Origin: Candidatus Caldarchaeum sp.
GTDB lineage: Archaea; Thermoproteota; Nitrososphaeria_A; Caldarchaeales; Caldarchaeaceae
DNA: 64,000 nucleotides
Assembly: GCA_038885755.1 (NCBI GenBank)
Contig: JAVZZH010000003.1
Span: 32,001 to 96,000 of the forward strand
Direction: 5' to 3'
How positions within the stretch are numbered: position 1 is the stretch's first letter; each line of letters starts with the position of its first letter. Positions 1-64,000 of this stretch are shown one piece after another. The position numbers and the translations under genes were made by a program. The notes beneath the pieces are model-generated. The model was not told the origin of the DNA. It made no database searches and saw only the letters and a program-made list of their open reading frames with translations.

Positions 1-235
1 CGACAACGGTCTTGAGCTTCGACCTCTTAACGAGACAGGCCTCGACCTTCCTTATGGCGTAAGGTGCTAGGAGAGCTCTTCCAGCCTCGTCGTAGGGAGC
101 GTCTGGTAGAGCGAGGTAGTGGTAGACCGGGGAAGGCACGAATTTGACGGGTGCGCACGGGAGGAAGCTGAGGAGGGGGAAGTCGTGAAACCGGTGGCCC
201 AGCGAAGGGTCGAAGGTAAGGACTACCTGGACCAT
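1..235 (-). CDS. 5' part of an archaeal B12-binding/radical SAM family protein (runs off window edge)
   Basis: Manual translation from ATG at 235: MVQVVLTFDPSLGHRFHDFPLLSFLPCAP...APYAIRKVEACL; APYxxRKVEA resembles the N-terminus of archaeal B12-binding radical SAM proteins; TATA-like element near 260-268. Confidence 0.6.
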   Translation of the reverse strand, partial: MVQVVLTFDPSLGHRFHDFPLLSFLPCAPVKFVPSPVYHYLALPDAPYDEAGRALLAPYAIRKVEACLVKRSKLKTVV

Positions 236-329
236 CTCTAGTCCTAACGAAAGCAACCGGTATATAAGGCGTTTGAAGCCTTCACGCTAACGTTTTAAAG
301 CCTGTTTAGAGCGGTTTCAAGCGACAGGC

Positions 330-1172
330 TTGAAAACTTTGACCGCCGGCTACGCCTTGTCAGCCGTCAACTCGTTTGTCTTCACAGCTCCGACCGTGAT
401 GGTCTACCCTGCTCTGGTCCTCTACCCTGTCTCGATAATCCTACGGGGACTTGGGTGGTGGAGGCTTAGAAGACGCGTCGGATCGGTCGGCGGCCTCGGC
501 GTCGTTGTCTGGGCTCTGGGGTTGACGTGCTTCGGGTTCGTCGTAGCAGGGTTTCTGGAGGTCTTCGGGCAGGCCCTGTTCATAGCGCTGGCCGTCTGGG
601 TTGTTTACTCGGTGGTCGAAGCCGTGGTCTACGTTGCTGCTGCACGCATCCTAAACACGAGGCTGCTCTACTTCTCTCCCGTGAGCTTGGTCGGCGTTGC
701 TTCGCTAAGCTTGACCGTGATGTCTCTAGGACAGGGCCCCGACCTGCTGTCAACAATCATCGCACCCACGCTGTACATCACGACCGCCGCCCTGTTCACG
801 TCAGCAGCCTTAAGCGCGGCAGCGCTAGCCCGTGTATCAACCGAGGTAGAAAGCCCTCAACCACGTCCGCTGCCAAGCTCATGGAGTGCCACGACTTACA
901 CAACGCCGCAGACGCCTCGCGCGGTCGAGGTCGCGCTGCAGACAGTAAGGGCGGGAACCGCGCTAAGATGCCCTCGATGCAAGTCCACCGCCCCGCTGAC
1001 GGCCTCCAGATGCAGCTCATGCGGCTATGCTTTTGAGAGATCAAGCCGTGGGCTTCGCTGCCCCACCTGCTCCGCCCCGTTCTCCAAGGCCATGAAGCTC
1101 CCGACTCAGGGCTTCTTCATCTGCACTTACTGCTCCACGGTGATGAAGGTGCCTGTGAGAAAACAAACCTAG
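330..1172 (+). CDS. Multi-pass membrane protein with C-terminal double zinc ribbon
   Basis: About 5 hydrophobic segments, P/T/S linker, then CPRC..CSSC and CPTC..CTYC; TTTTAAA near 293-299. Confidence 0.75.
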   Translation: MKTLTAGYALSAVNSFVFTAPTVMVYPALVLYPVSIILRGLGWWRLRRRVGSVGGLGVVVWALGLTCFGFVVAGFLEVFGQALFIALAVWVVYSVVEAVVYVAAARILNTRLLYFSPVSLVGVASLSLTVMSLGQGPDLLSTIIAPTLYITTAALFTSAALSAAALARVSTEVESPQPRPLPSSWSATTYTTPQTPRAVEVALQTVRAGTALRCPRCKSTAPLTASRCSSCGYAFERSSRGLRCPTCSAPFSKAMKLPTQGFFICTYCSTVMKVPVRKQT

Positions 1173-1175
1173 CCT

Positions 1176-2504
1176 TCACGACAGCCATCTCTTTATTACT
1201 TCAGGCCCGACCTCAGCCAAGTTGTATCTTACGTAGACCTCGCCGTCTCCAAGCTTCACGATTTCGGTGATGTCTTTGAGGAAGCCGCTGTGAGCTATGA
1301 AGTTCCTCTCCATGTTGGATGAGCCGTGGACGCCGAAAACCTCTTTAAGAAGTTTGAAATCCCCCGCCGGAATACTCTCCGCAGCCTTTTTTATCTGCTC
1401 AACCTCGAACTCCAGCCTCCTCGCATTAGGCTTGAACCACTCTAGGCTTCCGTAAACCTTTTTGACGAAGAATTCCTGCAGGTCGTCGAGCTTAACTCCC
1501 TTCTCGGTCATGTTCTTCCTAGCCTCCTCAACTATCTTCATCAAAGACCCTGTCAAAGCTAGGGCGTTGAGCACGTCCCTCAAAAGCCGTGGGTCAAACC
1601 TTCTTCTAAAAACCTTGACGAAACGGTCATGACTTATCTCTGGCTGGATGTAGCTCGAAACCGAGTCGCAGACCTGCTTCTCTAACTCACGTATTTCGCT
1701 GGGTTTGAAAAACTTGACGATTTCGTCGTAGTAGACGGGGAGCGGCGTGTTGTATACAAGGCAGTTGAACAGCCGTCGCCCGGTCATCAGAACGTGTTTC
1801 AGATTTTTCTTTGAGCTTGTGTCCGTCAAGCCGATCTCCTCGGGCCTGTTAATACCTTGGATCTGCTGCTCCGTCAGCGGGTACTGGTTGAGGATGCGTG
1901 TTCTGACCTCTGAGAGCTCGACCTTCACCTCCTCTCCCTCCTGCTTAGGCTGCGGGAAGAAAGCTATCGAATGACTGGGTTCTCCGCTTGAAGCTTCTCC
2001 TGCGTAGTAGTTTGACAGTTTTTGGTACGTGAGGACGTTGTACAGCACTCTGACCGCTATGGCTCCGTAGATGTTGAGCCCGCTCGAGACGTCTAAAAGA
2101 AGCTCGTGTCCTTCTCTGACGACCTCCAGCATGATGAGGAACAAAGCCGTCTCTATGTGTGTAAACTCGCCCTCGAACACGAAGCTGCAGCCATGTTCGT
2201 GAAACCTGCCCACGCTAGGCAGAACCCTGAGCGACAAGCATTCAACGTCCTCGCCCAACTTCTCAACCTCTTTCCGAACCCTCTCAGACAACATCTGCCC
2301 GTCCTCAATCATCTTCAGAGCCTCCTCCTTGGAGGATGACAGCGTTGTCGCAAGGCTTTCAGGGATGAGAAGCAGCGGCCTGCCCTGTAGAATTTTAGAG
2401 AGGGCGATGCTCGAGATCTTCGAGGTTTCTTTCTTACCGTCCAAGCTGAAGCATACCCCTCTATATTTCCCAGGGACGCCCAATATCTGCAGAATAACCT
2501 TCAA
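1176..2504 (-). CDS. csx1: CRISPR-associated CARF-HEPN ribonuclease, Csx1 family
   Basis: CARF motifs LLIPESL and LLLDVSSGLN (DxTHGxN-like); C-terminal HEPN RNFIAH (R-X4-H). Confidence 0.85.
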   Translation of the reverse strand: MKVILQILGVPGKYRGVCFSLDGKKETSKISSIALSKILQGRPLLLIPESLATTLSSSKEEALKMIEDGQMLSERVRKEVEKLGEDVECLSLRVLPSVGRFHEHGCSFVFEGEFTHIETALFLIMLEVVREGHELLLDVSSGLNIYGAIAVRVLYNVLTYQKLSNYYAGEASSGEPSHSIAFFPQPKQEGEEVKVELSEVRTRILNQYPLTEQQIQGINRPEEIGLTDTSSKKNLKHVLMTGRRLFNCLVYNTPLPVYYDEIVKFFKPSEIRELEKQVCDSVSSYIQPEISHDRFVKVFRRRFDPRLLRDVLNALALTGSLMKIVEEARKNMTEKGVKLDDLQEFFVKKVYGSLEWFKPNARRLEFEVEQIKKAAESIPAGDFKLLKEVFGVHGSSNMERNFIAHSGFLKDITEIVKLGDGEVYVRYNLAEVGPEVIKRWLS

Positions 2505-2533
2505 GCCGCTGTAGATGGTTGATGATCCACCGG

Positions 2534-2548
2534 ATAAAAGGCTTTAAA
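2534..2548. promoter_or_regulatory. Back-to-back TATA elements of the divergent csx1 / ring nuclease genes
   Basis: TTTAAA at 2543-2548, ~22 nt before GTG 2570; TTTTAT on minus strand at 2534-2539, ~30 nt before TTG 2504. Confidence 0.55.
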
Positions 2549-2569
2549 GGGGCTGGGCCTCAGTTTCCC

Positions 2570-3322
2570 GTGCTCCGCTGCCTAGCCACGATGGGCACAA
2601 GCCCTCCAGTCGTCTCCGAGTTTGTCGACTACGTCATGAAGACGGAGAGGCTTGATGAGATAGAGATCTTGGCTACGTCTGAGCAGTCAGTCGTCGAGTA
2701 GGCTGTGTTTGCGGAGGCTGCGTTGAGGGATAGGTATCCAAGGCTCCGTGTGTCGACGACTGTTCTGGGTTTTACAGACATCCTAGACGAGTCGGGTAAT
2801 CTCGAGTTCATGGAGGCTGCTGCGAAGGCGTTGGCTAGGCTGAGGAGGGATGGGGGAAGGGTTTATGTCTGCTTGGCTGGTGGGCGGAAGGAAATGGTTG
2901 CGTCGCTCGTCCTGCTGGCTCAGCTTACGGACGTGGAAGCTTTGTACCACGTCGTGGCGCCCGACATAAAGTCCATCAACGTCACGCTGGAGCAGATAAG
3001 AAGCCACATCTCAAACCTAGCCCGGAGCAGCAACCCGGTCGAATACTACAGGCAGAACAAGGACGTTCTAGAGCCTGTGATGTACCCGCCGGCCCAGAGC
3101 TACAGCGTCGTAAGAGTCCCGGTCCTGCCGTATCCCAGCGCTTACCTCAACCTGCTGAAGCATATGTTTTCGCGGGAATATGTGGACGGGCGTCAGCTGA
3201 GGGTTGACGAAGCGTTCCTGAAGCGTCTGCGGGGGGCTGGGTTTGTGAGGATTGCGGGAAACAGGGTTGTAGTAACAGATGAGGGCCGGCTTTTCTACAC
3301 ACATGTGCTGAAGCATCTGTGA
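2570..3322 (+). pseudogene. crn1: Crn1 (SSO2081)/Csx14-like CARF ring nuclease with C-terminal wHTH, interrupted by in-frame TAG at 2699-2701
   Basis: ORFs 2519-2701 and 2705-3322 share one frame; ATMGTSP and LAGGRK match the ATLGTSP and GGRK motifs of Crn1. Confidence 0.8.
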
Positions 3323-3344
3323 GAAAAGGATTCGGTGAATGTAT

Positions 3345-4244
3345 CTAGCTTGACTTTCTACGATAGTAGTCTATGACTCTTCGGAGGCCTTCCTCAAGGC
3401 TTACTCTGGGAGCGTAGCCTATTGTTTGGCTGATCTTTTCTATCGACGGTATGCTTTTCATGGGTTTTGACTCGGCTGGCGTTCTAGGGGGTAGTGTCTG
3501 GAGCTCGGACGACGAGCCTGTCATCTGCTTGATCTTCTCCGCCAGCTGCCTCACCGACAGGGCTCCCCCCGTGCCTACGTTGAAGGCTTCGCCTACTGCT
3601 TTCTCGTTGGTCAGGCAGAGTTGGACTGCGTGGCAGAGGTTGTCGACGTGGTAAGGGTCTGTTATGTCCGCTCCGCCGTTGTAGAGCGGGATGGGCTTGT
3701 TCTCGAGGCATGAGGTTATGAAGCGTGGAACCATCTTGACCACGGGCTCGTATTCGCCGAATGCTTTCCAAGGCCGTAGGACCACCGCCGGAACTCCGTG
3801 GTTTCTATGGTAGCTCCAGACAGCTTGCTCGAGGGCCACTTTAGAAAAGTCGTACACCGTTCTGGGGGCTGGAGGGTCTGTCTCGACGACGGGTGTTTTC
3901 TCCGGAGCTCCATAGTAGTTGGCTGACGAGAAGACGACGACACGCGCCAGACCACTTCTCCTCGCCGCCTCCAAGACGTTCAGAGTGCCGACGCAGTTGA
4001 CGGAGAAACATCTGTAAGGGTTTTTCAAAGACTCGGCTATGTCGGCGACGGCGGCTAGGTGGACGCATGCTTCGGGCTTGATTTCTTCAAACACCTTGAG
4101 GACGGAGTCGTGATCCGTCACGTCCAAGCGTAGGTCAGACCCGTCGGCTACGTCGGCTCCGACTACTTCGAACCCCCTGCCTCTCAGGTACTCGGTTAGG
4201 TGGCGTCCTACGAAGCCTCTAGCTCCCGTGACGAGAACCCTCAA
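3345..4244 (-). CDS. NAD-dependent epimerase/dehydratase (extended SDR)
   Basis: TGARGFVG Rossmann motif, HLAA, YDFSK (YxxxK). Confidence 0.9.
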   Translation of the reverse strand: MRVLVTGARGFVGRHLTEYLRGRGFEVVGADVADGSDLRLDVTDHDSVLKVFEEIKPEACVHLAAVADIAESLKNPYRCFSVNCVGTLNVLEAARRSGLARVVVFSSANYYGAPEKTPVVETDPPAPRTVYDFSKVALEQAVWSYHRNHGVPAVVLRPWKAFGEYEPVVKMVPRFITSCLENKPIPLYNGGADITDPYHVDNLCHAVQLCLTNEKAVGEAFNVGTGGALSVRQLAEKIKQMTGSSSELQTLPPRTPAESKPMKSIPSIEKISQTIGYAPRVSLEEGLRRVIDYYRRKSS

Positions 4245-4341
4245 CCCGCACCATCCTCTCCGTGCTTGGGCGTGGATGTCTTTTAAAAACCCTTGCAGGC
4301 ACGAGCCTTAAAATACCCGTCGGGGATTGTTATCGGAGAGC

Positions 4342-5673
4342 ATGTCGGCTTTCTCTTCGCTGGGGAAGACGTTGAAGGAGGCTTTTCAGAGGTTTCTCGC
4401 CTCGCCTTCAGCTGACAGGAATGCTGTTGAGGAGCTTGTGCGAGGTGTTCAGCGCTCGTTGTTGATGGCTGACGTCAAGGTGGAGCTGGTCAGCAGGCTC
4501 TCGGAGAGGATTAAGGAGAGGGCGTTGGCTGAAAAACTTCCTCCGGGCGTGAGCAGGAAGGACCACGTCGCTAAGATCGTTTACGAGGAGCTTACGTCGC
4601 TGCTGGGCAGAAAGCCGGTGAAACCCTTCCCCGACGGCAAAAAACCCTACGTCGTCATGCTGCTCGGAATTCAGGGGACGGGGAAGACGACCACTGCGGC
4701 CAAGCTGGCCAACTACCTCAAGGCAAGCGGCCACAAGGTTGGCGTTGTCTGCGCCGACACTTACAGGCCCGCCGCCTACGTCCAGCTGCAGCAGCTGCTG
4801 AAGCCGAGAGGAGTTGAGGTTTACGGGGAGCCGGGCGTCAGCGACCCCGTCGAAATAGCGCGCAGAGGGGTTGAGTTCTTCAGGACCATGGGCGTGGACT
4901 TCATCATAGTGGACACAGCAGGTAGGCACAGGAGTCAGGAGGAGTTGATGGATGAGATGAGGAGGCTGGGGAAGGCTATTCAGCCCGATGAGAACATCCT
5001 CGTCATAGACGGGACGATCGGGCAGCAGGCGGGTGTTCACGCAGCTGCTTTCCACGAAGCGGCTCCCGTAGGCTCGATCATCGTCACGAAGCTGGATACT
5101 TCTGCGAAGGGCGGTGGCGCGCTTTCGGCTGTCGCCGAAACAGGTGCTGTCGTGAAGTTCATAGGAGTGGGTGAGGCGGTGGAGGACTTTGAGCCGTTCA
5201 ACCCGGGCGGCTATGTGGCCTCCCTGCTTGGAATGCCTGACATCGAGAGCCTTGTCGAGAGGGTGAGGACAGCCGAGGTTGAGATGGATGAGGAGCGTAT
5301 GAAAACAATTCTGACGGGAAGGTTCACGCTGGAGGACATGGTCAACCAGCTGAGCAGCCTGACCAAGCTAGGGCCTCTCAAGAAAATACTCGGCAAGCTC
5401 TCGCTGCCCGGCGTGGACGCCTTGTCCGACACCGAGTTCGAGAAGGCGGAGGAGAGGATCAAGAAGTGGACGGCGGTAGTCAAGTCGATGACGGCGGAGG
5501 AGAAGCAGGAGCCGGCCATCATAGACAGCTCGAGAATCAGGAGGATCGCCCGCGGAGCCGGCGTCTCGGAGAGAGATGTCCGGGAGCTTCTCAAAAGCTA
5601 CCAAGCTTCCCGTAAGATGATGAAGGACAGGAAGATTCGTCAAATCCTCCGGCAGGGTAGGGGGCTAGCCTAG
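4342..5673 (+). CDS. srp54: Signal recognition particle protein SRP54
   Basis: [23 protein letters not shown]-domain [11 protein letters not shown]. Confidence 0.97.
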
Positions 5674-6984
5674 TTGAAATCCATCGCCCAGCTGGCCGTC
5701 GAGCTGCTCAAGTCAGGGGCTCTCTGCGACTATTGTCTAGGCCGTCAGTTCGCAAGGCTGGGCTACGGTCTTTCGAACAGGGAGAAGGGTAGGGCGCTTA
5801 AGGTGGCGTTGTTGATGGAGGCGGTCAAGAACAGGGATGAAGGGCTTGTCAAGCTGCTGGCCGAGAACGGGGGAGTGGAGGAGGCTGCTCTCCAGCTGGG
5901 GCTGAGCAAGCCTGAAGGGTTTGTCTGCAGCGTCTGCGGCGGCTCTCTGTCCGAGAAGAACCTGCGCGAAATCGCTGATATGGTTGTGAAGATGCTGGAA
6001 GGCTACGAGTTTACGACATTCTTGGTGGGGGCCTCGGTCCCCTCCGAGGTGAGGGAGAGGGAGGACAGCCTGCGGGCGGCGCTCGGGCTTTCCGAAGCCG
6101 AGGACATCAAGAACGACGCGACGAGAGAGGTTGGAAAGCTGCTGGCAGCCATCACGGGGAAGAAAGCAGACCACGCTCATCCAGACATAACCATCGTCGT
6201 CGACATCTTCTCAAAGACCTGCAGAATAATCTCAAACCCTCTGTTCCTCAAGGGCAGGTACCTGAAACACAGCCGGCAGCTGCCGCAGTCGCCGTGGTCC
6301 TGCAGGAGATGCTGGGGGAAGGGATGCCATTCATGCGGGTTTACGGGGCGCGAGTATCCCACGAGCGTGGCCGAGCTTGTGGGAGAGCCTGCGAGGAGGC
6401 TTTTCCAAGCCGAGAGGTACAAGTTCCACGCAGCTGGGCGAGAGGATGTCGACGCCCTTGTCAAGCATGAAGGCCGGCCGTTCGTGCTTGAGCTGAGCAG
6501 GCCGAGGGTGAGGTCTGTACCGTTCAAAGTTGTCGAAGAAACCATCAACGAAGAGGCTCGCGGACTGGTCGAGGTTAGAATAGAGTCGCTGGCCAGCAGG
6601 AAGGAGGTGAGAACGCTTAAGTCAACCTCTGCGTTGACGAGCAAAACCTACGAGGTGAGAGCTTTCTTCGAGGACGAGCTGGACGCTGAGCGGGTCAGGA
6701 GGCTGGAGGAGTTTTTCAGGAACCGAGTGGTTGAGCAGAGAACACCTACCCGTGTTCTCGGACGCAGGAGCGACAGGCTGCGGCGTAAGATGGTCTACTG
6801 GGTTGAGGCGACCTTGGTAGAGGGCAGGGAGGCGGTGTTCAAGATACGCTGTCAGGGCGGCCTGTACGTCAAGGAGCTTGTGACCGGAGATTCCGGCCGA
6901 ACAGTTCCGAGCTTCGCCGAGCTGCTGCAAGCCGTCCCCACACGCCTAGAGCTCACCGTCCTGGCGGTCGAGACTCAGCCGTAA
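5674..6984 (+). CDS. pus10: tRNA pseudouridine(54/55) synthase Pus10
   Basis: CDYCLGRQF, HAAGREDVD catalytic motif, GGLYVKEL. Confidence 0.95.
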   Translation: MKSIAQLAVELLKSGALCDYCLGRQFARLGYGLSNREKGRALKVALLMEAVKNRDEGLVKLLAENGGVEEAALQLGLSKPEGFVCSVCGGSLSEKNLREIADMVVKMLEGYEFTTFLVGASVPSEVREREDSLRAALGLSEAEDIKNDATREVGKLLAAITGKKADHAHPDITIVVDIFSKTCRIISNPLFLKGRYLKHSRQLPQSPWSCRRCWGKGCHSCGFTGREYPTSVAELVGEPARRLFQAERYKFHAAGREDVDALVKHEGRPFVLELSRPRVRSVPFKVVEETINEEARGLVEVRIESLASRKEVRTLKSTSALTSKTYEVRAFFEDELDAERVRRLEEFFRNRVVEQRTPTRVLGRRSDRLRRKMVYWVEATLVEGREAVFKIRCQGGLYVKELVTGDSGRTVPSFAELLQAVPTRLELTVLAVETQP

Positions 6985-7028
6985 ATGCTTTTATCATAGT
7001 AGATAAGTAGTTTCTGCGGTAAGCGGGA

Positions 7029-7322
7029 ATGGCCACCTCCAGAGGCTTCAGGAGAAAGTCTAGAGGATATCTTCTAAGGCCCAGAGGGTCTAGGAGCGGG
7101 CCTACTCCCGACATCTACCTAAGGGAGTACAGCGTCGGAGACAGGGTTTACATCACGATAAACCCCAGCGTGCAGAAAGGCTCGCCGCACAGGAGATACC
7201 ACGGAAGGGTGGGGGAGGTGGTGGAGAAGCGTGGAAGGGGATACATCGTCGCCGTCAAAGTCGGGAACAAGGAGAAAAAGCTCTCTCTCCTGCCCGACCA
7301 CATCAGCGGAGTAGTGGTTTAA
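7029..7322 (+). CDS. rpl21e: 50S ribosomal protein L21e
   Basis: NPSVQKGSPHRRYHGRVG; conserved gene order. Confidence 0.95.
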   Translation: MATSRGFRRKSRGYLLRPRGSRSGPTPDIYLREYSVGDRVYITINPSVQKGSPHRRYHGRVGEVVEKRGRGYIVAVKVGNKEKKLSLLPDHISGVVV

Positions 7323-7325
7323 CGG

Positions 7326-7682
7326 ATGGCTAGACGAATAGTCTCCAGAACAGAGGTCCCTATCGCATACGTCGCAGACCTTCTAGAGAAGCAGCAGCCC
7401 AACCTCACCACGCTGCAGGCTCGTGTGCTGCAGTACTGCAGGAAATACACGAAGCTGCAGGCGGACCAGGCTGAGAAACTCGTCGAAAAACTTGTCAACG
7501 AGGTTGGTTTGACGAGGAGGGAGGCTGTGCAAGTGGCTGATATTTGTCCGACGACGGTTGACGAGCTGCGGGCTGTGCTGAGCGGATACAAGAGGCTAGT
7601 CTCGTTTCTTCTCTTCTCCGAGGAGAAGATGAAGACAGTTATCAGCCTCGTCGAAGACGCTCTCAACAACCGGCTAAAGTGA
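7326..7682 (+). CDS. rpo4: RNA polymerase subunit Rpo4 (RpoF)
   Basis: AVQVADICPTTVDELRAVL; position after rpl21e. Confidence 0.9.
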   Translation: MARRIVSRTEVPIAYVADLLEKQQPNLTTLQARVLQYCRKYTKLQADQAEKLVEKLVNEVGLTRREAVQVADICPTTVDELRAVLSGYKRLVSFLLFSEEKMKTVISLVEDALNNRLK

Positions 7683-8287
7683 GAGCAGAGAAAACCATGC
7701 AGCGTCAAAAACGTTACGAAGATTATGGATATGTTTTAGACGTCTTCCCAGCCGCTCAACACCGTAGGGGCGGGCAGAGGTTCGTCCACGACAAGAACGA
7801 ATACGTGGTGCAGCTTCTCGGCGAGGACTTCTTCACCCTGCTCGAGGTAGCTGTCAACGAGAAGTTCAAGCCTAAGCTGGGGACACGTATCTACATAGGC
7901 CGTGATGTTCCAAGGGAGATTATGAGGATCTTGAGACGCATTGGTTTTGACGAGTTGACCGAGACGGCGGTGTCCAACCTCGAGCCGGCGATACGAAAAG
8001 TGGTAGAGGAGAACCCGCAGCGGTTCATCGACTTCATAAACAACAGCGGCCTTCTAACGCCGAGGCTGCACGCGCTGGAGCTGATACCTGGAGTGGGGAA
8101 GAAGATGCTCCAAAAGTTTTTACAGGAACGCGACGCAGCGAGGTTCCAGAGCTTCGAGGATGTCAAGAACCGTACAGGCCACCCCAACCCAGTTGAAGCC
8201 TTCTGCAAGCGGATACTTCAGGAGCTTAAAGATAAGGAGGAAAAATACAGGATGTTTGTCAGAGAGCCTTCGAGGGAGGAGTTTTAA
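7679..8287 (+). CDS. DUF655 family predicted RNA-binding protein (HhH)
   Basis: EDYGYVLD, FTLLEV, HALELIPGVGKK; conserved after rpo4. Confidence 0.88.
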   Translation: MRAEKTMQRQKRYEDYGYVLDVFPAAQHRRGGQRFVHDKNEYVVQLLGEDFFTLLEVAVNEKFKPKLGTRIYIGRDVPREIMRILRRIGFDELTETAVSNLEPAIRKVVEENPQRFIDFINNSGLLTPRLHALELIPGVGKKMLQKFLQERDAARFQSFEDVKNRTGHPNPVEAFCKRILQELKDKEEKYRMFVREPSREEF

Positions 8288-9081
8288 CGTCCCTTGAACT
8301 GCGGCTCTCTCTTCTCGTAGAACCTCGCGCGAATACCCTCCTTCAGGTCCTCTGTATGAAACATGAGTATCGATTCTTTCAGCTGGTACTCCATCCCCTC
8401 GTCAACCGGCATCTCGCCGCCCAGGTTCACGCAGGCCTTCGTAGCGCCCACAGCAAGCGGAGCGTTCTTGTTTATGCGCCTCGCCAAGGCCAGCGCCTCC
8501 TCCATCAGCTTCTCGTGTGGGACGACTTTGTTGACGAAGCCGAGACGATACCCCTCCTCAGCTGAAACCCATTCACCGGTGAACAGGAAGTATTTGGCCC
8601 AGTATTTGCTGAGGAAGCGTGGAAGCCGAACTGTTATGCCTGCGCCCGGGCTAACCCCTATCGAGACCTCCGGGAGGCCGAACTTAGCGTTCTGACTAGC
8701 TACGACGAGGTCGACGGCTTGGATTACCTCTATGTTGCAGAACCCGTTGACGGCTGCTATGATGGGCTTCCTCATCTTCTCCATGAAACGCCAGACATCG
8801 AGGTTGAACCTGTTGAACTTCTCTATCTCAGGTATTTTGCCGGCTTCGACGTTCGCCAGAAATTCCTTGGCGTCGCCGCCCGAGCAGAAGGCTTTGTCCC
8901 CCGCCCCCGTTATGATGATTGACCAGACCTCTGGGTCTTCGGCAGCCTTGTGCAGGGCGTCGTTGAACTCGGTCAGCATGGCAACGCTCATCGCGTTCCG
9001 GGCTTCGGGCCTGTTGAAAGTTATGACGGCCACCTTGTCCTCGGGACGCTTCTCATAGATTATGTTCTTGTACTCGATCAC
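8284..9081 (-). CDS. Enoyl-CoA hydratase/isomerase (crotonase) family protein
   Basis: FNRPEARNAM, AFCSGGD, KPIIAAVNG, FGLPEV. Confidence 0.9.
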   Translation of the reverse strand: MIEYKNIIYEKRPEDKVAVITFNRPEARNAMSVAMLTEFNDALHKAAEDPEVWSIIITGAGDKAFCSGGDAKEFLANVEAGKIPEIEKFNRFNLDVWRFMEKMRKPIIAAVNGFCNIEVIQAVDLVVASQNAKFGLPEVSIGVSPGAGITVRLPRFLSKYWAKYFLFTGEWVSAEEGYRLGFVNKVVPHEKLMEEALALARRINKNAPLAVGATKACVNLGGEMPVDEGMEYQLKESILMFHTEDLKEGIRARFYEKREPQFKGR

Positions 9082-9328
9082 GGAATCAGTGTTCCACTGG
9101 ATGTTTTAAACCTTTATACGGGCTTTTTCCTGCGTCTGGATGTGGAAGCGTTGCTTGGATTGTCTCCAAGAAGTTCGGCGGGATCACGGCTCTGAACATC
9201 CCCCTGTTCGTCTCAGCTACAGCCGTCAACACGGAGAAGAGCTGTACACCAGCAGGTTCGTTGAGAGAACCGGCGGCTATACCCATGTATGCTGAAAACC
9301 TATTAGCTGTTGTTTTTCATGGCTGAAT

Positions 9329-10561
9329 GTGTTGGAGCCGCTCAAGGGTGTAAAGGTTGTTGAAGTAGGCACGGCTATAGCCGCGCCGCTCTGCACGTTG
9401 CTTCTCTCGGAGATGGGTGCCGAGGTTGTCAAGGTTGAGAACACGAGCAGAGGCGATGACGCGAGGTTTATGGGTAAGCTTGTGAACGGCGAGAGCCTTT
9501 ACTTCTTCCACTACAACAAGAACAAGAGAAGCTTGGCCGTCGACCTTAAGACGGAGAAGGGCCGTGAAATCCTCGCCAAGCTCGTCGAGGGCTCGGACGT
9601 GTTCGTCGAGAACTTCAGGCCGGGGGTGATGAAGAGGCTGGGATTGTCGTACGAGGACTTGAGGAAAATCAACAAACGGCTGGTTTACTGCTCCGTCTCG
9701 GGCTTCGGCCAGACAGGGCCCTACTCGGAGCTGGCGGGCTACGACATAGTTGTACAGGCTATGTCGGGATTGATGTCGGTGACAGGCTTTCCGGATGGGG
9801 AGCCTCTCCGCGCAGGCATACCCGTCGCAGACATTCTGGCCGCCGTCAACGCGGCTATGGCTGTCTGCGCAGCTCTCTTCCAGAGGGAGAGGACGGGTGA
9901 GGGAACGTATATCGATGTTTCGCTTTTCGAGGCAGGGGTTGCGGCGATGGGCCAGTGGATAAGCACCTACGTGGGAAGCGGCGAGCTTCCGACGAGGTAC
10001 GGCAACAAGTATCCGGCGATAGCTCCCTACGAGGTGTTCAAGGCCTCTGACGGCTGGCTGGTTGTAGGAGTAGGCAACGAGAAGCACTGGCGGCAGCTGT
10101 GCTCTGTGCTGGGCAGGATGGACCTGCTGGAGGACCCGAGGTTCAGAGACAACCAGAGCAGGATAAAACCCTCGAACAGGGAGGCTTTGGAGGAGGAGTT
10201 GAACAGGATTTTCCCCGTCCGGACCGTGAAGGAGTGGGTTGAGCTACTCCAGCGCTCCGGAGTACCGTCGGGGCCCGTCAACACAGTCAAAGACCTTCTA
10301 GAAGACCCTCACGTCAAGGCCCGCGGCGTTCTGGCGAAGGTTGAACATCCACGGCTGGGCGTGATGACCGCCGTTAGGTCTGCGCCTTTCCAAGCCTGTG
10401 GACAAGCTTTCTACAGGCCGTCTCCTCTCCACGGCCAGCACACGGAGGAGGTGTTGAAACAGCTGGGGTACAGCAGCGCGGAGGTTGAGGAGCTTGAGAG
10501 GCTGGGCGTCGTGAAGCTGTTCAGGCCGTCGGATAAACAATATATTAACCCGCAGGGATGA
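9329..10561 (+). CDS. Family III CoA-transferase (CaiB/BaiF)
   Basis: GAEVVKVE, NKRSLAVDLK, ENFRPG, GYDIVVQAMSG. Confidence 0.93.
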   Translation: MLEPLKGVKVVEVGTAIAAPLCTLLLSEMGAEVVKVENTSRGDDARFMGKLVNGESLYFFHYNKNKRSLAVDLKTEKGREILAKLVEGSDVFVENFRPGVMKRLGLSYEDLRKINKRLVYCSVSGFGQTGPYSELAGYDIVVQAMSGLMSVTGFPDGEPLRAGIPVADILAAVNAAMAVCAALFQRERTGEGTYIDVSLFEAGVAAMGQWISTYVGSGELPTRYGNKYPAIAPYEVFKASDGWLVVGVGNEKHWRQLCSVLGRMDLLEDPRFRDNQSRIKPSNREALEEELNRIFPVRTVKEWVELLQRSGVPSGPVNTVKDLLEDPHVKARGVLAKVEHPRLGVMTAVRSAPFQACGQAFYRPSPLHGQHTEEVLKQLGYSSAEVEELERLGVVKLFRPSDKQYINPQG

Positions 10562-10567
10562 GTCGGC

Positions 10568-11386
10568 GTGAACACCGTGGAGGATGTTATTCAGGCTCTT
10601 CTGTCGGCTAAGGTTTACGACCTCGGCCAGCCCTACTTCAACGGCATGCCCGTCCACCCCGAAGACCCGCCCTACTCGATGGTGATATACAGGTATCATC
10701 AGTTCACCAAGCAGTTGTTCGAGAAGGTTGCGCCCGGTTTCTCGGACTCGATGGAGCTTGTGATAACCAGCATGCATTCAGGAACTCACATAGATGCGAA
10801 ATGCCACATGGCTCGGGACGGGCTTCTCCACCAAGGAGTCAAGGCGAACGAGATAGTCAAGCACACGGGCTACACTCGCTACGGAACCGAGGAGATACCG
10901 CTCTACGTGAAACGAGCCGTGCTGTTTGACGTGCCAGCTTCGAAGGGCCTCGACATCCTTCCTCCGCGATACGGGATAACCGCTGAAGACCTCGAGAAAT
11001 GCCTCGAGCTCGAGGGCGTCAAGCTGAACGAGGGAGACGTGGCTCTGGTCAGGACAGGCTATTCACGCTTCTTCACGACAGACAAGGAGAAGTACCTCCA
11101 CGACTTCGCAGGCATAACCGAGGACAGCGCTAGATGGCTCATCGACAGACGGATATCTCTGCTGGGCATAGACAACCTAGCCATGGCGGTGCCCAAACCC
11201 TTCAACGTCCACCTAATGTTCCTGGTCGACGCAGGCATACATGTGATGAAGAGCCTCTACCTCGAAGAGTTGGCGAGGGACAGGATGTATGTCTCGGCTG
11301 TTGTGGTTGCTCCTTTGAAGGTCGTGGGTGGTACGGGTTCCTTGGTGAGGCCTGTGGCTCTTGGTTTTAGGGAAAAAGTTAAGTGA
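10568..11386 (+). CDS. Metal-dependent cyclase / kynurenine formamidase family hydrolase
   Basis: HSGTHID (HxGTHxD), LVRTG, GTGSLVRPVA. Confidence 0.88.
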   Translation: MNTVEDVIQALLSAKVYDLGQPYFNGMPVHPEDPPYSMVIYRYHQFTKQLFEKVAPGFSDSMELVITSMHSGTHIDAKCHMARDGLLHQGVKANEIVKHTGYTRYGTEEIPLYVKRAVLFDVPASKGLDILPPRYGITAEDLEKCLELEGVKLNEGDVALVRTGYSRFFTTDKEKYLHDFAGITEDSARWLIDRRISLLGIDNLAMAVPKPFNVHLMFLVDAGIHVMKSLYLEELARDRMYVSAVVVAPLKVVGGTGSLVRPVALGFREKVK

Positions 11387-11409
11387 TGAAGCGTTTAGGA
11401 TAGCTTGAT

Positions 11410-11745
11410 TTGGTGGACAAACCGATAAGACGGCTGTTCTGGTGGCTGCTGCTCGGAACTAAGGGAGGGCCGACGAGGCTGTTGATACTCATGCTTTTGA
11501 GGAACGGGGCGGCCAACGCCAACAAAATAGCCTCCACTCTACAGCTAAACTACAAAACAGTCCAGCATCACCTAGAAGTCATGCTCGAGAACGGGTTCGT
11601 CGAGGCTGAAGGGCAGCGTTACGACATCAAGTACAGGCTAGCCCCCATAGTCCTCGAGAACATGGACGTCCTAGAATCAATCATTCAGGAAGCTCTGTCG
11701 TCGAAACAGGCCAAGGCGAACCTCGTATGGGACCGCTCTGGCTGA
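11410..11745 (+). CDS. ArsR-like winged-helix regulator
   Basis: GTKGGPTR..ANKIASTLQLNYKTVQHHLEVM. Confidence 0.85.
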   Translation: MVDKPIRRLFWWLLLGTKGGPTRLLILMLLRNGAANANKIASTLQLNYKTVQHHLEVMLENGFVEAEGQRYDIKYRLAPIVLENMDVLESIIQEALSSKQAKANLVWDRSG

Positions 11746-12011
11746 CGAACATCATCATATCCATAATGATAATCCTCGCCCTAATGTACTCGCTGAGGAA
11801 CTACCTGCTGACGAGAAGGCTTGCACGGACCAAGTTCACCAACGCCCTCGTAGCGCTCACAGCAATCTTCCTCATCCAGCACATGTACGCCGCCTACATG
11901 TTTTACATGCTTTCGTGGAGCGAGGGCACCGAGATAGCCTATCCGCTGCTGATGCTAAACTTGCTCGGCTTCGCAGGGTTCAGCATCTTCGTCTACTTGT
12001 CGAGGGCGTAG
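11727..12011 (+). CDS. Small 3-TM membrane protein overlapping the ArsR gene
   Basis: Three hydrophobic segments; 19-nt overlap with the upstream gene. Confidence 0.7.
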   Translation: MGPLWLTNIIISIMIILALMYSLRNYLLTRRLARTKFTNALVALTAIFLIQHMYAAYMFYMLSWSEGTEIAYPLLMLNLLGFAGFSIFVYLSRA

Positions 12012-12955
12012 AGCCAGCACTTCACAGTAGACCTGCCAGCCTCGACGTCGGAGGGTTTTTCAACCACGCACCTGTCGAAGACCTGAGGGCAGCGTGGATG
12101 GAACCTACATCCAGTAGGAGGGTTGGACAGGTCTGGCGGAGCCCCTGAGATGTACTCGATCGTCCTCGGGCCTCTCAGCCTTGGAATGGACTTCAGAAGC
12201 TTCTGCGTGTAGGGGTGCAGCGGCGTGGCGAGAACGTCGTCAGAACTTCCGTACTCGACAACCTCCCCCGCATACATCACAGCCACCGAGTCAGCTATGT
12301 CGCTAACCAACGCCAAGTCATGCGTTATGAAGATCATCGAGAGACCCAGCTCTCTCTTCAGCTTCTTCAGAAGGTTCATGACCTGTGTTTGGATGGAGAC
12401 GTCGAGGGCTGAGGTCGGCTCGTCGAGAATCACGAGCTGGGGGTTCATAACGAGGGCCATAGCTATCATGGCTCTCTGCTTCATGCCCCCGCTAAGCTCA
12501 TGCGGATACCTGTCGGCAATCTCCTCAGACAGCCCGACCTGCTTGAAAAGCCTCCCGACGGTCTTCAAAGCCTCCTCAAGCTTGACCCCCTCCTTGAATA
12601 CGAGAGGTTCGGCTACTTGAAGGCCTATCTTGAGCACGGGGTTGAAGCTGTTCATCGCTCCTTGGAAGACCATCGAGATTACTTTCCAACGTATTTCGCT
12701 GTCGAATTTCTTGGCGTCGAGGGAGAAGACGTCAACTCCGTGCAGGAAGGCTTTGCCCTCGAAGTGCGAAACGTTGCTCGGAAGCATCCTCATCAACGCC
12801 AGCCCCGTGCTCGTCTTCCCGCAGCCTGACTCGCCCACCAAGCCCAGAGCCTCAGCCTCTCCAACCCTGAACCCAACTCCGTCAACAGCCTTCACAACCC
12901 TGCCAGCCGACGAATAGTAGACCTTCAGCCCCTCGACACGAAGAACTTCAGCCAA
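11993..12955 (-). CDS. Oligopeptide/dipeptide ABC transporter ATP-binding subunit (DppD/OppD)
   Basis: GESGCGKT, LSGGMKQR, DEPTSALD, C-terminal GCRFHPRC. Confidence 0.95.
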   Translation of the reverse strand: MAEVLRVEGLKVYYSSAGRVVKAVDGVGFRVGEAEALGLVGESGCGKTSTGLALMRMLPSNVSHFEGKAFLHGVDVFSLDAKKFDSEIRWKVISMVFQGAMNSFNPVLKIGLQVAEPLVFKEGVKLEEALKTVGRLFKQVGLSEEIADRYPHELSGGMKQRAMIAMALVMNPQLVILDEPTSALDVSIQTQVMNLLKKLKRELGLSMIFITHDLALVSDIADSVAVMYAGEVVEYGSSDDVLATPLHPYTQKLLKSIPRLRGPRTIEYISGAPPDLSNPPTGCRFHPRCPQVFDRCVVEKPSDVEAGRSTVKCWLYALDK

Positions 12956-14360
12956 CCCTTCTCAGCCTCGGGTTTACAACGGGTTCGAGACCTAGAGATA
13001 TCAGCACAAAGGTGAACGCGGTCAGGACGATCAGCAGGCCCGGCGGAAGAACCCACCACCAAAGCCCTAGGTTCATCCCACCGCTGCGGAAAGCATACTC
13101 GAGGATCTGGCCCCAGCTGGGCAGAGACGGGTCTCCCAGCCCGAGGAAGCTGAGCCCAGCCTCCGCTAGGATGGCTGAGGGTGTTGAGAATATCATCTGC
13201 GAGACGAGGAAGGGCGCTATCTGGGGTGTGATGTGTTTAAGAAGTATTCTCCTCCGGGGTACTCCAAGAGATTCAGCGGCTTCGACGTACTGCGCCGTCC
13301 TCGCCTGCAGGACTATTGACCTCACTATTACGGCTAGGCCTGACCAGCCGAAGGCCACGAGGATGAGGATTATGATCCATATGCTTGGCTTGAAGATGAA
13401 CGTGAAGAAGATGAGGAGGGGGAGAAGGGGTATGTTGTTGAGGACGTCGCAGGCCCTCTGAATGGCTTCGTCAACCCTGCCGCCCAAGTAGCCGCTGACC
13501 ATGCCGACGGACGAGCCTACGGCGGTCGTCAAAACCGCGGTCGCAACACCTATCAACAAGGCGACGGGAAAGCCGAACAACAACCCGGTCGCAAGGTCTC
13601 TGCCCAGCCTGTCGGTCCCGGCAAGCCCGTAGACCCTTCCGCCTGCGACAAACACCACACGCCCCACCACGTCGTCCGGACTGGCTCTCAAAACCCTCAC
13701 CCTCAAAACATAGTCCCCCGGAAGCGGGGCGAACCCTCCTCCCGACGGAGTTCCAAACAAAGCCCTCTCAACCCCCTCTCTCAGAACAAGCTCCGGCGAC
13801 ACTTTCACGCCGTAAGCCCGCTCGAGCTGCTGGCTGAGCTGCTGGCTTGCCTGAACGTCTCCGCTGACGTAGGCCCTGAGAGGTGTTTCATAGTTCCGCC
13901 GGTAGGGAGGAGTTTCTCCAGAGGCTGGCGGTGATGGGGTGATGGTGTAGAACAGGACCAGGGTTCCGTCGGGCCTCTGCAGCTCGAAAAGTATCACGGG
14001 CGGGCGTTCGGCGTACTTTATGCTGGCTGCTGATACTGAAACGAAGCTGGGGAAGCTGTCGTAGCGGTAGCTGAAGACAGCTGAGGCCTCGTCTCCGACG
14101 TTCTCCAAGACTATGGACACGTGGCGTGGAAGGGGCTTGGCGGTGAAGAGGTTCACCCACTCGGGAGCTGATTCTTTGGGGTTGTCAGCCCAGTAGGCCG
14201 GGTTATTCCAGTACCTTGTTCCGAAGTCGAGGGGATAGGTTGAGACGACGTAGGCCGACGCAATCACCTGCAGAGTCAAGAGGAACACGCCCGCCTTGGA
14301 GGTCTTCGACATCCAGAAGACTGACCAGCCTCCCCGCTGGGCCAACGTAGGCTCAACCAC
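12948..14360 (-). CDS. Peptide ABC transporter permease (DppC/OppC) with large extracellular insert
   Basis: GTDRLGRD, YVEAAESLG (EAA loop), LSFLGLG, NPRLR. Confidence 0.92.
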   Translation of the reverse strand: MVEPTLAQRGGWSVFWMSKTSKAGVFLLTLQVIASAYVVSTYPLDFGTRYWNNPAYWADNPKESAPEWVNLFTAKPLPRHVSIVLENVGDEASAVFSYRYDSFPSFVSVSAASIKYAERPPVILFELQRPDGTLVLFYTITPSPPASGETPPYRRNYETPLRAYVSGDVQASQQLSQQLERAYGVKVSPELVLREGVERALFGTPSGGGFAPLPGDYVLRVRVLRASPDDVVGRVVFVAGGRVYGLAGTDRLGRDLATGLLFGFPVALLIGVATAVLTTAVGSSVGMVSGYLGGRVDEAIQRACDVLNNIPLLPLLIFFTFIFKPSIWIIILILVAFGWSGLAVIVRSIVLQARTAQYVEAAESLGVPRRRILLKHITPQIAPFLVSQMIFSTPSAILAEAGLSFLGLGDPSLPSWGQILEYAFRSGGMNLGLWWWVLPPGLLIVLTAFTFVLISLGLEPVVNPRLRRVG

Positions 14361-14387
14361 CCCACGGTATTTGAGCGTGATCCGGCG

Positions 14388-15266
14388 TCAAGGCCTCCAC
14401 CCGCTCAGAAGGAGCAGGGTGTAGGAGACAGCCAGCACGTCAGCCGTCGCAGCCGGCTTAAACCCAGCTCGGAGAACTCTACCAGCCATGTCCTCGAAAG
14501 CCCTCCTACCCCTGTCTGTGTGGAACCCTCCTTGGTCCAGAACCCTGCGGGCCATCCTTGACAGAGTTCTCGCCGCATGCCTGCCGAACATTCTAGAGAC
14601 ATGGCTGTCAGGTAGGTGGCTCATGATGTTGAGGAACGTGTTTACGCCGGCTGTGTTGAGGTCATGTTGAGCGAGCTGTTTCCTCAAGTGTTTGTATCCG
14701 TGTATGAAGCTGGCACGGTAAGACGTGGTGTACTCGGCCGCCACCACCTCCATGCTTCCGTAGGGCTTGAAAGCCTCCTGAACCCCAATCCTCCTCTCAG
14801 CGATCCTACGGTAGGTCTTCTCATCAAACACGTCCAAGTAAGCTACACGGCCCAAATGCCCGGGGTTCACCGTTCGGACAGCCTTGAAGATCATCAGAGT
14901 CTCAGCGGCGTTGATTTTCTTCAGAACTTCCCCAACCCTCTTCCGGAGGTTGCTGAAGTCTCTGCAAGACCCTGCGGCTTTCGCGACAGGCGTGAGGAGG
15001 AGGACTGCGCCCAGATGAGTGTTCCCACCCCTCTGCCACGAAAGCATGTCTCGGCAAGCATTCAGCACAACACCGCCGACAGACCGTCCTGCCGCAGCGT
15101 CGCGGAAGTGTTTGTAAAGGGCGGTGGCTGATGCTATGAATTGGGCGTATTGTTCGCCGTGTGAAGACCGGTCGACAAGCCCGGGTTTCGGCGTCGTAGC
15201 CAGCTCGAGCAACAGCCCGGCCGTGCAGCATCTCGCAACGTCATCGGGCGTGAGCGTCATCTTCAA
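14388..15266 (-). CDS. citG: Triphosphoribosyl-dephospho-CoA synthase (CitG/MdcB family)
   Basis: PKPGLVD, GGNTHLGAVLL, PAATAD. Confidence 0.85.
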   Translation of the reverse strand: MKMTLTPDDVARCCTAGLLLELATTPKPGLVDRSSHGEQYAQFIASATALYKHFRDAAAGRSVGGVVLNACRDMLSWQRGGNTHLGAVLLLTPVAKAAGSCRDFSNLRKRVGEVLKKINAAETLMIFKAVRTVNPGHLGRVAYLDVFDEKTYRRIAERRIGVQEAFKPYGSMEVVAAEYTTSYRASFIHGYKHLRKQLAQHDLNTAGVNTFLNIMSHLPDSHVSRMFGRHAARTLSRMARRVLDQGGFHTDRGRRAFEDMAGRVLRAGFKPAATADVLAVSYTLLLLSGWRP

Positions 15267-16096
15267 AGAACGAAGTACACCGTGAAGCCGAAGAATAGAG
15301 CGGTGAGGATCGTAAGCGGAAGCCCGGGGAAGACCGGTCTCTGCCTAGCAAGCCTGAGCGTAGCAGCGTACCCGGTCAGCAAACCTGCGACCGCAGCCGC
15401 GGCGGGTACCGTGCCTAGGTTTGTCATGGCGAATGAGTAGAGAACCGTGTAGAAGAAAAGGTCGCCAAGACCTATCGCGACGCCTCTGAAGTCTACCACT
15501 AATCCCTTGAGGGTGCTGGTGTCAACCTCGCCCAACGTGCGTAGATGTCCTTTGAACACGACGAGCAAGTCGTAAACCGATATCGCCACAAGCATAACCA
15601 GCGAAGTCCAGAAAGGAATGGAGGACCCTATTATCACTCCCGAGGCTGATGCGACGTATGAGCAGGCTAGGAGACCCGCGGTCTCCGATTTGGAGACGAC
15701 TGCTAGGGCGGCTGCTGCGGAGAACGCTGTGGAAAGGGCTAGCATCGCTTCCAAGCTGAGGTCGGTGAGCAGAATCATGTAAAACATACACGTGGTTAAG
15801 GCGACTAGGCTGAAGACCGTTATGACTAGGGTGCGGACAAGCCTCCTGAACCTTAGCAAGGCTATCAACGCAAAACTTCCGACGAACATCGCGGCAACAA
15901 CCATGAGAGAGTTTATGTAGGGAGCGGGGGTCAAGAGCAGCGACGGCCCCTCCTCCACTTTCTCGGGGATTGGAGTGATGACGGGCTGGGGTAGGAAAAC
16001 TCCTTCAACAACCATCTGGAAAAACAACGCCATCGATAGGGTGAGAGCTACGGGCGCCAGCCTCACAGCATACTCGCTCAAAGCCCCTAAACTCAT
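15263..16096 (-). CDS. Presenilin-like GxGD intramembrane aspartyl protease (A22)
   Basis: SVYD and GLGD catalytic aspartate motifs, PGL (PAL-like), multiple TMs. Confidence 0.85.
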   Translation of the reverse strand: MSLGALSEYAVRLAPVALTLSMALFFQMVVEGVFLPQPVITPIPEKVEEGPSLLLTPAPYINSLMVVAAMFVGSFALIALLRFRRLVRTLVITVFSLVALTTCMFYMILLTDLSLEAMLALSTAFSAAAALAVVSKSETAGLLACSYVASASGVIIGSSIPFWTSLVMLVAISVYDLLVVFKGHLRTLGEVDTSTLKGLVVDFRGVAIGLGDLFFYTVLYSFAMTNLGTVPAAAAVAGLLTGYAATLRLARQRPVFPGLPLTILTALFFGFTVYFVL

Positions 16097-16149
16097 CTCT
16101 TCCGCCCTGTAATCTCGACGATATAACTACTTATATACATCCATCCCCG

Positions 16150-16911
16150 TTGAGTCTCGTGGTCGAAAAAGCTCATCTGCGGTTCACGTCATCCGGCATA
16201 AACGGGCTCGACGTCCTGCTGGAGGGGAAAGGATTCCCGGCTGGTTCTAACATAGTGGTGATGGGGTCGCCGGGCTCCGGTAAGACAACCTTCGGCCTGC
16301 AGTTTCTGAGCTATGGATGCAGAAACGGTGAGAACGGTGTTTACGTCACCTTGGACGAAAGGCCCGATAACGTCATCAGGAACGCCCAACGGATAGGAAT
16401 AGACTTGAGGCCCTTCATCGTGGAGAACGCTCTCGCAGTGGTTGACGCGTCACCCATCAGGACAATCCCGGGCCAAGTAAAGATAGGCAACATCTCGATC
16501 GGCAGGAAGGAGTTTTCCTTGACGGCTTTAGTGGCTGCTGTGGTTAACCATGCACGCGACATCGACGCCAAACGCATAGTCGTCGACTCGCTGACGTCGT
16601 TCTTCCTACAGTATCCACGGGGAGCTGAGAGGCGGATAGCCTTCATGGATTTCCTGGAGGGCATAGCTCCCCTCGAATGCACTTCGCTGTTCCTCACAGA
16701 GCTTAGGATGAGCGGCTTGGAAAGAGTATACCAGTTTGAGGAATTCCTCGCAGACGGCGTCATCATAATGAGGAAGTATGTGAAGAACTCATCAATAATC
16801 CGATCTATCCAGGTTGAGAAGATGAGGGGGGTGGACCACAACGTTGACGCTCATCCCTACCGGTTTGGGCCGGGAGGGATAGAGGTTTACCCGACTGAGA
16901 AGGTAATCTAG
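16150..16911 (+). CDS. Single-domain KaiC/RAD55-family ATPase
   Basis: SGINGLD, GSPGSGKT, RIVVDSL, VEKMRG. Confidence 0.92.
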   Translation: MSLVVEKAHLRFTSSGINGLDVLLEGKGFPAGSNIVVMGSPGSGKTTFGLQFLSYGCRNGENGVYVTLDERPDNVIRNAQRIGIDLRPFIVENALAVVDASPIRTIPGQVKIGNISIGRKEFSLTALVAAVVNHARDIDAKRIVVDSLTSFFLQYPRGAERRIAFMDFLEGIAPLECTSLFLTELRMSGLERVYQFEEFLADGVIIMRKYVKNSSIIRSIQVEKMRGVDHNVDAHPYRFGPGGIEVYPTEKVI

Positions 16912-16921
16912 CTCGTTGAAT

Positions 16922-18394
16922 CTATAGAAGCGTGGCTTTGAAACTGCATCTGTCGGCACCCATAGCCCTGCAGGTCATCTCGAAGCAGTCCACCTTAGTT
17001 TTCAAACACACCGAAAGCACTCCAATCACCACTGCGGAAACGAACTTGTCGCAGAACGGCGAGTCAGAACTCACGCCTTCACACAGGCGACAGTTCTTAA
17101 CGTCGAAAACCCAGCTGTTCCTAGTCGAGTTTGTGAACGACACATCCAAACCCCATCCAGCTTTCAGGGTCAAGGCGACCAGCTTAGGCACGTGCTTCGC
17201 TTCAAACCTTCCAGCACTACTCCCCTCGAGACGTCTAACGTATTCTAGAGCCGTCTTCCTGGCGGACAGCTGGCCGAAATAGTAGGTCGCCGCACGTGCG
17301 TCGGCTAGAAAGTCGGGCCTCTTGGCTGAAGTGTATTCAATCACTCTCCTCATGGCCTCCAAGACCGCTAGATGAGCCTCAAGCGGAACCATCTGCACTT
17401 TCTTCCCGATAAAAATCCGCGGAATAAACGCAAGCCTCAACACAATTCTAGTCGGAATGAGCAGGAAAAACCTGCTCCGCAGCCTCAGCCCTGTCCTGGC
17501 TTTCCCAGAAGGCTCGGGGTCAACCTCCTTGACCTTCACGACCCCGCTGGCTATCCATCCAGCTAGCTTTTCCTCAATCTCAGGCCAGACATCGGGGTAA
17601 AGGCTCTTGAACGTCGAGAGCCTGCTGCCCTCAAGCCCCGTCAAAACCACGTAGTCGGAAAGAGGCATTACGTCCGGGCCCACGTCGCCCAGCGTGAAGA
17701 CAAGCCTGTCCTCCTTACTCTCCAGCATCTTCTTGATCGACTCTAGGGAGACAGGGCCCGACGGCAGGTCTTCGAGGAGGACGCCGTTCCACTCTATCAG
17801 CAGTTTGTCATGAATAATCTCGTACCTTATGTTCTTGAGATGGAACTGGGGGTCGCACCCCCTTATCGGCATCATGTAGTAGACAAACTGGCTGTCGTTC
17901 CTAGCCACGGATAAGTCGATGACCGAGTCGACTATCGCCCTAGCCTTCTTCTCAAACTCTGTGAACGTGTTCTTTGGGATGAGGTAGAACTCCACAGTTT
18001 TGGACATGAAAACATCCTTCTGCCAGATCTCAAACAACTTCAGCACCTCGTCAGGGTTGTGTCTCACAAGCAGCTCGGGCAGGTATGTGTGGAGGAGGAT
18101 CTTTCCCCTCTCCTGCCTCCTCCTCTGGTTGACGTGAATAGACAGGTCCTGCAACCCTTCCGTCGACACCACAGCCTGCCCGGAGCCTGATTGGTGATAA
18201 CGTGCTGAGACGACTTCGACGACGCTATCCCACCGCTTCTTCAACAACGCCCTGAGAAAAGCACGAGCTTCGCTGAAAGTCTCGTCAGCAACCAACACAG
18301 TCATACCGGGCCTCAGCTTGACAATCTGGTCAAAAACCGAGTGGCCAGTCGTCGAGAGAAGCTCCGCGTCTTTCTTCACGCTAGCGCTATCCAT
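16922..18394 (-). CDS. Degenerate KaiC/RecA-like domain fused to C-terminal V4R domain
   Basis: TTGHSVFD N-terminus without Walker A GKT; C-terminal NCRLC..FC..TCRAMGADRCSF typical of V4R. Confidence 0.7.
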   Translation of the reverse strand: MDSASVKKDAELLSTTGHSVFDQIVKLRPGMTVLVADETFSEARAFLRALLKKRWDSVVEVVSARYHQSGSGQAVVSTEGLQDLSIHVNQRRRQERGKILLHTYLPELLVRHNPDEVLKLFEIWQKDVFMSKTVEFYLIPKNTFTEFEKKARAIVDSVIDLSVARNDSQFVYYMMPIRGCDPQFHLKNIRYEIIHDKLLIEWNGVLLEDLPSGPVSLESIKKMLESKEDRLVFTLGDVGPDVMPLSDYVVLTGLEGSRLSTFKSLYPDVWPEIEEKLAGWIASGVVKVKEVDPEPSGKARTGLRLRSRFFLLIPTRIVLRLAFIPRIFIGKKVQMVPLEAHLAVLEAMRRVIEYTSAKRPDFLADARAATYYFGQLSARKTALEYVRRLEGSSAGRFEAKHVPKLVALTLKAGWGLDVSFTNSTRNSWVFDVKNCRLCEGVSSDSPFCDKFVSAVVIGVLSVCLKTKVDCFEMTCRAMGADRCSFKATLL

Positions 18395-18433
18395 CAGCCG
18401 CAGTATCTCCGGCCCGCCGGCTATTAACGCTTC

Positions 18434-19141
18434 CTAGGAGTGCTTCGCCCGGGACAGAGCTATCAAAGAACCGCCCATCATCCTCTCCTCAACCTCAACA
18501 TGTCTGAAGAAGGTTTCTAGCAGAGACTTGAACTCGCTGTTCCTCGGAAGCTTGTCGTATGTTTTGTGGATGGAGTAGACTTTCAGCCCCGGCGGGCCAA
18601 CCCTCAAGAAAGCCAGCAGAGGCGCCACGGTCCTCCAGTAGAGGGATATCGCGATGTTTTTGAGACGGTTGTCGGGCTTGCCTAGGTCCACGACGACCAG
18701 CTTGCCGTTGGAGGTCATGACACGCCTGACCTCGTCCAAGGCCTTTTTCATGTCCCGGGCGTCCCTCAGCGAGAAACCCATCAGAACGCTGTCGAAGACA
18801 TCGTCCCTGAAAGGTGTTCTCTCAAAGTCGCCCAGAACAGGGTGAGTGTTCCAGCTCGAACCAGACCTTGACAGCATCTCCGGCAGTATGTCGAGCATCA
18901 CCACATCCCGCACACCGGGCTGCTGCTCGAGCAGCACCGTCGTGAAGACCCCGTTGCCTGCGCCGGCGTCCAGCACCAGCTCGTCCAACCCCACACGCCC
19001 GCATACAGCCCTTACCCTCAGCCTCCTGTCCAAGCCGAGAGAAATCATTCTGTTGACTTTGTCGTAGAAGGGGGCGATGGTCTTGATGGACTGCATGACC
19101 TCGGGCCAGACACGCCCCAAGCCTAGAGACTTTTCCTCCAT
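18434..19141 (-). CDS. Class I SAM-dependent methyltransferase, UbiE/MenG-like
   Basis: YDKVNRMISLG, VLDAGAGNG, GFSLRD. Confidence 0.85.
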   Translation of the reverse strand: MEEKSLGLGRVWPEVMQSIKTIAPFYDKVNRMISLGLDRRLRVRAVCGRVGLDELVLDAGAGNGVFTTVLLEQQPGVRDVVMLDILPEMLSRSGSSWNTHPVLGDFERTPFRDDVFDSVLMGFSLRDARDMKKALDEVRRVMTSNGKLVVVDLGKPDNRLKNIAISLYWRTVAPLLAFLRVGPPGLKVYSIHKTYDKLPRNSEFKSLLETFFRHVEVEERMMGGSLIALSRAKHS

Positions 19142-19182
19142 CGCCGCGTAATTCTCTGCTGCAGAGATTTAAACGACGTGTT

Positions 19183-19935
19183 GTGTGGATTTATTCGATG
19201 AGGGATAGGGCTGGCGAGGCTGTTGAGCTTCTGCAGAGCAGTTTGGGGCTGAACAGGTATCAGGCTAGGGCTTACTTGGCTGTGGTGATGGGGTGCAGGA
19301 AGGCGAAGGACGTGGCTGGTAGGGCGGGCATACCGATAACGAGAGTCTACGACACGCTTCAAAGCTTGGCTGAGATGGGGCTTGTCATGAAGACGGAGAA
19401 GGGATACAGGCCGCTGGAGCCGTCCCACGCCCTGACGAACCTTTTCCAGAGAGAGCAGAGAGCTTTGGAGAAACATCTTGAGGCTAGGAGGAGGGGTTTG
19501 GAGAGGCTTGTGGGGTTGATGTCTTTCTACATGAAAACGGAGGAGGATGAGGCTGACACAGCTCTGCTTAAAGGGCTTGAGCCTGTTGTGGTCAAGACGA
19601 TGGAGGTCTGCGGGCGTGGGTCGACGCTCGTCTTCGCCGTCAGGAAAGCCGTCAAGCTCAAGCAGATATTCAGGGAAGCTGTTGAGAAGAACCGTTCGAA
19701 AAACATCGTCTTCATAGTTCATTCTTCAGTGACGTTAAACGGCGAGGACAGAGAGTTCTTCACCAAGCTCGGGGCGAGAGTCGTGCAGAGTCCAGCGGTC
19801 TTGGTCGACATGCTTGTGTCTGACGCTGGCGAGGCGTTGGTAGGGCTTCCGCTCGACGACGAGCCTGTAGTCGTCTGGGTGAGGCACCGGGGTTTCGCAG
19901 GATCCCTCCTGCAGGCTTTGCTGGAGAGTTTTTAG
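19183..19935 (+). CDS. TrmB-family transcriptional regulator
   Basis: LGLNRYQARAY..GIPITRVYDTLQSL. Confidence 0.88.
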   Translation: MWIYSMRDRAGEAVELLQSSLGLNRYQARAYLAVVMGCRKAKDVAGRAGIPITRVYDTLQSLAEMGLVMKTEKGYRPLEPSHALTNLFQREQRALEKHLEARRRGLERLVGLMSFYMKTEEDEADTALLKGLEPVVVKTMEVCGRGSTLVFAVRKAVKLKQIFREAVEKNRSKNIVFIVHSSVTLNGEDREFFTKLGARVVQSPAVLVDMLVSDAGEALVGLPLDDEPVVVWVRHRGFAGSLLQALLESF

Positions 19936-20501
19936 GGCGGAGGCGGAGGAGGTGGTGGGGAAGGAGCCCCTGCTCCGGGCTGTATCTGGAAGAAGGCCAC
20001 GGCGAGCAGTATGTAGGCCACGAGAGCGACCAAAGCTCCGACCAGCACGATGGTGAGCAACGCACCGATAAACAGCAGGAGGCCGGCCGTCCTGAACATT
20101 TTTATGCCCAGCGTGTCGCCGACGAGGTTGAGTGATTTTCTCAGGAAGAAGCTTGACACGACTGCGAAGACCCAAACAACGGCTAGGCTGATTAAGATCG
20201 TTGTGAGCAGGAGGCCGAAGTTGGGGACCGACGGGCCAGCGCCTCCACCTAGGACGGCTAACAACCCTACACCTCCCGCGACAACCCCCGCAACGGCGCC
20301 CACTATGCCTACAACCGTGGCTATCAGGGCGTTCCTGAAGATCTCGCCTTGCTGCACGGCTTCCGAGATGTACTTCAGGGCTAGGAGGACTAGGATGAAG
20401 CCGACGATGCTCAGGACGAAACCGATGCTGGGAACGATCGAGAGGAAAAGCATGACGGAGCCGACTCCGCCGAGTAGCCGGGCTTGAGAGATATCAGCCA
20501 T
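19932..20501 (-). CDS. DUF996-family membrane protein with poly-Pro tail
   Basis: LGGVGS, FRTAGLLLFIGALLTIVLVG; ends PSPPPPPPP. Confidence 0.8.
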   Translation of the reverse strand: MADISQARLLGGVGSVMLFLSIVPSIGFVLSIVGFILVLLALKYISEAVQQGEIFRNALIATVVGIVGAVAGVVAGGVGLLAVLGGGAGPSVPNFGLLLTTILISLAVVWVFAVVSSFFLRKSLNLVGDTLGIKMFRTAGLLLFIGALLTIVLVGALVALVAYILLAVAFFQIQPGAGAPSPPPPPPPP

Positions 20502-20535
20502 GCCTCTCACCTCTCCTAGTCTGTTATAAGCTTTT

Positions 20536-21213
20536 CTAAAGCTCCTCCACGACACCCTTCTCCTGCACGATGATAACCTTGTCGGCGAGGTCGACGAACA
20601 ACCCCGTCTCCAAGACGCCCGGAATTCTTCTCAAGCCACTGTTAAGCCCAGCCGGGTCCTCAACCACGCCGAACGCAACATCCAAGATGTAGTTGCCGTT
20701 ATCGGTCACGACCGGCCCGTTCTTACCCGTCGACGTGCGTAGAACCGGAACCGCGCCATCCTCCTTGAGAACCTTGACGACGTAGCCGACGGCGAAGGGA
20801 AGAACCTCCAGAGGAACGGGCTTGTCAAGCTTGCTGGAGAGCTTGTCATATGTTCCGGCGAATATCCTCTTCCTCGAAGCAGCGGCTAGAACCTTTTCAC
20901 GCATCAACGCTGCTCCGCCGCCTTTAATCATGCTGCGGCTGCTGTCCACTTGGTCGAAGCTGTCGATGTAGAGGTCTGGATGTGGATGTCTGTCGAGCGA
21001 CGTGATGGGGAGCCCTGCTTTGGCTGATTCGAGATAGGTTTGGGACGAGGCGGGTATGACTTCAACGGATTTACCTGAGTTCGCTATCTCGATTATCATC
21101 AGCGAGACCGTTGAGCCGCTGCCCAGCCCCACCACCATGCCGTCCTCAACGTAGGCAGCAGCAGCCTTGGCTGCCTCAAGCCTCAGCTCCGTCATCGTCC
21201 TCACCCTCGACAA
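20536..21213 (-). CDS. rpiA: Ribose-5-phosphate isomerase A
   Basis: GLGSGST, IKGGGAALMREK, TDNGN. Confidence 0.95.
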   Translation of the reverse strand: MSRVRTMTELRLEAAKAAAAYVEDGMVVGLGSGSTVSLMIIEIANSGKSVEVIPASSQTYLESAKAGLPITSLDRHPHPDLYIDSFDQVDSSRSMIKGGGAALMREKVLAAASRKRIFAGTYDKLSSKLDKPVPLEVLPFAVGYVVKVLKEDGAVPVLRTSTGKNGPVVTDNGNYILDVAFGVVEDPAGLNSGLRRIPGVLETGLFVDLADKVIIVQEKGVVEEL

Positions 21214-21478
21214 CCCTCAAAACCTTCTCCTCAAACATCCTCACCCTCTCCTCAGCCTCCAGAACAAGCTTCGAGAAACGGGTTTCAACCTGCTCCGGAA
21301 GGTCGGAGGGCTGCAGCACAACCACCTGCTTCACAGGCTGCGACGCCTCTGTTCTCCTCCTCGACACAGCGTAAGCCGCCCCTAATGCGGTGGAAGCCAC
21401 GAATGCAGCCACGACTAAAGCCAAGTCCTCAAGCAATCCCGCCCAGACAGCCTCAACCCAGTCTATAAGCGTTAACAA
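21176..21478 (-). CDS. Small single-TM hypothetical protein
   Basis: Hydrophobic N-terminal segment and helical C-terminus; fills gap upstream of rpiA. Confidence 0.5.
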   Translation of the reverse strand: MLTLIDWVEAVWAGLLEDLALVVAAFVASTALGAAYAVSRRRTEASQPVKQVVVLQPSDLPEQVETRFSKLVLEAEERVRMFEEKVLRVVEGEDDDGAEA

Positions 21479-21553
21479 ACCTAGGACGGCTGGAAAATAC
21501 CGTCGTGCTCGGCGCCGAAATACCTCAATATACCGGCCGTAGTCTTAGGATAC

Positions 21554-22081
21554 GTGAAGGCTTTGGAGGTTGTCGGCCGCAAGAATTCCGGCAAAACAAC
21601 CTTGGTGGAGTATTTTGTGGAGAGGTTTACACGGGACGGCTTCAGGGTTGCTGCTGTCAAGCACATACACCACAGCTTCACCATCGACACTGAGAACAAG
21701 GATACTTGGAGGATGGCTCGGAGCGGTGCGTGGCTTGTGGCCAGCGTTTCGCCCAACGAGACGGCTGTGATGTTCCACGACCCGAGCGAATGGGAGCAGA
21801 AGGTCGAACGGCTCATGAGGATAATGGATGAGGAGATGGTTGACGTAGCTGTCTTCGAAGGGTTCCACATGCTTCTAGGCGGGAGGGGGGACGTTCACAA
21901 AATCATCACCGTCAAAGAAAGCCAAGACCTAGAGTATTTTCTCAACACTCTGAAACCACCCGTGATAGCCGTGGTCGACATCTCTGGACGGCTCGCATGC
22001 AAAACAGACCTTCCATTCTTCACGCCACCTCTGTCGGAAGACCTCTACCAGCTGGCTAGGAGAGTGCTCGGGCTTGCGTAA
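21554..22081 (+). CDS. mobB: Molybdopterin-guanine dinucleotide biosynthesis protein B
   Basis: GRKNSGKTT, VKHIHH, KDTWR, EGF. Confidence 0.92.
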   Translation: MKALEVVGRKNSGKTTLVEYFVERFTRDGFRVAAVKHIHHSFTIDTENKDTWRMARSGAWLVASVSPNETAVMFHDPSEWEQKVERLMRIMDEEMVDVAVFEGFHMLLGGRGDVHKIITVKESQDLEYFLNTLKPPVIAVVDISGRLACKTDLPFFTPPLSEDLYQLARRVLGLA

Positions 22082-22949
22082 GCCTGCGGGAGTTGTTCTC
22101 GCCGGAGGTGTTTCGAAGCGGTTTGGGGGAGATAAGGCGATGGCGTTAGTGGCTGGGGAGCCGATTGTCAGGAGGGTTTCCCGGACACTGCATGAAGCGG
22201 TTGGAGAGGTTTACCTGTCCGTCAAAACAACGGAAAGAGGAGCCGTGCTCATGGAGGCATCCCGCCCCTACGTGACGGGTTTTCTGGTTGACGAGTTCCA
22301 GCTCGGCCCCGTCAGCGGTATTTTGACGGCTGCCAAACAACTCGAAGCCGAGACTCTGCTGACCACATCCGTCGACGTCCCGCTGCTTAGGCCTGAAACG
22401 CTGAAAAACCTGCTGAACCACCTCCGAGACACGGGAGCCGAAGCCGCCTCCGTTGTATGGGCTGACGGAAACGTCGAAACCCTGATACAAGCAATAACCA
22501 GAAAAACCGTCATCCGGTATGCTGAAAGGTTTTTAGGAGCACGGGCCTCGTCCTGCAGGCCTTCAGACTTGCTCCGTGCAGCCACCGCTCTTCTGCTTGT
22601 CCACGTATCACGGTTAACAAAGGACCCGACCGAGTTCGCCAACATAAACACGCCCGAAGACCTTGAGAAGCCGAGGCCACGGGTCAGCTCGAAAAACCTC
22701 GTCCGGGATAACCTCGTCCTCCGCGAATGCAGCCCTTTATTCGTAAGGGCTGTGGAGCAGCAGGAACACGGCAGCCACTACGAAGCAGGCGTCAGCTACT
22801 TCACAGAAGCTTGTTCATACATGCGATACGGAGTATGCCGTCTCTCAGCCCACGCCTTCGACGACTCGGCGCAGATGTTCAAGCAGGCTGGGATGGTTGA
22901 CTGGACGAGCCTCGCCGAGCAGCTGGCGGAGTTGATGGTTAAAAATTGA
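22074..22949 (+). CDS. mobA: Molybdenum cofactor guanylyltransferase with C-terminal helical extension
   Basis: LAGGVSKRFGGDK, GPVSGI, DVP, NINTPEDL. Confidence 0.9.
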   Translation: MRKPAGVVLAGGVSKRFGGDKAMALVAGEPIVRRVSRTLHEAVGEVYLSVKTTERGAVLMEASRPYVTGFLVDEFQLGPVSGILTAAKQLEAETLLTTSVDVPLLRPETLKNLLNHLRDTGAEAASVVWADGNVETLIQAITRKTVIRYAERFLGARASSCRPSDLLRAATALLLVHVSRLTKDPTEFANINTPEDLEKPRPRVSSKNLVRDNLVLRECSPLFVRAVEQQEHGSHYEAGVSYFTEACSYMRYGVCRLSAHAFDDSAQMFKQAGMVDWTSLAEQLAELMVKN

Positions 22950-22979
22950 TTTTAATTGTGGTGTTTAAGTGTATGGGTC

Positions 22980-23246
22980 ATGGCTAAGGTGTTGATGGTT
23001 GTCCGAATTCTTCCAAGCGATTCTGACATGGACTTGGACAGCCTTCTCGAACGTGTGAAGAGTGGTCTTCCAGCCGAGGTGGTTGTTAGCGATAGCCGGA
23101 GGGAGGAGATTGGGTTCGGGCTTGAGGCTTTGGTTGTCGGGTTTCTTATGCCCGAGGTTTCCGGTTTGGGCGAGTCGCTGGAGAGGTACTTGGCGTCCGT
23201 GGACGGCGTAGGAGAGGTCGACGTAGTCGCGGCCACCCGTGTCTAG
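22980..23246 (+). CDS. ef1b: Translation elongation factor EF-1beta
   Basis: ILPSDSDMDLD, EEIGFGLEAL. Confidence 0.92.
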   Translation: MAKVLMVVRILPSDSDMDLDSLLERVKSGLPAEVVVSDSRREEIGFGLEALVVGFLMPEVSGLGESLERYLASVDGVGEVDVVAATRV

Positions 23247-24385
23247 TGGTTCACCGGCCCGCTCTCCTCAACTTCCTGCATTAAGGCGGACAACCTACGC
23301 AGAGCAGCTACCTTCTCGCCGTCGCCTATCCTCGCCTTCATGACCGCATCCCTCAGCACATCCGCGGCCTCAACCATCGCCCTCCTGTCCACGTAGTAAG
23401 GCCTGCCGCTCTTCGTCCCGAACGCATAAGCGTACTTGACAGGGTCATGCCATGAAACGCTCGAGCCGTAAACCAAGCACGCAACGTAAGCAAGGCCGCG
23501 AACAGTAGCCGGCCCGATGCCGCTTATGGTCAAAAGCTCCTCAAACCCACGCACGTTCTTAGCCCTCCGTAAAGCCGTCTCCTCAAACCTCTTGGGCGGG
23601 AGAAGGGTCTCAGGCATCCTCTCAACGACAAACTTTACATCCTCGTCGAGAAGCGTCTGCTTCTTCATCAAAGCCTTCGCACGGTTCAAGTCCTCGTTCA
23701 GCCTGCTGGGAGGAGTGTCGGAGAGCATCTCCAAGACCGTTTTACGTGTCTCAGCAGACTTCCTGCTCGTCATGTCGAGCACAACTTCCTCCACCCTGTC
23801 GCTCACGATGCTGGCGTGCGGCTCCTCGACACCGACACGCCTCTCGCTCGACCAGTGGTACCTCCTAGCTGTTCGGGCTCTGGTGTTCATCCCCTGATTT
23901 ACAACAGCCCACTTCCCAGTCTCCGAGACTATCGTGGAGTGGAAGTAGATGTCATGCGAGTCTTGGACGGCTGCGTCGTCAACGGAGCATGTAAGCTTGA
24001 TGACTCGCCGTACCTCGCCGACGTCTCGCACGCCTATCTCGCTGAGCGTTTTAGCGGCTTCAAGCTGAGCCATCCTCATCTCGCTCCCCTTACCTCCCAG
24101 AACCCTCACAGGGATGTCTGTGCCCGCCAACCCCTGCTTGACAGCCCTCAGCGTAACAGTTGTCTGGCCGCTGGTGTCCCATTCGAAGCCCAAGACGCAT
24201 GCGAGCGAAGTGAGCCAGAACGGGTCTGCAAACCTCTCGACAACCACGTCGGGGCCATGCTCGTTGGACAGGGCCCTCACAACCTCTCTGCCCAGCTCCA
24301 CCATCTCCCTGAAGTGGGGGACGAACCCCTCAGCCAGCCACAGAGTAGCCGAGCCCGAGCGCCACATCCGTCCCAAAAACAACAC
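23243..24385 (-). CDS. DUF763-family protein
   Basis: VLGFEWDTSGQTT, GGKG, ARRYHW, HhH GIGPATVR, DPVKYAYAFG. Confidence 0.85.
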   Translation of the reverse strand: MLFLGRMWRSGSATLWLAEGFVPHFREMVELGREVVRALSNEHGPDVVVERFADPFWLTSLACVLGFEWDTSGQTTVTLRAVKQGLAGTDIPVRVLGGKGSEMRMAQLEAAKTLSEIGVRDVGEVRRVIKLTCSVDDAAVQDSHDIYFHSTIVSETGKWAVVNQGMNTRARTARRYHWSSERRVGVEEPHASIVSDRVEEVVLDMTSRKSAETRKTVLEMLSDTPPSRLNEDLNRAKALMKKQTLLDEDVKFVVERMPETLLPPKRFEETALRRAKNVRGFEELLTISGIGPATVRGLAYVACLVYGSSVSWHDPVKYAYAFGTKSGRPYYVDRRAMVEAADVLRDAVMKARIGDGEKVAALRRLSALMQEVEESGPVNH

Positions 24386-24458
24386 GATGAAATTATTTAT
24401 TGTTTAAAGCTCGTCCCGATGTATGCACTTATATAACCCGGACGCCAATAAATGCACA

Positions 24459-24683
24459 GTGAACCCCGACAACATCGTCTCGGTTCACATACTCTGCAGG
24501 CCTCGCGACTGCCGGGTTTAGAGGGATGCGGGCTCGGAGAAAATCACATTCAAGACCTTGAGCCACAAGACGCTGAAATGGATCGGAATGCTTACGATGA
24601 GGGGGGAGATGTTCCTGAAGGCAGGTCTGGAGAATGGGTTCTTCGACCATCCTAGGAAGACATTCGTCAGGAATCTAGAGTGA
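24459..24683 (+). pseudogene. Remnant of HTH_10 (Bat-type) transcriptional regulator
   Basis: TTATATAA at 24429-24436, GTG 24459, in-frame TAG 24519-24521, then LTMRGEMFLKAGLENGFFDHPRK (LTxRQxxxLxxAxxxGYFDxPR-like); stops before the HTH. Confidence 0.55.
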
Positions 24684-24826
24684 AGTTCCTCGAGCAACAC
24701 CTAGGGAGCTGGGTTCGTCTGTTCAGCCAGCATGTGGAGAAGAACGCTGAAAAACCTGCCTACGTGCTTTGGTGCCGCATCCTCGTCGAGTATCTAGAGC
24801 TTGCAACGACGTGGGTTAATGTTTAA
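24680..24826 (+). pseudogene. C-terminal remnant of TorD/DmsD-family molybdoenzyme chaperone
   Basis: KFLEQHLGSWVRLFSQHVEKNAEKPAY matches the FLxxHLxxW motif. Confidence 0.55.
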
Positions 24827-24864
24827 GAGGAGCCGTTAACAAGCCTGAGCAGGAGTGGTGAAGC

Positions 24865-25176
24865 TTGGAGTACATCTACGCAGCCCTTCTTCTCCACAAA
24901 GCAGGCAAGAAAGTAGACGAGGACAACCTCAAGAAAGTAGTTGAGGCAGCAGGCCTTTCCCCCGACATGTCCAAGATCAAGTCTCTGACAGCATCCCTGT
25001 CCGAGATAAACATAGACGAGGTCCTCAAGCAGGCTGCTGCAGCCCCCGTAGCTCCAGCCGCCCCGGCACCGGCTCCGGCTGCCCCGGCTGCCGCTCCAGC
25101 TGAAAAGCCTAAGGAAGAGAAGAAGGAGGAGGAGAAGGAGGAAGCTCTTTCGGGCTTGAGCGCTCTGTTCGGTTGA
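24865..25176 (+). CDS. rpl12: Ribosomal stalk protein L12/P1
   Basis: [11 protein letters not shown], Ala/Pro hinge, [16 protein letters not shown]. Confidence 0.97.
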
Positions 25177-25255
25177 CTTGGCGTGAGGCTTTAGGCCTGC
25201 CAAGGCTTAAGTTTAGGAGTCTCGATAGAGAAGGAAACAACCCGGGGTATGCGTC

Positions 25256-27979
25256 ATGCCGTTCGACGAGGCTGAGTACAGGCTGGACTTCTTCCTGTCT
25301 AACTCGTTCGTCAGAAAACAGTGCAGGGTCTGCGGCGAGTTTTTCTGGACTCTCGACGCCGGGAGGGAGACGTGCGGTGAATCGCCGTGCGTCGAGTACA
25401 GTTTTCTCGAAAGGCCTTATTCGAAGGTAAGGCTGTCTGTGAGGGAGTCGAGGCGCAGGTTTATAGACTTCTTCGCCGAAAGAGGCCACCAGCCCGTAAA
25501 ACCCTACCCCATCGTAGCGAGGTGGAGGACAGACCTCTTCCTCACAGACGCATCCATCGTCGACTTCCAGCCGTGGGTGACGGACGGCATAGCGCCTCCC
25601 CCGGCGAATCCTCTCGTCGTGAGCCAGCCGTGCGCAAGGCTCGTCGACTTGGACAAGATCGGGCTTACTTTCGGCCGCCACCTCACGGTCTTCGAGATGG
25701 GCGGTCATCACGCCTTCAACTACCCCGACAGGAAGGTTTACTGGAAGGATGAGACGACGGCTTACTGCCACGAGTTCATGACGGAGGTGTTGGGAGTCTC
25801 TCCGTCCGAGTTGGTCTACAAGGAATCGTGGTGGTCCGGCGGAGGGAACGAGGGGCCTTGTCTAGAGGTGGTGGCGGGCGGGCTTGAGGTCGCCACACTC
25901 GTCTTCATGCAGTTCAAAACTCTCGACGGCGGCAGAGTGGAGACGCCGATAAAAACCGTCGACACAGGCTACGGGATCGAGAGGCTGGCGTGGTTTACTC
26001 AGGGAACTCCCAGCGCCTTCGAGGCGATCTACGGAGACCTCGTCTGGAAGGTGGGTGATATGCTGGGAGTCAACAGGCCTCCAGCCAGTCTCTTGACCAA
26101 GTACGCTAGGCACACGGGCCACGTTGTTCCGAAGGCCGGTGTGTCTGTGGCTGAGCTCAGGAGGCGTGTCGCCGAGCTGGCTGGCGTAAGCCTCGACGAC
26201 GTCATCTCCCACATTCAGCCTTACGAGAGGCTTTGCAGCAGCATAGACTACAGCAGGGCTATCGCCTTCATCGTTTCCGAGGGCGTTGTCCCCAGCAACG
26301 TCAAGACAGGCTACCTCGCAAGGCTTCTGATACGCAGGGCCTTCAGACTGCTCAAAACATTTCAGGCGGAGGACCGTCTCCTCGACCTCGTAAACCTCCA
26401 GATAGACTTCTGGAAAAGCGATTTCCCCCACTTGGAAGAGATGAGGGACGAAGTGCTTGAGATAGTCGGCCACGAGGTCAGCAAGTTCCGTGAAACGCTT
26501 TCGAGAGGAGTTGAGGCTATTTCGAAAGAGTTGAGAAGCCTCGGCAGAGAGCTGTCAGTCGACAAGCTGATCAAGTACTACGACGACAAAGGCATAACGC
26601 CTGACGTGGTTGCGGACATAGCTGCGAAGGCCGGGTTGACGGTTTCCATACCTGAGAACTTCTACGAGCTCGTGGCAGCCCGACACATCCGTGAAACACC
26701 TCAGGAGAAACCCGACGACCTGAAGATGGATGTGAGCAAGTATCCTCCGACCGTTAAGCTCTACTACGAGCAGCCTTGGAGCTTCACGTTCAAAGCCCGT
26801 GTGCTGGGCGTTGAAAACAGCTACGTCATCCTCGACGCCACTCTCTTCTACCCTGAGGGAGGAGGGGCTGTGGGAGACAGAGGCTTCTTGGTGTTCAGCG
26901 GCAGACAAGCCGCCGTGGTTGACACAAAAAGCATCGGCGACGTGGTTGTTCACAAGCTCGATGGCCCTCTTCCGGAGGCCGGGGAGGAGGTTGAGGGCTT
27001 TGTCGACGCCGAGCACAGGCTGGGAGTCGTCCGCCACCACACCGCAACCCACATACTTCTAGGGGCTGTGAGGAGGGTTCTGGGCAGGCATGCTTGGCAG
27101 GCTGGGGCTCGGAAGGAGGCTGACAAAGGCCGGCTGGATGTCTACCATCACAAGAGGATTACGCCGGAGCAGGTTCGTGAGATAGAGAACCTAGCCAACA
27201 AGGTCGTCGCCAGACGTATCCCGGTGCTGATAAAGTGGCAGGAGAGGAACAAGGCTGAGGAGGCTTACGGGTTCACGCTCTACCAAGGCGGTGAGGTGCC
27301 GCTGGGAAACATCAGAGTGGTCGAGATAGTCGGCTGGGATGTGGAGGCGTGCGGAGGGCTTCACTGCGAAAACACAGAGGACGTCGGGCTCATAAAGGTC
27401 GTGTCGACGGGACGCATACAGGACGGCGTTGAACGCCTAATCTTCACGGCGGGGCCCGTGTCCCTAGCCAGATACCAGCAGCTAGAGGAAGACCTCCAGA
27501 GGGTTGCTGAAACCATCCAGAGCCCCGTCGAAGACGTTGTGAAGAAGGTTGAGGAGCTCAGCGACCAGCACAAAGCCTTGAGGAAAACCTTCAAAAAGCT
27601 GATGGACAGCTACGTTGTTCTGAAAGCAGCTGAGCTCCGCAGCATAGCGATACCTGTTGAGAAAGCTTTGCTGTACATTTCGGAGGAGGAGTTCGACGAC
27701 GAAGAATACTTGACGAAGCTGGCGGCTGAGGTTGTGAAGACTGATAAGCCGTCGCTGGCCCTAGTCTACGCGGGCTCTCCCACGTCCAAGATAGCGTGTG
27801 TTGTCAACGAGCAAGCTGTCGAGAAAGGCTACCGTGCTGGGACAATAGCCCGGCTTGTCTGCGAGGCCGCTGGCGGCAAGGGAGGCGGTACGGATACGCT
27901 GGGCCGTGGAGCCGCTCCGAGAGAGCCGCTCACGACAGTAATCTCGGACATAACCAAGCTCGTCAAGCCGAGCCCGTAG
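25256..27979 (+). CDS. alaS: Alanyl-tRNA synthetase
   Basis: FEMGGHHAF, DTGYGIER, HHTATH and CGGLH editing motifs. Confidence 0.97.
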   Translation: MPFDEAEYRLDFFLSNSFVRKQCRVCGEFFWTLDAGRETCGESPCVEYSFLERPYSKVRLSVRESRRRFIDFFAERGHQPVKPYPIVARWRTDLFLTDASIVDFQPWVTDGIAPPPANPLVVSQPCARLVDLDKIGLTFGRHLTVFEMGGHHAFNYPDRKVYWKDETTAYCHEFMTEVLGVSPSELVYKESWWSGGGNEGPCLEVVAGGLEVATLVFMQFKTLDGGRVETPIKTVDTGYGIERLAWFTQGTPSAFEAIYGDLVWKVGDMLGVNRPPASLLTKYARHTGHVVPKAGVSVAELRRRVAELAGVSLDDVISHIQPYERLCSSIDYSRAIAFIVSEGVVPSNVKTGYLARLLIRRAFRLLKTFQAEDRLLDLVNLQIDFWKSDFPHLEEMRDEVLEIVGHEVSKFRETLSRGVEAISKELRSLGRELSVDKLIKYYDDKGITPDVVADIAAKAGLTVSIPENFYELVAARHIRETPQEKPDDLKMDVSKYPPTVKLYYEQPWSFTFKARVLGVENSYVILDATLFYPEGGGAVGDRGFLVFSGRQAAVVDTKSIGDVVVHKLDGPLPEAGEEVEGFVDAEHRLGVVRHHTATHILLGAVRRVLGRHAWQAGARKEADKGRLDVYHHKRITPEQVREIENLANKVVARRIPVLIKWQERNKAEEAYGFTLYQGGEVPLGNIRVVEIVGWDVEACGGLHCENTEDVGLIKVVSTGRIQDGVERLIFTAGPVSLARYQQLEEDLQRVAETIQSPVEDVVKKVEELSDQHKALRKTFKKLMDSYVVLKAAELRSIAIPVEKALLYISEEEFDDEEYLTKLAAEVVKTDKPSLALVYAGSPTSKIACVVNEQAVEKGYRAGTIARLVCEAAGGKGGGTDTLGRGAAPREPLTTVISDITKLVKPSP

Positions 27980-28826
27980 CTTTAGCCAACGCCGTCGCCT
28001 GCGACACAGCCCTAGCGATCATCAACGGCACCGTCTCGCTGCTGTAGTACCCGGCCTCGACAGCCAGAGCAGCTGCTTCACGGCTTGCCTTGACTAGCAG
28101 GGTCGGCAGTGTTTCAGGCGAGACGTAGGCTGTGTTGATGGCCAGCAGCAGCGCTTGGCTGAAGGCGTTAACCAGCTCCTTCGACACCTTGTCGAGGTCG
28201 ATGAGCAGGTCGGGGCCCTCTATGATGACGCCGTCCTCGTAAGCCCGTGTGATGGTGATTCCACGCAGCACGGACTTTATGTCGAGCTTGACCAGAAGGC
28301 TCGCTAGGAGCTGGGAGATTTCATCACCCTTCTTAGCCACGAGGGTGTCCTTGGCTATCCAGACCTGACCGCCCTCGATCCTCGTAGGGATCCGCAGTTT
28401 GCCGAAGTCGCTGAGTATCGGGCCGGGAGGTAGACCCGTGTTCGTCTCGGGAACCCATACATCGAAGTCAGCCTTCTCACCTGCCTTTGCATACATCGGC
28501 ACCTTGCTCTTCTCAAGCATCAAAGCCAGCTTGAAGCTGTTAACGTTGCTGAACAGGAAGCCTATGGGGCCCTTCGCATCCGCAACAAGCCTCTCCAAGT
28601 CAGGCTTGCCGGCCAGCCTGCAAGCCTTGAGGAACAGCGTCTTCTTCAGCACACGGCCATCGCAGACACCCCTCAGCTTCTTCCTCATCTCATGCACCGT
28701 GTTAGCCCTCACCCCGGTCAGGTCGAAGACAGCCACGACCCGGTATTTCTTGATGAGCTCCGCAGCCTCCTCGACCAGCTTAGCCTTCTTGACCAGCGCA
28801 GGCCTCGCAACCGTCTTCACAGCCAT
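27963..28826 (-). CDS. rpl10: 50S ribosomal protein L10 (P0), without acidic C-terminal tail
   Basis: KKTLF, TGLPPGPILSDFGKLRIPTRIEGG. Confidence 0.95.
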   Translation of the reverse strand: MAVKTVARPALVKKAKLVEEAAELIKKYRVVAVFDLTGVRANTVHEMRKKLRGVCDGRVLKKTLFLKACRLAGKPDLERLVADAKGPIGFLFSNVNSFKLALMLEKSKVPMYAKAGEKADFDVWVPETNTGLPPGPILSDFGKLRIPTRIEGGQVWIAKDTLVAKKGDEISQLLASLLVKLDIKSVLRGITITRAYEDGVIIEGPDLLIDLDKVSKELVNAFSQALLLAINTAYVSPETLPTLLVKASREAAALAVEAGYYSSETVPLMIARAVSQATALAKATGSA

Positions 28827-28876
28827 GACCAGACCTCTCCAGCCTGATATCTTGGCAAAACCCTAGTTAATAACTC

Positions 28877-29536
28877 CTACAGCTCGACTTTTACGGGCTT
28901 TCCACGGGTGGCTTTGAGGTAAACGCTTTTGACGCTTCTCTGCCTCTTCTCCAGCTTCTCGACAACCCTGTTGAACACGGCTTCGGCGTTTTCAGCTATC
29001 TTCTCGTCGCTGTCCTCCTCGAGACCTACGAGGCACGCAACCTGCTGGTTTTTTCTCAGCTGAACCTGCACGCTGTTGGCAAATCGTTTCACCAACCTTT
29101 GAAAATCTGACCCGGGAGGGATGGGTATCGGTGTTTTACCGCGTGAGCCAAGAGCAGCTCCCAAAGCTCTCGCAGCAAGCCCCATCAAAGCCGGCTCAAC
29201 CAGCACAAAGTCGTACTGGGAGGCGATCTTCTTAGCCTCCTTCTTCTTCCCAACAAGCGGCTCCAGCTCCTCCCTGCTTAAAACCTTCGACACACCCTCT
29301 GTCCGGCCGGCTTCGAGAGCTAGGTTGCCCGAAGCAACCACGAGTATCTTCCTCTTCTTACGCCCCAAGTCGTTGGGCAGCTCAACGACTTCTGTGAAAC
29401 GGTTCTGAGGCTTCGACAGGTCTACCCCCGTGATGTTAACGATCATCTCGATCGATTGCTTGAACTTGGAAGGCATCATCCTCTCCCTAACCTGCTTGAC
29501 GGCGTTGACAAACTTCGAACTGACGGCACGCATCAA
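28877..29536 (-). CDS. rpl1: 50S ribosomal protein L1
   Basis: KFKQSIEMIVN, LGSRGKTP, VYLKATRGKP. Confidence 0.95.
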   Translation of the reverse strand: MMRAVSSKFVNAVKQVRERMMPSKFKQSIEMIVNITGVDLSKPQNRFTEVVELPNDLGRKKRKILVVASGNLALEAGRTEGVSKVLSREELEPLVGKKKEAKKIASQYDFVLVEPALMGLAARALGAALGSRGKTPIPIPPGSDFQRLVKRFANSVQVQLRKNQQVACLVGLEEDSDEKIAENAEAVFNRVVEKLEKRQRSVKSVYLKATRGKPVKVEL

Positions 29537-30021
29537 TTCTTATCACCTAGGTAGCTGTCATACTTGCCGTTCTCAACCTGCTTGACAACCTCCTTAGCGG
29601 GCATTCCATCAACCTTGACCCCCATGCTCACGCAGGTGCCGAGGATCTCCTTGACAGCAGCCTTCAACGTCTTAGACCTCATGTCTGGCAGTTTCTTGCT
29701 AGCGATACTGACGATGTCGGAGAACTTGACGTCGGCCACGAAATCCTTGCCCGCGGTGCCGGAGCCCTTAGATATGCCGGCCGTGCTCGCTATGAGCGCA
29801 GCCGTGCTCGGCGTGCCGACCCTGACCGTGAACCTCTTCGTGTCGGTGTCGACGACTATCTCGACAGGAACACGCATCCCCATGTATTCGCCCGTCTGCT
29901 TGTTGACCTCTTCAGCCACTGCCAGAACATTCAACCCCAGCGGTCCCAGCGCAGGCCCTAGAGGAGGGCCGGCAGTGACCTTACCGCCTTCCACGAGAAA
30001 CCTGAAGGTTTTTTCACCCAT
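29533..30021 (-). CDS. rpl11: 50S ribosomal protein L11
   Basis: GGKVTAGPPLGPALG, GTCVSMG. Confidence 0.97.
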   Translation of the reverse strand: MGEKTFRFLVEGGKVTAGPPLGPALGPLGLNVLAVAEEVNKQTGEYMGMRVPVEIVVDTDTKRFTVRVGTPSTAALIASTAGISKGSGTAGKDFVADVKFSDIVSIASKKLPDMRSKTLKAAVKEILGTCVSMGVKVDGMPAKEVVKQVENGKYDSYLGDKN

Positions 30022-30057
30022 CCTATCCAACTGCTGCCAACGGCTTACTCATAAATG

Positions 30058-30957
30058 CTACGTCTTCGACACAGGCCTTACGGCGTCTATGGAGATTGAT
30101 ATGGGTAGCTGGAAAGCAGCCTCACGCAGTTCCAGCGTGACCTCCCTCTTCGCCTTCTCCACCCTGATGACCTTGCCTGTGATGCCCTTGAGAGGCCCTG
30201 AGACTATTTCCACTACTTGGCCCGTCTCTATCAAGTCTATCAAGGGTTTTTCGACTAGGTGGGGGGCTATCGTCTCGAGGCTGACAGTCATCGGCGGCCT
30301 TGCTTTGACGTTCCGTATGTTCTGAAGGACGTCGGCCACCACCTCACGCCGTGTCGTCTCCACGAAGACGTATCCCTTCAGAGCTGGAAGAATGAGGACG
30401 GATGCGACGGGAACCTTCTCGAACAGCTTGAACAACGGTACGAACTCTTCCCTTCTACGCCCGCCTCCAGAGTAAACCCAAGCCTCCATCTCCTCGTTTC
30501 CGTCATAGGAGTAGAACCAGTTGTAGCCCCCCTCCTCCTTCTGCGTCTTCAGCAACACCAGAGCATACCTGCCCCCCCGTTTAAGCTCCACCGGCGTCGG
30601 AAAGTTGAGGTCAGCCCAGCCCTCCACCCTGAGAAGCAGAGGGTCATAACGCGCCTCTCCCAGCCACTGCTCCGACAGCTCCCCCTCCTCTCCAACCGAA
30701 TGAATCCTAGCACGGAGAGGCTCCGACGGCTCGCCCGACTTGCTGATGTAAACCGAGACTCTCTCGACGGCGGTGGTCTTGGGCGATGTGAAGAAAACCG
30801 CCAGATGCTCCTCGTCAGACACTCGTGCAGCGCCCTTAGCCTCCTTGACGAAGTCTAGGAAGACTCCGTGGAACCTAGACTCGAGAATGCCGGCTACCGA
30901 CCTCTCCTGCCCGACCGTGGTCTTTACCGCGAAATACTTCATCTCGGCCTTAACCAA
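30058..30957 (-). CDS. spt5: Transcription elongation factor Spt5 (NusG) with a ~150-aa inserted domain
   Basis: FAVKTTVGQE, LKGYVFVE (NGN), VEIVSGPLKG (KOW); lies between secE and rpl11. Confidence 0.93.
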   Translation of the reverse strand: MVKAEMKYFAVKTTVGQERSVAGILESRFHGVFLDFVKEAKGAARVSDEEHLAVFFTSPKTTAVERVSVYISKSGEPSEPLRARIHSVGEEGELSEQWLGEARYDPLLLRVEGWADLNFPTPVELKRGGRYALVLLKTQKEEGGYNWFYSYDGNEEMEAWVYSGGGRRREEFVPLFKLFEKVPVASVLILPALKGYVFVETTRREVVADVLQNIRNVKARPPMTVSLETIAPHLVEKPLIDLIETGQVVEIVSGPLKGITGKVIRVEKAKREVTLELREAAFQLPISISIDAVRPVSKT

Positions 30958-30999
30958 CCCGGGATAACTTTTTCTCAGTCCATTATAAAGTATAGGGGT

Positions 31000-31170
31000 T
31001 CAGCCTACTTGGAAAGCAATGGCTATGAAACGGATTAGGAAGGCTATCAAGCCGATTATGCTGAGGCCGAGGAGCGTCATGCGCAGAGTTATGGAGTATT
31101 CTTTCCAGGTTGGTTTTTTCGCCATCTTGAAAAGCGTGACGACCGACTTTATGAAGCTCACCAGCCCCAT
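31000..31170 (-). CDS. secE: Protein translocase SecE/Sec61-gamma (not in ORF track)
   Basis: Manual translation MGLVSFIKSVVTLFKMAKKPTWKEYSITLRMTLLGLSIIGLIAFLIRFIAIAFQVG; KKPTWKEY motif plus TM. Confidence 0.93.
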   Translation of the reverse strand: MGLVSFIKSVVTLFKMAKKPTWKEYSITLRMTLLGLSIIGLIAFLIRFIAIAFQVG

Positions 31171-31204
31171 CCAGCTAAGGCTTTAAACCAGCTGGCTTTA
31201 TAGT

Positions 31205-32140
31205 TTATCCTCTACCGCCTCCAAGCAAGAAGTAGAGCAGAGAAGCCTCCGTGTGCATCCTGTTCTCAGCCTGGTCGTATATTACTGATTGAGGGCCGTA
31301 GGCTACTTCAGGGGTGACCTCCTCGTTCAAACGCATCGGCATGCAGTGCATGAACTTGGCGGACGGCTTGGCTAGCGCCATCAACTCCCTGTTCACTTGG
31401 TAGTTAGGCATGAAGGCCTCAAGCTTCCTCGCCCGCTCCTCGTCTTGGCCCATCGAGACGAAGACGTCGGTGTATACAAAGTCGGCATCGGCCACTGCTT
31501 CACGCGGGTCGTCGGTCAGAACAACCTCGCCCCCAGACCTTCCAGCCGCGCGGACCGCCTTCTCAACCTCCTCCGGGGCCGGCCTGTACTGAGGTGGAGT
31601 GGCGACCCATATCCTCATCCCCAACAGGGCTGACGCCTGCATCAGAGAAACGCAGACGTTGTTGCCGTCTCCGACGAAGGCTATCTTCGACTTGAAAGGC
31701 GTCTTGGAGAACTCTAAGACAGTCATAACGTCTGCAAGAGCTTGGCAGGGATGATGCCTGTCGCTCAGCGCATTTATCACGGGTATTCTACCGTTGCCGC
31801 TCAACTTCACCAAGTCTTGATGGCTGAACACACGAGCCACTAAGGCGTCTACGTACCTGCCCATCACCTTGCCCGTGTCCTCCACGGTCTCGCCTCTGCC
31901 AAGCTGCAGGTCTCCCCAGCCGAGGTAGAAGGAGTCGCCTCCCAACTTCGACACAGCCGACTGGAACGACACTCTTGTCCGTGTGGAAGGCTTCTGGAAG
32001 ATCAAAGCAACCTGCCTGCCCGCCAGTGGTCGTGAGCGTGGATATCCTGATTTCTTCCACCGGAGCGCGAGTTTGACGAGATACTTCATCTCAGAAGACC
32101 TGAGATCCATCACCTCCAAGTAGTGGCGAACCTTGGGCAT
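31205..32140 (-). CDS. argF: Ornithine carbamoyltransferase
   Basis: STRTRVSF, HPCQALAD, SMG, MHCMP, AENR. Confidence 0.95.
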   Translation of the reverse strand: MPKVRHYLEVMDLRSSEMKYLVKLALRWKKSGYPRSRPLAGRQVALIFQKPSTRTRVSFQSAVSKLGGDSFYLGWGDLQLGRGETVEDTGKVMGRYVDALVARVFSHQDLVKLSGNGRIPVINALSDRHHPCQALADVMTVLEFSKTPFKSKIAFVGDGNNVCVSLMQASALLGMRIWVATPPQYRPAPEEVEKAVRAAGRSGGEVVLTDDPREAVADADFVYTDVFVSMGQDEERARKLEAFMPNYQVNRELMALAKPSAKFMHCMPMRLNEEVTPEVAYGPQSVIYDQAENRMHTEASLLYFLLGGGRG

Positions 32141-32218
32141 GGAAAATCGTTGAAGCGGGCCTGTATTATGTTTATTCCTCCGATAAGCCAATATTCAGGC
32201 TGGGCTTGGGTTTAAGAG

Positions 32219-33826
32219 ATGGCTGAGCACGAAGCAGAGCATTTACTTTTCAAATCGCTGGCTTCTCCGGTGAGGCTCAGCATTCTCCAACTGTTGGACA
32301 AGCAGCCGCTTGGCTACACCGAGTTGATGAAGAACGTCGGCTTGGGTGGGAAAGCGGCTTCTGGCAGGTTCGCCCATCACCTAAGGGTCCTAACCTCCAG
32401 CGGGTTGATAAGGTCTAATGAGAAGACGAAGCTGTACGAGCTCACTCCGAAGGGATGCAGGGTTGTCAAGTCGTTGGAGACGCTGCGTTCATCAATCTCC
32501 CGACATGCCGGGCTGGTGGTCAGGAAGTCCGGGCTTTTCATAGAGAGGTTTGACCGGAACAAGATTGCGCAGGTCTTGGTTGATGAGGCAGGCGTTCCCC
32601 CCAAGATTGCGGACAAGCTGGCACGTCTCGCCGAGGAGAAGCTCGAGGGTTTGAGAGTAGAGTACCTCACAGCCCCGCTAATCAGGGAGTTGGTGAACGC
32701 TCTGCTGATAGACCAAGGGTTGGAGCAGTACCGGCACAGGCTAACCCGGCTGGGGATGCCCGTCCACGACGTCGAGAAACTACTCGACCAAGCAGCTGAG
32801 GAAAAGACGTTTCACTCCCTAGTGAGGAATGCATCCAACGCTGTTTACAGGGAGTTCGTACTCCAGACGATGCTGCCGCGTGAAGCAGTCGACGCCTACT
32901 TGTCCGGAGACGTCGACTTTGAAGGCGTAGACACGTGGGCTTTCAGCATCCATTCAAAGATCTACGAAGCATGCATGGATGGGTTTTCGACAGCGTTGGC
33001 TGAGGCTGAGGGCGTCGAGAAGGAGATAGTGCTGAAGACGGTTGAGGAGAGCGACGACCAGCAGGCGGCTCTTTTCTTCAAGACGCCTGTGCTGAAACAC
33101 TTGACGATTGCAGTCTACAGCGAGCAATACGGTGGCTTTGCTAGTAGTTTGTTGGGGCTTGGATGCCCCGTTCTTGTGCCGGCTGAGACGTTCGGTTTGA
33201 AGAGATTGTCAAAGGTTGATCTCGTGTTTTCTCAGAGGCCGGCTTCGAGCGAAGGCCATTCTTTCCCTCCGTCGGGGATGGTTGAGGGGAAGGCTGCGGT
33301 GAACCTAGTCGGCCTTTACCTGAAGACGGGAGGCGATGAGAAGAGTTTCTGGAACGCTGTCGGCTCGGTCGTCGGCATCGTTGCGTCCTCGTTCAAGCGG
33401 AAGAAGGAGATGGTTTCAAGGTTTTGGAACGGTCTTCAGGGGGTATTCGTGCTTTCTTTCGTCGGAGTCGAGCAGATTGCAGCTGTCTACGGCGCGAACC
33501 AGATGGAGGTCGTGAGGAGGCTCTGGCGGAGGTGCAGGGACGTCTCTCAGGAGGGCGTGGTTGTTCTACCGTGCGGCCAAGCGTCGAGGAAATCAGCTGA
33601 GCGGTTCAGGCAACTGGATGTTCTGAGGTTCGGGGGAAGGCAGGTGGCTCAGGCAGCTCCCTCTGACAGCTATTCCTCCGGGCTTGGTCTGGTGAAAGTC
33701 GACGAGGTTTTCGAGCTGGTCAAGTATCTTCCCGGCGGGTTCAGAGTATCCTTGAAAGCTGACGAGGCAGCTGAAGTCCTAGACCTCAAACCTCTGGTGC
33801 TACTGTCTTCTCGACCTAAGCCCTAG
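32219..33826 (+). CDS. ArsR-type wHTH + ATP-cone + degenerate class III ribonucleotide reductase-like domain
   Basis: FKSLASPVRLSIL HTH; VRKSG..FDRNKI..LTAPLIRELVN ATP-cone; TRLGMPVHDV..LPREAVDAYLSGD like archaeal NrdD N-terminus; no glycyl-radical motif. Confidence 0.75.
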   Translation: MAEHEAEHLLFKSLASPVRLSILQLLDKQPLGYTELMKNVGLGGKAASGRFAHHLRVLTSSGLIRSNEKTKLYELTPKGCRVVKSLETLRSSISRHAGLVVRKSGLFIERFDRNKIAQVLVDEAGVPPKIADKLARLAEEKLEGLRVEYLTAPLIRELVNALLIDQGLEQYRHRLTRLGMPVHDVEKLLDQAAEEKTFHSLVRNASNAVYREFVLQTMLPREAVDAYLSGDVDFEGVDTWAFSIHSKIYEACMDGFSTALAEAEGVEKEIVLKTVEESDDQQAALFFKTPVLKHLTIAVYSEQYGGFASSLLGLGCPVLVPAETFGLKRLSKVDLVFSQRPASSEGHSFPPSGMVEGKAAVNLVGLYLKTGGDEKSFWNAVGSVVGIVASSFKRKKEMVSRFWNGLQGVFVLSFVGVEQIAAVYGANQMEVVRRLWRRCRDVSQEGVVVLPCGQASRKSAERFRQLDVLRFGGRQVAQAAPSDSYSSGLGLVKVDEVFELVKYLPGGFRVSLKADEAAEVLDLKPLVLLSSRPKP

Positions 33827-34168
33827 GATGGCTTTGGCGAGGTCTCCCCCAGCCTCGACCAAAGCTTTTCGAGCCTCCTCGTCTGAGACGCCTGTCTGGG
33901 AGGCGACGAGCATAACGTCCTCTTCCGAGGGAGTGTAAGCCTGTTTCTCAACGGCCTCGGCCTCCGCGAGCTCACCGCCGACGACCTGTATCACGGTCTC
34001 ACCCCCCGTCTTCAGAGCGTAGACGGATGGGCCTTTTATCGTCATCGTCTTGTTGGGCAGCTTGACGACAACCTCCTCGGCGACGCCGAGCTCCTCCACG
34101 GCTAGCCCCATGTTCTTCAGCAGCCTCTCCTGAGCCCTCCTCACCTCCCTTGGCGAAAGCCTCTTCAA
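33800..34168 (-). CDS. nac: Nascent polypeptide-associated complex protein
   Basis: NAC domain plus UBA EEDVMLVASQTGVSDEEARKAL..GDLAKAI. Confidence 0.93.
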   Translation of the reverse strand: MKRLSPREVRRAQERLLKNMGLAVEELGVAEEVVVKLPNKTMTIKGPSVYALKTGGETVIQVVGGELAEAEAVEKQAYTPSEEDVMLVASQTGVSDEEARKALVEAGGDLAKAILGLRSRRQ

Positions 34169-34195
34169 CTTAATTCCCTTTCCGTCGATGAAGGT

Positions 34196-34660
34196 TTAAA
34201 CCTTATGCCGGACCTTGACCGCCGTTCCTCGTTTAAAATACTTCATCTCCTCACCCGACAAGACCGCCCTGCCGACGCCCAGCAGTTCTCCAGACTTGTT
34301 GAAGACCAGCGTCTCCTCCCCGGCCGTTATCGACTCGTCTGCTGCTATGATGTTGGCAGGGGAGACGTCGAACCCGTTCCTGAGTCTTTCCTCACCCTTG
34401 TCGTCCACCACGACGCTTTTCCTCCCGTCCTTCAACAGGCTTGCAAGCCGGATCCCTCCCTCAAGGGTTAGGGAAACCCGTCCGTCTGAAGGCCTCACCG
34501 TGGCCAATACTTTTCCCCCGACCCACAGCCTTCTTATCTTACCTGTTGAGGGGGAGACCTCGACCACGCAGTCGTCGGGCAGATAGGCTTTTCCGTCGAC
34601 GTTGAAGAGGAAGGATATGAGCTGTCTGGCGTGTCTGAGTCTTAGTTTATTGGACGACAT
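34196..34660 (-). CDS. PUA-domain protein (resembling archaeosine TGT C-terminal part)
   Basis: SPSTGKIR, LTLEGG, LLGVGRAVLS, GTAVKVRH. Confidence 0.85.
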   Translation of the reverse strand: MSSNKLRLRHARQLISFLFNVDGKAYLPDDCVVEVSPSTGKIRRLWVGGKVLATVRPSDGRVSLTLEGGIRLASLLKDGRKSVVVDDKGEERLRNGFDVSPANIIAADESITAGEETLVFNKSGELLGVGRAVLSGEEMKYFKRGTAVKVRHKV

Positions 34661-35957
34661 GGAACTCCGCTGCTGCGTTCCTTATCTTTTCAGCAAGCTC
34701 CACGGGGGCTTCGACGTCAACCTCGACCGAGTCTACCCGGTACTCGATCTTCAGGACGTTGCACAGGTTGTTGATCTCGTCGATCAGCTTGGCGGTCGAC
34801 CCCTCGTTGGCCAGGGAAGCTCTCAGCCTAACATAGCCGCCCATCAGATTGGCGACTTTCTCACGGAGCGCGTCTAGGTTGATGTTCCTAGCTGCTGAGA
34901 TGGCGACGTATTCATGGTCGGGGCTGAGCTTCTCAATTTTAGAGCCGTAGTCAGTGCAGAGGTCTATTTTGTTGAAGACAAGCAGTATGGGGACATTCTT
35001 GACGCCGACCTCGTCCAGCACGTTGAGGCATGTGTCGAGCTTGAGCCTTATGTCGTCAACGCTCTCGCTCACGTCGACAACGAGCAGGAGGAGGTCTGCG
35101 TATATGAACTCGCTCAGGGTTGAGTGGAAGGACTCGACTAAGAGGTGTGGAAGGTTGCGTATGAACCCGACCGTGTCGGATAGGTAGGCTTTCCTTCCGT
35201 TGAAGCTGACGATTCTGGAGGTTGTCGAGAGCGTGGTGAAGAGCTGAGGCCCTGCGGGAGAGTTCTCGCCTGCGAGCAGGTTGAACAAGGTTGTTTTGCC
35301 GGCGTTGGTGTAGCCGGTCAAAGCCACGGACGGTATGCCTGTCTCGCTCCTTCTCTTCCTCGTAATCGTCTTCCTCATCCTTAAAGCCTTGAGCTTCTCC
35401 TTGATCACCGAGATACGGCGGAAAACCTCGTTGTAGTAAACATCAGCCTCGTAGGCGCCCAAGCCGTGAAACCCGGGCTGCTCACCTCGCTTAGCCAGCC
35501 TCACCTTCTCCTTAGCCCTCGAGAGCTCGTACCGCAGCTCGGCCAGCTTTATCTGGAGCTTCGCCTCGCTTGAAGCCGCTCTTCGGGCGAATGTCTCGAG
35601 AATCAGCTGGGTTCTGGAGACGACCGGAACGGAGAGAGCCTTAGCAAGGTTGTATTCCTGAACGGGCTTAAGGTCGTTCTCGAAGACCACCTTCTCAACC
35701 TCGAGGCGTTCGACGGCTTTCCTCAGCTCCTCAACCTTACCGGGCCCGATCTGGTACTTGGGGTGAGGAGGTCTTCTTTGGACAAGGCTGTAGACAGGCT
35801 CGTATCCAACCGACCTGCACAGCTCTTTAAGCTCGTCGATGTTGTATTCGCCCCACTCATCTAAACGCTGGACAACCGCCACTCTCAACCTTTTGCCTTC
35901 AACAAACCAGCTGACAGCCATCATATTTACGTATCTCTCAGGGCAACGCTCAAACAT
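34647..35957 (-). CDS. hflX: GTPase HflX (true start probably near 35890-35925)
   Basis: GYTNAGKTT, LFTTL, DTVGFI, NKID. Confidence 0.95.
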   Translation of the reverse strand: MFERCPERYVNMMAVSWFVEGKRLRVAVVQRLDEWGEYNIDELKELCRSVGYEPVYSLVQRRPPHPKYQIGPGKVEELRKAVERLEVEKVVFENDLKPVQEYNLAKALSVPVVSRTQLILETFARRAASSEAKLQIKLAELRYELSRAKEKVRLAKRGEQPGFHGLGAYEADVYYNEVFRRISVIKEKLKALRMRKTITRKRRSETGIPSVALTGYTNAGKTTLFNLLAGENSPAGPQLFTTLSTTSRIVSFNGRKAYLSDTVGFIRNLPHLLVESFHSTLSEFIYADLLLLVVDVSESVDDIRLKLDTCLNVLDEVGVKNVPILLVFNKIDLCTDYGSKIEKLSPDHEYVAISAARNINLDALREKVANLMGGYVRLRASLANEGSTAKLIDEINNLCNVLKIEYRVDSVEVDVEAPVELAEKIRNAAAEFHVVQ

Positions 35958-36197
35958 TCCATAGTCGCTGGGGGAAGCGGCGTCGTTCCCGACTGACTGC
36001 GTGGTCGTCGTATCGTGCAGCGAGAAGACCCTTATTCCGAAGCCCGAACCAACCAGTTAGAGCATCCAGTCTTTTCTCAGACCGAGCAGCCTCACAAATT
36101 GCACGTAGCCGTAAACCCATTTACCGAACACGTAGCTGAACGGGTTCATCCTATGGATGACTGTTTAGGGCAAAATAAAGAAAAACTACGAGCGTTT

Positions 36198-36680
36198 CTA
36201 GAGCTTGGCTAGGAAGTCCTCCCAAGTCTGCTCGTCTTCGACCTCATCCTCCAAGAGTTCTTCGAAGACCTCGTGGGTGACCACGTCTGTTAGCCTGTAT
36301 TTCTCCACCATGCTGCTGTAGAATTTGATAGCGCATTCTTCTGCGTGTATGATGTCTTTGATGAGTTTGGCGTAGTCGGTCGGGTCTTCGGGCGGCGGGA
36401 TGTAGCCGCATCCACTGGTTGTCAGGAGTTTGGAGAAGTCTAGGATGGGCTTGCCTCCAAGCTGGATGATTCTTTTGGCGAGCTTCTCGGCGTGCTTGAG
36501 CTCGTGCTGAGACATCTCCAGCAGCACCTGTCTGAAAGTGTCTGCGTCAACCCCCTTCAGCCATACGGCGGCAACCCAGTACTGGTAGTGGGCTAGCCAC
36601 TCATCGGCGTAGGCTTTCAGCAGGTCTGAGATTACCTCGTTGACGTTTGTCCGCACTATTTCACGTCCTGTTTTTCCCAT
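36198..36680 (-). CDS. Ferritin-like DPS-like protein (DPSL/thioferritin type)
   Basis: AYADEWLAHYQY, ELKHAEKL..RIIQLGG, two Cys (SGCGY, EECAI). Confidence 0.88.
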   Translation of the reverse strand: MGKTGREIVRTNVNEVISDLLKAYADEWLAHYQYWVAAVWLKGVDADTFRQVLLEMSQHELKHAEKLAKRIIQLGGKPILDFSKLLTTSGCGYIPPPEDPTDYAKLIKDIIHAEECAIKFYSSMVEKYRLTDVVTHEVFEELLEDEVEDEQTWEDFLAKL

Positions 36681-38124
36681 GCCAAGTCCGTGCAGCCGAC
36701 CCTATTATATCTTCTGCTCGTGGAATTACCTTGCCCGGGTTCATGATGTTGTTAGGGTCCAGCGCCTTCTTTATCTCCGCCAGAGTCCTAACACCCTCGA
36801 CTCCAAGCTCTCCAGCCATGTATTCAGCCAGCTTGACCCCTACTCCGTGGCAGTACTCCATCGACCCGCCCAGCCTGTGCGACAGAATCACCATCTCGTC
36901 GAACGCCGACGACAGCTGCTTCAACCCCTTCTCAGGGTCATCTCCCCGCTCCATGACAAAGGCTATGGAGAAGTTTCCAGGCCTGTTCCAGACCCCTCTG
37001 TCCAGAACCATAAGCCCGTACCTCTTCATTACCGCCGCCGTTTCCCGCTTGTACTGTAAAACCTTCGATGCGGGCAGGCTTACGTGGATGAAGTCGAAAA
37101 ACACGTCCCCCCAGACAGGGTGGTGGCTTGTGTTGCCCACGTGTTCGACGTAGAAGTCTGCTACGTCGTGTCGGTGGCTCCAAAACTCCTCGGCCCTCGA
37201 GTCCTCCAGCCTGACACCGGAGTGTTTCTGGATGACTTCTTCAGCCAGCGCTGCCTTGGCGTCGACGAGCTTATGAGGGCCCTCGAACATGAGGAAAAGC
37301 TCGCTTTCAGGTTCTGATGTTGGTTCTGAAGGATGGTTGAAAACCTCGCCGTACTCGACCATGGAGGGGTTGATGCCTGAAGAGCATACTTCCACGACCG
37401 CTTTAAAACCCTTGTCGAAGGATTCGAACCGGTAGGCCTGTAGACGCCTCTCCTCCGGTGTTGGATGAAGCTTGAGGACGGCTTTGGTGATTATGCCTAG
37501 CGTCCCCTCGCTGCCGACGAAAAGCTGTGTTAGGCTGGGGCCTGTTGACTGGTCTTCGACGGCCCGTGTCCTCAACAACCTTCCGGTGGGGAGCACCACC
37601 TCCAGCCCGAGTACTTGTCTTCGCATCGAGCCGTAGGCCGCTGCGGTGTAGCCCATGCCGTTGGTGGCTATGCATCCTCCAACCGTTGCGTATTTCTTCG
37701 TCCAAGGGTCGTGGCCGACCGTAAGCCCAGCCGATTGAACCGTTCTGTCAAGCTCGTCCAGCGTTATCCCCGCCTCACACTCCACGAGCAAGTCCTCCCT
37801 GCTCACGTGGAGGACTTTCTTCATCTCACGCATGTCTACGACCACGCAGTCGGTTATCGGCATCGCTCCACCCATCAACCCGGTCAAACCACCGGCGGGA
37901 ACCAGCGGCACACCCAGCTTGTTGGCGGCTTCAACAACCTCGACAACTTCCTCCGTGCTTCTCGGCAAAACCACCGCGATCCTGTCGACCACGTATCCTC
38001 CCCTGAACCCACGGAACTCGCGAAGCCCGTCCACCCCATACCGTCTTAAAACATCATCACCAGCCAAAACTCTAGCCGAGACCACGCCAACCAGCCTGTC
38101 GACGGCAGACATCTCCGCATCCAT
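36661..38124 (-). CDS. FAD-linked oxidase (GlcD/D-lactate dehydrogenase/ADHAPS family)
   Basis: GGLTGLMGG, GSEGTLGIIT, HGVG, DPNNIMNPGK. Confidence 0.9.
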   Translation of the reverse strand: MDAEMSAVDRLVGVVSARVLAGDDVLRRYGVDGLREFRGFRGGYVVDRIAVVLPRSTEEVVEVVEAANKLGVPLVPAGGLTGLMGGAMPITDCVVVDMREMKKVLHVSREDLLVECEAGITLDELDRTVQSAGLTVGHDPWTKKYATVGGCIATNGMGYTAAAYGSMRRQVLGLEVVLPTGRLLRTRAVEDQSTGPSLTQLFVGSEGTLGIITKAVLKLHPTPEERRLQAYRFESFDKGFKAVVEVCSSGINPSMVEYGEVFNHPSEPTSEPESELFLMFEGPHKLVDAKAALAEEVIQKHSGVRLEDSRAEEFWSHRHDVADFYVEHVGNTSHHPVWGDVFFDFIHVSLPASKVLQYKRETAAVMKRYGLMVLDRGVWNRPGNFSIAFVMERGDDPEKGLKQLSSAFDEMVILSHRLGGSMEYCHGVGVKLAEYMAGELGVEGVRTLAEIKKALDPNNIMNPGKVIPRAEDIIGSAARTWHGKNRT

Positions 38125-38204
38125 TCGGCCGGGCTGTAGAATATCTACGTTTAGGCATCTGCATGGTGATAGTTTAATAAAGGGGACGTGTCTGCGGTAT
38201 TCCG

Positions 38205-40034
38205 TTGAGGGTTCTGGAGCTGCACGTCGACTACGTCGAGTACAGGCCCGTTAGGCGTGAGGCTTCCGTGGCTGAGCATTCCTCCGGCGAACCTCAGCGT
38301 GTTGAGGAGGCTCTGCTGATGCTGGCTTCTGTGGAGCCCGACGACGATGAGAAAGTGGCTGAAGCAGCTGTAGCCGACGCTCTAGAGTTCATGCGGAGGC
38401 TCAAAGTCGGCAGGCTCGTCATCTACCCGTTCGCCCACCTCAGCAAGGAGCTGGCCAAGCCTGAGCACGCTCTCGAGGTCTTGAAAACCATGGAGAACAT
38501 AGCGGTCAGGGAAGGCGTCGAGGTCCACCGGTCGCCGTTCGGCTGGAACAAGGCCCTAGCCCTCAGCGTCAAAGGCCACCCGCTCGCAGAGAGGTCCAGA
38601 GTCTTCACACGGGCCCTAGTCCAGCAGACCAAGCAGCCGGCCGCCGAGAAAACCTACATGATCCTCACCCCCGACGGAGGCCTGTTCAAGCCGGAAGAGG
38701 TTTACGGGCTTGGCGTCGACGACGGCTTCAAGCGTCTGGTCGAGAAGGAGGCTTTGGGGAAGGCGGCTGAAGAGGTTGAGGAACCGCCGCATCACAAGGT
38801 CTTGAGGAGGCTTGGAATAGACTGGGAGGAGTTGTCCGACAGCGGCCACATGCGGTACGGCCCGGAGGGAGCTCTGGTTTACGACCTCATCTCCGACTAC
38901 GCTTCCCAGATCGTCAAGGAGCTCGGCTTCCCCGTCTACTTCGTCAAGGGAACCAACATGTTCAGCCTCGAGAGCAAGCCGATCAAGGAGCATGCAAGCT
39001 TGTTCGGGCAGCGGATGTACAGGGTGGAGGTTGACGGCAGCCCCTACGTCATGAGGTACGCGGCCTGCTTCCAGCAGTTCGCCCTCGCTAGGAAGTGGGT
39101 GATAAGCTACCGGAGCCTACCGTTCGGCATGTTCGAGGTAGCTGACAGCTACAGGCTTGAACAGAGGGGCGAGCTACTGCTGGGTTTCAGGCTGAGGAAG
39201 ATGTCGATGCCCGACCTCCACGTCTTCTGCAGAGACATCAACCAAGCTCTTGCTATGGTCGAGAGGATACACGATAGGATTTACAGCGAGATGGAGAAGA
39301 TGGGAAGAGATTACTTCTCGCTCTACAACCTCACCTCCCGCAGCTTCTTCGAGTCCAACCTCGAGTTCTTCCAGAGACTCGTCAGGAGGGAGCGTAAACC
39401 AGCCCTCCTGTCGTTCTACCCAGAGGACAGCAGCTACTACTGGGTTCTCAACATAGAGTACCATATAATCGACGGCCTCGGCAGGCCTAGGGAGATAGGC
39501 ACGGTCCAGGTGGACGTGGGGAACGCCGAACGCTTCGGCATAACGTTCGTGGACGCCGACGGAGTCAAGAAACACCCCGTCATACTTCATTCTGCTGTCA
39601 TCGGAACTGTCGAGAGATACCTTTACTCGGTCGTCGACACGGCGCTAAACAAGACACCTCCCTCCCTGCCCACATGGCTCAGCCCAACCCAGCTAAGAAT
39701 ACTGCCGCTGAACGAGAAATACGTGGATAAGGCTTTGAAGCTGGCCGCGAGGATATCGCGCGAAGGAATCAGGGTTGACGTTGACGAAAGACCCGAAAGC
39801 CTTGGTAAGAGAGTCTACGAGGCTGAGACTAATTGGATACCGTACATCGCCACGCTTGGTTCAAAGGAAGCCCGGTCGGGAAAACTGTCGGTGAGAATAA
39901 GAGGAGAGAGGAGGATAAAACAGATGACTGTCCTGAGCCTTGTGAAGCGAATCAGGAAAGAGAACGAAGGATATCCTTTCAGGCCTTTGCCCCTCCCCGC
40001 AGAGGTGTCGAAAAGACCGGTCTTCTCCGCATAG
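38205..40034 (+). CDS. thrS: Threonyl-tRNA synthetase (archaeal type with N-terminal editing domain)
   Basis: YPFAHLS, PFGWNK, RYAAC, MPDLH, HSAVIGTVER. Confidence 0.97.
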   Translation: MRVLELHVDYVEYRPVRREASVAEHSSGEPQRVEEALLMLASVEPDDDEKVAEAAVADALEFMRRLKVGRLVIYPFAHLSKELAKPEHALEVLKTMENIAVREGVEVHRSPFGWNKALALSVKGHPLAERSRVFTRALVQQTKQPAAEKTYMILTPDGGLFKPEEVYGLGVDDGFKRLVEKEALGKAAEEVEEPPHHKVLRRLGIDWEELSDSGHMRYGPEGALVYDLISDYASQIVKELGFPVYFVKGTNMFSLESKPIKEHASLFGQRMYRVEVDGSPYVMRYAACFQQFALARKWVISYRSLPFGMFEVADSYRLEQRGELLLGFRLRKMSMPDLHVFCRDINQALAMVERIHDRIYSEMEKMGRDYFSLYNLTSRSFFESNLEFFQRLVRRERKPALLSFYPEDSSYYWVLNIEYHIIDGLGRPREIGTVQVDVGNAERFGITFVDADGVKKHPVILHSAVIGTVERYLYSVVDTALNKTPPSLPTWLSPTQLRILPLNEKYVDKALKLAARISREGIRVDVDERPESLGKRVYEAETNWIPYIATLGSKEARSGKLSVRIRGERRIKQMTVLSLVKRIRKENEGYPFRPLPLPAEVSKRPVFSA

Positions 40035-40387
40035 ATGATTCAAATGTTTCGCTTACACGGATTATCCAAGAAAAACGTCGGGACGATGTCAGGTAAAACT
40101 GGTGTAAAAACACTGGGCTGTTTTCTGCAGATGTTCGGTGAACTGGAAAGACAGGCCTCTCAATGTAATTAGCTTCCTGCATTAAAAGCGGCGTGAACGT
40201 CTTCGAAACACCTACGGCTAAACATCCTTCCGGTGGTGTTATAATGCTCTGGTTGGAAGGAGCCTACCCGCTTGAGAGCTGTTTCCGGCAAAGCCCCCGG
40301 GGGCTGGCGTGGGTCGGGCGAGGCCCGCCGGGCAGAATCTGGTTGAAGAAAGCTTCCTTTTATATACGGCCAAGCAGCAGTGAAGCC

Positions 40388-41620
40388 ATGGCTGCTGCTC
40401 TTCCCATCGACCCCTACAAGGTCAGGGAAGATTTTCCGATATTCAAGCAAGGCAGGCCGCTTGTGTATCTGGACAGCACTGCGACGAGCCAAAAGCCTCG
40501 GCAGGTATTGGAGGCTATCGAGCGGTTTTACAGGACTCAAAACGCTAACGTCCACAGGGGGGTTTATGGGTTGAGTGCGGAGGCTACTGAGGAATATGAG
40601 AGGGCGCGTAGGAAAGTGGCCGAGTTCATTAATGCACGTAGCTCCCGTGAGATAGTGTTTGTGCGGAACACCACTGAAGCCCTCAACTTGGTGGCTTACA
40701 GCTTGGGGCTGAACAGCATAAAATCCGGCGGCAAAGTCGTGCTGACGATGATGGAGCACCACAGCAACATCGTCCCGTGGCAGCTCGTGGCCAGGCACAA
40801 AAGCCTCAAGCTCGACTACATCCCGCTGACCAGAGACGGATACCTAGACCTCAGCAACCTAGACAACCAGCTCAAGGGCTCAAGCGTCTTCAGCTTCGTC
40901 CACGCATCCAACGTCCTCGGCACGATCAACGACGCAAAATACTTGACGAAAGCCGCGCACGAGCACGGGGCCCTGGCCGTCGTCGACGCAGCTCAGTCAG
41001 TTCCCCACATGCCTGTTGACGTTCAGGACATTGGCTGCGATTTCATGGCTTTCAGCGGTCATAAGATGCTGGGGCCGACGGGTGTGGGGGTGTTGTACGG
41101 CAGGCGTGAGCTGCTGGAGGAGCTGGAGCCTTTCATGGGCGGTGGTGAGATGATTAAGGAGGTTTACTTGGACAGGAGTGTGTGGAACGAGGTGCCTTGG
41201 AAGTTTGAGGCGGGCACGCCGAACGTCGCTGGAGCTGTTGGGCTTGGAGCTGCAGTCGACTACCTCAAATCCATAGGGTTGGAGAAGGTGAGGGAGTACG
41301 AGCATATCCTCACCGCCAAAGCCTTGGAGACGCTGTCGGAGCTAAAGCATGTGAAGATCTACGGGCCCGAGAACCCGCGACACCGATGCGGGCTGGTTGC
41401 CTTCAACCTCGGAGACATCCACCCCCACGACCTAGCCTCCTACTTAGACGGCTTCGGAATATGCGTTAGGGCCGGTCATCACTGCGCCATGCCCACACAC
41501 ACCTATCTGGGTTTAACAGCCACTACGAGAGCAAGCTTCTACCTCTACAACCTGCCCGACGAGGTTGATGTTCTGGCTGAAGCCCTCAAAAAAGCCTCGA
41601 GCTTCTTCAAGCTAACCTAA
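40388..41620 (+). CDS. sufS: Cysteine desulfurase, SufS family
   Basis: YLDSTATSQKP, SGHKMLGPTG, RAGHHCA; TTTTATATA near 40358-40366. Confidence 0.95.
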   Translation: MAAALPIDPYKVREDFPIFKQGRPLVYLDSTATSQKPRQVLEAIERFYRTQNANVHRGVYGLSAEATEEYERARRKVAEFINARSSREIVFVRNTTEALNLVAYSLGLNSIKSGGKVVLTMMEHHSNIVPWQLVARHKSLKLDYIPLTRDGYLDLSNLDNQLKGSSVFSFVHASNVLGTINDAKYLTKAAHEHGALAVVDAAQSVPHMPVDVQDIGCDFMAFSGHKMLGPTGVGVLYGRRELLEELEPFMGGGEMIKEVYLDRSVWNEVPWKFEAGTPNVAGAVGLGAAVDYLKSIGLEKVREYEHILTAKALETLSELKHVKIYGPENPRHRCGLVAFNLGDIHPHDLASYLDGFGICVRAGHHCAMPTHTYLGLTATTRASFYLYNLPDEVDVLAEALKKASSFFKLT

Positions 41621-41766
41621 GGCTTAATCCTCGACCTCTTCCAGTGCCTCCTCCGCCTAGACGTTCTTACATTCCGCCGGGTCCTGGCGACAACCCATGC
41701 AGGCGTGGCCCAAGCCCTCCTCATCTCCCTCGACAGCCGTTTCTTGACCGCCAGCGTCTTAACCAT
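41617..41766 (-). CDS. rpl39e: 50S ribosomal protein L39e
   Basis: MVKTLAVKKRL..PAWVVART..RRHWKRSRIK, 49 aa. Confidence 0.92.
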   Translation of the reverse strand: MVKTLAVKKRLSREMRRAWATPAWVVARTRRNVRTSRRRRHWKRSRIKP

Positions 41767-41838
41767 GCACGCTGAACCTCTTAAGCATCTTATCAACCTA
41801 ATGCTTAAGACGTCGCTGGATGTTGTCGATGCCGCGGG

Positions 41839-42156
41839 TTGGCGTACGAAAGGCTTGTACGGAAGCTTACGCATGAAAACCTCTGGCTCTACGTCCTCAC
41901 CCTGCTGAGCAGGAAACCTCTCTACGGCTACGAGGTCCGGAGCATGGTCGAGAAGGAGTTCGGGTTCAAGCCGGGGGAGGTGACGTCTTACGTCGTGCTT
42001 TACAGGCTTGAGAGGAGCGGCCTTATCAAGGTTGTGAACATGGCCAAGGGCAGCCGGGGACCGTCTAGGAAGTACTACACCATCACGCCCAAGGGTGTCA
42101 AGACGCTCATGGAGGCGAAGAGGTTCCTCGCCGGGCTGGCGAGCCGGCTGGGATGA
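41839..42156 (+). CDS. PadR-family transcriptional regulator
   Basis: [23 protein letters not shown]. Confidence 0.9.
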
Positions 42157-42206
42157 AGCTATTTTACAACCATAAAGTATTTAGCCATGCAAAACACTCG
42201 ATAAAC

Positions 42207-43280
42207 ATGCCCAAGGTAAAAGTAGCCATAATAGGAGTAGGCAACTGCGCCTCAGCCCTCGTCCAAGGAGTCTATTTCTACAAGGACGTGGACGACGATG
42301 CTCTTGTTCCGGGACTCATGCATACGAGGCTGGGAGGCTATCATGTAGGCGACATAGAGTTCGTAGCCGCGTTCGACGTCGACAGAAACAAGGTGGGCCT
42401 CGACCTTTCCAAGGCCATCTTCCAGAAGCCGAACTGCACGCTGAAGTTCGCCGACGTGCCGCATCTAGGTGTGGAAGTCATGCGCGGGATGACTCATGAC
42501 AGCATCGGCAAGTATTTGAAGGATGTAGTTGTAAAGCATGATTCCCCCACGGTTGACGTGGCCGATGTTCTAAAAAGCTCTGGCGCCGACGTTGTAGTGA
42601 ATTTCCTCCCCGTGGGAAGCGAGTCGGCTACGAAATGGTATGTCGAGCAGGCGTTGATGGCCGGAACAGGCTTCGTCAACGGCATCCCGGTCTTCATAGC
42701 ACGTGAGAAGAGATGGCAGGAAGTCTTCGCAAAACGCAACATCCCGCTGATAGGCGACGACGTCAAGTCCCAAGTCGGTGCGACGATACTCCACAGAGTG
42801 CTTACCAAGCTCTTCGTCGACAGAGGCGTGAAGATCGAGAGAAGTTATCAGCTGAACTTCGGCGGCAACACAGACTTCTTGAACATGCTCGAGAGGGAGA
42901 GGCTGCAGTCCAAGAAGATCTCCAAGACGCAGGCAGTCACGTCGCTCATTCCTTACGAGCTCAGCCCCGACAGAATCCACATAGGGCCGAGCGACTACGT
43001 TCCTTGGCTGGAGGACCGTAAGTGGGCCTACATACGGGTCGAGGGGTCTTCATTCGGCAACGCTCCGCTGAACGTGGAGGTCAAGCTGGAGGTCTGGGAC
43101 AGCCCCAACTCGGCTGGCGTGGTGATAGACGCCGTCAGATGCATCAAGATAGCGCGGGACAGAGGCGTTGGAGGAGTGCTTGAGGGCCCCTCTGCATACT
43201 TCATGAAATCACCGCCCAAACAATATCCAGACGACGTTGCTAGGAGTATGGTCGAGGACTTTATAGCTGGGAGGGCTTAG
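42207..43280 (+). CDS. ino1: myo-Inositol-1-phosphate synthase
   Basis: [34 protein letters not shown]. Confidence 0.95.
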
Positions 43281-44377
43281 CCGGAGACGGCCTCGACATC
43301 CCGTGAGCCGAAAACCTCCCCCAGCCTCCTCAATCCATGCCTCTTGAACTCAGGCGACAGCCTAGACGCCTTCAAAGCATCGACGACCTGCTGAAACCTC
43401 CACAGGAAATGGTCTTCGCTGTACCTCTTCACAGCCTCAAGAGGCTCGAGAGCCGGGTCGGTGAGGCTCGGCATGATGCCGTACTGGACGTAGACGCTGA
43501 ACGCCAGCAGCCTAATAATCCCCCTCCCAACCTTTTTAACGGCCAGCAACTGCTCATAATCCTTCGGAGTGTTATTCTCCAGTTCGTGCAGAACGGACCA
43601 GTTTATCTTCTCGCTGGGCCGTAGAAAATCAGCCACCTGCTTCCCTTCATCGCTCAGAGTCGTCTGGTTAGACAACCTGCCGAAAGCGTACAACCTCTGC
43701 AGCTTCGAAACACTCTGGGACAAGACCTCGAGAGACGCCCTCCTCGAGCTTCTGCTCGCTTCAGCGGTCATGTCCAAGACCCTTGGCCTTTTCTCGGCGG
43801 AGATGATCCCGGTGTGAGGCTCCTCGACGAAGCTCCGCAGATATCCCGAGAACCAGTGATAACGCCTAACCGACTGTGAGTAGGGGTTGAGGCTCTGCTG
43901 GATGACGGACCACATCCCGCTGTGGGAGAGGACCATCATGTGGAAGTAGAGGTCGTAGCCGTCCTGAAGAGCTACGCTGTCCGTTTTAGCCACCATCCTG
44001 CTGCAGTACAGCAGGTGCTCCACCTGTCTCTCCGTGAAGCCGAACAGTTCGCCGACCTGCGGCAGCTCTTGGGGGATTTTGAAACGGTTTGCGAACCGAC
44101 CGCCCAGAGCAACCACCCCGTTCCTGACATTCAAGCACTCCTTCAAAATGGACCCCATCACGAGGGTCGAGTCGCCCCACGTCTCGTCAAGGTCGCTGAC
44201 AACTATTATGAAGTCTGTGAAGAAGGGCTCGGCGAACCCCTCGACCAGTTCATCGGGACCGTGAAGGCTGATGAATGAGTGGACGACCTCGCTGAGCAGC
44301 TGCCTCGACCTGTTGTAGTTGAAGCGGGCGGTTTTACCACCCCATCCACGAAGGTCTTTTACGCCTCCACGATACAT
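43277..44377 (-). CDS. Divergent DUF763-family paralog
   Basis: [36 protein letters not shown]. Confidence 0.75.
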
Positions 44378-44455
44378 AACTGTATGAGGCTTTTCACGCC
44401 TGCTTTTATTATTGTTTATCTCGTGAACTAAACACAATACCACAGACTTCTGTAC

Positions 44456-44656
44456 TTAATACGCTCGCCTTCTCTGAAAAACCTTGAAAACGAACACGGC
44501 GACAGAAAGAAGAAGTGGCAGGTAAATTGAGAAGAATGAAAAAACGGGTGTCAGCTGGAAGCCCGCCAGCTGCAGGGCCGAGGAGAAGGCGGCGACGGCC
44601 GCCAGAAGAATGGACGCATCCCTCCACGCCCTCGTGTCGTCGCTCAGCCCAATCAC
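44456..44656 (-). CDS. Small 2-TM membrane protein downstream of rpo6
   Basis: Two hydrophobic helices; 4-nt overlap with rpo6. Confidence 0.55.
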   Translation of the reverse strand: MIGLSDDTRAWRDASILLAAVAAFSSALQLAGFQLTPVFSFFSIYLPLLLSVAVFVFKVFQRRRAY

Positions 44657-44913
44657 CTGCTTTCCCTGACCAGGTCTCTCAGCGGGATGTCGACGTAGCT
44701 CCCGTCAGACCGCTTCCTTCTTATGATGATGGGCAGGACGCCGCGTTCAAACTCTCTCCGCGCTATGTCTATGTGTGTGTCCCCGGGCCTTACCTCGACC
44801 AAAGGGAAAGCACCTAGGGAAATTTGGAGGGCCCGTCCGCCGATAATCCTTGCTTTCTCGTATTTTGTAAGGCGGTTGGGGGCGGGCTTGAATTCAGTCT
44901 TCTGACTCGCCAA
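44653..44913 (-). CDS. rpo6: RNA polymerase subunit Rpo6 (RpoK)
   Basis: [25 protein letters not shown]. Confidence 0.96.
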
Positions 44914-46552
44914 CTCCGCCTTCTTCCTTTCCTTCTCCCTTCTTGCTCGGTGAAGGGGTCTCCAACCTTGACGCAGCTATGATGTCGTCGATCTTCAACA
45001 CCATGGCCGCAGCTTCGACGGCAGACTTGATAGTCTGCTTCTTCACCAGCAGCGGGTCTATAACCTCGAGCTTCTGCATGTCCGCTATCTCGCCTTTGAA
45101 GACGTTTATGCCGTACGTCAGACCGCCCTCCTTGTGCTTAGACGTAAGGCTGACGATGGCCTCGATCGGGTCCATGCCGCTGCTTTCAGCCAGCTGCGAC
45201 GGAATAGCCTCAAGTGCTTCGGCGAACTTGTTCACAGCCAGCTGCTCCTTCCCCGGAAGAGTTTTTGCATAATCCCTCAGCCTGAGCGCTGTCTCGATCT
45301 CACCCGCTCCGCCGCCTGCGATTACCTTCCCCTCAACGATAACGTCCTTGACAACGTTGATGGCGTCCTTCAACGACCTCTCAGCCTCGTCGACAATCCT
45401 CTGAGTGCCGCCTCGTATGAGGATGGTTAAGGACCTTGGGTTGTCGCAGCCCTCCACGAACACCATCTTGTCCTCCCCCACACGCCTCTCCTCGACCAAG
45501 GCAGCCTTGCCAAGGTCAGCAGGCGTTAGGTCGTCGATCCGTGATATTACACGGCCGTTCGTGGCTTTAGCCAGCTTGTCCATGTCGCTCTTCTTTATCC
45601 GCCTTACAGCCATTATGCCTTTCTTGGCTAGGAAGTACTGGGCGAGGTCGTCTATGCCCTTCTGGCAGAGGACGACGTTCGCGCCTGTGGAGGCTATCTT
45701 CTCAACCATCTGCTTCAGCATGTCCTCCTCCTGCTTCATGAAAGCCCTCATCTGCTCCGGCGACTCGATGTTCAGCTTGGCGTCAAACTCCGTCTTCTCA
45801 ATCTCCAGCGCCGCATCGAGTAGAGCGATCTTCGCGTTCCTGACGAGCTTAGGCATGTCTGCGTGGACAACCTCCTTGTCGAGGACGATTCCCTCAACCA
45901 GCGACGTATCCCTCAGCGACTGACCCTCCTTCTTCTCCAGCTTGACGTCGTCCAAGTCAACTTTCCACTTATCACCGACTTTCTCAGCCACCCGTGTCAC
46001 GGCCTCGACCACTACGTCGGCCAAGTAGTCCGCCTCCTCGCTCACAAGCTTGCTTATCATGGCTGTCTTGGCGACTTTCTTCAGCAACGCCTTGTCAGTC
46101 GGGCTGGCCTTTATGCCGATCTCGTCGAGAATCTCCAGAGCTTTGACAGCCGCCTTCCTGTATCCCTCGATGACTATCGTCGGATGGACTTCTTTCTCGA
46201 TGAGCTCCTCGGCCTTGGCCAGCAGCTCGCCGGCTAGGACAACAGTTGACGTCGTCCCGTCTCCCACCTCCTCGTCCTGAGCCTTCGAAACCTCCACCAG
46301 CATCTTGGCCACAGGATGCTCGACGTCCATCTCCTTCAGGATAGTGGCTCCGTCGTTGGTGATGACTATGTCGCCGAAGCTGTCGACCAGCATCTTGTCC
46401 ATCCCCCTCGGGCCGAGCGAAGACTTCATGGTCTCGGCGATGATCTTCGCCACCATGATGTTGGCGCTCTGCACCTCCCTTCCACGCATCCTCTTCGCTC
46501 CTTCCTTCAAAATTATAACAGGCTGCGTAGGCGTACCTACTGTTGCTGCCAT
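44894..46552 (-). CDS. ths: Thermosome (group II chaperonin) subunit
   Basis: [30 protein letters not shown]. Confidence 0.97.
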
Positions 46553-46624
46553 ACTACATCACTCCTAGCTATGGACGGGTTAAGGCTTTTTATAGACCTT
46601 TCTCACCCATGGCTTGGGCCAAGC

Positions 46625-46647
46625 TTTAATACAGCTGGAGGTATTAC
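46625..46647 (+). promoter_or_regulatory. TATA box overlapped by inverted repeat TAATAC-N8-GTATTA (candidate RHH operator)
   Basis: TTTAATAC 46625-46632 and GTATTAC 46641-46647 directly upstream of ATG 46660. Confidence 0.5.
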
Positions 46648-46659
46648 GGTAAGCTTGGT

Positions 46660-46803
46660 ATGAAGCTGATATCGGTCAAAATGCCTGAGGCTTTGATAGA
46701 CGGGATGGACGAGCTCATCAAGAAAGGAGTTTACCCGAGCCGGAGCGCTCTCATGAGGACCGCTGTCAGAGACCTGCTGCGGAAGGAGCTGTGGAAGGCT
46801 TAG
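46660..46803 (+). CDS. Small ribbon-helix-helix regulator, CdrS/aCcr1-like (not in ORF track)
   Basis: Manual translation MKLISVKMPEALIDGMDELIKKGVYPSRSALMRTAVRDLLRKELWKA. Confidence 0.88.
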   Translation: MKLISVKMPEALIDGMDELIKKGVYPSRSALMRTAVRDLLRKELWKA

Positions 46804-47495
46804 AGCCTGAACGGGAAGCTTTCGACGAAGACGAGACGGCCGTAGACGTAGCGTGCGTCGGAGACGGAGTCTGTGAAGTGGATGGAGCCGCCGCCTGAGA
46901 CAGGTTTGTAGGCTATGAAGGGGGCTGTGGGCTTGGCCTCAAGCTCTGTGAAGTAGACTAGAGGGAGGGCAGCCGAGTCGTAGTACTCGAACAGAGGATA
47001 TATGACGCCGGCCAAGTATCGACCGCCCTTTTTGAAGCACCAGAGAGGCGGGTTTGAGGCTTCGTCCGTCATGGCTGAGACAAGCCGCATCAGCGAGTCG
47101 AGGGATTTCACGTGGACGGATTCGAGTCCGGGAATTTTTCTCGCAACCGTGGTTGTTAAAGCTTTCCCGACAAGCTCCGGCACAGGCTCCACCTCCACGA
47201 CCGGGAAGGATACAAACCTCCCTGTTTCGGGGATGTCTGAGAAACGGGCCATCTCATGCTCTAGAGGCGTGTATACGACGTACTGCAGGGGCTTTGCCGC
47301 CGTTTCGACGTAAACCAGCAGAGGTATGCTGTATTTTCTGAAGGGTAGGGTGAAGAGGTGGGCTAAGACGTGCTTCGAGCCTATCTTGAAGTAGTGCAGT
47401 GGAGGGATGTAGTCCGCCCGTGAGGCTACGACCCGCACGAGGCTGGGCAGGTCCTCGACCTTCATCGGAACCGGGGCCTTGTCTCGCCTGCTCAT
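46800..47495 (-). CDS. Hypothetical protein made of two tandem homologous domains
   Basis: VEDLPSLVRVV..PPLHYF..PLLVY repeats as VKSLDSLMRLV..PPLWCF..PLVYF. Confidence 0.75.
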   Translation of the reverse strand: MSRRDKAPVPMKVEDLPSLVRVVASRADYIPPLHYFKIGSKHVLAHLFTLPFRKYSIPLLVYVETAAKPLQYVVYTPLEHEMARFSDIPETGRFVSFPVVEVEPVPELVGKALTTTVARKIPGLESVHVKSLDSLMRLVSAMTDEASNPPLWCFKKGGRYLAGVIYPLFEYYDSAALPLVYFTELEAKPTAPFIAYKPVSGGGSIHFTDSVSDARYVYGRLVFVESFPFRL

Positions 47496-47569
47496 TACCT
47501 GGTCTGACGCCGTCTACTACCTTCAGCCCGCTAGGTTAAAAACCTGCGCCAAATCATCTACACGCTTCT

Positions 47570-48397
47570 TCAAGGCTCGGTGTGGGCTCTAGGGTAGGAG
47601 CCTAAAACCTTGACAAAGGTCGTGAGAGACGCGAGCTCCACCAACGCTCTCCTGACCTTATCATCCTCCTGATGCCCCTCAAAATCCACGAAGAAGTAAT
47701 ACTCCCAAGGCCTCTGCCTAGTAGGCCTGGATTCTATCTTCGTCAGGTTGATGTTGTTTCGGGCGAAGGCGCCTAGGGCGTTGTAGAGTGCGCCGGGTTT
47801 GTGCGTGGTCGAGAATATTATCGACGTCTTACTGTCGGGCTGACTAGGGGCGTCCTTCGTCGAAACCACTAGAAACCTTGTGTAGTTGTGGCCATAGTCC
47901 TCTATTCCTCTGGCCAGAACTTTCAAGCCGTAAAGCTTCGCAGCCCGTTCGCTAGCCACCGCAGCAGCCTCCCTCAACCCCTTCTCCCCAATCATCTTTA
48001 CGCTTCCGGCTGTGTCGTACGTGACCACGGTCTCGGCGCCCAGCGAGGTGAGGAAACCACGGCACTGGGCGAGGGCTTGTGGATGAGAATAGACGACCCT
48101 GACCTCGTTGAGGCTCGTTTCAGGCAGAGCTATCAGGCAGTGTCTTATCCTGAGGATTATCTCTCCGACGACTTTGACGCTGGAGTTGAGGAACATGTCG
48201 TAGGTCTCTGCCACGCTGCCCTCGATGCTGTTCTCAACCGGCACCACACCGTAGTCGACCACACGCGCCTCAGTATACTTGAAGACGTCTCGGATGGTTT
48301 TGCATGGAACTGTCTCGACCTCCTCCCCGAAGAAAGACACTATCGCCTCCTCGCTGTAAGCTCCACGCTCGCCCTGGAATGCCACCGATGTCTTCAC
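47570..48397 (-). CDS. pheA: Prephenate dehydratase
   Basis: FQGERGAYS, PVENSIEG, SHPQALAQC, TRF, ESRP. Confidence 0.96.
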   Translation of the reverse strand: MKTSVAFQGERGAYSEEAIVSFFGEEVETVPCKTIRDVFKYTEARVVDYGVVPVENSIEGSVAETYDMFLNSSVKVVGEIILRIRHCLIALPETSLNEVRVVYSHPQALAQCRGFLTSLGAETVVTYDTAGSVKMIGEKGLREAAAVASERAAKLYGLKVLARGIEDYGHNYTRFLVVSTKDAPSQPDSKTSIIFSTTHKPGALYNALGAFARNNINLTKIESRPTRQRPWEYYFFVDFEGHQEDDKVRRALVELASLTTFVKVLGSYPRAHTEP

Positions 48398-48480
48398 ACG
48401 CTGTTCGACGGTTTTAAGCGTCGTACGTATTTAAATTAATGCAAGCCATGCTTAAATACCCTCATGCTGATCTTCGTGCT

Positions 48481-48720
48481 GTGAGGCCGCAGCGGGCGGC
48501 TGGGAAGCTGGGCGGCGACATCAAGCAGTGTCTCGAGGTTCAGATAGGTAAAACGGGTGAAATAAACACGGAGTACGGAGGCTTTGAGATCACGGTCAAC
48601 GAGCCCGCTTACTTTCCGTGGCATGACTGTCTGGCTACTCTTTTGAACCACGGGTATGGGGTGTGGGTTTCGAAGAAGAAGGACAGGATTGTTATAATAG
48701 CCAAGCCTGAGGAGGACTAA
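48481..48720 (+). CDS. Small hypothetical protein
   Basis: Open frame with coding-like composition; TTAAATA ~25 nt before GTG 48481. Confidence 0.55.
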   Translation: MRPQRAAGKLGGDIKQCLEVQIGKTGEINTEYGGFEITVNEPAYFPWHDCLATLLNHGYGVWVSKKKDRIVIIAKPEED

Positions 48721-50090
48721 ACCATCAGCGGGACCTGCAGTAGCAGTAGAAGTAAGGCGATGAGAACTGTTGGGAACGTTGTGGCGGAGCCGGCCAAAAT
48801 CCACTGCCTGAGCGTCATGTGTATGCGTTTACGTCTCTCAAGCAGGCCTACAGCAACTATGTTTGCTGTGCTGCCTATGATGGTTAAGTTGCCCCAGAAG
48901 GTTCCTGCGAACAGCATGGTCCACCAGAGCGGGAAGGCGTTTATTCCGAATTCTCCAAGTGTTTTGATTACAGGTATCCATGTAGCTACGGCCAGCACGT
49001 TGTCCATGAAGGCGGACATCAGCCCCGCGAGAACAGTTAGCAGCAGCATGATTACCGGGATATCCACCCCCACCTCCAGAATCATCCCAGCGAAAACCTT
49101 CGTTGCCCCGGTGTGAACGAGTGTCCCGACGCTTGCGAAGAAGGTCATGAAGAAAAGCAGCGTCCACCAGTCTATCCTCCTCTCGACAAGCTCTCTCGCT
49201 CTATCCCGTTCGAGTAGGAGCACGAATCCGGCGAAGAACAGCGGGACTCCGAGGAGCATGACGTTTTTCTCCAGCCCCAACAACTTCTCCATCTCGGCGT
49301 GCAGAACGAGGGCAGCTATCATCAACAGGAAGACGACGGCGGGCAGTCTTACGTCGGGCTTGTCATCCGCCTCAACGAGAACAACCTGCCTGCTTTCCGC
49401 CTTCATGGCAGCGCCCAACTGTGAAATATCTTGCCGGAATAAGTAGAGGTTAATGGCGATGCACAGAAGCAGAGCAATTGCGGAGATTGGTGTGCTCCAC
49501 CTCAGGAAGTCTAGAAAACCTAGGTCGGCCTGAAACGCTATCAATATTCCCACGGGGTTTCCGATGACTGTTGAGGCGCTTCCGATGTTTGTGGCGAATA
49601 TAGACATCATGATGAAGTTGACTGGGTTGAGGTTATACCTCGTGGTGAAGTCCAGCAGTATGGCCACCATGATTAGTATCGAGGTGACTTCATCCACCAA
49701 TGCGGCTAAGACACCCGACATGACCGTGAAGAAGAAGACAAGGACCCTAGGCCTGTTTCCCAATACAGGCAGCAGTTTATCGATCGTGAATTCGAAGAAC
49801 CGTGCGTCCTCAAGGTATCCAACAACGATCATCATGGATGCTAGGAACAGTATGGTGTCCAGATGCGCGTATTCGATGAGTAGCCCGACATCGATGAGGT
49901 TGGCTGCCAGCATGAAGGTTAGCGCGAAGAAGGCGAAAACAAGCCTAAACCTCCAGAACATCAAGGTGGCTCCAATCAACCCACCTAGAACAATCAGAGA
50001 GAGTGTTTGAGCCGTGTTGAGCTTAAGCATGATGGAGAGGACGTATACGCCGGCCAGAACTAGGACGTATCTTATTACTTTGTTCAACAA
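48717..50090 (-). CDS. ArsB/NhaD/SLC13-type ion transporter permease
   Basis: TNIGSASTVIGNP, SAFMDN, GNLTIIGSTAN. Confidence 0.9.
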   Translation of the reverse strand: MLNKVIRYVLVLAGVYVLSIMLKLNTAQTLSLIVLGGLIGATLMFWRFRLVFAFFALTFMLAANLIDVGLLIEYAHLDTILFLASMMIVVGYLEDARFFEFTIDKLLPVLGNRPRVLVFFFTVMSGVLAALVDEVTSILIMVAILLDFTTRYNLNPVNFIMMSIFATNIGSASTVIGNPVGILIAFQADLGFLDFLRWSTPISAIALLLCIAINLYLFRQDISQLGAAMKAESRQVVLVEADDKPDVRLPAVVFLLMIAALVLHAEMEKLLGLEKNVMLLGVPLFFAGFVLLLERDRARELVERRIDWWTLLFFMTFFASVGTLVHTGATKVFAGMILEVGVDIPVIMLLLTVLAGLMSAFMDNVLAVATWIPVIKTLGEFGINAFPLWWTMLFAGTFWGNLTIIGSTANIVAVGLLERRKRIHMTLRQWILAGSATTFPTVLIALLLLLLQVPLMV

Positions 50091-50127
50091 CTGCGTAGCA
50101 ACTGGTGGTTTGGAGGATTTATTTTTT

Positions 50128-50409
50128 CTATGCGTGAGAGGAACGTATTGTTTCGAGGATGCTTATCGCCATCCAGAGCTGGGTTCTCGTGAAGGACGGC
50201 ATGTTGGGGTCGTTGATTATCTCCTCGATAAGCTCGATTGAGTTGGCCGCTCTAACAGCCGGGTTGTATTTTTCGTTGAAAAGCTCGTCGGAAGCCTGTT
50301 TAGCTATCCTTCTTATGTTCCGAGGGGTCTCAGTGTCGTTTATTATGGTCTCCAGCAGCTGGACTACCTGCTGGCGTTTTTCCTCCCACTCTTGGCCGGG
50401 CAGCGGCAA
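50128..50409 (-). CDS. UPF0147 family protein
   Basis: DTETPRNIRR, VRAAN, DPNMPSFTRT. Confidence 0.9.
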   Translation of the reverse strand: MPLPGQEWEEKRQQVVQLLETIINDTETPRNIRRIAKQASDELFNEKYNPAVRAANSIELIEEIINDPNMPSFTRTQLWMAISILETIRSSHA

Positions 50410-50469
50410 AGCCGAAGCACCTCGTCAAAACGCTGTCCATACAGTCGAATAACGTGCTTAAAACCCTTT

Positions 50470-52137
50470 TCAGCTGCAGACGGCGCCTTTGCTCGCCGAC
50501 CCGACCAGCTTGGCGTACTTCGCCAAGACGCCTGAGGAGTAGCGGGGCTTGGGAGGAGTCCACGCCTGCAGTCGTTTCGCGATCTCGGCTTCGTCAAGCT
50601 CTACGTCGAGCCTGCGCCGGGGTACGTCGATGACGATGGTGTCGCCGTTTCGGACAGCAGCCAGAGGCCCGCCCACCGCTGCCTCCGGCGAGACGTGGCC
50701 AACCATGAGGCCGTGGGTCGCTCCTGAGAACCTTCCGTCGGTTATCAACGCTACCTTCTCCTTCAACCCCTGTCCTACCACGAGCGCCGTGACGGCCAGC
50801 ATCTCTCTCATCCCCGGCCCTCCCTTGGGGCCTTCGTACCTTATGACGACGACGTCGCCCGCGACTATCTCACGGCGCAGGAGCGCTCTGTAAGCCTCTT
50901 CCTCGGAGTCGTAGACTTTCGCAGGCCCTCTGAAAGTCTCAACTGTGGATGCTGTGGACTTTACCACCGCTCCCTCGGGCGCTAGGTTGCCTTTCAGGAT
51001 GGCTATGCCGCCAGTTGGATGTATTGGGTTGGTGATGGGTCTCACAACCTCTCCGCCTTCCCCGGGCTTGAACTCCCGCAGGTTCTCGGCGAGAGTTTTA
51101 CCCGTGACCGTCAGGGTGTCGCCGTGGAGCAGGCCTGCATCGAGAAGCTTCTTCAAGACAACGGGGACGCCGCCCACCCTGTCCAAGTCAACCATCACGA
51201 AACGGCCGCCCGGCCTCATGTCGGCGATGTGTGGAGTTCTCCGGCTTATCCTGTCGAAGACCTCGATGTCGAATTTTACACCCGCCTCGTGGGCGATGGC
51301 TGGCAGGTGAAGGACTGCGTTGGTCGAGCCGCCCATGGCGCTGACAACGGTCGCAGCGTTCTCGAAAGCCTCGTAGGTTAGTATGTCCCGTGGCTTTATG
51401 CCGTTCTCCAGAAGCTTCATCACTTGGACGCCCGACCTGTAAGCCGCGTCGTAAATGCGCTGGTCCACTGCTGGAATGGATGCCGTGCCCGGGAGGGACA
51501 TTCCCATGGCCTCTATTGCCGATGCCATGGTGTTGGCTGTGTACAGGCCTGCGCACGAGCCCTCAGTCGGGCATGCAACCTTCTCCAGCTCGATGAGCTG
51601 CTGGAGCGTCATCTGGCCAGTGCTGTAAGCGCCCACAGCCTCGTAGACATCCTGTATCGTGACATCCCTGCCCATGTACTTGCCGGGGAGGATTGTGCCG
51701 CCGTACAGGAAGACCGAGGGAATGTTGAGCCTTGCCATGGCCATCACGGTTCCTGGAAGGCTTTTGTCGCAGCCCGCTATGCCGACCAAGCCGTCAAACC
51801 TCTGGGCGAAGCACGTCAATTCGATAGAGTCGGCTATGACCTCCCTGCTCACCAGCGAAGCTTTCATCCCCTCCGTGTTCATCGAGATTCCATCGCTTAC
51901 TGCGATGGTGGTGAACTGGATGCCGACGCCCATGCTGTCCCGCACACCGTCCTTCGCCCTCTCAGCCAAACCGTTGAGGTGAAGGTTGCAAGGAGTCACC
52001 TCGTTGCCCGTGCTCGCCACGCCTATGAACGGCTTGGCGAAATCCTCATCCCTCAACCCCACAGCCCTGAGCATAGACCTGTGAGGCGCTCTCTCAGGGC
52101 CCTCGGTAACATCCTTGCTGAAAATCTTACCTGCCAT
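50470..52137 (-). CDS. ilvD: Dihydroxy-acid dehydratase
   Basis: [28 protein letters not shown]. Confidence 0.97.
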
Positions 52138-52190
52138 GAGGCTTTAGCCACGAATCCGGATTTAAATCTTCCTCGGCGTGAATAAGCCTG

Positions 52191-52796
52191 TTGAGGAGAG
52201 GGCTTTATGTTGCGGTTGAGGGAATAGACGGGGCGGGTAAGACGACTCATGCACGGCTTCTCGCAGACAGGCTGAGGAAGGAAGGCTTCAGGGTTGTGAT
52301 GGTTCACGAGCCGTCAGAGAGCGAGGTCGGAAGGGTTTTGAGGAAGGCTTTGAGGACCAAGCGCCTGCCCGAGGATGCTCTGGCTCTCCTGTTTGCAGCC
52401 GACAGGCTGGTTCTCAGGGAAGTGGTGGTTGATGCTTTGGCGAAGGGCTGCGTAGTTGTGTCGGACAGGAGCGTTCTCTCCTCGCTTGCCTACCAAACCG
52501 CTGCGACGGGAAAGAGGAAATGGGTGGAGGAGGTCAACCGGTATGCTCTGAAGCCCGACGTTGTTGTTTTCATCGACATCCCGCCTGAGAAAGCCCTTAG
52601 AAGGCTTGGGAGGTCTCGTCAGAGGTATGAGACGGCTGCATTCCTCAGAAAAGTCCGGAGAGAGTATCTAAGGACCCTGCGAAGGTTCCGCAGGGTTGTC
52701 GCAGTCAGCGACGACAAGCCGGTTGACGAGGTTAGCCGTGAGGTATACGAAGGGGTTAAGCCTTTTTTGAGAAGACTTCATCGGCGGCGGCCCTGA
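52191..52796 (+). CDS. tmk: Thymidylate kinase
   Basis: EGIDGAGKTT, LFAADR, DR..SSLAYQ. Confidence 0.93.
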   Translation: MRRGLYVAVEGIDGAGKTTHARLLADRLRKEGFRVVMVHEPSESEVGRVLRKALRTKRLPEDALALLFAADRLVLREVVVDALAKGCVVVSDRSVLSSLAYQTAATGKRKWVEEVNRYALKPDVVVFIDIPPEKALRRLGRSRQRYETAAFLRKVRREYLRTLRRFRRVVAVSDDKPVDEVSREVYEGVKPFLRRLHRRRP

Positions 52797-53916
52797 CCGA
52801 GTCAACCTTCTGAACATCCCGGTCGACATACACTCGGACGAGCTTGAGGGGTTTGGATAGCTGCTGCAGTATCCACGACTCGGTTTCGACGGGTGGGTGG
52901 ATTTTGATTTCGCCGGGCCCGTACTTGGTCAACGGCGGTGCGTACGAGAAGTCGACGAACACCTTGACCGGGTCCAGGCCTGCTTCGTCGGCCACCGTCT
53001 TCTCGACCTCCTCCCTGTCCTTCAAGTCCAGCCGAGGCCCGTCCCCGCCGAAGAACTGTCTCTCGAACACGCTTCTTGGCAGAACACGCCTCTCAAGCCT
53101 CCTGATGACCCAGCGTGTCTCCTCTCTGCTCCTCAGCAAACACCAAGTAGTGAAGTCGTCGTGCTCAAGGTACTCGTCGACAGTCATTCCGCCGAAGTCT
53201 AGATCGTCGCTGAGGATGATCGCTCCACGCAGCAGCAGAAGCTGAGCCGCCCTGACTGCGTGGTGAAAGTAGATGTTGATGAACGAGTGGTATCTAGCCA
53301 TGGCCAGCTCCTCGACGGCCCCAATCACCCGGCTGTCGACCGCAGGCCCGTCATCGAGCAGCTTCGTCAGTCTTATTATCCTCTTGACGTCGACGACGCC
53401 GTAGGTCGCTCCTGAGAAGTACGAGTCTCTGACGAGGAAGTCTAAACGGTCTACGTCTAAAGGTCCCGAGATTAAGCCGCTCAGCTTGCTCCGGCCTCTG
53501 AGCATGTCGACGACGTCGTCCACACTTACGCCCATTTGTCTCAATTCTTTCGACACCTCCCCGTCCTGCTGTATGATTCTAATGCTCATGTCCTCGTGGC
53601 TTAGGCCTTTCACGACTAGGAGCTCTTCAAGAAGATGGGAGAAGGGGGTGTGGCCCGCGTCGTGCAGTAGGGCTGCGACCCTCACCAAGGTTTTCTCCGA
53701 CTCGTCTAGACGCAGGTGGTCGGCGAACTCTCCCGCCAGATGCATGCATCCGAGCGAGTGGTCAAACCTGCTGTGCCGTGCTCCGGGGTAGACTAGGTGG
53801 ACTAGCGGCAGCTGGCTTATTCGTCTGAGCCTCTGGACGGTTCTCGAGTCGACTAGGCCCAGCTCTTGCTCCGTAAGGGTGATGTAGCCGTGTACTGGGT
53901 CCTTGACCAGCTTCAA
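52756..53916 (-). CDS. HD-domain phosphohydrolase, SAMHD1/dNTPase-like
   Basis: DPVHG, QRLRRISQL, HSRFDHSLG, LLHDAGH, DVDRLDFLVRD. Confidence 0.92.
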   Translation of the reverse strand: MKLVKDPVHGYITLTEQELGLVDSRTVQRLRRISQLPLVHLVYPGARHSRFDHSLGCMHLAGEFADHLRLDESEKTLVRVAALLHDAGHTPFSHLLEELLVVKGLSHEDMSIRIIQQDGEVSKELRQMGVSVDDVVDMLRGRSKLSGLISGPLDVDRLDFLVRDSYFSGATYGVVDVKRIIRLTKLLDDGPAVDSRVIGAVEELAMARYHSFINIYFHHAVRAAQLLLLRGAIILSDDLDFGGMTVDEYLEHDDFTTWCLLRSREETRWVIRRLERRVLPRSVFERQFFGGDGPRLDLKDREEVEKTVADEAGLDPVKVFVDFSYAPPLTKYGPGEIKIHPPVETESWILQQLSKPLKLVRVYVDRDVQKVDSVRAAADEVFSKKA

Positions 53917-53950
53917 ACCATTTTCTCTGATGGGCCGCCTCCAATAAGGT

Positions 53951-54295
53951 TTAACGGCTGAGCTTTACGTTTCTAACCCAGACCACGGCGCCCTGCGGAT
54001 GCCTATACTTCAGAGGCTTCTTGAACCGTTTGACAACCTTCAAGACCCAGCCGTACCTGTATCTGGTGCTTGCCCCCAAATGATAGCGTCTAAGCCTGAA
54101 AATCTCGCTCCTGCTCAGAGGCCCTCGAACACCAACAATCCTGACCACTCCCAAGGCGTATCCTCCGGACAGCAGGTAGATGTTCTTGCCGAGCTTGCCG
54201 GCCGGCGCAGGCCACCGCCTCATCTCCCACTTCTTCCGCCCCGAAATTATCAGTCCAGCGTAGGGCTGCTTTACTACCAGCCCGTCCAAGCTCAT
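53951..54295 (-). CDS. ASCH-domain protein
   Basis: KQPYAGLIISGRKKWEMR (GxKxxExR). Confidence 0.88.
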   Translation of the reverse strand: MSLDGLVVKQPYAGLIISGRKKWEMRRWPAPAGKLGKNIYLLSGGYALGVVRIVGVRGPLSRSEIFRLRRYHLGASTRYRYGWVLKVVKRFKKPLKYRHPQGAVVWVRNVKLSR

Positions 54296-54696
54296 TCCTC
54301 GAACTCTCGAGAATCCATCTTAAGCCCGAGGTATGTGTAGGCAGCTGTCTTGACCGCCTTGAGAGGTAGGAGGGCGCACTTGACTCTCACGGGCCCTACT
54401 TCTATCCCCAGCATGTCGAAGACGTGCTGCTTGTCGAGAGCTTTTATATCGTCAAGCTTCTTGCCCTGAATAGACTCGATGAGCATCGAAGTTGAGGCTT
54501 GGCTGATGGCGCATCCATGCCCACGGAAGCTGGCTTTTTCAACCACGCCGTCGGCGTTTATCTTGAGGTAAACCTCCACAACATCTCCGCACAGCGGGTT
54601 CGAGTCCTTCACCTTGACCGAGGCATCCTTCAGCTCTCCGTAGTTGCGTGGGTTGCGGTAGTGGTCGAGAATAACCTCGAACTGAGACTCGCTCAA
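54292..54696 (-). CDS. sufU: Fe-S assembly SufU/IscU-like protein
   Basis: ILDHYRNPRN, NPLCGD, GCAISQAS, RVKCALL. Confidence 0.92.
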   Translation of the reverse strand: MSESQFEVILDHYRNPRNYGELKDASVKVKDSNPLCGDVVEVYLKINADGVVEKASFRGHGCAISQASTSMLIESIQGKKLDDIKALDKQHVFDMLGIEVGPVRVKCALLPLKAVKTAAYTYLGLKMDSREFEE

Positions 54697-54798
54697 ACTC
54701 GTCTATCCAACCAACAGCCCGAATTTAATGTTTCAAAAACACCAAAGCCGCGAAACGACGTTAAAAACCTTATAAACGCTGCAGAACCAGTGAAAAAC

Positions 54799-55665
54799 GT
54801 GTCTCTACGTGAGTTGATAGATTTAGTTGAGACGTTGAAAAGCCGTATCAAAAAACATCACGACGAGCTGCAAAAGAACGAGACACTAACCAGATATGTC
54901 TTGGTCGACCCGTTGCTCAGGGCTTTGGGATGGGACACGGAAAACCCGGAGCTGCTCGTCCCAGAGATGACCACGCAGTCAGGTAGGCCCGACTATACGC
55001 TGCTGCATAACGGACAGAAAATTGCTTTCGTCGGAGTAAAAGCACTCGGCAAGCCGGAAGACCTGATTAAGCAACTTTCTTACTGTGTAGCGGAAGGCGT
55101 TAGATATTTCATCGCAACAGATGGAGCAAAGTGGGAAGTTTATGACACACGGATTCAGAAACCTCTGGCGGAGAAACGCATAGCCGAGTGGGACATGGAA
55201 TCCATGGATGCGGGCGAGGTGGTTAGACGCGCTTTCTCCATAATGCGGCATGCAGGCGTGGGCATGCCTCCGCAAATCATCGAGTTTCCCAAACCTGAAG
55301 GAACTCCTCTATCACGGATAACTCCTAAACATCACGAAAAACTCAAGTTCACAAAAATAGTTTTTCCCGATGGGAAGAGCTTCGACCTCGAATATTGGAG
55401 AGACTTGTTGGTGGCTACGGTTGAATGGCTGTCCTCAACAGATAAACTCAAACCACCAGTCAAACTACCTCGCGGCTCTACCTACTTAGTGAACACCGAG
55501 CCAAAACACGCCGACGGCAGACGATTTTTAAGCATTAGACAGGTTGGAAACCTATTTGTCGAAACAAATTTCAACAACAAGGATATCGTGAAGCACACCA
55601 AATACCTGCTCCAACAACACGGAGTGGACGCCAACCACGTATTTCTGCACACCCAGAGTGAGTAG
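54799..55665 (+). CDS. HsdR_N-like restriction endonuclease domain protein with C-terminal putative DNA-binding domain
   Basis: NETLTRYVLVDPLLRALGWD, PDY, FVGVK, ATDGAKW; TTATAAA ~25 nt before GTG 54799. Confidence 0.75.
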   Translation: MSLRELIDLVETLKSRIKKHHDELQKNETLTRYVLVDPLLRALGWDTENPELLVPEMTTQSGRPDYTLLHNGQKIAFVGVKALGKPEDLIKQLSYCVAEGVRYFIATDGAKWEVYDTRIQKPLAEKRIAEWDMESMDAGEVVRRAFSIMRHAGVGMPPQIIEFPKPEGTPLSRITPKHHEKLKFTKIVFPDGKSFDLEYWRDLLVATVEWLSSTDKLKPPVKLPRGSTYLVNTEPKHADGRRFLSIRQVGNLFVETNFNNKDIVKHTKYLLQQHGVDANHVFLHTQSE

Positions 55666-56107
55666 CTCGGAAGGCCCCGCATCCCCACTATATAGAGTCT
55701 TCCCTGACGGAATACCAGCCTCTATTTCCCCAGCCTGCGTATGTCGTAGACTCTGAGGATGTCCCTGAACACGTCTGGGACCGAAGTCCTATCGCCACTA
55801 GGGCCGCCACGTCTCCGGCTGTTCGCCGCGGTATCTGGACTGGGTCTAGGTAGGCAGCATGGACGCCTTTTCCGATAGCAAGCCATGACGTGAAAGCCAT
55901 AAAATCTGTCTCAGACAAACTGGTAGCCATGAGCAGCGGGATAAAATCGCTGAAGGCGTTCACAGCAAGGTAATTATTTCAGCAGAGGTTATGAATCGTA
56001 TTTGGGTGTTGGTGGTAGAAATTCTGATTGCGAGCTATATAAAAGGCGTGCCAGTTTTAGATAATGTAAACTCATAGGTAAACGGTATTGCTGCTGTTTA
56101 CCTATGT

Positions 56108-56611
56108 TTAACGCGTTCTTTTGGGCTGGATACGCCATCGTGGTGAATGTTCCCGTCTGTAGAGGAGAAACTCCCGCTCAACCTGCATGACCTGCGTAGC
56201 AAAATTGTTTTTGTATGTTTTGTGCCTGGCTATAACTATGCCGACATCATTCCGGTCTGATGCTTCTCTTGTTTCTAAAATCTCTGTCACTACGTGTAAC
56301 GTGTCGCCGTCGAATACGGGGGCGAGCATTTTTAGGTCTCTAACCTCTATCTCCCGCGCAACATTCATAAAATCTTCGGAAGCGATGCCGTAAGTTATCC
56401 CAAGAACCATCGTCACGACAAGAAGCGGTTGTTTGAACTCTGTAAACTGCATGCATTCTCTGTCAAAATGGATGCTGGCTGTATTAAGTAATGTGTGGGA
56501 AAAAAATAAGTTATCCTGGAAGGTGACTGTTCTGCCTAGGCGATGAACTATGGTCTGCCCTGGCTTGACATCTTCGAAAAACAACCCAGCATAACCTGAA
56601 AACGCTTTCAA
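56108..56611 (-). CDS. MaoC-family (hot-dog) dehydratase
   Basis: GLFFEDVKPG, GRTVT, IHFD, PVFDGDTL. Confidence 0.88.
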   Translation of the reverse strand: MKAFSGYAGLFFEDVKPGQTIVHRLGRTVTFQDNLFFSHTLLNTASIHFDRECMQFTEFKQPLLVVTMVLGITYGIASEDFMNVAREIEVRDLKMLAPVFDGDTLHVVTEILETREASDRNDVGIVIARHKTYKNNFATQVMQVEREFLLYRREHSPRWRIQPKRTR

Positions 56612-56613
56612 AG

Positions 56614-57138
56614 TTATGTCCCACGCACCTTCTTAAGATACTCCCGCCATGGAGAGCTGGACCGCTTGAAGACGAGGTTCGTCCTTTTTATCTCGCCAAC
56701 CAACTCGTTATTCTGATTGTAGCCACGATGCAGCCAAGTGACTATGCCCGCGTTGGGACGTGACCTTGATTCGCGGACGTCGATGACCTCTGTCTCAACA
56801 TACAGCGTGTCGCCGGGATATAGCTGCCTATGGATTCTCATGTAATCAGCCTGCAGGAAAGCCATTGTGTTCATGCTGCTGTCCTTAACACTCATAGCTA
56901 GCAGCGCGTTCAAAACGACCAGAGGATGTATGATGATTCTACCAGATTCCGCAACCTTCGCATATTCTTTATCGATGTACAGCGGTGTGCAGTCTCCCGT
57001 GAACGAAAGCCAGCTATAGTTGTCGTATTCCGTGAAAGTTCGGCCCGGCCATGAGATGATCTTCATACCGACTTTGAAGTCTTCGAAGTATGGCCCTTCG
57101 CCGTCCCATGGCGGAGCCTGCATCTCCTCCCCTGTCAT
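56614..57138 (-). CDS. MaoC-family (hot-dog) dehydratase
   Basis: GPYFEDFKVG, GRTFTEYDN, YPGDTL, RESRSRP. Confidence 0.88.
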   Translation of the reverse strand: MTGEEMQAPPWDGEGPYFEDFKVGMKIISWPGRTFTEYDNYSWLSFTGDCTPLYIDKEYAKVAESGRIIIHPLVVLNALLAMSVKDSSMNTMAFLQADYMRIHRQLYPGDTLYVETEVIDVRESRSRPNAGIVTWLHRGYNQNNELVGEIKRTNLVFKRSSSPWREYLKKVRGT

Positions 57139-57142
57139 GTTT

Positions 57143-58360
57143 CTATACCTCTCCGTAAGACCTCGGCATCCCCAGAATGTTTGTGGCGACGAAGTTTAAC
57201 ACCATGTGAGGCGATATCTGTGCAAAGACAAGGAACTCGCTTCCACGCCACAGCCTCTCCACATCCATGTCGACTGAATATCCATACCCTCCAAGCGTCA
57301 GAACAGCTTCCCTACATGCAAGCGCACACGCCTCGGCTGCAGCATATTTTGCAGCATTTGAATAATAGCCGACCTGCTTAGGTTCTCCTCCGTTGTCGAT
57401 GAGCTCTAATGCCTTCCACTTCAGGGCATCAGCGGCCTCTAGCCTTATCCATGCATCGGCTAGGGGAAACTGAATGCCTTGATACTTAGCTATTGGGTCG
57501 GGAGGAAATACAACCCTTTGCATGGCGTATTCCACAGCTTTTTTGACAGCATACCTGCCCATGGAGACGCATTGTCCAGCAATGAGTGTACGCTCGACGT
57601 TAGCTCCTTCAAGCAGGTGGTAAAAGCCTCTCACCTCGTCGCCCAGCAAATGGTCAGCAGGCACTGCAAGCTCATCGATATACATCATGTTGGTGTCGAT
57701 GGGGCGTCTAACGTTATTAGGTATTTCCTCCACTTTAATCTCCTTCCCCAGGGAATTTCTGAGATCTACTAGGAACAGGGCTATTCCCTCAGTTTTCTTT
57801 TTCGCCTCCTCGTAGGGTATCACTCTGGCAGCTATAATTCCCAAATGCGAGTATCGAACTCTGGAGATGAAAGCTTTCTGACCGTTGATGATGTAGTAGT
57901 CTCCCTCGCGTCTGGCTATAGTCTTCATACATAGCGTGTTAAACCCGGTTTGAGGTTCTGTGACCGCAAAGACTTGGAACCTCAGCCGGCCTTTCGCCAC
58001 CTCAGGCAAATACTTGTGCTTAACCTCATCCTTTCCATACTTCACTAACATGTGGTTGTTGAAGAAACCTCCATGAATACTGTTCGAAGCCACTACACCT
58101 CCGGGGGAGGCAGCTATCTCCTCCAAGGTTATGTCAATCTCTGTCACACCGTAGCCAGAGCCCCCGTATTCCTCAGGGATGTTAACACCCATCAGCCCGT
58201 GTTTTTCGACTTCCTGGACGAATTCTAAGGGGAACCTCCTCTCTTCATCCATTTTCATCCAGTATCTAGAGCCATAGTTATTCATTATGGACTTGACGGT
58301 GTTCTTTGCAAGTTCTATAAACTCTTTTCTCTGCTTGTTGAGCCACCACACGGTCTTCAC
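57143..58360 (-). CDS. Acyl-CoA dehydrogenase
   Basis: IPEEYGG, AVTEP, INGQKAFIS, YQGIQFPLA, LGGYGY. Confidence 0.93.
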   Translation of the reverse strand: MKTVWWLNKQRKEFIELAKNTVKSIMNNYGSRYWMKMDEERRFPLEFVQEVEKHGLMGVNIPEEYGGSGYGVTEIDITLEEIAASPGGVVASNSIHGGFFNNHMLVKYGKDEVKHKYLPEVAKGRLRFQVFAVTEPQTGFNTLCMKTIARREGDYYIINGQKAFISRVRYSHLGIIAARVIPYEEAKKKTEGIALFLVDLRNSLGKEIKVEEIPNNVRRPIDTNMMYIDELAVPADHLLGDEVRGFYHLLEGANVERTLIAGQCVSMGRYAVKKAVEYAMQRVVFPPDPIAKYQGIQFPLADAWIRLEAADALKWKALELIDNGGEPKQVGYYSNAAKYAAAEACALACREAVLTLGGYGYSVDMDVERLWRGSEFLVFAQISPHMVLNFVATNILGMPRSYGEV

Positions 58361-58401
58361 TAGACATAGGGTTGGTAATATAGATTTTCGGACGCTGAGA
58401 A

Positions 58402-58884
58402 GGCACCGTCATTCAAGATGGTTGTTTAGCGTCTGCAAAGACCCGCCAGCCCCTCTACGTCCTAGTAGCCATCGACGCCTTTGACGAATGCCGGCTCCTT
58501 TATAGCCGCGAGCTGGGGTTCGGGAGGTTTATAGTGGTTTATGGGGCCGTAGGGTAATAATGTCTGGTTGGATATTGGTGTGGATTCTTGAGAGCTTTTG
58601 GCTCTGGAGGCGTCCCTTAGAAAGAGCTGTTTGAAAGCTATCAGGTTTCTGAAGAGTCCTTAAACAAACCTAGAGGGGCTGGACTGGATTGTGAGCTTCA
58701 GGGGTTTGCTATGAGGAACGGTGTTGAGATGTTCTTCAGATACCTGAAGGAGAGCACTACAAGCCTAGCGCCAAAAACTATATACAGAGGATAACAAACC
58801 TCAACCAATTCCTCAAACTCTTCGAACTCTACAACCAAACCATCTGAGACGGAGATGGCTAACCATGCTCATCCCGACAATACT
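58402..58884 (+). mobile_element. Degraded IS6-family transposase remnant(s)
   Basis: Frameshifted fragments LYVLVAID, VWLDIGVDS*ELLALEAS, MRNGVEMFFRYLKE; right end CTCATCCCGACAATACT matches the 63.2-kb element terminal repeat at 13/17; left end uncertain. Confidence 0.7.
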
Positions 58885-58964
58885 CCTAACGCCTAAAGAA
58901 AAGCTCGAATAAGGTTGAAAGCGCTCGACGATGAAAGAGAATGTTCAGTCGTTCCAAAAGGTTC

Positions 58965-60431
58965 TCAGCCGTCCATTGCTTTTGTTTGAAGGAATCGTGC
59001 AAATGCATCCAAATCTACTGGTGCATGTCCTCCTCGTCTCCTGACCGCGGCCAGGTATTTGTACAGCTCGTCCCTGAAGTCTGGGTGGGCGCATCTTTCG
59101 ATTATAAGGCTCGCCCTGCTCAATGGCGACAGGCCCCGTAAGTCTGCCCATCCCTGTTCAGTTATAACGACGTCAACATCGTGGTCTGACACGTCGGTGT
59201 GAAGTGTGAAGGGCACTATCCTCGAAACCCTTCCGCTGGCTGCTGTTGATGGTAGGGCTACAATAGTCAGGTATGCTGCGCGTGTAAAGTCGCCGGAACC
59301 ACCCACACCGTTATGTATTTTCCCGTCTATGTGAGACACGTTTGTGTTGCCGTATAGATCGACTTCAAGAGCCTGTTGCACGCAGATGACTTGAAGCCTC
59401 GATATAACCTCCAAAGAGTTAGTTATCTCGTATGGTCTCACCACAATGTATGTGGAAAGTTTATCAAAGCTTTCGTAAAACTCGTTCCTAAACTTTTCCT
59501 CACCCTTCAAAGTGTATAAGCAGGCCGTGCTCATGCCGTTGACCTTTTCCGGAATAGTTAACGCCCACTTCACTGGAGCCACCTCGGTCCATACAGAGAC
59601 ATGCTTTTGCGGAAGCTCGTCAACAAACCTGCTTGCGAGGGGCCCTACCCCAGCCTGGATCACCATGTTCTCCCCCATTTCTGCAGAGCATTCTAGAAAC
59701 TCTATTATATTGCGTGCGATTTTTTCCTCAATCTTTGAAGGGGGCTGGTAAGCAGCTGCATACTCCTCCTCGGCCTCGCTGACCACTATAGATGCTATCT
59801 TCGACCTGGGAATCCTGAGGTGAGGTAGGCCTACACGGTCTCTCACATCCCGTATAGGGATCGGTGTACGTGGTTCTGGAACGTATATGTCGTGAACTCC
59901 GTGGAAAACTGGTTTCCGAACGTTTACCTCAACTATAACCATCTTAGCTGTGGTGACGATGGAGGGGATGCAGTCCAGCGAAAGCGAGGGTGTGATGTTG
60001 CCGTTTTCATCGATGTATGTAGCTTCTATAACCGCTATGTCTAAACCTCCACTAGGAATAACAGAACGTCTCACGAGCCGGCTGTACTCGGACAGCCAGC
60101 AGTCGGAAAATTCTATAATCCCCTGGTTAACCCTCTCCCTCATAACACCGCTTCCGGCTATGAGGTATCTTGTTCCTACGTTGGCCGCCGACATACACTC
60201 CTCAAAGCTGTTCGTGGTTGTCCCCGACACAAGAAGCGCTTTTATCTTAAGCCCTTCACCCTTTTCCTCAGATATCTCAGCTATGGCTTTAGGTATCTCT
60301 TTCGGCACAGCTGTTCCAGCCATTCCGGAGAACGCAACGCTTACACCGTCGTTGAAAAATTCTCTGACAGTGGTATACGCGTCCTTCACTTTGTTCCTCA
60401 ACTCTCTTTCTCTAATCCTGTCAAAAACCAT
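58965..60431 (-). CDS. Acetyl-CoA hydrolase / succinate-type family I CoA-transferase
   Basis: LDIAVIEA, ALEVDLYGNTN, NGVGGSGDF, TEQGWADLRG. Confidence 0.92.
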   Translation of the reverse strand: MVFDRIRERELRNKVKDAYTTVREFFNDGVSVAFSGMAGTAVPKEIPKAIAEISEEKGEGLKIKALLVSGTTTNSFEECMSAANVGTRYLIAGSGVMRERVNQGIIEFSDCWLSEYSRLVRRSVIPSGGLDIAVIEATYIDENGNITPSLSLDCIPSIVTTAKMVIVEVNVRKPVFHGVHDIYVPEPRTPIPIRDVRDRVGLPHLRIPRSKIASIVVSEAEEEYAAAYQPPSKIEEKIARNIIEFLECSAEMGENMVIQAGVGPLASRFVDELPQKHVSVWTEVAPVKWALTIPEKVNGMSTACLYTLKGEEKFRNEFYESFDKLSTYIVVRPYEITNSLEVISRLQVICVQQALEVDLYGNTNVSHIDGKIHNGVGGSGDFTRAAYLTIVALPSTAASGRVSRIVPFTLHTDVSDHDVDVVITEQGWADLRGLSPLSRASLIIERCAHPDFRDELYKYLAAVRRRGGHAPVDLDAFARFLQTKAMDG

Positions 60432-60814
60432 GGAACATTCTTGGTGGTGTTTTCTCCCATTTAAATAGGTTTTTACACATTACGATGGGCCTGTCAACCA
60501 AGCTTTCTTTCAGGTTTAAGAGGGGTGCTGTCAAACCAGTAGTATACGCCCTTCCGTTTGGGTTATAGGTAGTATGTTGAGGGCTATTGGTGGTTATCTC
60601 TTCTATGCTCTAGAAGCATGGGTTAAGTAGTGCCTTTCACTAGGGTTCAAACAAGCAACGTTAAACCCTCTTAAAAGGACCATAGTTACGGGGTCTGAAG
60701 AGACAGTCCACGGTCCCAAGCTGCTTAAGCGTAATAGATTAAGGGCGGAAGGTTAAGAACCCCAACCTACTCACATTAAACAACCAGACGATAAAGAGCA
60801 GGAAGTGGTTAAAC

Positions 60815-61967
60815 ATGCTTATCTGGACATCCTCGTTGTTAAGAGGGAAATGCTCTTTCGCAGCCCTTTCACAACAGCCCTTGCTACCCTTAGTCAGCTC
60901 TGAACTTGGGCTGACTGCCGGCGGAGCAGGCCTGCTAATGTTTATGCTTTATCTAACTACGGCAGTAGCAGCACCCCCATCCGGATTTCTAACCGATAGA
61001 GTCAGGATGAAGTTTCTCGTGCCATTTTCAACCTGCATGCTTTCGTTAGTTTAGTGCTGCTGGCTTTCGTAAAAGATTTCCCTACCGCGGTTGCCGCCGT
61101 GTTAATCATGGGCATCGGTTATTCTATTTCCGGGCCTCTCAGCACTAAGATGGTTGCAATAAATTTTAAAAATAAGGAGAGAGCAACAGCTATAGGGTTT
61201 AAGCAGAGGGGGACGTCAAGCGGTAGCACTCTAGCAGCTCTAACTCTGCCGTCCATAGCTGTCGTTGCACAAAGTAGCTCAGCATTCATAGCGGTGATTG
61301 CTGCAGCAGCTATGCCGTTTATTCTTGTGAACTACGTACGTGCCAACAACCACGGGAGAGCTGAAGGTGAAAGTTATATGCTCAGAGCCGTGTTTGAATA
61401 AAGGAATATTTTCTTCCTGCTGAGCTCGTTTGGTTTAGGCTTTTCCATGTTCGTTATGTTGACACACTTACCTCTCTTTCTTACACATGATGTAGGTTTG
61501 AGCGTAGTCCAAACCGGATTCATGCTGGCCTTGGTTCAGTTTTTCAGCATTTTGGGTAGAATAGGTCTAGGTGTTTTAGCCGATAGGTTTTTCAGAAGAA
61601 CACGCATAGTGGTTCTCTTGCTGGTAGGCTTTATTGCCGCAATAGCTTCAACTGTTTTTCTTTTTCTGTTAAGCCTGAGATATGGATGGCTGTGGCTACG
61701 ATTGCCTTTCTCGGTTTCTTTCTCTTCAGAGCTATCGCTGTGGTGTTCACGGTTGGAGCAGAGCATGTCGGCACAACAAGCGGAATGACCTACTTTACCC
61801 TAGCTTTTGGGAATGCAGCCGACCCATTGGCATTCGGCCACGTTGCAGACATCGTAGGCCGCTGGGTTGCATGGCTGTTGTATGTGTTAGCGGTTTACCT
61901 CAGCTCCCTGGCCCTCTTTTTCGCATGGCTGTATCAGACAAAGCCTAGCATGCGATTTTCAACATAG
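60815..61967 (+). pseudogene. MFS transporter pseudogene split into four fragments
   Basis: Consecutive hydrophobic ORFs with MFS motifs SGFLTDR, ERATAIG, GVLADRF separated by stops and frameshifts. Confidence 0.8.
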
Positions 61968-62218
61968 CCTTAAAGCAGATATCTGGCTAATAGAGCGGGA
62001 CCTCTGTTATCTCTTCAGCAGGCCACTTGCTTATAACTTCATAACCAGGTTTGGTGATTATTATCATGTCCTCTATTCTTACACCGTATCTGCCGTCAGA
62101 AGCGCAGCCGAGGGTTTCAAGGGCGATGGCCATGTTGGTCGGCCTCACTTGTCAGGACTATTTTGAACCCTTCACCCGTCGTATGGTTGACATGTTGTTC
62201 TATCAATTTTCTTACTTA

Positions 62219-63127
62219 CTAGACATGTTTAGATATTTTTTCGTTCGCCAGCTTCCCGTAAGTGATCGCCACCGCCATTATATCAAAATCCCTCATACCC
62301 ATATGAGCTGTAGCTGTGAAGAGGTCTTTTGCCAGCGAACCTAATGGTGTCGGCACCTCTACATCCCTAGCTACCTCCATGGCCAGCCTCAAATCTTTAA
62401 CGGCGAGTTCTATGGTGGCGACTGGGCTCCATTCATCATCTATTATTTTCTGGGCCTTGTACTCCGTGACATAATTCTTGAAGACGGTGTTGTTGAATAC
62501 TTCGGTGAGTGTTTTGGGGTTGACGCCGAGCCTCGATGCTAGCACCACACATTCGGAGAACCCGGCCATGTTTATCCATAGATGGAGGTTGAGTATCAGC
62601 TTGATGGCTGTTCCAGCGCCTATATCACCCACATGAAGAATCTTCTGGCTAGTGGTCTGGAGGATAGGTGAGACGGCTTCAACTGACTCCTTCCTACCTG
62701 CAGCCAGTATGGTGAGCTTGGCCTGTTCAGCGATGAAGGCCCCACCAACAACCGGAGCCTCGACAAAGTCGCCACCCTTGGATCTGACCTTCTCAGCTAT
62801 CCTGCGGGCGACTAATGGATGATTGGTGCTCATATCCACAACGATCTTACCAGGTCCAACGCCGTCAAGAACAGATAGTCCCTTCATGTCTCCAGCCCCG
62901 GTCAACACGTTCTCAGTAACAGCGGGATCTGTCAGCATGCTTATCACGATAGGACATCTTTCCGCCACATCGCTCGGAGACTCAGCTACAACAGCACCAA
63001 ACTTAGCGAGTTCCTCAGCTTTGGAACGTGTTCTATTCCACACTATCAGTGGAAACCCACCCTTCAATATATTCCGGGCTATGCGGCCGCCCATCCGGCC
63101 CAACCCTATAAAACCTACATCAGGCAA
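62219..63127 (-). CDS. Beta-hydroxyacid dehydrogenase (3-hydroxyisobutyrate dehydrogenase/tartronate semialdehyde reductase family)
   Basis: GFIGLGRMG, DMST, FVEAPVVGG, GAGTAIK, KDL. Confidence 0.92.
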   Translation of the reverse strand: MPDVGFIGLGRMGGRIARNILKGGFPLIVWNRTRSKAEELAKFGAVVAESPSDVAERCPIVISMLTDPAVTENVLTGAGDMKGLSVLDGVGPGKIVVDMSTNHPLVARRIAEKVRSKGGDFVEAPVVGGAFIAEQAKLTILAAGRKESVEAVSPILQTTSQKILHVGDIGAGTAIKLILNLHLWINMAGFSECVVLASRLGVNPKTLTEVFNNTVFKNYVTEYKAQKIIDDEWSPVATIELAVKDLRLAMEVARDVEVPTPLGSLAKDLFTATAHMGMRDFDIMAVAITYGKLANEKISKHV

Positions 63128-63183
63128 AACTGTTCAACCGGGTAGGCAGCTAGGTGTTTTTTAAACTTTCCACAACCATGTCC

Positions 63184-63533
63184 GGTAATGTCCGGATAAG
63201 CGTTTCCTGTTCTTAGTGTTTGGTGGTGTATAGTTTTCTCATCCCCTGTGCGTGGCTTGTGGCGCTGGGCTTGCCGTGGAGTACAGCCTTCCTCTCCTGA
63301 AGAGCCTCTCAACCCTGTTCCTAATACCGGGCCTCTGGTGTTCATACTCTATCCCAAGCCTCTGCAGAGCCCATGGATACCATGCACCCCTCCTACAGCC
63401 ACCGTGAAACATATACCCAAGAACCGCTAAAACCTCAACCCCACGGCTTTTTCGCTAGGCTTAAAACAACCCGAAGCAACATCCACACAGATAACATCCC
63501 GCCTCTAAACACACCTCTTATCAGGACACTATC
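63184..63533 (-). mobile_element. 350-bp non-autonomous IS6-family derivative with 17-bp TIRs and 8-bp TSD
   Basis: GGTAATGTCCGGATAAG (63184) vs reverse complement of CTTATCAGGACACTATC (63517-63533), 14/17; flanks CCATGTCC / CTATGTCC; internal RGAWYPWALQRLGIEYEHQRPGIRNRVERLFR. Confidence 0.85.
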
Positions 63534-63568
63534 CTATGTCCAGCGCAAAAGGACCAATAAAACCAGCT

Positions 63569-63766
63569 TCATAGCTGCTTTTTGATGATGTGTTGGCCTC
63601 GCTCAAACAGCTTATTTATCAAGCCAACATGCTCAAAGTTCACAATACGTAGGTAAAGAACATGGGCCAGCATAGCTATTGTTACCATCAAACCCATCAC
63701 GACATACCGAACTCCTATGCTTGCGACTAACACGGACATTATTCTGGCTATTGCGTCGGCGCCCAA
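63569..63766 (-). pseudogene. C-terminal fragment of a MarC-family membrane protein
   Basis: GADAIARIMSVLVASIGVRYVVMG matches the MarC last-helix pattern; the N-terminal part is missing. Confidence 0.55.
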
Positions 63767-64000
63767 TATGAATGAGACCCCGCCGGATGTCTCAATATCT
63801 CTATTAAAATACTGGCCTACTGTGTTTCATGCAAGTCGCTCTGTGGCCGTGGTAGTTGCTTCAGCCGGAAACTCATGTAGGGGTTTGTATGGTCTGGCGG
63901 TTAAGACTGTTGGCTTGCCTTGGTGGGCTGCCACAGAATATGTAATGAGCGTTAAAAATAGGGAGGGGCTGGCTCGGAACACCAGAAGGATGATGTCAAC

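What the first reader, a model, noticed from the sequence alone, without database searches (positions are those of the whole stretch)
30418..30873. Spt5 carries a ~150-aa beta-sandwich-like domain inserted inside the NGN domain
Seen: the protein is 299 aa versus about 150 for typical archaeal Spt5. Residues ~29-180 interrupt NGN between helix 1 (ILESR) and the next strand (VPVASVL). The insert (LAVFFTSP..VSVYISKSGEP..LRARI..GWADLNFPTPVELKRGGRYALVL..YNW..LFKLF) resembles jelly-roll modules of surface or viral proteins (DUF4082/choice-of-anchor-R-like pattern, by eye). It has no intein ends (no N-terminal Cys, no HN-C/S/T) and keeps frame. Known: Thermotoga and Aquifex NusG have an inserted domain, but at a different loop. 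Inference: a lineage-specific ligand- or partner-binding domain on a universal elongation factor, near the Spt4-binding face, that could couple transcription to a new input.
Basis: partly seen in the sequence, partly recalled or inferred. Interest (0 to 1): 0.8.

Follow-up and report, generated by a model that had tools for sequence, protein, structure and literature searches.

The report
Spt5 with an inserted jelly-roll domain
In one family of hot-spring archaea, the universal transcription elongation factor Spt5 carries an extra acidic beta-sandwich domain, of a type usually found on cell surfaces and phage tails, inside its polymerase-binding domain; what the extra domain does is unknown.

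Summary
The ORF at 30058-30957 (-) is the only Spt5 gene of a Candidatus Caldarchaeum-like archaeon. It lies in the usual secE-spt5-L11-L1-L10 cluster. Its NGN domain is split: residues 7-29 and 181-298 match canonical archaeal Spt5, and residues 30-180 are an insert in the loop between helix a1 and strand b2. The insert folds confidently (pLDDT 94) as a jelly-roll beta-sandwich. It is distantly but detectably related to DUF4082, lectin-like and choice-of-anchor-R domains of large surface proteins and phage tail proteins. It is present in 18 of 18 genomes of one family (four genera) and in none of 58 other genomes of the class. It is under purifying selection, is acidic in 16 of 16 homologues, and is colinear in DNA contigs and in one contig from an RNA library. 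It is not an intein, an intron or a chimera. Spt4 is retained and is predicted to bind canonically, touching the insert. The bacterial NusG inserts of Thermotoga and Aquifex sit in a different loop and are basic. The function is inferred only: most likely an extra docking surface on the polymerase-distal face, beside Spt4. I rate it a new variant of a known kind, of moderate interest.

The parts
30058..30957 (-). Whole spt5 ORF, 299 aa from TTG (likely true start ATG at 30942, residue 6); the only Spt5 gene in the genome
   Evidence: ORF. (Spt5-NGN, KOW, TIGR00405 at 102.1 bits against a 69.95 cut-off). (one match in G000 and one in the complete genome G009).
30871..30939 (-). NGN part 1: strand b1 and helix a1 (residues 7-29)
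   Evidence: aligns to M. jannaschii Spt5 residues 2-29. (E7-13, H18-28). (translation).
30418..30870 (-). Inserted acidic jelly-roll domain (residues 30-180) of the DUF4082 / lectin-like / choice-of-anchor-R superfamily. Its first strand (32-36) and last strand (176-180) form a two-strand connector to NGN
   Evidence: pLDDT 94, pTM 0.90, 13 strands. (fold matches). (sequence relatives). (charge, dN/dS). (general domain homologues cover about residues 39-177 only).
30631..30648 (-). Y104-D-P-L-L-L109 motif. D105, P106 and L107 are invariant in the Spt5 inserts; all six residues are variable in other members of the domain superfamily
   Evidence: invariant D105, P106, L107. (16/16 inserts against at most 16/72 other domains). 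(translation).
30577..30579 (-). R127, invariant in the Spt5 inserts and mostly Ala in other domains of the superfamily
   Evidence: 16/16; among the other 72 domains the commonest residue is A, in 31..
30778..30780 (-). K60, invariant in the Spt5 inserts and rarely Lys in other domains
   Evidence: 16/16 against 9/72..
30247..30417 (-). NGN part 2: b2 (the strand that pairs with Spt4), b3, a2, b4, a3 (residues 181-237)
   Evidence: aligns to M. jannaschii Spt5 from residue 26.. (Spt4 contacts 184-191 with the least expected error).
30061..30231 (-). KOW domain (residues 243-299)
   Evidence: PF00467, residues 246-274, 24.1 bits against a 22.3 cut-off..
31000..31170 (-). secE, upstream neighbour (canonical gene order)
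   Evidence: PF00584, E 6.6e-6.
29533..30030 (-). Ribosomal protein L11, downstream neighbour, followed by L1 and L10

Best explanation
This is the housekeeping Spt5 of a Caldarchaeaceae-type (Aigarchaeota) archaeon. A 151-residue acidic jelly-roll domain, of a type otherwise found in surface proteins and phage tail proteins, was grafted once into the a1-b2 loop of the NGN domain, in the ancestor of the family. It is joined to NGN by a short two-strand connector and is translated in frame as one polypeptide. The polymerase-clamp-binding part, the Spt4-pairing strand b2 and the KOW domain are intact, so the protein should still act as a normal Spt4/5 elongation factor. The insert lies beside Spt4. 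In solved archaeal complexes Spt4 points away from the polymerase, near the upstream DNA. I infer that the insert is an extra docking surface that binds a lineage-specific protein, or less likely a small ligand or glycan, and brings it to elongating polymerase. Shown here: the anatomy, fold, distribution, selection, charge and colinearity. Modelled only: the position beside Spt4. Inferred only: the docking function. The partner is unknown.
For: Split NGN match and canonical gene cluster. Confident all-beta fold: pLDDT above 90 within the full-length model, and pLDDT 94 with pTM 0.90 when folded alone. Fold relatives are binding or decoration modules: phage phi812 baseplate protein Z 16.5 (rmsd 2.2, 147 aligned), PBCV-1 capsid protein Z 15.8, Bxb1 tail tip Z 14.5, Cwp84 lectin-like domain Z 14.3, and intracellular PHR domains Z 9.8-11.0. 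Foldseek gives 9 PDB hits and 78 viral hits at E<=0.001. Sequence relatives: DUF4082 matches 8/16 inserts (best E 2.3e-4), Lectin_like 6/16 (best 1.7e-4), choice_anch_R 4/16 (best 7.5e-4). The insert profile finds 138 representative proteins at E<=1e-3 among 1.84 billion. The top 4 are Spt5 and the rest are mostly long multi-domain proteins with tandem copies. Of the first 17 hits scanned, 8 carry DUF4082 and/or Lectin_like. Distribution: present in 18/18 family genomes across four genera; as an Spt5 insert in 0/58 other genomes of the class; in a 401-genome phylum sample, found inside Spt5 only in this family. Selection: in the 6 of 16 pairs with dS below 2 in both parts, dN/dS is 0.06-0.34 in the insert and 0.02-0.06 in the core. 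Charge: net -2 to -11 and pI 4.6-5.8 in 16/16 inserts, against core pI 9.3-9.8. Residues conserved only in the Spt5 inserts (K60, P80, YDPLLL 104-109, R127) stand apart from the fold residues F56, W114, Y131 and Y145 that are shared with 72 other domains. Spt4 is present in 41/41 genomes. Predicted Spt5(1-240):Spt4 complex: ipSAE 0.74, best of 3 controls 0.00; this mark was reached by 116 of 157 solved complexes and 2 of 215 mismatched pairs; runs agree in at least 90% of contacts; partner pLDDT at least 84. The interface is b2 184-191 and a1, plus insert residues 65-66, 116 and 118 in the best run. This is a textbook pair, so the pass may reflect likeness to solved Spt4/5 structures. [quoted passage not shown] No skipping joints were seen, and one 4108-nt contig from an RNA library is colinear over 29900-31200.
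Against: No partner, ligand or binding site was identified. The adaptor role rests on analogy with the fold's relatives and on conservation. Spt4 shows no clear family-specific co-adaptation: only 2 minor positions differ, and only 5 outgroup sequences could be compared. Insert-Spt4 contacts are listed for the best of three runs only, which had 97 contacts against 71-72 in the other two. The full-length model has pTM 0.62, so the relative domain orientation is uncertain. I could not dock the model onto a polymerase complex, so clashes with or contacts to the polymerase are untested. RNA-library contigs can contain DNA, so colinearity at the RNA level is only a hint.
Confidence: 0.5

Rival explanations
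1. The insert is a stabilising brace, like domain II of Thermotoga maritima NusG. It would contact the polymerase and/or upstream DNA and raise the affinity of Spt4/5 for the elongation complex at high temperature, without recruiting anything new.
For: T. maritima NusG DII binds RNAP subunits and dsDNA and was proposed as an adaptation to high temperature (abstract and passages of PMC5224480). The window's DNA is held by hot-spring metagenome runs. The insert lies beside Spt4 near the upstream-DNA side (passages of PMC3094117 and PMC6150629). An archaeal elongation complex is expected to lack a closed DNA-exit tunnel (passage of PMC6150629), which an extra domain could extend.
Against: The insert is acidic in 16/16 homologues (net -2 to -11). 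The bacterial inserts are described as 'large positively charged domains' (passage of PMC2995049), and the DNA site of DII is a positive patch. All 58 other genomes of the same class lack the insert. Spt4 points away from the polymerase surface (PMC3094117), so a domain beside it is poorly placed to brace the polymerase.
Confidence: 0.2
2. The insert is a tolerated passenger domain. It was inserted in a permissive surface loop and is retained because it cannot be removed cleanly, and it has no function of its own.
For: The a1-b2 loop tolerates length changes elsewhere: extensions of about 17 aa in genus g10 (L022, L026) and about 12 aa in G399. The insert evolves 3-5 times faster than the core. 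No partner was found.
Against: It is retained in 18/18 genomes across four genera, down to 23-35% insert identity. dN/dS is 0.06-0.34. Invariant residues found only in the Spt5 copies (K60, DPL 105-107, R127) are not fold determinants of the wider family. The charge is consistently acidic.
Confidence: 0.1
3. The insert is not part of the mature protein or of the real genome: an intein, an intron, a frameshifted gene fusion or an assembly chimera.
For: None, beyond the unusual length.
Against: There is a single open frame with no stops in 18 genomes. The insert starts H-G-V and ends F-E, with no Cys/Ser/Thr at the start and no His-Asn at the end. No intein or Hint family matched at E<=1. Protein-level purifying selection and a confident fold are not expected of an intron. 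The same architecture occurs in independent assemblies, including a complete one-contig genome. No joints appear in 4 runs, and a colinear 4108-nt contig comes from an RNA library. GC content of 0.57-0.61 is close to that of the neighbouring genes.
Confidence: 0.01

Closest known systems
Canonical archaeal Spt5 (M. jannaschii 4ZN1/3LPE, P. furiosus 3P8B/8OKI/8P2I, T. kodakarensis 9BCT)
   Same: NGN plus a single KOW domain. About 45% identity to M. jannaschii Spt5 over residues 180-298 by my reading of the printed alignment. Gene order secE-spt5-L11. Spt4 partner present. The 'KGY' of strand b3 is conserved.
   Different: The NGN domain is interrupted by 151 residues in the a1-b2 loop, doubling the length (299 aa against about 147-152).
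Domain II of Thermotoga maritima NusG (residues 42-233) and the smaller insert of Aquifex aeolicus NusG
   Same: An extra folded domain is inserted inside the NGN domain of the universal elongation factor, in thermophiles, and its function is not settled (PMC5224480, abstract and passages).
   Different: Those are bacterial, not archaeal. They are inserted in the 'flexible beta loop' of NGN (PMC2995049 passage), not the a1-b2 loop. They are positively charged and bind nucleic acids, whereas this insert is acidic. Foldseek aligns 2XHC and 1M1G to the full model only with rmsd of about 19-25 A, and neither appears among the matches listed for the insert alone. That the bacterial loop is the b2-b3 hairpin is my recollection, not a call result.
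DUF4082 (PF13313), Lectin_like (PF18560, from Cwp84) and choice-of-anchor R (NF041539) domains
   Same: Jelly-roll fold: Cwp84 lectin-like domain Z 14.3, rmsd 2.7, 140 aligned. Shared signature residues F56, W114, Y131 and Y145. Reciprocal profile hits.
   Different: Those domains occur singly or in tandem in long, apparently extracellular multi-domain proteins and phage tail proteins. Here one copy sits inside a cytoplasmic transcription factor. Scores are below the curated cut-offs. The Spt5 copies have their own invariant K60, DPL 105-107 and R127.
PHR domains of MYCBP2 and BTBD1/2 (3GBW, 3HWJ, 3NO8)
   Same: Intracellular beta-sandwiches of the same general fold: Z 9.8-11.0, rmsd 3.2, 130-138 aligned. 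That they act as protein-binding modules is my recollection.
   Different: They are eukaryotic. No sequence relationship was shown beyond 2 of 16 inserts matching the PHR family at E 0.038. This is a functional analogy only.
Acidic N-terminal region of eukaryotic Spt5
   Same: [quoted passage not shown]
   Different: The eukaryotic region is described as a terminal extension, not a folded domain inserted in a loop, and has no sequence or structural relationship to this insert. Its histone-binding role is my recollection, not checked here.

Membership tests
Spt5 (NCBIfam TIGR00405 KOW_elon_Spt5) | Whole-protein score above the curated cut-off | tested here: met
   102.1 bits against a 69.95 cut-off, matched in two stretches.
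Spt5 (NCBIfam TIGR00405 KOW_elon_Spt5) | NGN domain and one KOW domain | tested here: met
   PF03439 E 7.1e-13 (48.8 bits against 22.4). PF00467 24.1 bits against 22.3. PDB Spt5 chains E 7.5e-26 to 1e-18.
Spt5 (NCBIfam TIGR00405 KOW_elon_Spt5) | Contiguous NGN fold of about 85 residues | tested here: not met
   NGN is split at residues 29/30 and 180/181 by a 151-aa domain. The fold elements on both sides are all present.
Spt5 (NCBIfam TIGR00405 KOW_elon_Spt5) | Conserved gene neighbourhood secE-spt5-L11-L1-L10 | tested here: met
Spt5 (NCBIfam TIGR00405 KOW_elon_Spt5) | Heterodimer with Spt4 through NGN strand b2 | tested here: inconclusive
   An Spt4 gene is present in 41/41 genomes, including this one. 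The predicted complex scores 0.74 against a best control of 0.00, with b2 pairing. This is a model only, and the pair resembles solved complexes.
DUF4082 (Pfam PF13313) | Score above the gathering cut-off (28.4 bits) | tested here: not met
   The window's insert scores 13.9 bits, E 0.055. 8 of 16 homologous inserts match at E<=1, best 2.3e-4.
DUF4082 (Pfam PF13313) | Reverse search: the profile of the inserts retrieves proteins that carry the family | tested here: met
   138 hits at E<=1e-3. 6 of the first 17 carry DUF4082 (P0032, P0034, P0037, P0038, P0039, P0042). In P0039 and P0042 the Pfam stretch lies under the insert match.
DUF4082 (Pfam PF13313) | Occurs in long secreted or surface multi-domain proteins | tested here: not met
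   Here it is inside a cytoplasmic 299-aa transcription factor, and it is the only copy in the genome.
Lectin_like (Pfam PF18560, Cwp84) | Sequence match and shared fold with the Cwp84 lectin-like domain | tested here: inconclusive
   6 of 16 inserts match, best E 1.7e-4; the window's own insert is not listed. Structure 4CI7_A gives Z 14.3, rmsd 2.7, 140 aligned.
Choice-of-anchor R (NCBIfam NF041539) | Sequence match to the model | tested here: inconclusive
   4 of 16 inserts match, best E 7.5e-4. The window's own insert has no match at E<=1.
NusG domain II type insert (Thermotoga, Aquifex) | Inserted in the flexible beta loop of NGN | tested here: not met
   Here the insertion is between a1 and b2. 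The bacterial site is taken from passages of PMC2995049 and PMC5224480.
NusG domain II type insert (Thermotoga, Aquifex) | Positively charged, nucleic-acid-binding domain | tested here: not met
   Net charge -2 to -11 and pI 4.6-5.8 in 16/16 inserts. Binding itself was not assayed.
Intein | N-terminal Cys/Ser/Thr, C-terminal His-Asn followed by Cys/Ser/Thr, Hint fold | tested here: not met
   The insert begins H-G-V and ends F-E, followed by K. No Hint or intein family matched at E<=1. The fold is a jelly roll.

The most novel reading that the evidence does not exclude
The acidic jelly roll, held beside Spt4 at the upstream-DNA exit of the elongation complex, is an independent archaeal counterpart of the acidic N-terminal region of eukaryotic Spt5. 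It would capture basic chromatin proteins displaced by the polymerase (this genome encodes a histone-fold protein), or another basic partner, so that this lineage evolved its own chromatin-coupled elongation factor. A second version is that the domain kept a lectin-type pocket and senses a sugar or nucleotide-sugar metabolite, tying elongation to metabolism.
Probability: 0.1. Interest if true: 0.8.

Novelty: new variant of a known kind. Interest (0 to 1): 0.55.

Why it matters
Spt5/NusG is the only transcription factor shared by all cellular life, and its NGN domain is regarded as a compact, invariant polymerase-binding module. Domains inserted into NGN were known to me only from a few thermophilic bacteria, and their role is still unsettled. 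This case shows that archaeal NGN can also host a full extra domain, in a different loop, of a different fold and with the opposite charge. It also shows an extracellular or phage-type adhesion fold recruited into the core transcription machinery and kept for the whole history of a family. If a partner exists, it would be a rare example of lineage-specific coupling to elongation in archaea. It would also give a defined handle (K60, YDPLLL, R127) to search for that partner. I found no paper describing the insert (searches; passages of PMC13289920). Public records name these proteins simply 'transcription elongation factor Spt5'.

Tried and rejected
- **Source and names of the nearest non-Spt5 relatives.** The donor lineage of the domain therefore stays unknown.
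- **Earlier notes of this scan.** Nothing was found near the locus.
- **ESM Atlas.** It returned only unnamed clusters of about 170 aa and one Lectin_like cluster, and no structure search. This adds little.
- **Co-adaptation of Spt4.** Only 5 of 9 outgroup loci yielded an Spt4 with my pattern. Only two minor family-specific positions appeared (S2, N10). There is no usable signal.
- **Phylum-wide survey of Spt5 length with TIGR00405.** 399 of 401 genomes match, but only 150 of 639 rows were printed, so insertions elsewhere cannot be read from it. A spot check of 5 low-scoring genomes showed four uninterrupted matches. One of them, G399, turned out to be a 184-aa Spt5 with an N-terminal extension and a loop about 12 aa longer, not a domain insert. 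Other inserted Spt5 forms in unsampled archaea are not excluded.
- **Second word-based protein search, restricted to residues 181-299.** It found only the same clade plus two proteins of 168-169 aa.
- **dN/dS.** 9 of 16 pairs had saturated dS in at least one part. A tenth pair (L001-L013) gave values, but with dS of 2.6-3.6. None of these was used.
- **RNA evidence.** Run X7 covers only 11 of 30 bins. Its uncovered parts say nothing.
- **Rejected readings.** Intein, intron, gene fusion, chimera and Spt4 replacement are rejected; Spt4 is present in 41/41 genomes.
Full report
**What is there**

One search lists one ORF at 30058..30957 on the minus strand. It is 299 aa from a TTG start. An ATG at residue 6 (30942) is where some homologues begin. 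Upstream lies secE (31000-31170). Downstream lie ribosomal proteins L11, L1 and L10. This is the canonical archaeal order.

Pfam finds Spt5-NGN (E 7.1e-13) and KOW. NCBIfam TIGR00405 scores 102.1 bits against a cut-off of 69.95, in two stretches. Against solved structures, residues 8-35 align to M. jannaschii Spt5 2-29, and residues 180-298 align to 26-144 (E 7.5e-26). So residues 30-180 (window 30418-30870) are extra, and they sit where canonical Spt5 has a loop of a few residues between helix a1 and strand b2.

Base composition of the insert (GC 0.57-0.61) is close to that of the neighbouring genes. This is the only Spt5 gene in the genome, and also the only one in a complete one-contig genome of the same genus.

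**It is real and lineage-specific**

A search of 5.8 billion protein clusters returned 25 proteins of 281-324 aa with the same architecture, at 42-95% identity. Their sources name them Spt5 of Candidatus Caldarchaeum, Aigarchaeota or Nitrososphaerota.

| Genomes searched | Result |
|---|---|
| The family (f1, four genera) | Full-length matches with no internal stops in 18 of 18 |
| Sister families f2-f4, among the relatives | Only residues about 171/180-298 match (plus 5-31 in five genomes) in 23 of 23; open frames of about 150-260 aa |
| Whole class, 76 genomes | Family 18/18; the other 58 have no Spt5 insert |
| Phylum sample, 401 genomes | Inside Spt5 only in this family |

In the class search, two genomes of another family showed weak partial hits (E 4.5e-5 and 1.2e-4) in an unrelated frame of about 549 aa. 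In the phylum sample, six of 32 genomes of another family (f12) and one genome of f4 carry the domain in frames of 549-1502 aa. The simplest reading is a single acquisition in the ancestor of the family.

An assembly chimera is excluded by the many independent assemblies. DNA contigs of two further runs and contigs of two RNA libraries show no skipping joints. One 4108-nt contig from an RNA library covers 29900-31200 colinearly at about 95% identity. RNA libraries can contain DNA, so this is only a weak hint of an unspliced transcript.

The insert begins H-G-V and ends F-E, and no intein family matches.

**What the insert is**

- **Confidence of the fold.** In the full-length model, built from a 26-sequence alignment, the insert is all-beta with pLDDT above 90 (mean 86.1, pTM 0.62). 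Folded alone from 16 sequences it gives pLDDT 94.0 and pTM 0.90, with 13 strands.
- **Solved structures.** An exhaustive structural comparison with 48,161 solved chains gives:
  - a phage phi812 baseplate protein, Z 16.5 (rmsd 2.2, 147 aligned);
  - a PBCV-1 capsid protein, Z 15.8;
  - the Bxb1 tail tip, Z 14.5;
  - the lectin-like domain of Cwp84, Z 14.3;
  - a cyanophage capsid protein, Z 12.4;
  - PHR domains, Z 9.8-11.0;
  - many carbohydrate-binding modules at Z 7-9.
- **Foldseek.** It agrees on solved structures. It also finds 78 viral predicted structures at E<=0.001, mostly minor tail proteins, with TM-score up to 0.85.
- **Curated family models.** DUF4082 matches 8 of 16 inserts (best E 2.3e-4; the window's own copy scores 13.9 bits against a 28.4 cut-off). 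Lectin_like matches 6 of 16 (best 1.7e-4). Choice-of-anchor R matches 4 of 16 (best 7.5e-4). All of these are below the curated cut-offs.
- **Reverse search.** A profile of the inserts, scored against 1.84 billion representative proteins, gives 138 hits at E<=1e-3. The top four are Spt5. The rest are mostly proteins of 500-5000 aa with up to nine tandem copies. Of the first 17 hits, 8 carry DUF4082 and/or Lectin_like, alongside beta-helix, DUF2341, Big_5, cohesin or a siphovirus tail-protein domain; 6 have no Pfam family.

This genome has no other copy of the domain.

**Signs of function**

- **Selection.** In the 6 of 16 gene pairs with dS below 2 in both parts, dN/dS is 0.06-0.34 in the insert and 0.02-0.06 in the NGN+KOW core. 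The insert is under purifying selection but evolves several times faster than the core.
- **Charge.** The insert is acidic in 16 of 16 homologues (net -2 to -11, pI 4.6-5.8). The core is basic (pI 9.3-9.8).
- **Two classes of conserved residues.** I aligned 72 domain copies from other proteins to the insert profile.
  - Shared with the whole superfamily, so probably fold determinants: F56 (67/72), W114 (65/72), Y131 (72/72) and Y145 (47/72).
  - Conserved only in the Spt5 copies: K60 (16/16 against 9/72), P80, Y104-D-P-L-L-L109 and R127 (16/16; mostly Ala elsewhere). These are the best candidates for the new function, or for the interface with NGN.
- **Connector.** The general domain covers only about residues 39-177. 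The first strand (32-36) and last strand (176-180) look like an Spt5-specific two-strand connector.

**Relation to Spt4 and the polymerase**

Spt4 is encoded in 41 of 41 genomes searched, including this one (outside the window). The insert therefore does not replace it.

I folded Spt5 residues 1-240 with Spt4.

- ipSAE was 0.74 and the best of three controls was 0.00.
- That mark was reached by 116 of 157 solved complexes and by 2 of 215 mismatched pairs.
- The runs agree in at least 90% of contacts, and the partner's pLDDT is at least 84.
- This is a textbook pair, so the pass shows likeness to solved Spt4/5 structures rather than proof of binding.

The lowest-error contacts are between Spt4 residues 34-47 and strand b2 (184-191), plus a1. 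In the best run, insert residues 65-66, 116 and 118 also touch Spt4.

Four points from the literature bear on the position.

- In Pol II complexes, Spt4, NGN and KOW1 surround the upstream DNA.
- An archaeal complex is expected to lack a closed DNA-exit tunnel (PMC6150629, passages).
- The P. furiosus NGN contacts the upstream duplex (PMC11162788, abstract and passages).

So the insert most likely projects from the polymerase-distal, upstream-DNA side, where it is accessible to other molecules. I could not dock the model, so this step is inference.

**Mechanism**

My preferred reading (about 0.5, including about 0.9 for the anatomy) is an added docking surface for a lineage-specific protein or ligand. 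It rests on five observations: the binding or decoration roles of the fold's relatives, the Spt5-specific conserved residues, the purifying selection, the exposed position, and an acidic charge that argues against nucleic-acid binding.

The main rival (0.2) is a stabilising brace like T. maritima NusG domain II. That domain binds RNAP subunits and dsDNA and was proposed as a high-temperature adaptation (PMC5224480). [quoted passage not shown] The sister families of the same class also do without the insert.

A functionless passenger domain (0.1) fits poorly with the conservation pattern. Artefact, intein or intron is effectively excluded.

A bolder reading that the data do not exclude is an acidic module that handles basic chromatin proteins, by analogy with the acidic N-terminal region of eukaryotic Spt5. 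This genome encodes a histone-fold protein. There is no direct evidence for this reading.

**Novelty**

Searches for Spt5 with Aigarchaeota or Caldiarchaeum, and for lineage-specific NGN insertions, found no description of this insert. Passages of a 2026 survey of elongation-factor domains, which included 40 archaeal proteomes, do not mention it. I did not read the supplements of that survey. Only two papers in the library mention DUF4082 at all.

This is a new variant of a known kind: Spt5/NusG carrying a lineage-specific inserted domain. It is the first archaeal case that I could find.

**What remains open**

The partner or ligand, the donor of the domain and the exact geometry on the polymerase are unknown. 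It is also unknown whether other archaeal phyla have comparable inserts. My phylum survey was only partly readable.

Noticed in passing
L022 (G033) and L026 (G037), Spt5 genes of genus g10 in sister family f4; also proteins P0161 and P0162 (168-169 aa): These Spt5 proteins have an extension of about 17 residues in the same a1-b2 loop. It has an alternating hydrophobic pattern and an 'FEG/FEK-V' ending that resembles the first and last strands of the big insert. It could be a precursor hairpin into which the domain was inserted, a remnant after deletion, or coincidence.
   Followed up: partly
L058:420-974 (+) (G399, family f60 of the same phylum): A 184-aa Spt5 with an N-terminal Lys/Glu-rich extension of about 27 aa and an a1-b2 loop about 12 aa longer. 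This is another sign that this loop and the N-terminus tolerate additions.
   Followed up: partly
window 30942-30957 (-): The ORF is listed from a TTG start (299 aa), but an ATG at residue 6 gives MKYFAV..., which is where homologues P0005 and P0009 start. The true protein is probably 294 aa.
   Followed up: partly
window 32219-33826 (+): A 535-aa protein with an N-terminal winged-helix domain (DUF7347, HTH_45). About 440 further residues have no Pfam match at E<=1e-5.
   Followed up: no
window 27963-27976: The convergent ORFs for alanyl-tRNA synthetase (25256-27976, +) and L10/P0 (27963-28826, -) overlap at their 3' ends. No L12/P1 gene was recognised directly after L10. The 126-aa ORF at 24826-25203 (-) has no Pfam match at E<=1e-5.
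   Followed up: no
window 33803-34168 (-): A 122-aa protein with a UBA_HYPK match (E 4.3e-7). It is possibly the archaeal nascent-polypeptide-associated complex protein; that name is my guess.
   Followed up: no
window 29900-31200: A sediment metatranscriptome library (coded run X8) holds a 4108-nt contig about 95% identical over the whole stretch. Relatives of this organism therefore occur outside the hot-spring runs that hold the window itself.
   Followed up: partly
G000:C1:385703-385885 (+), locus L057 (outside the window): A histone-fold match (PF00808, 56.4 bits) lies in a stop-to-stop frame of 220 aa, longer than a minimal archaeal histone. The gene boundaries were not examined.
   Followed up: no
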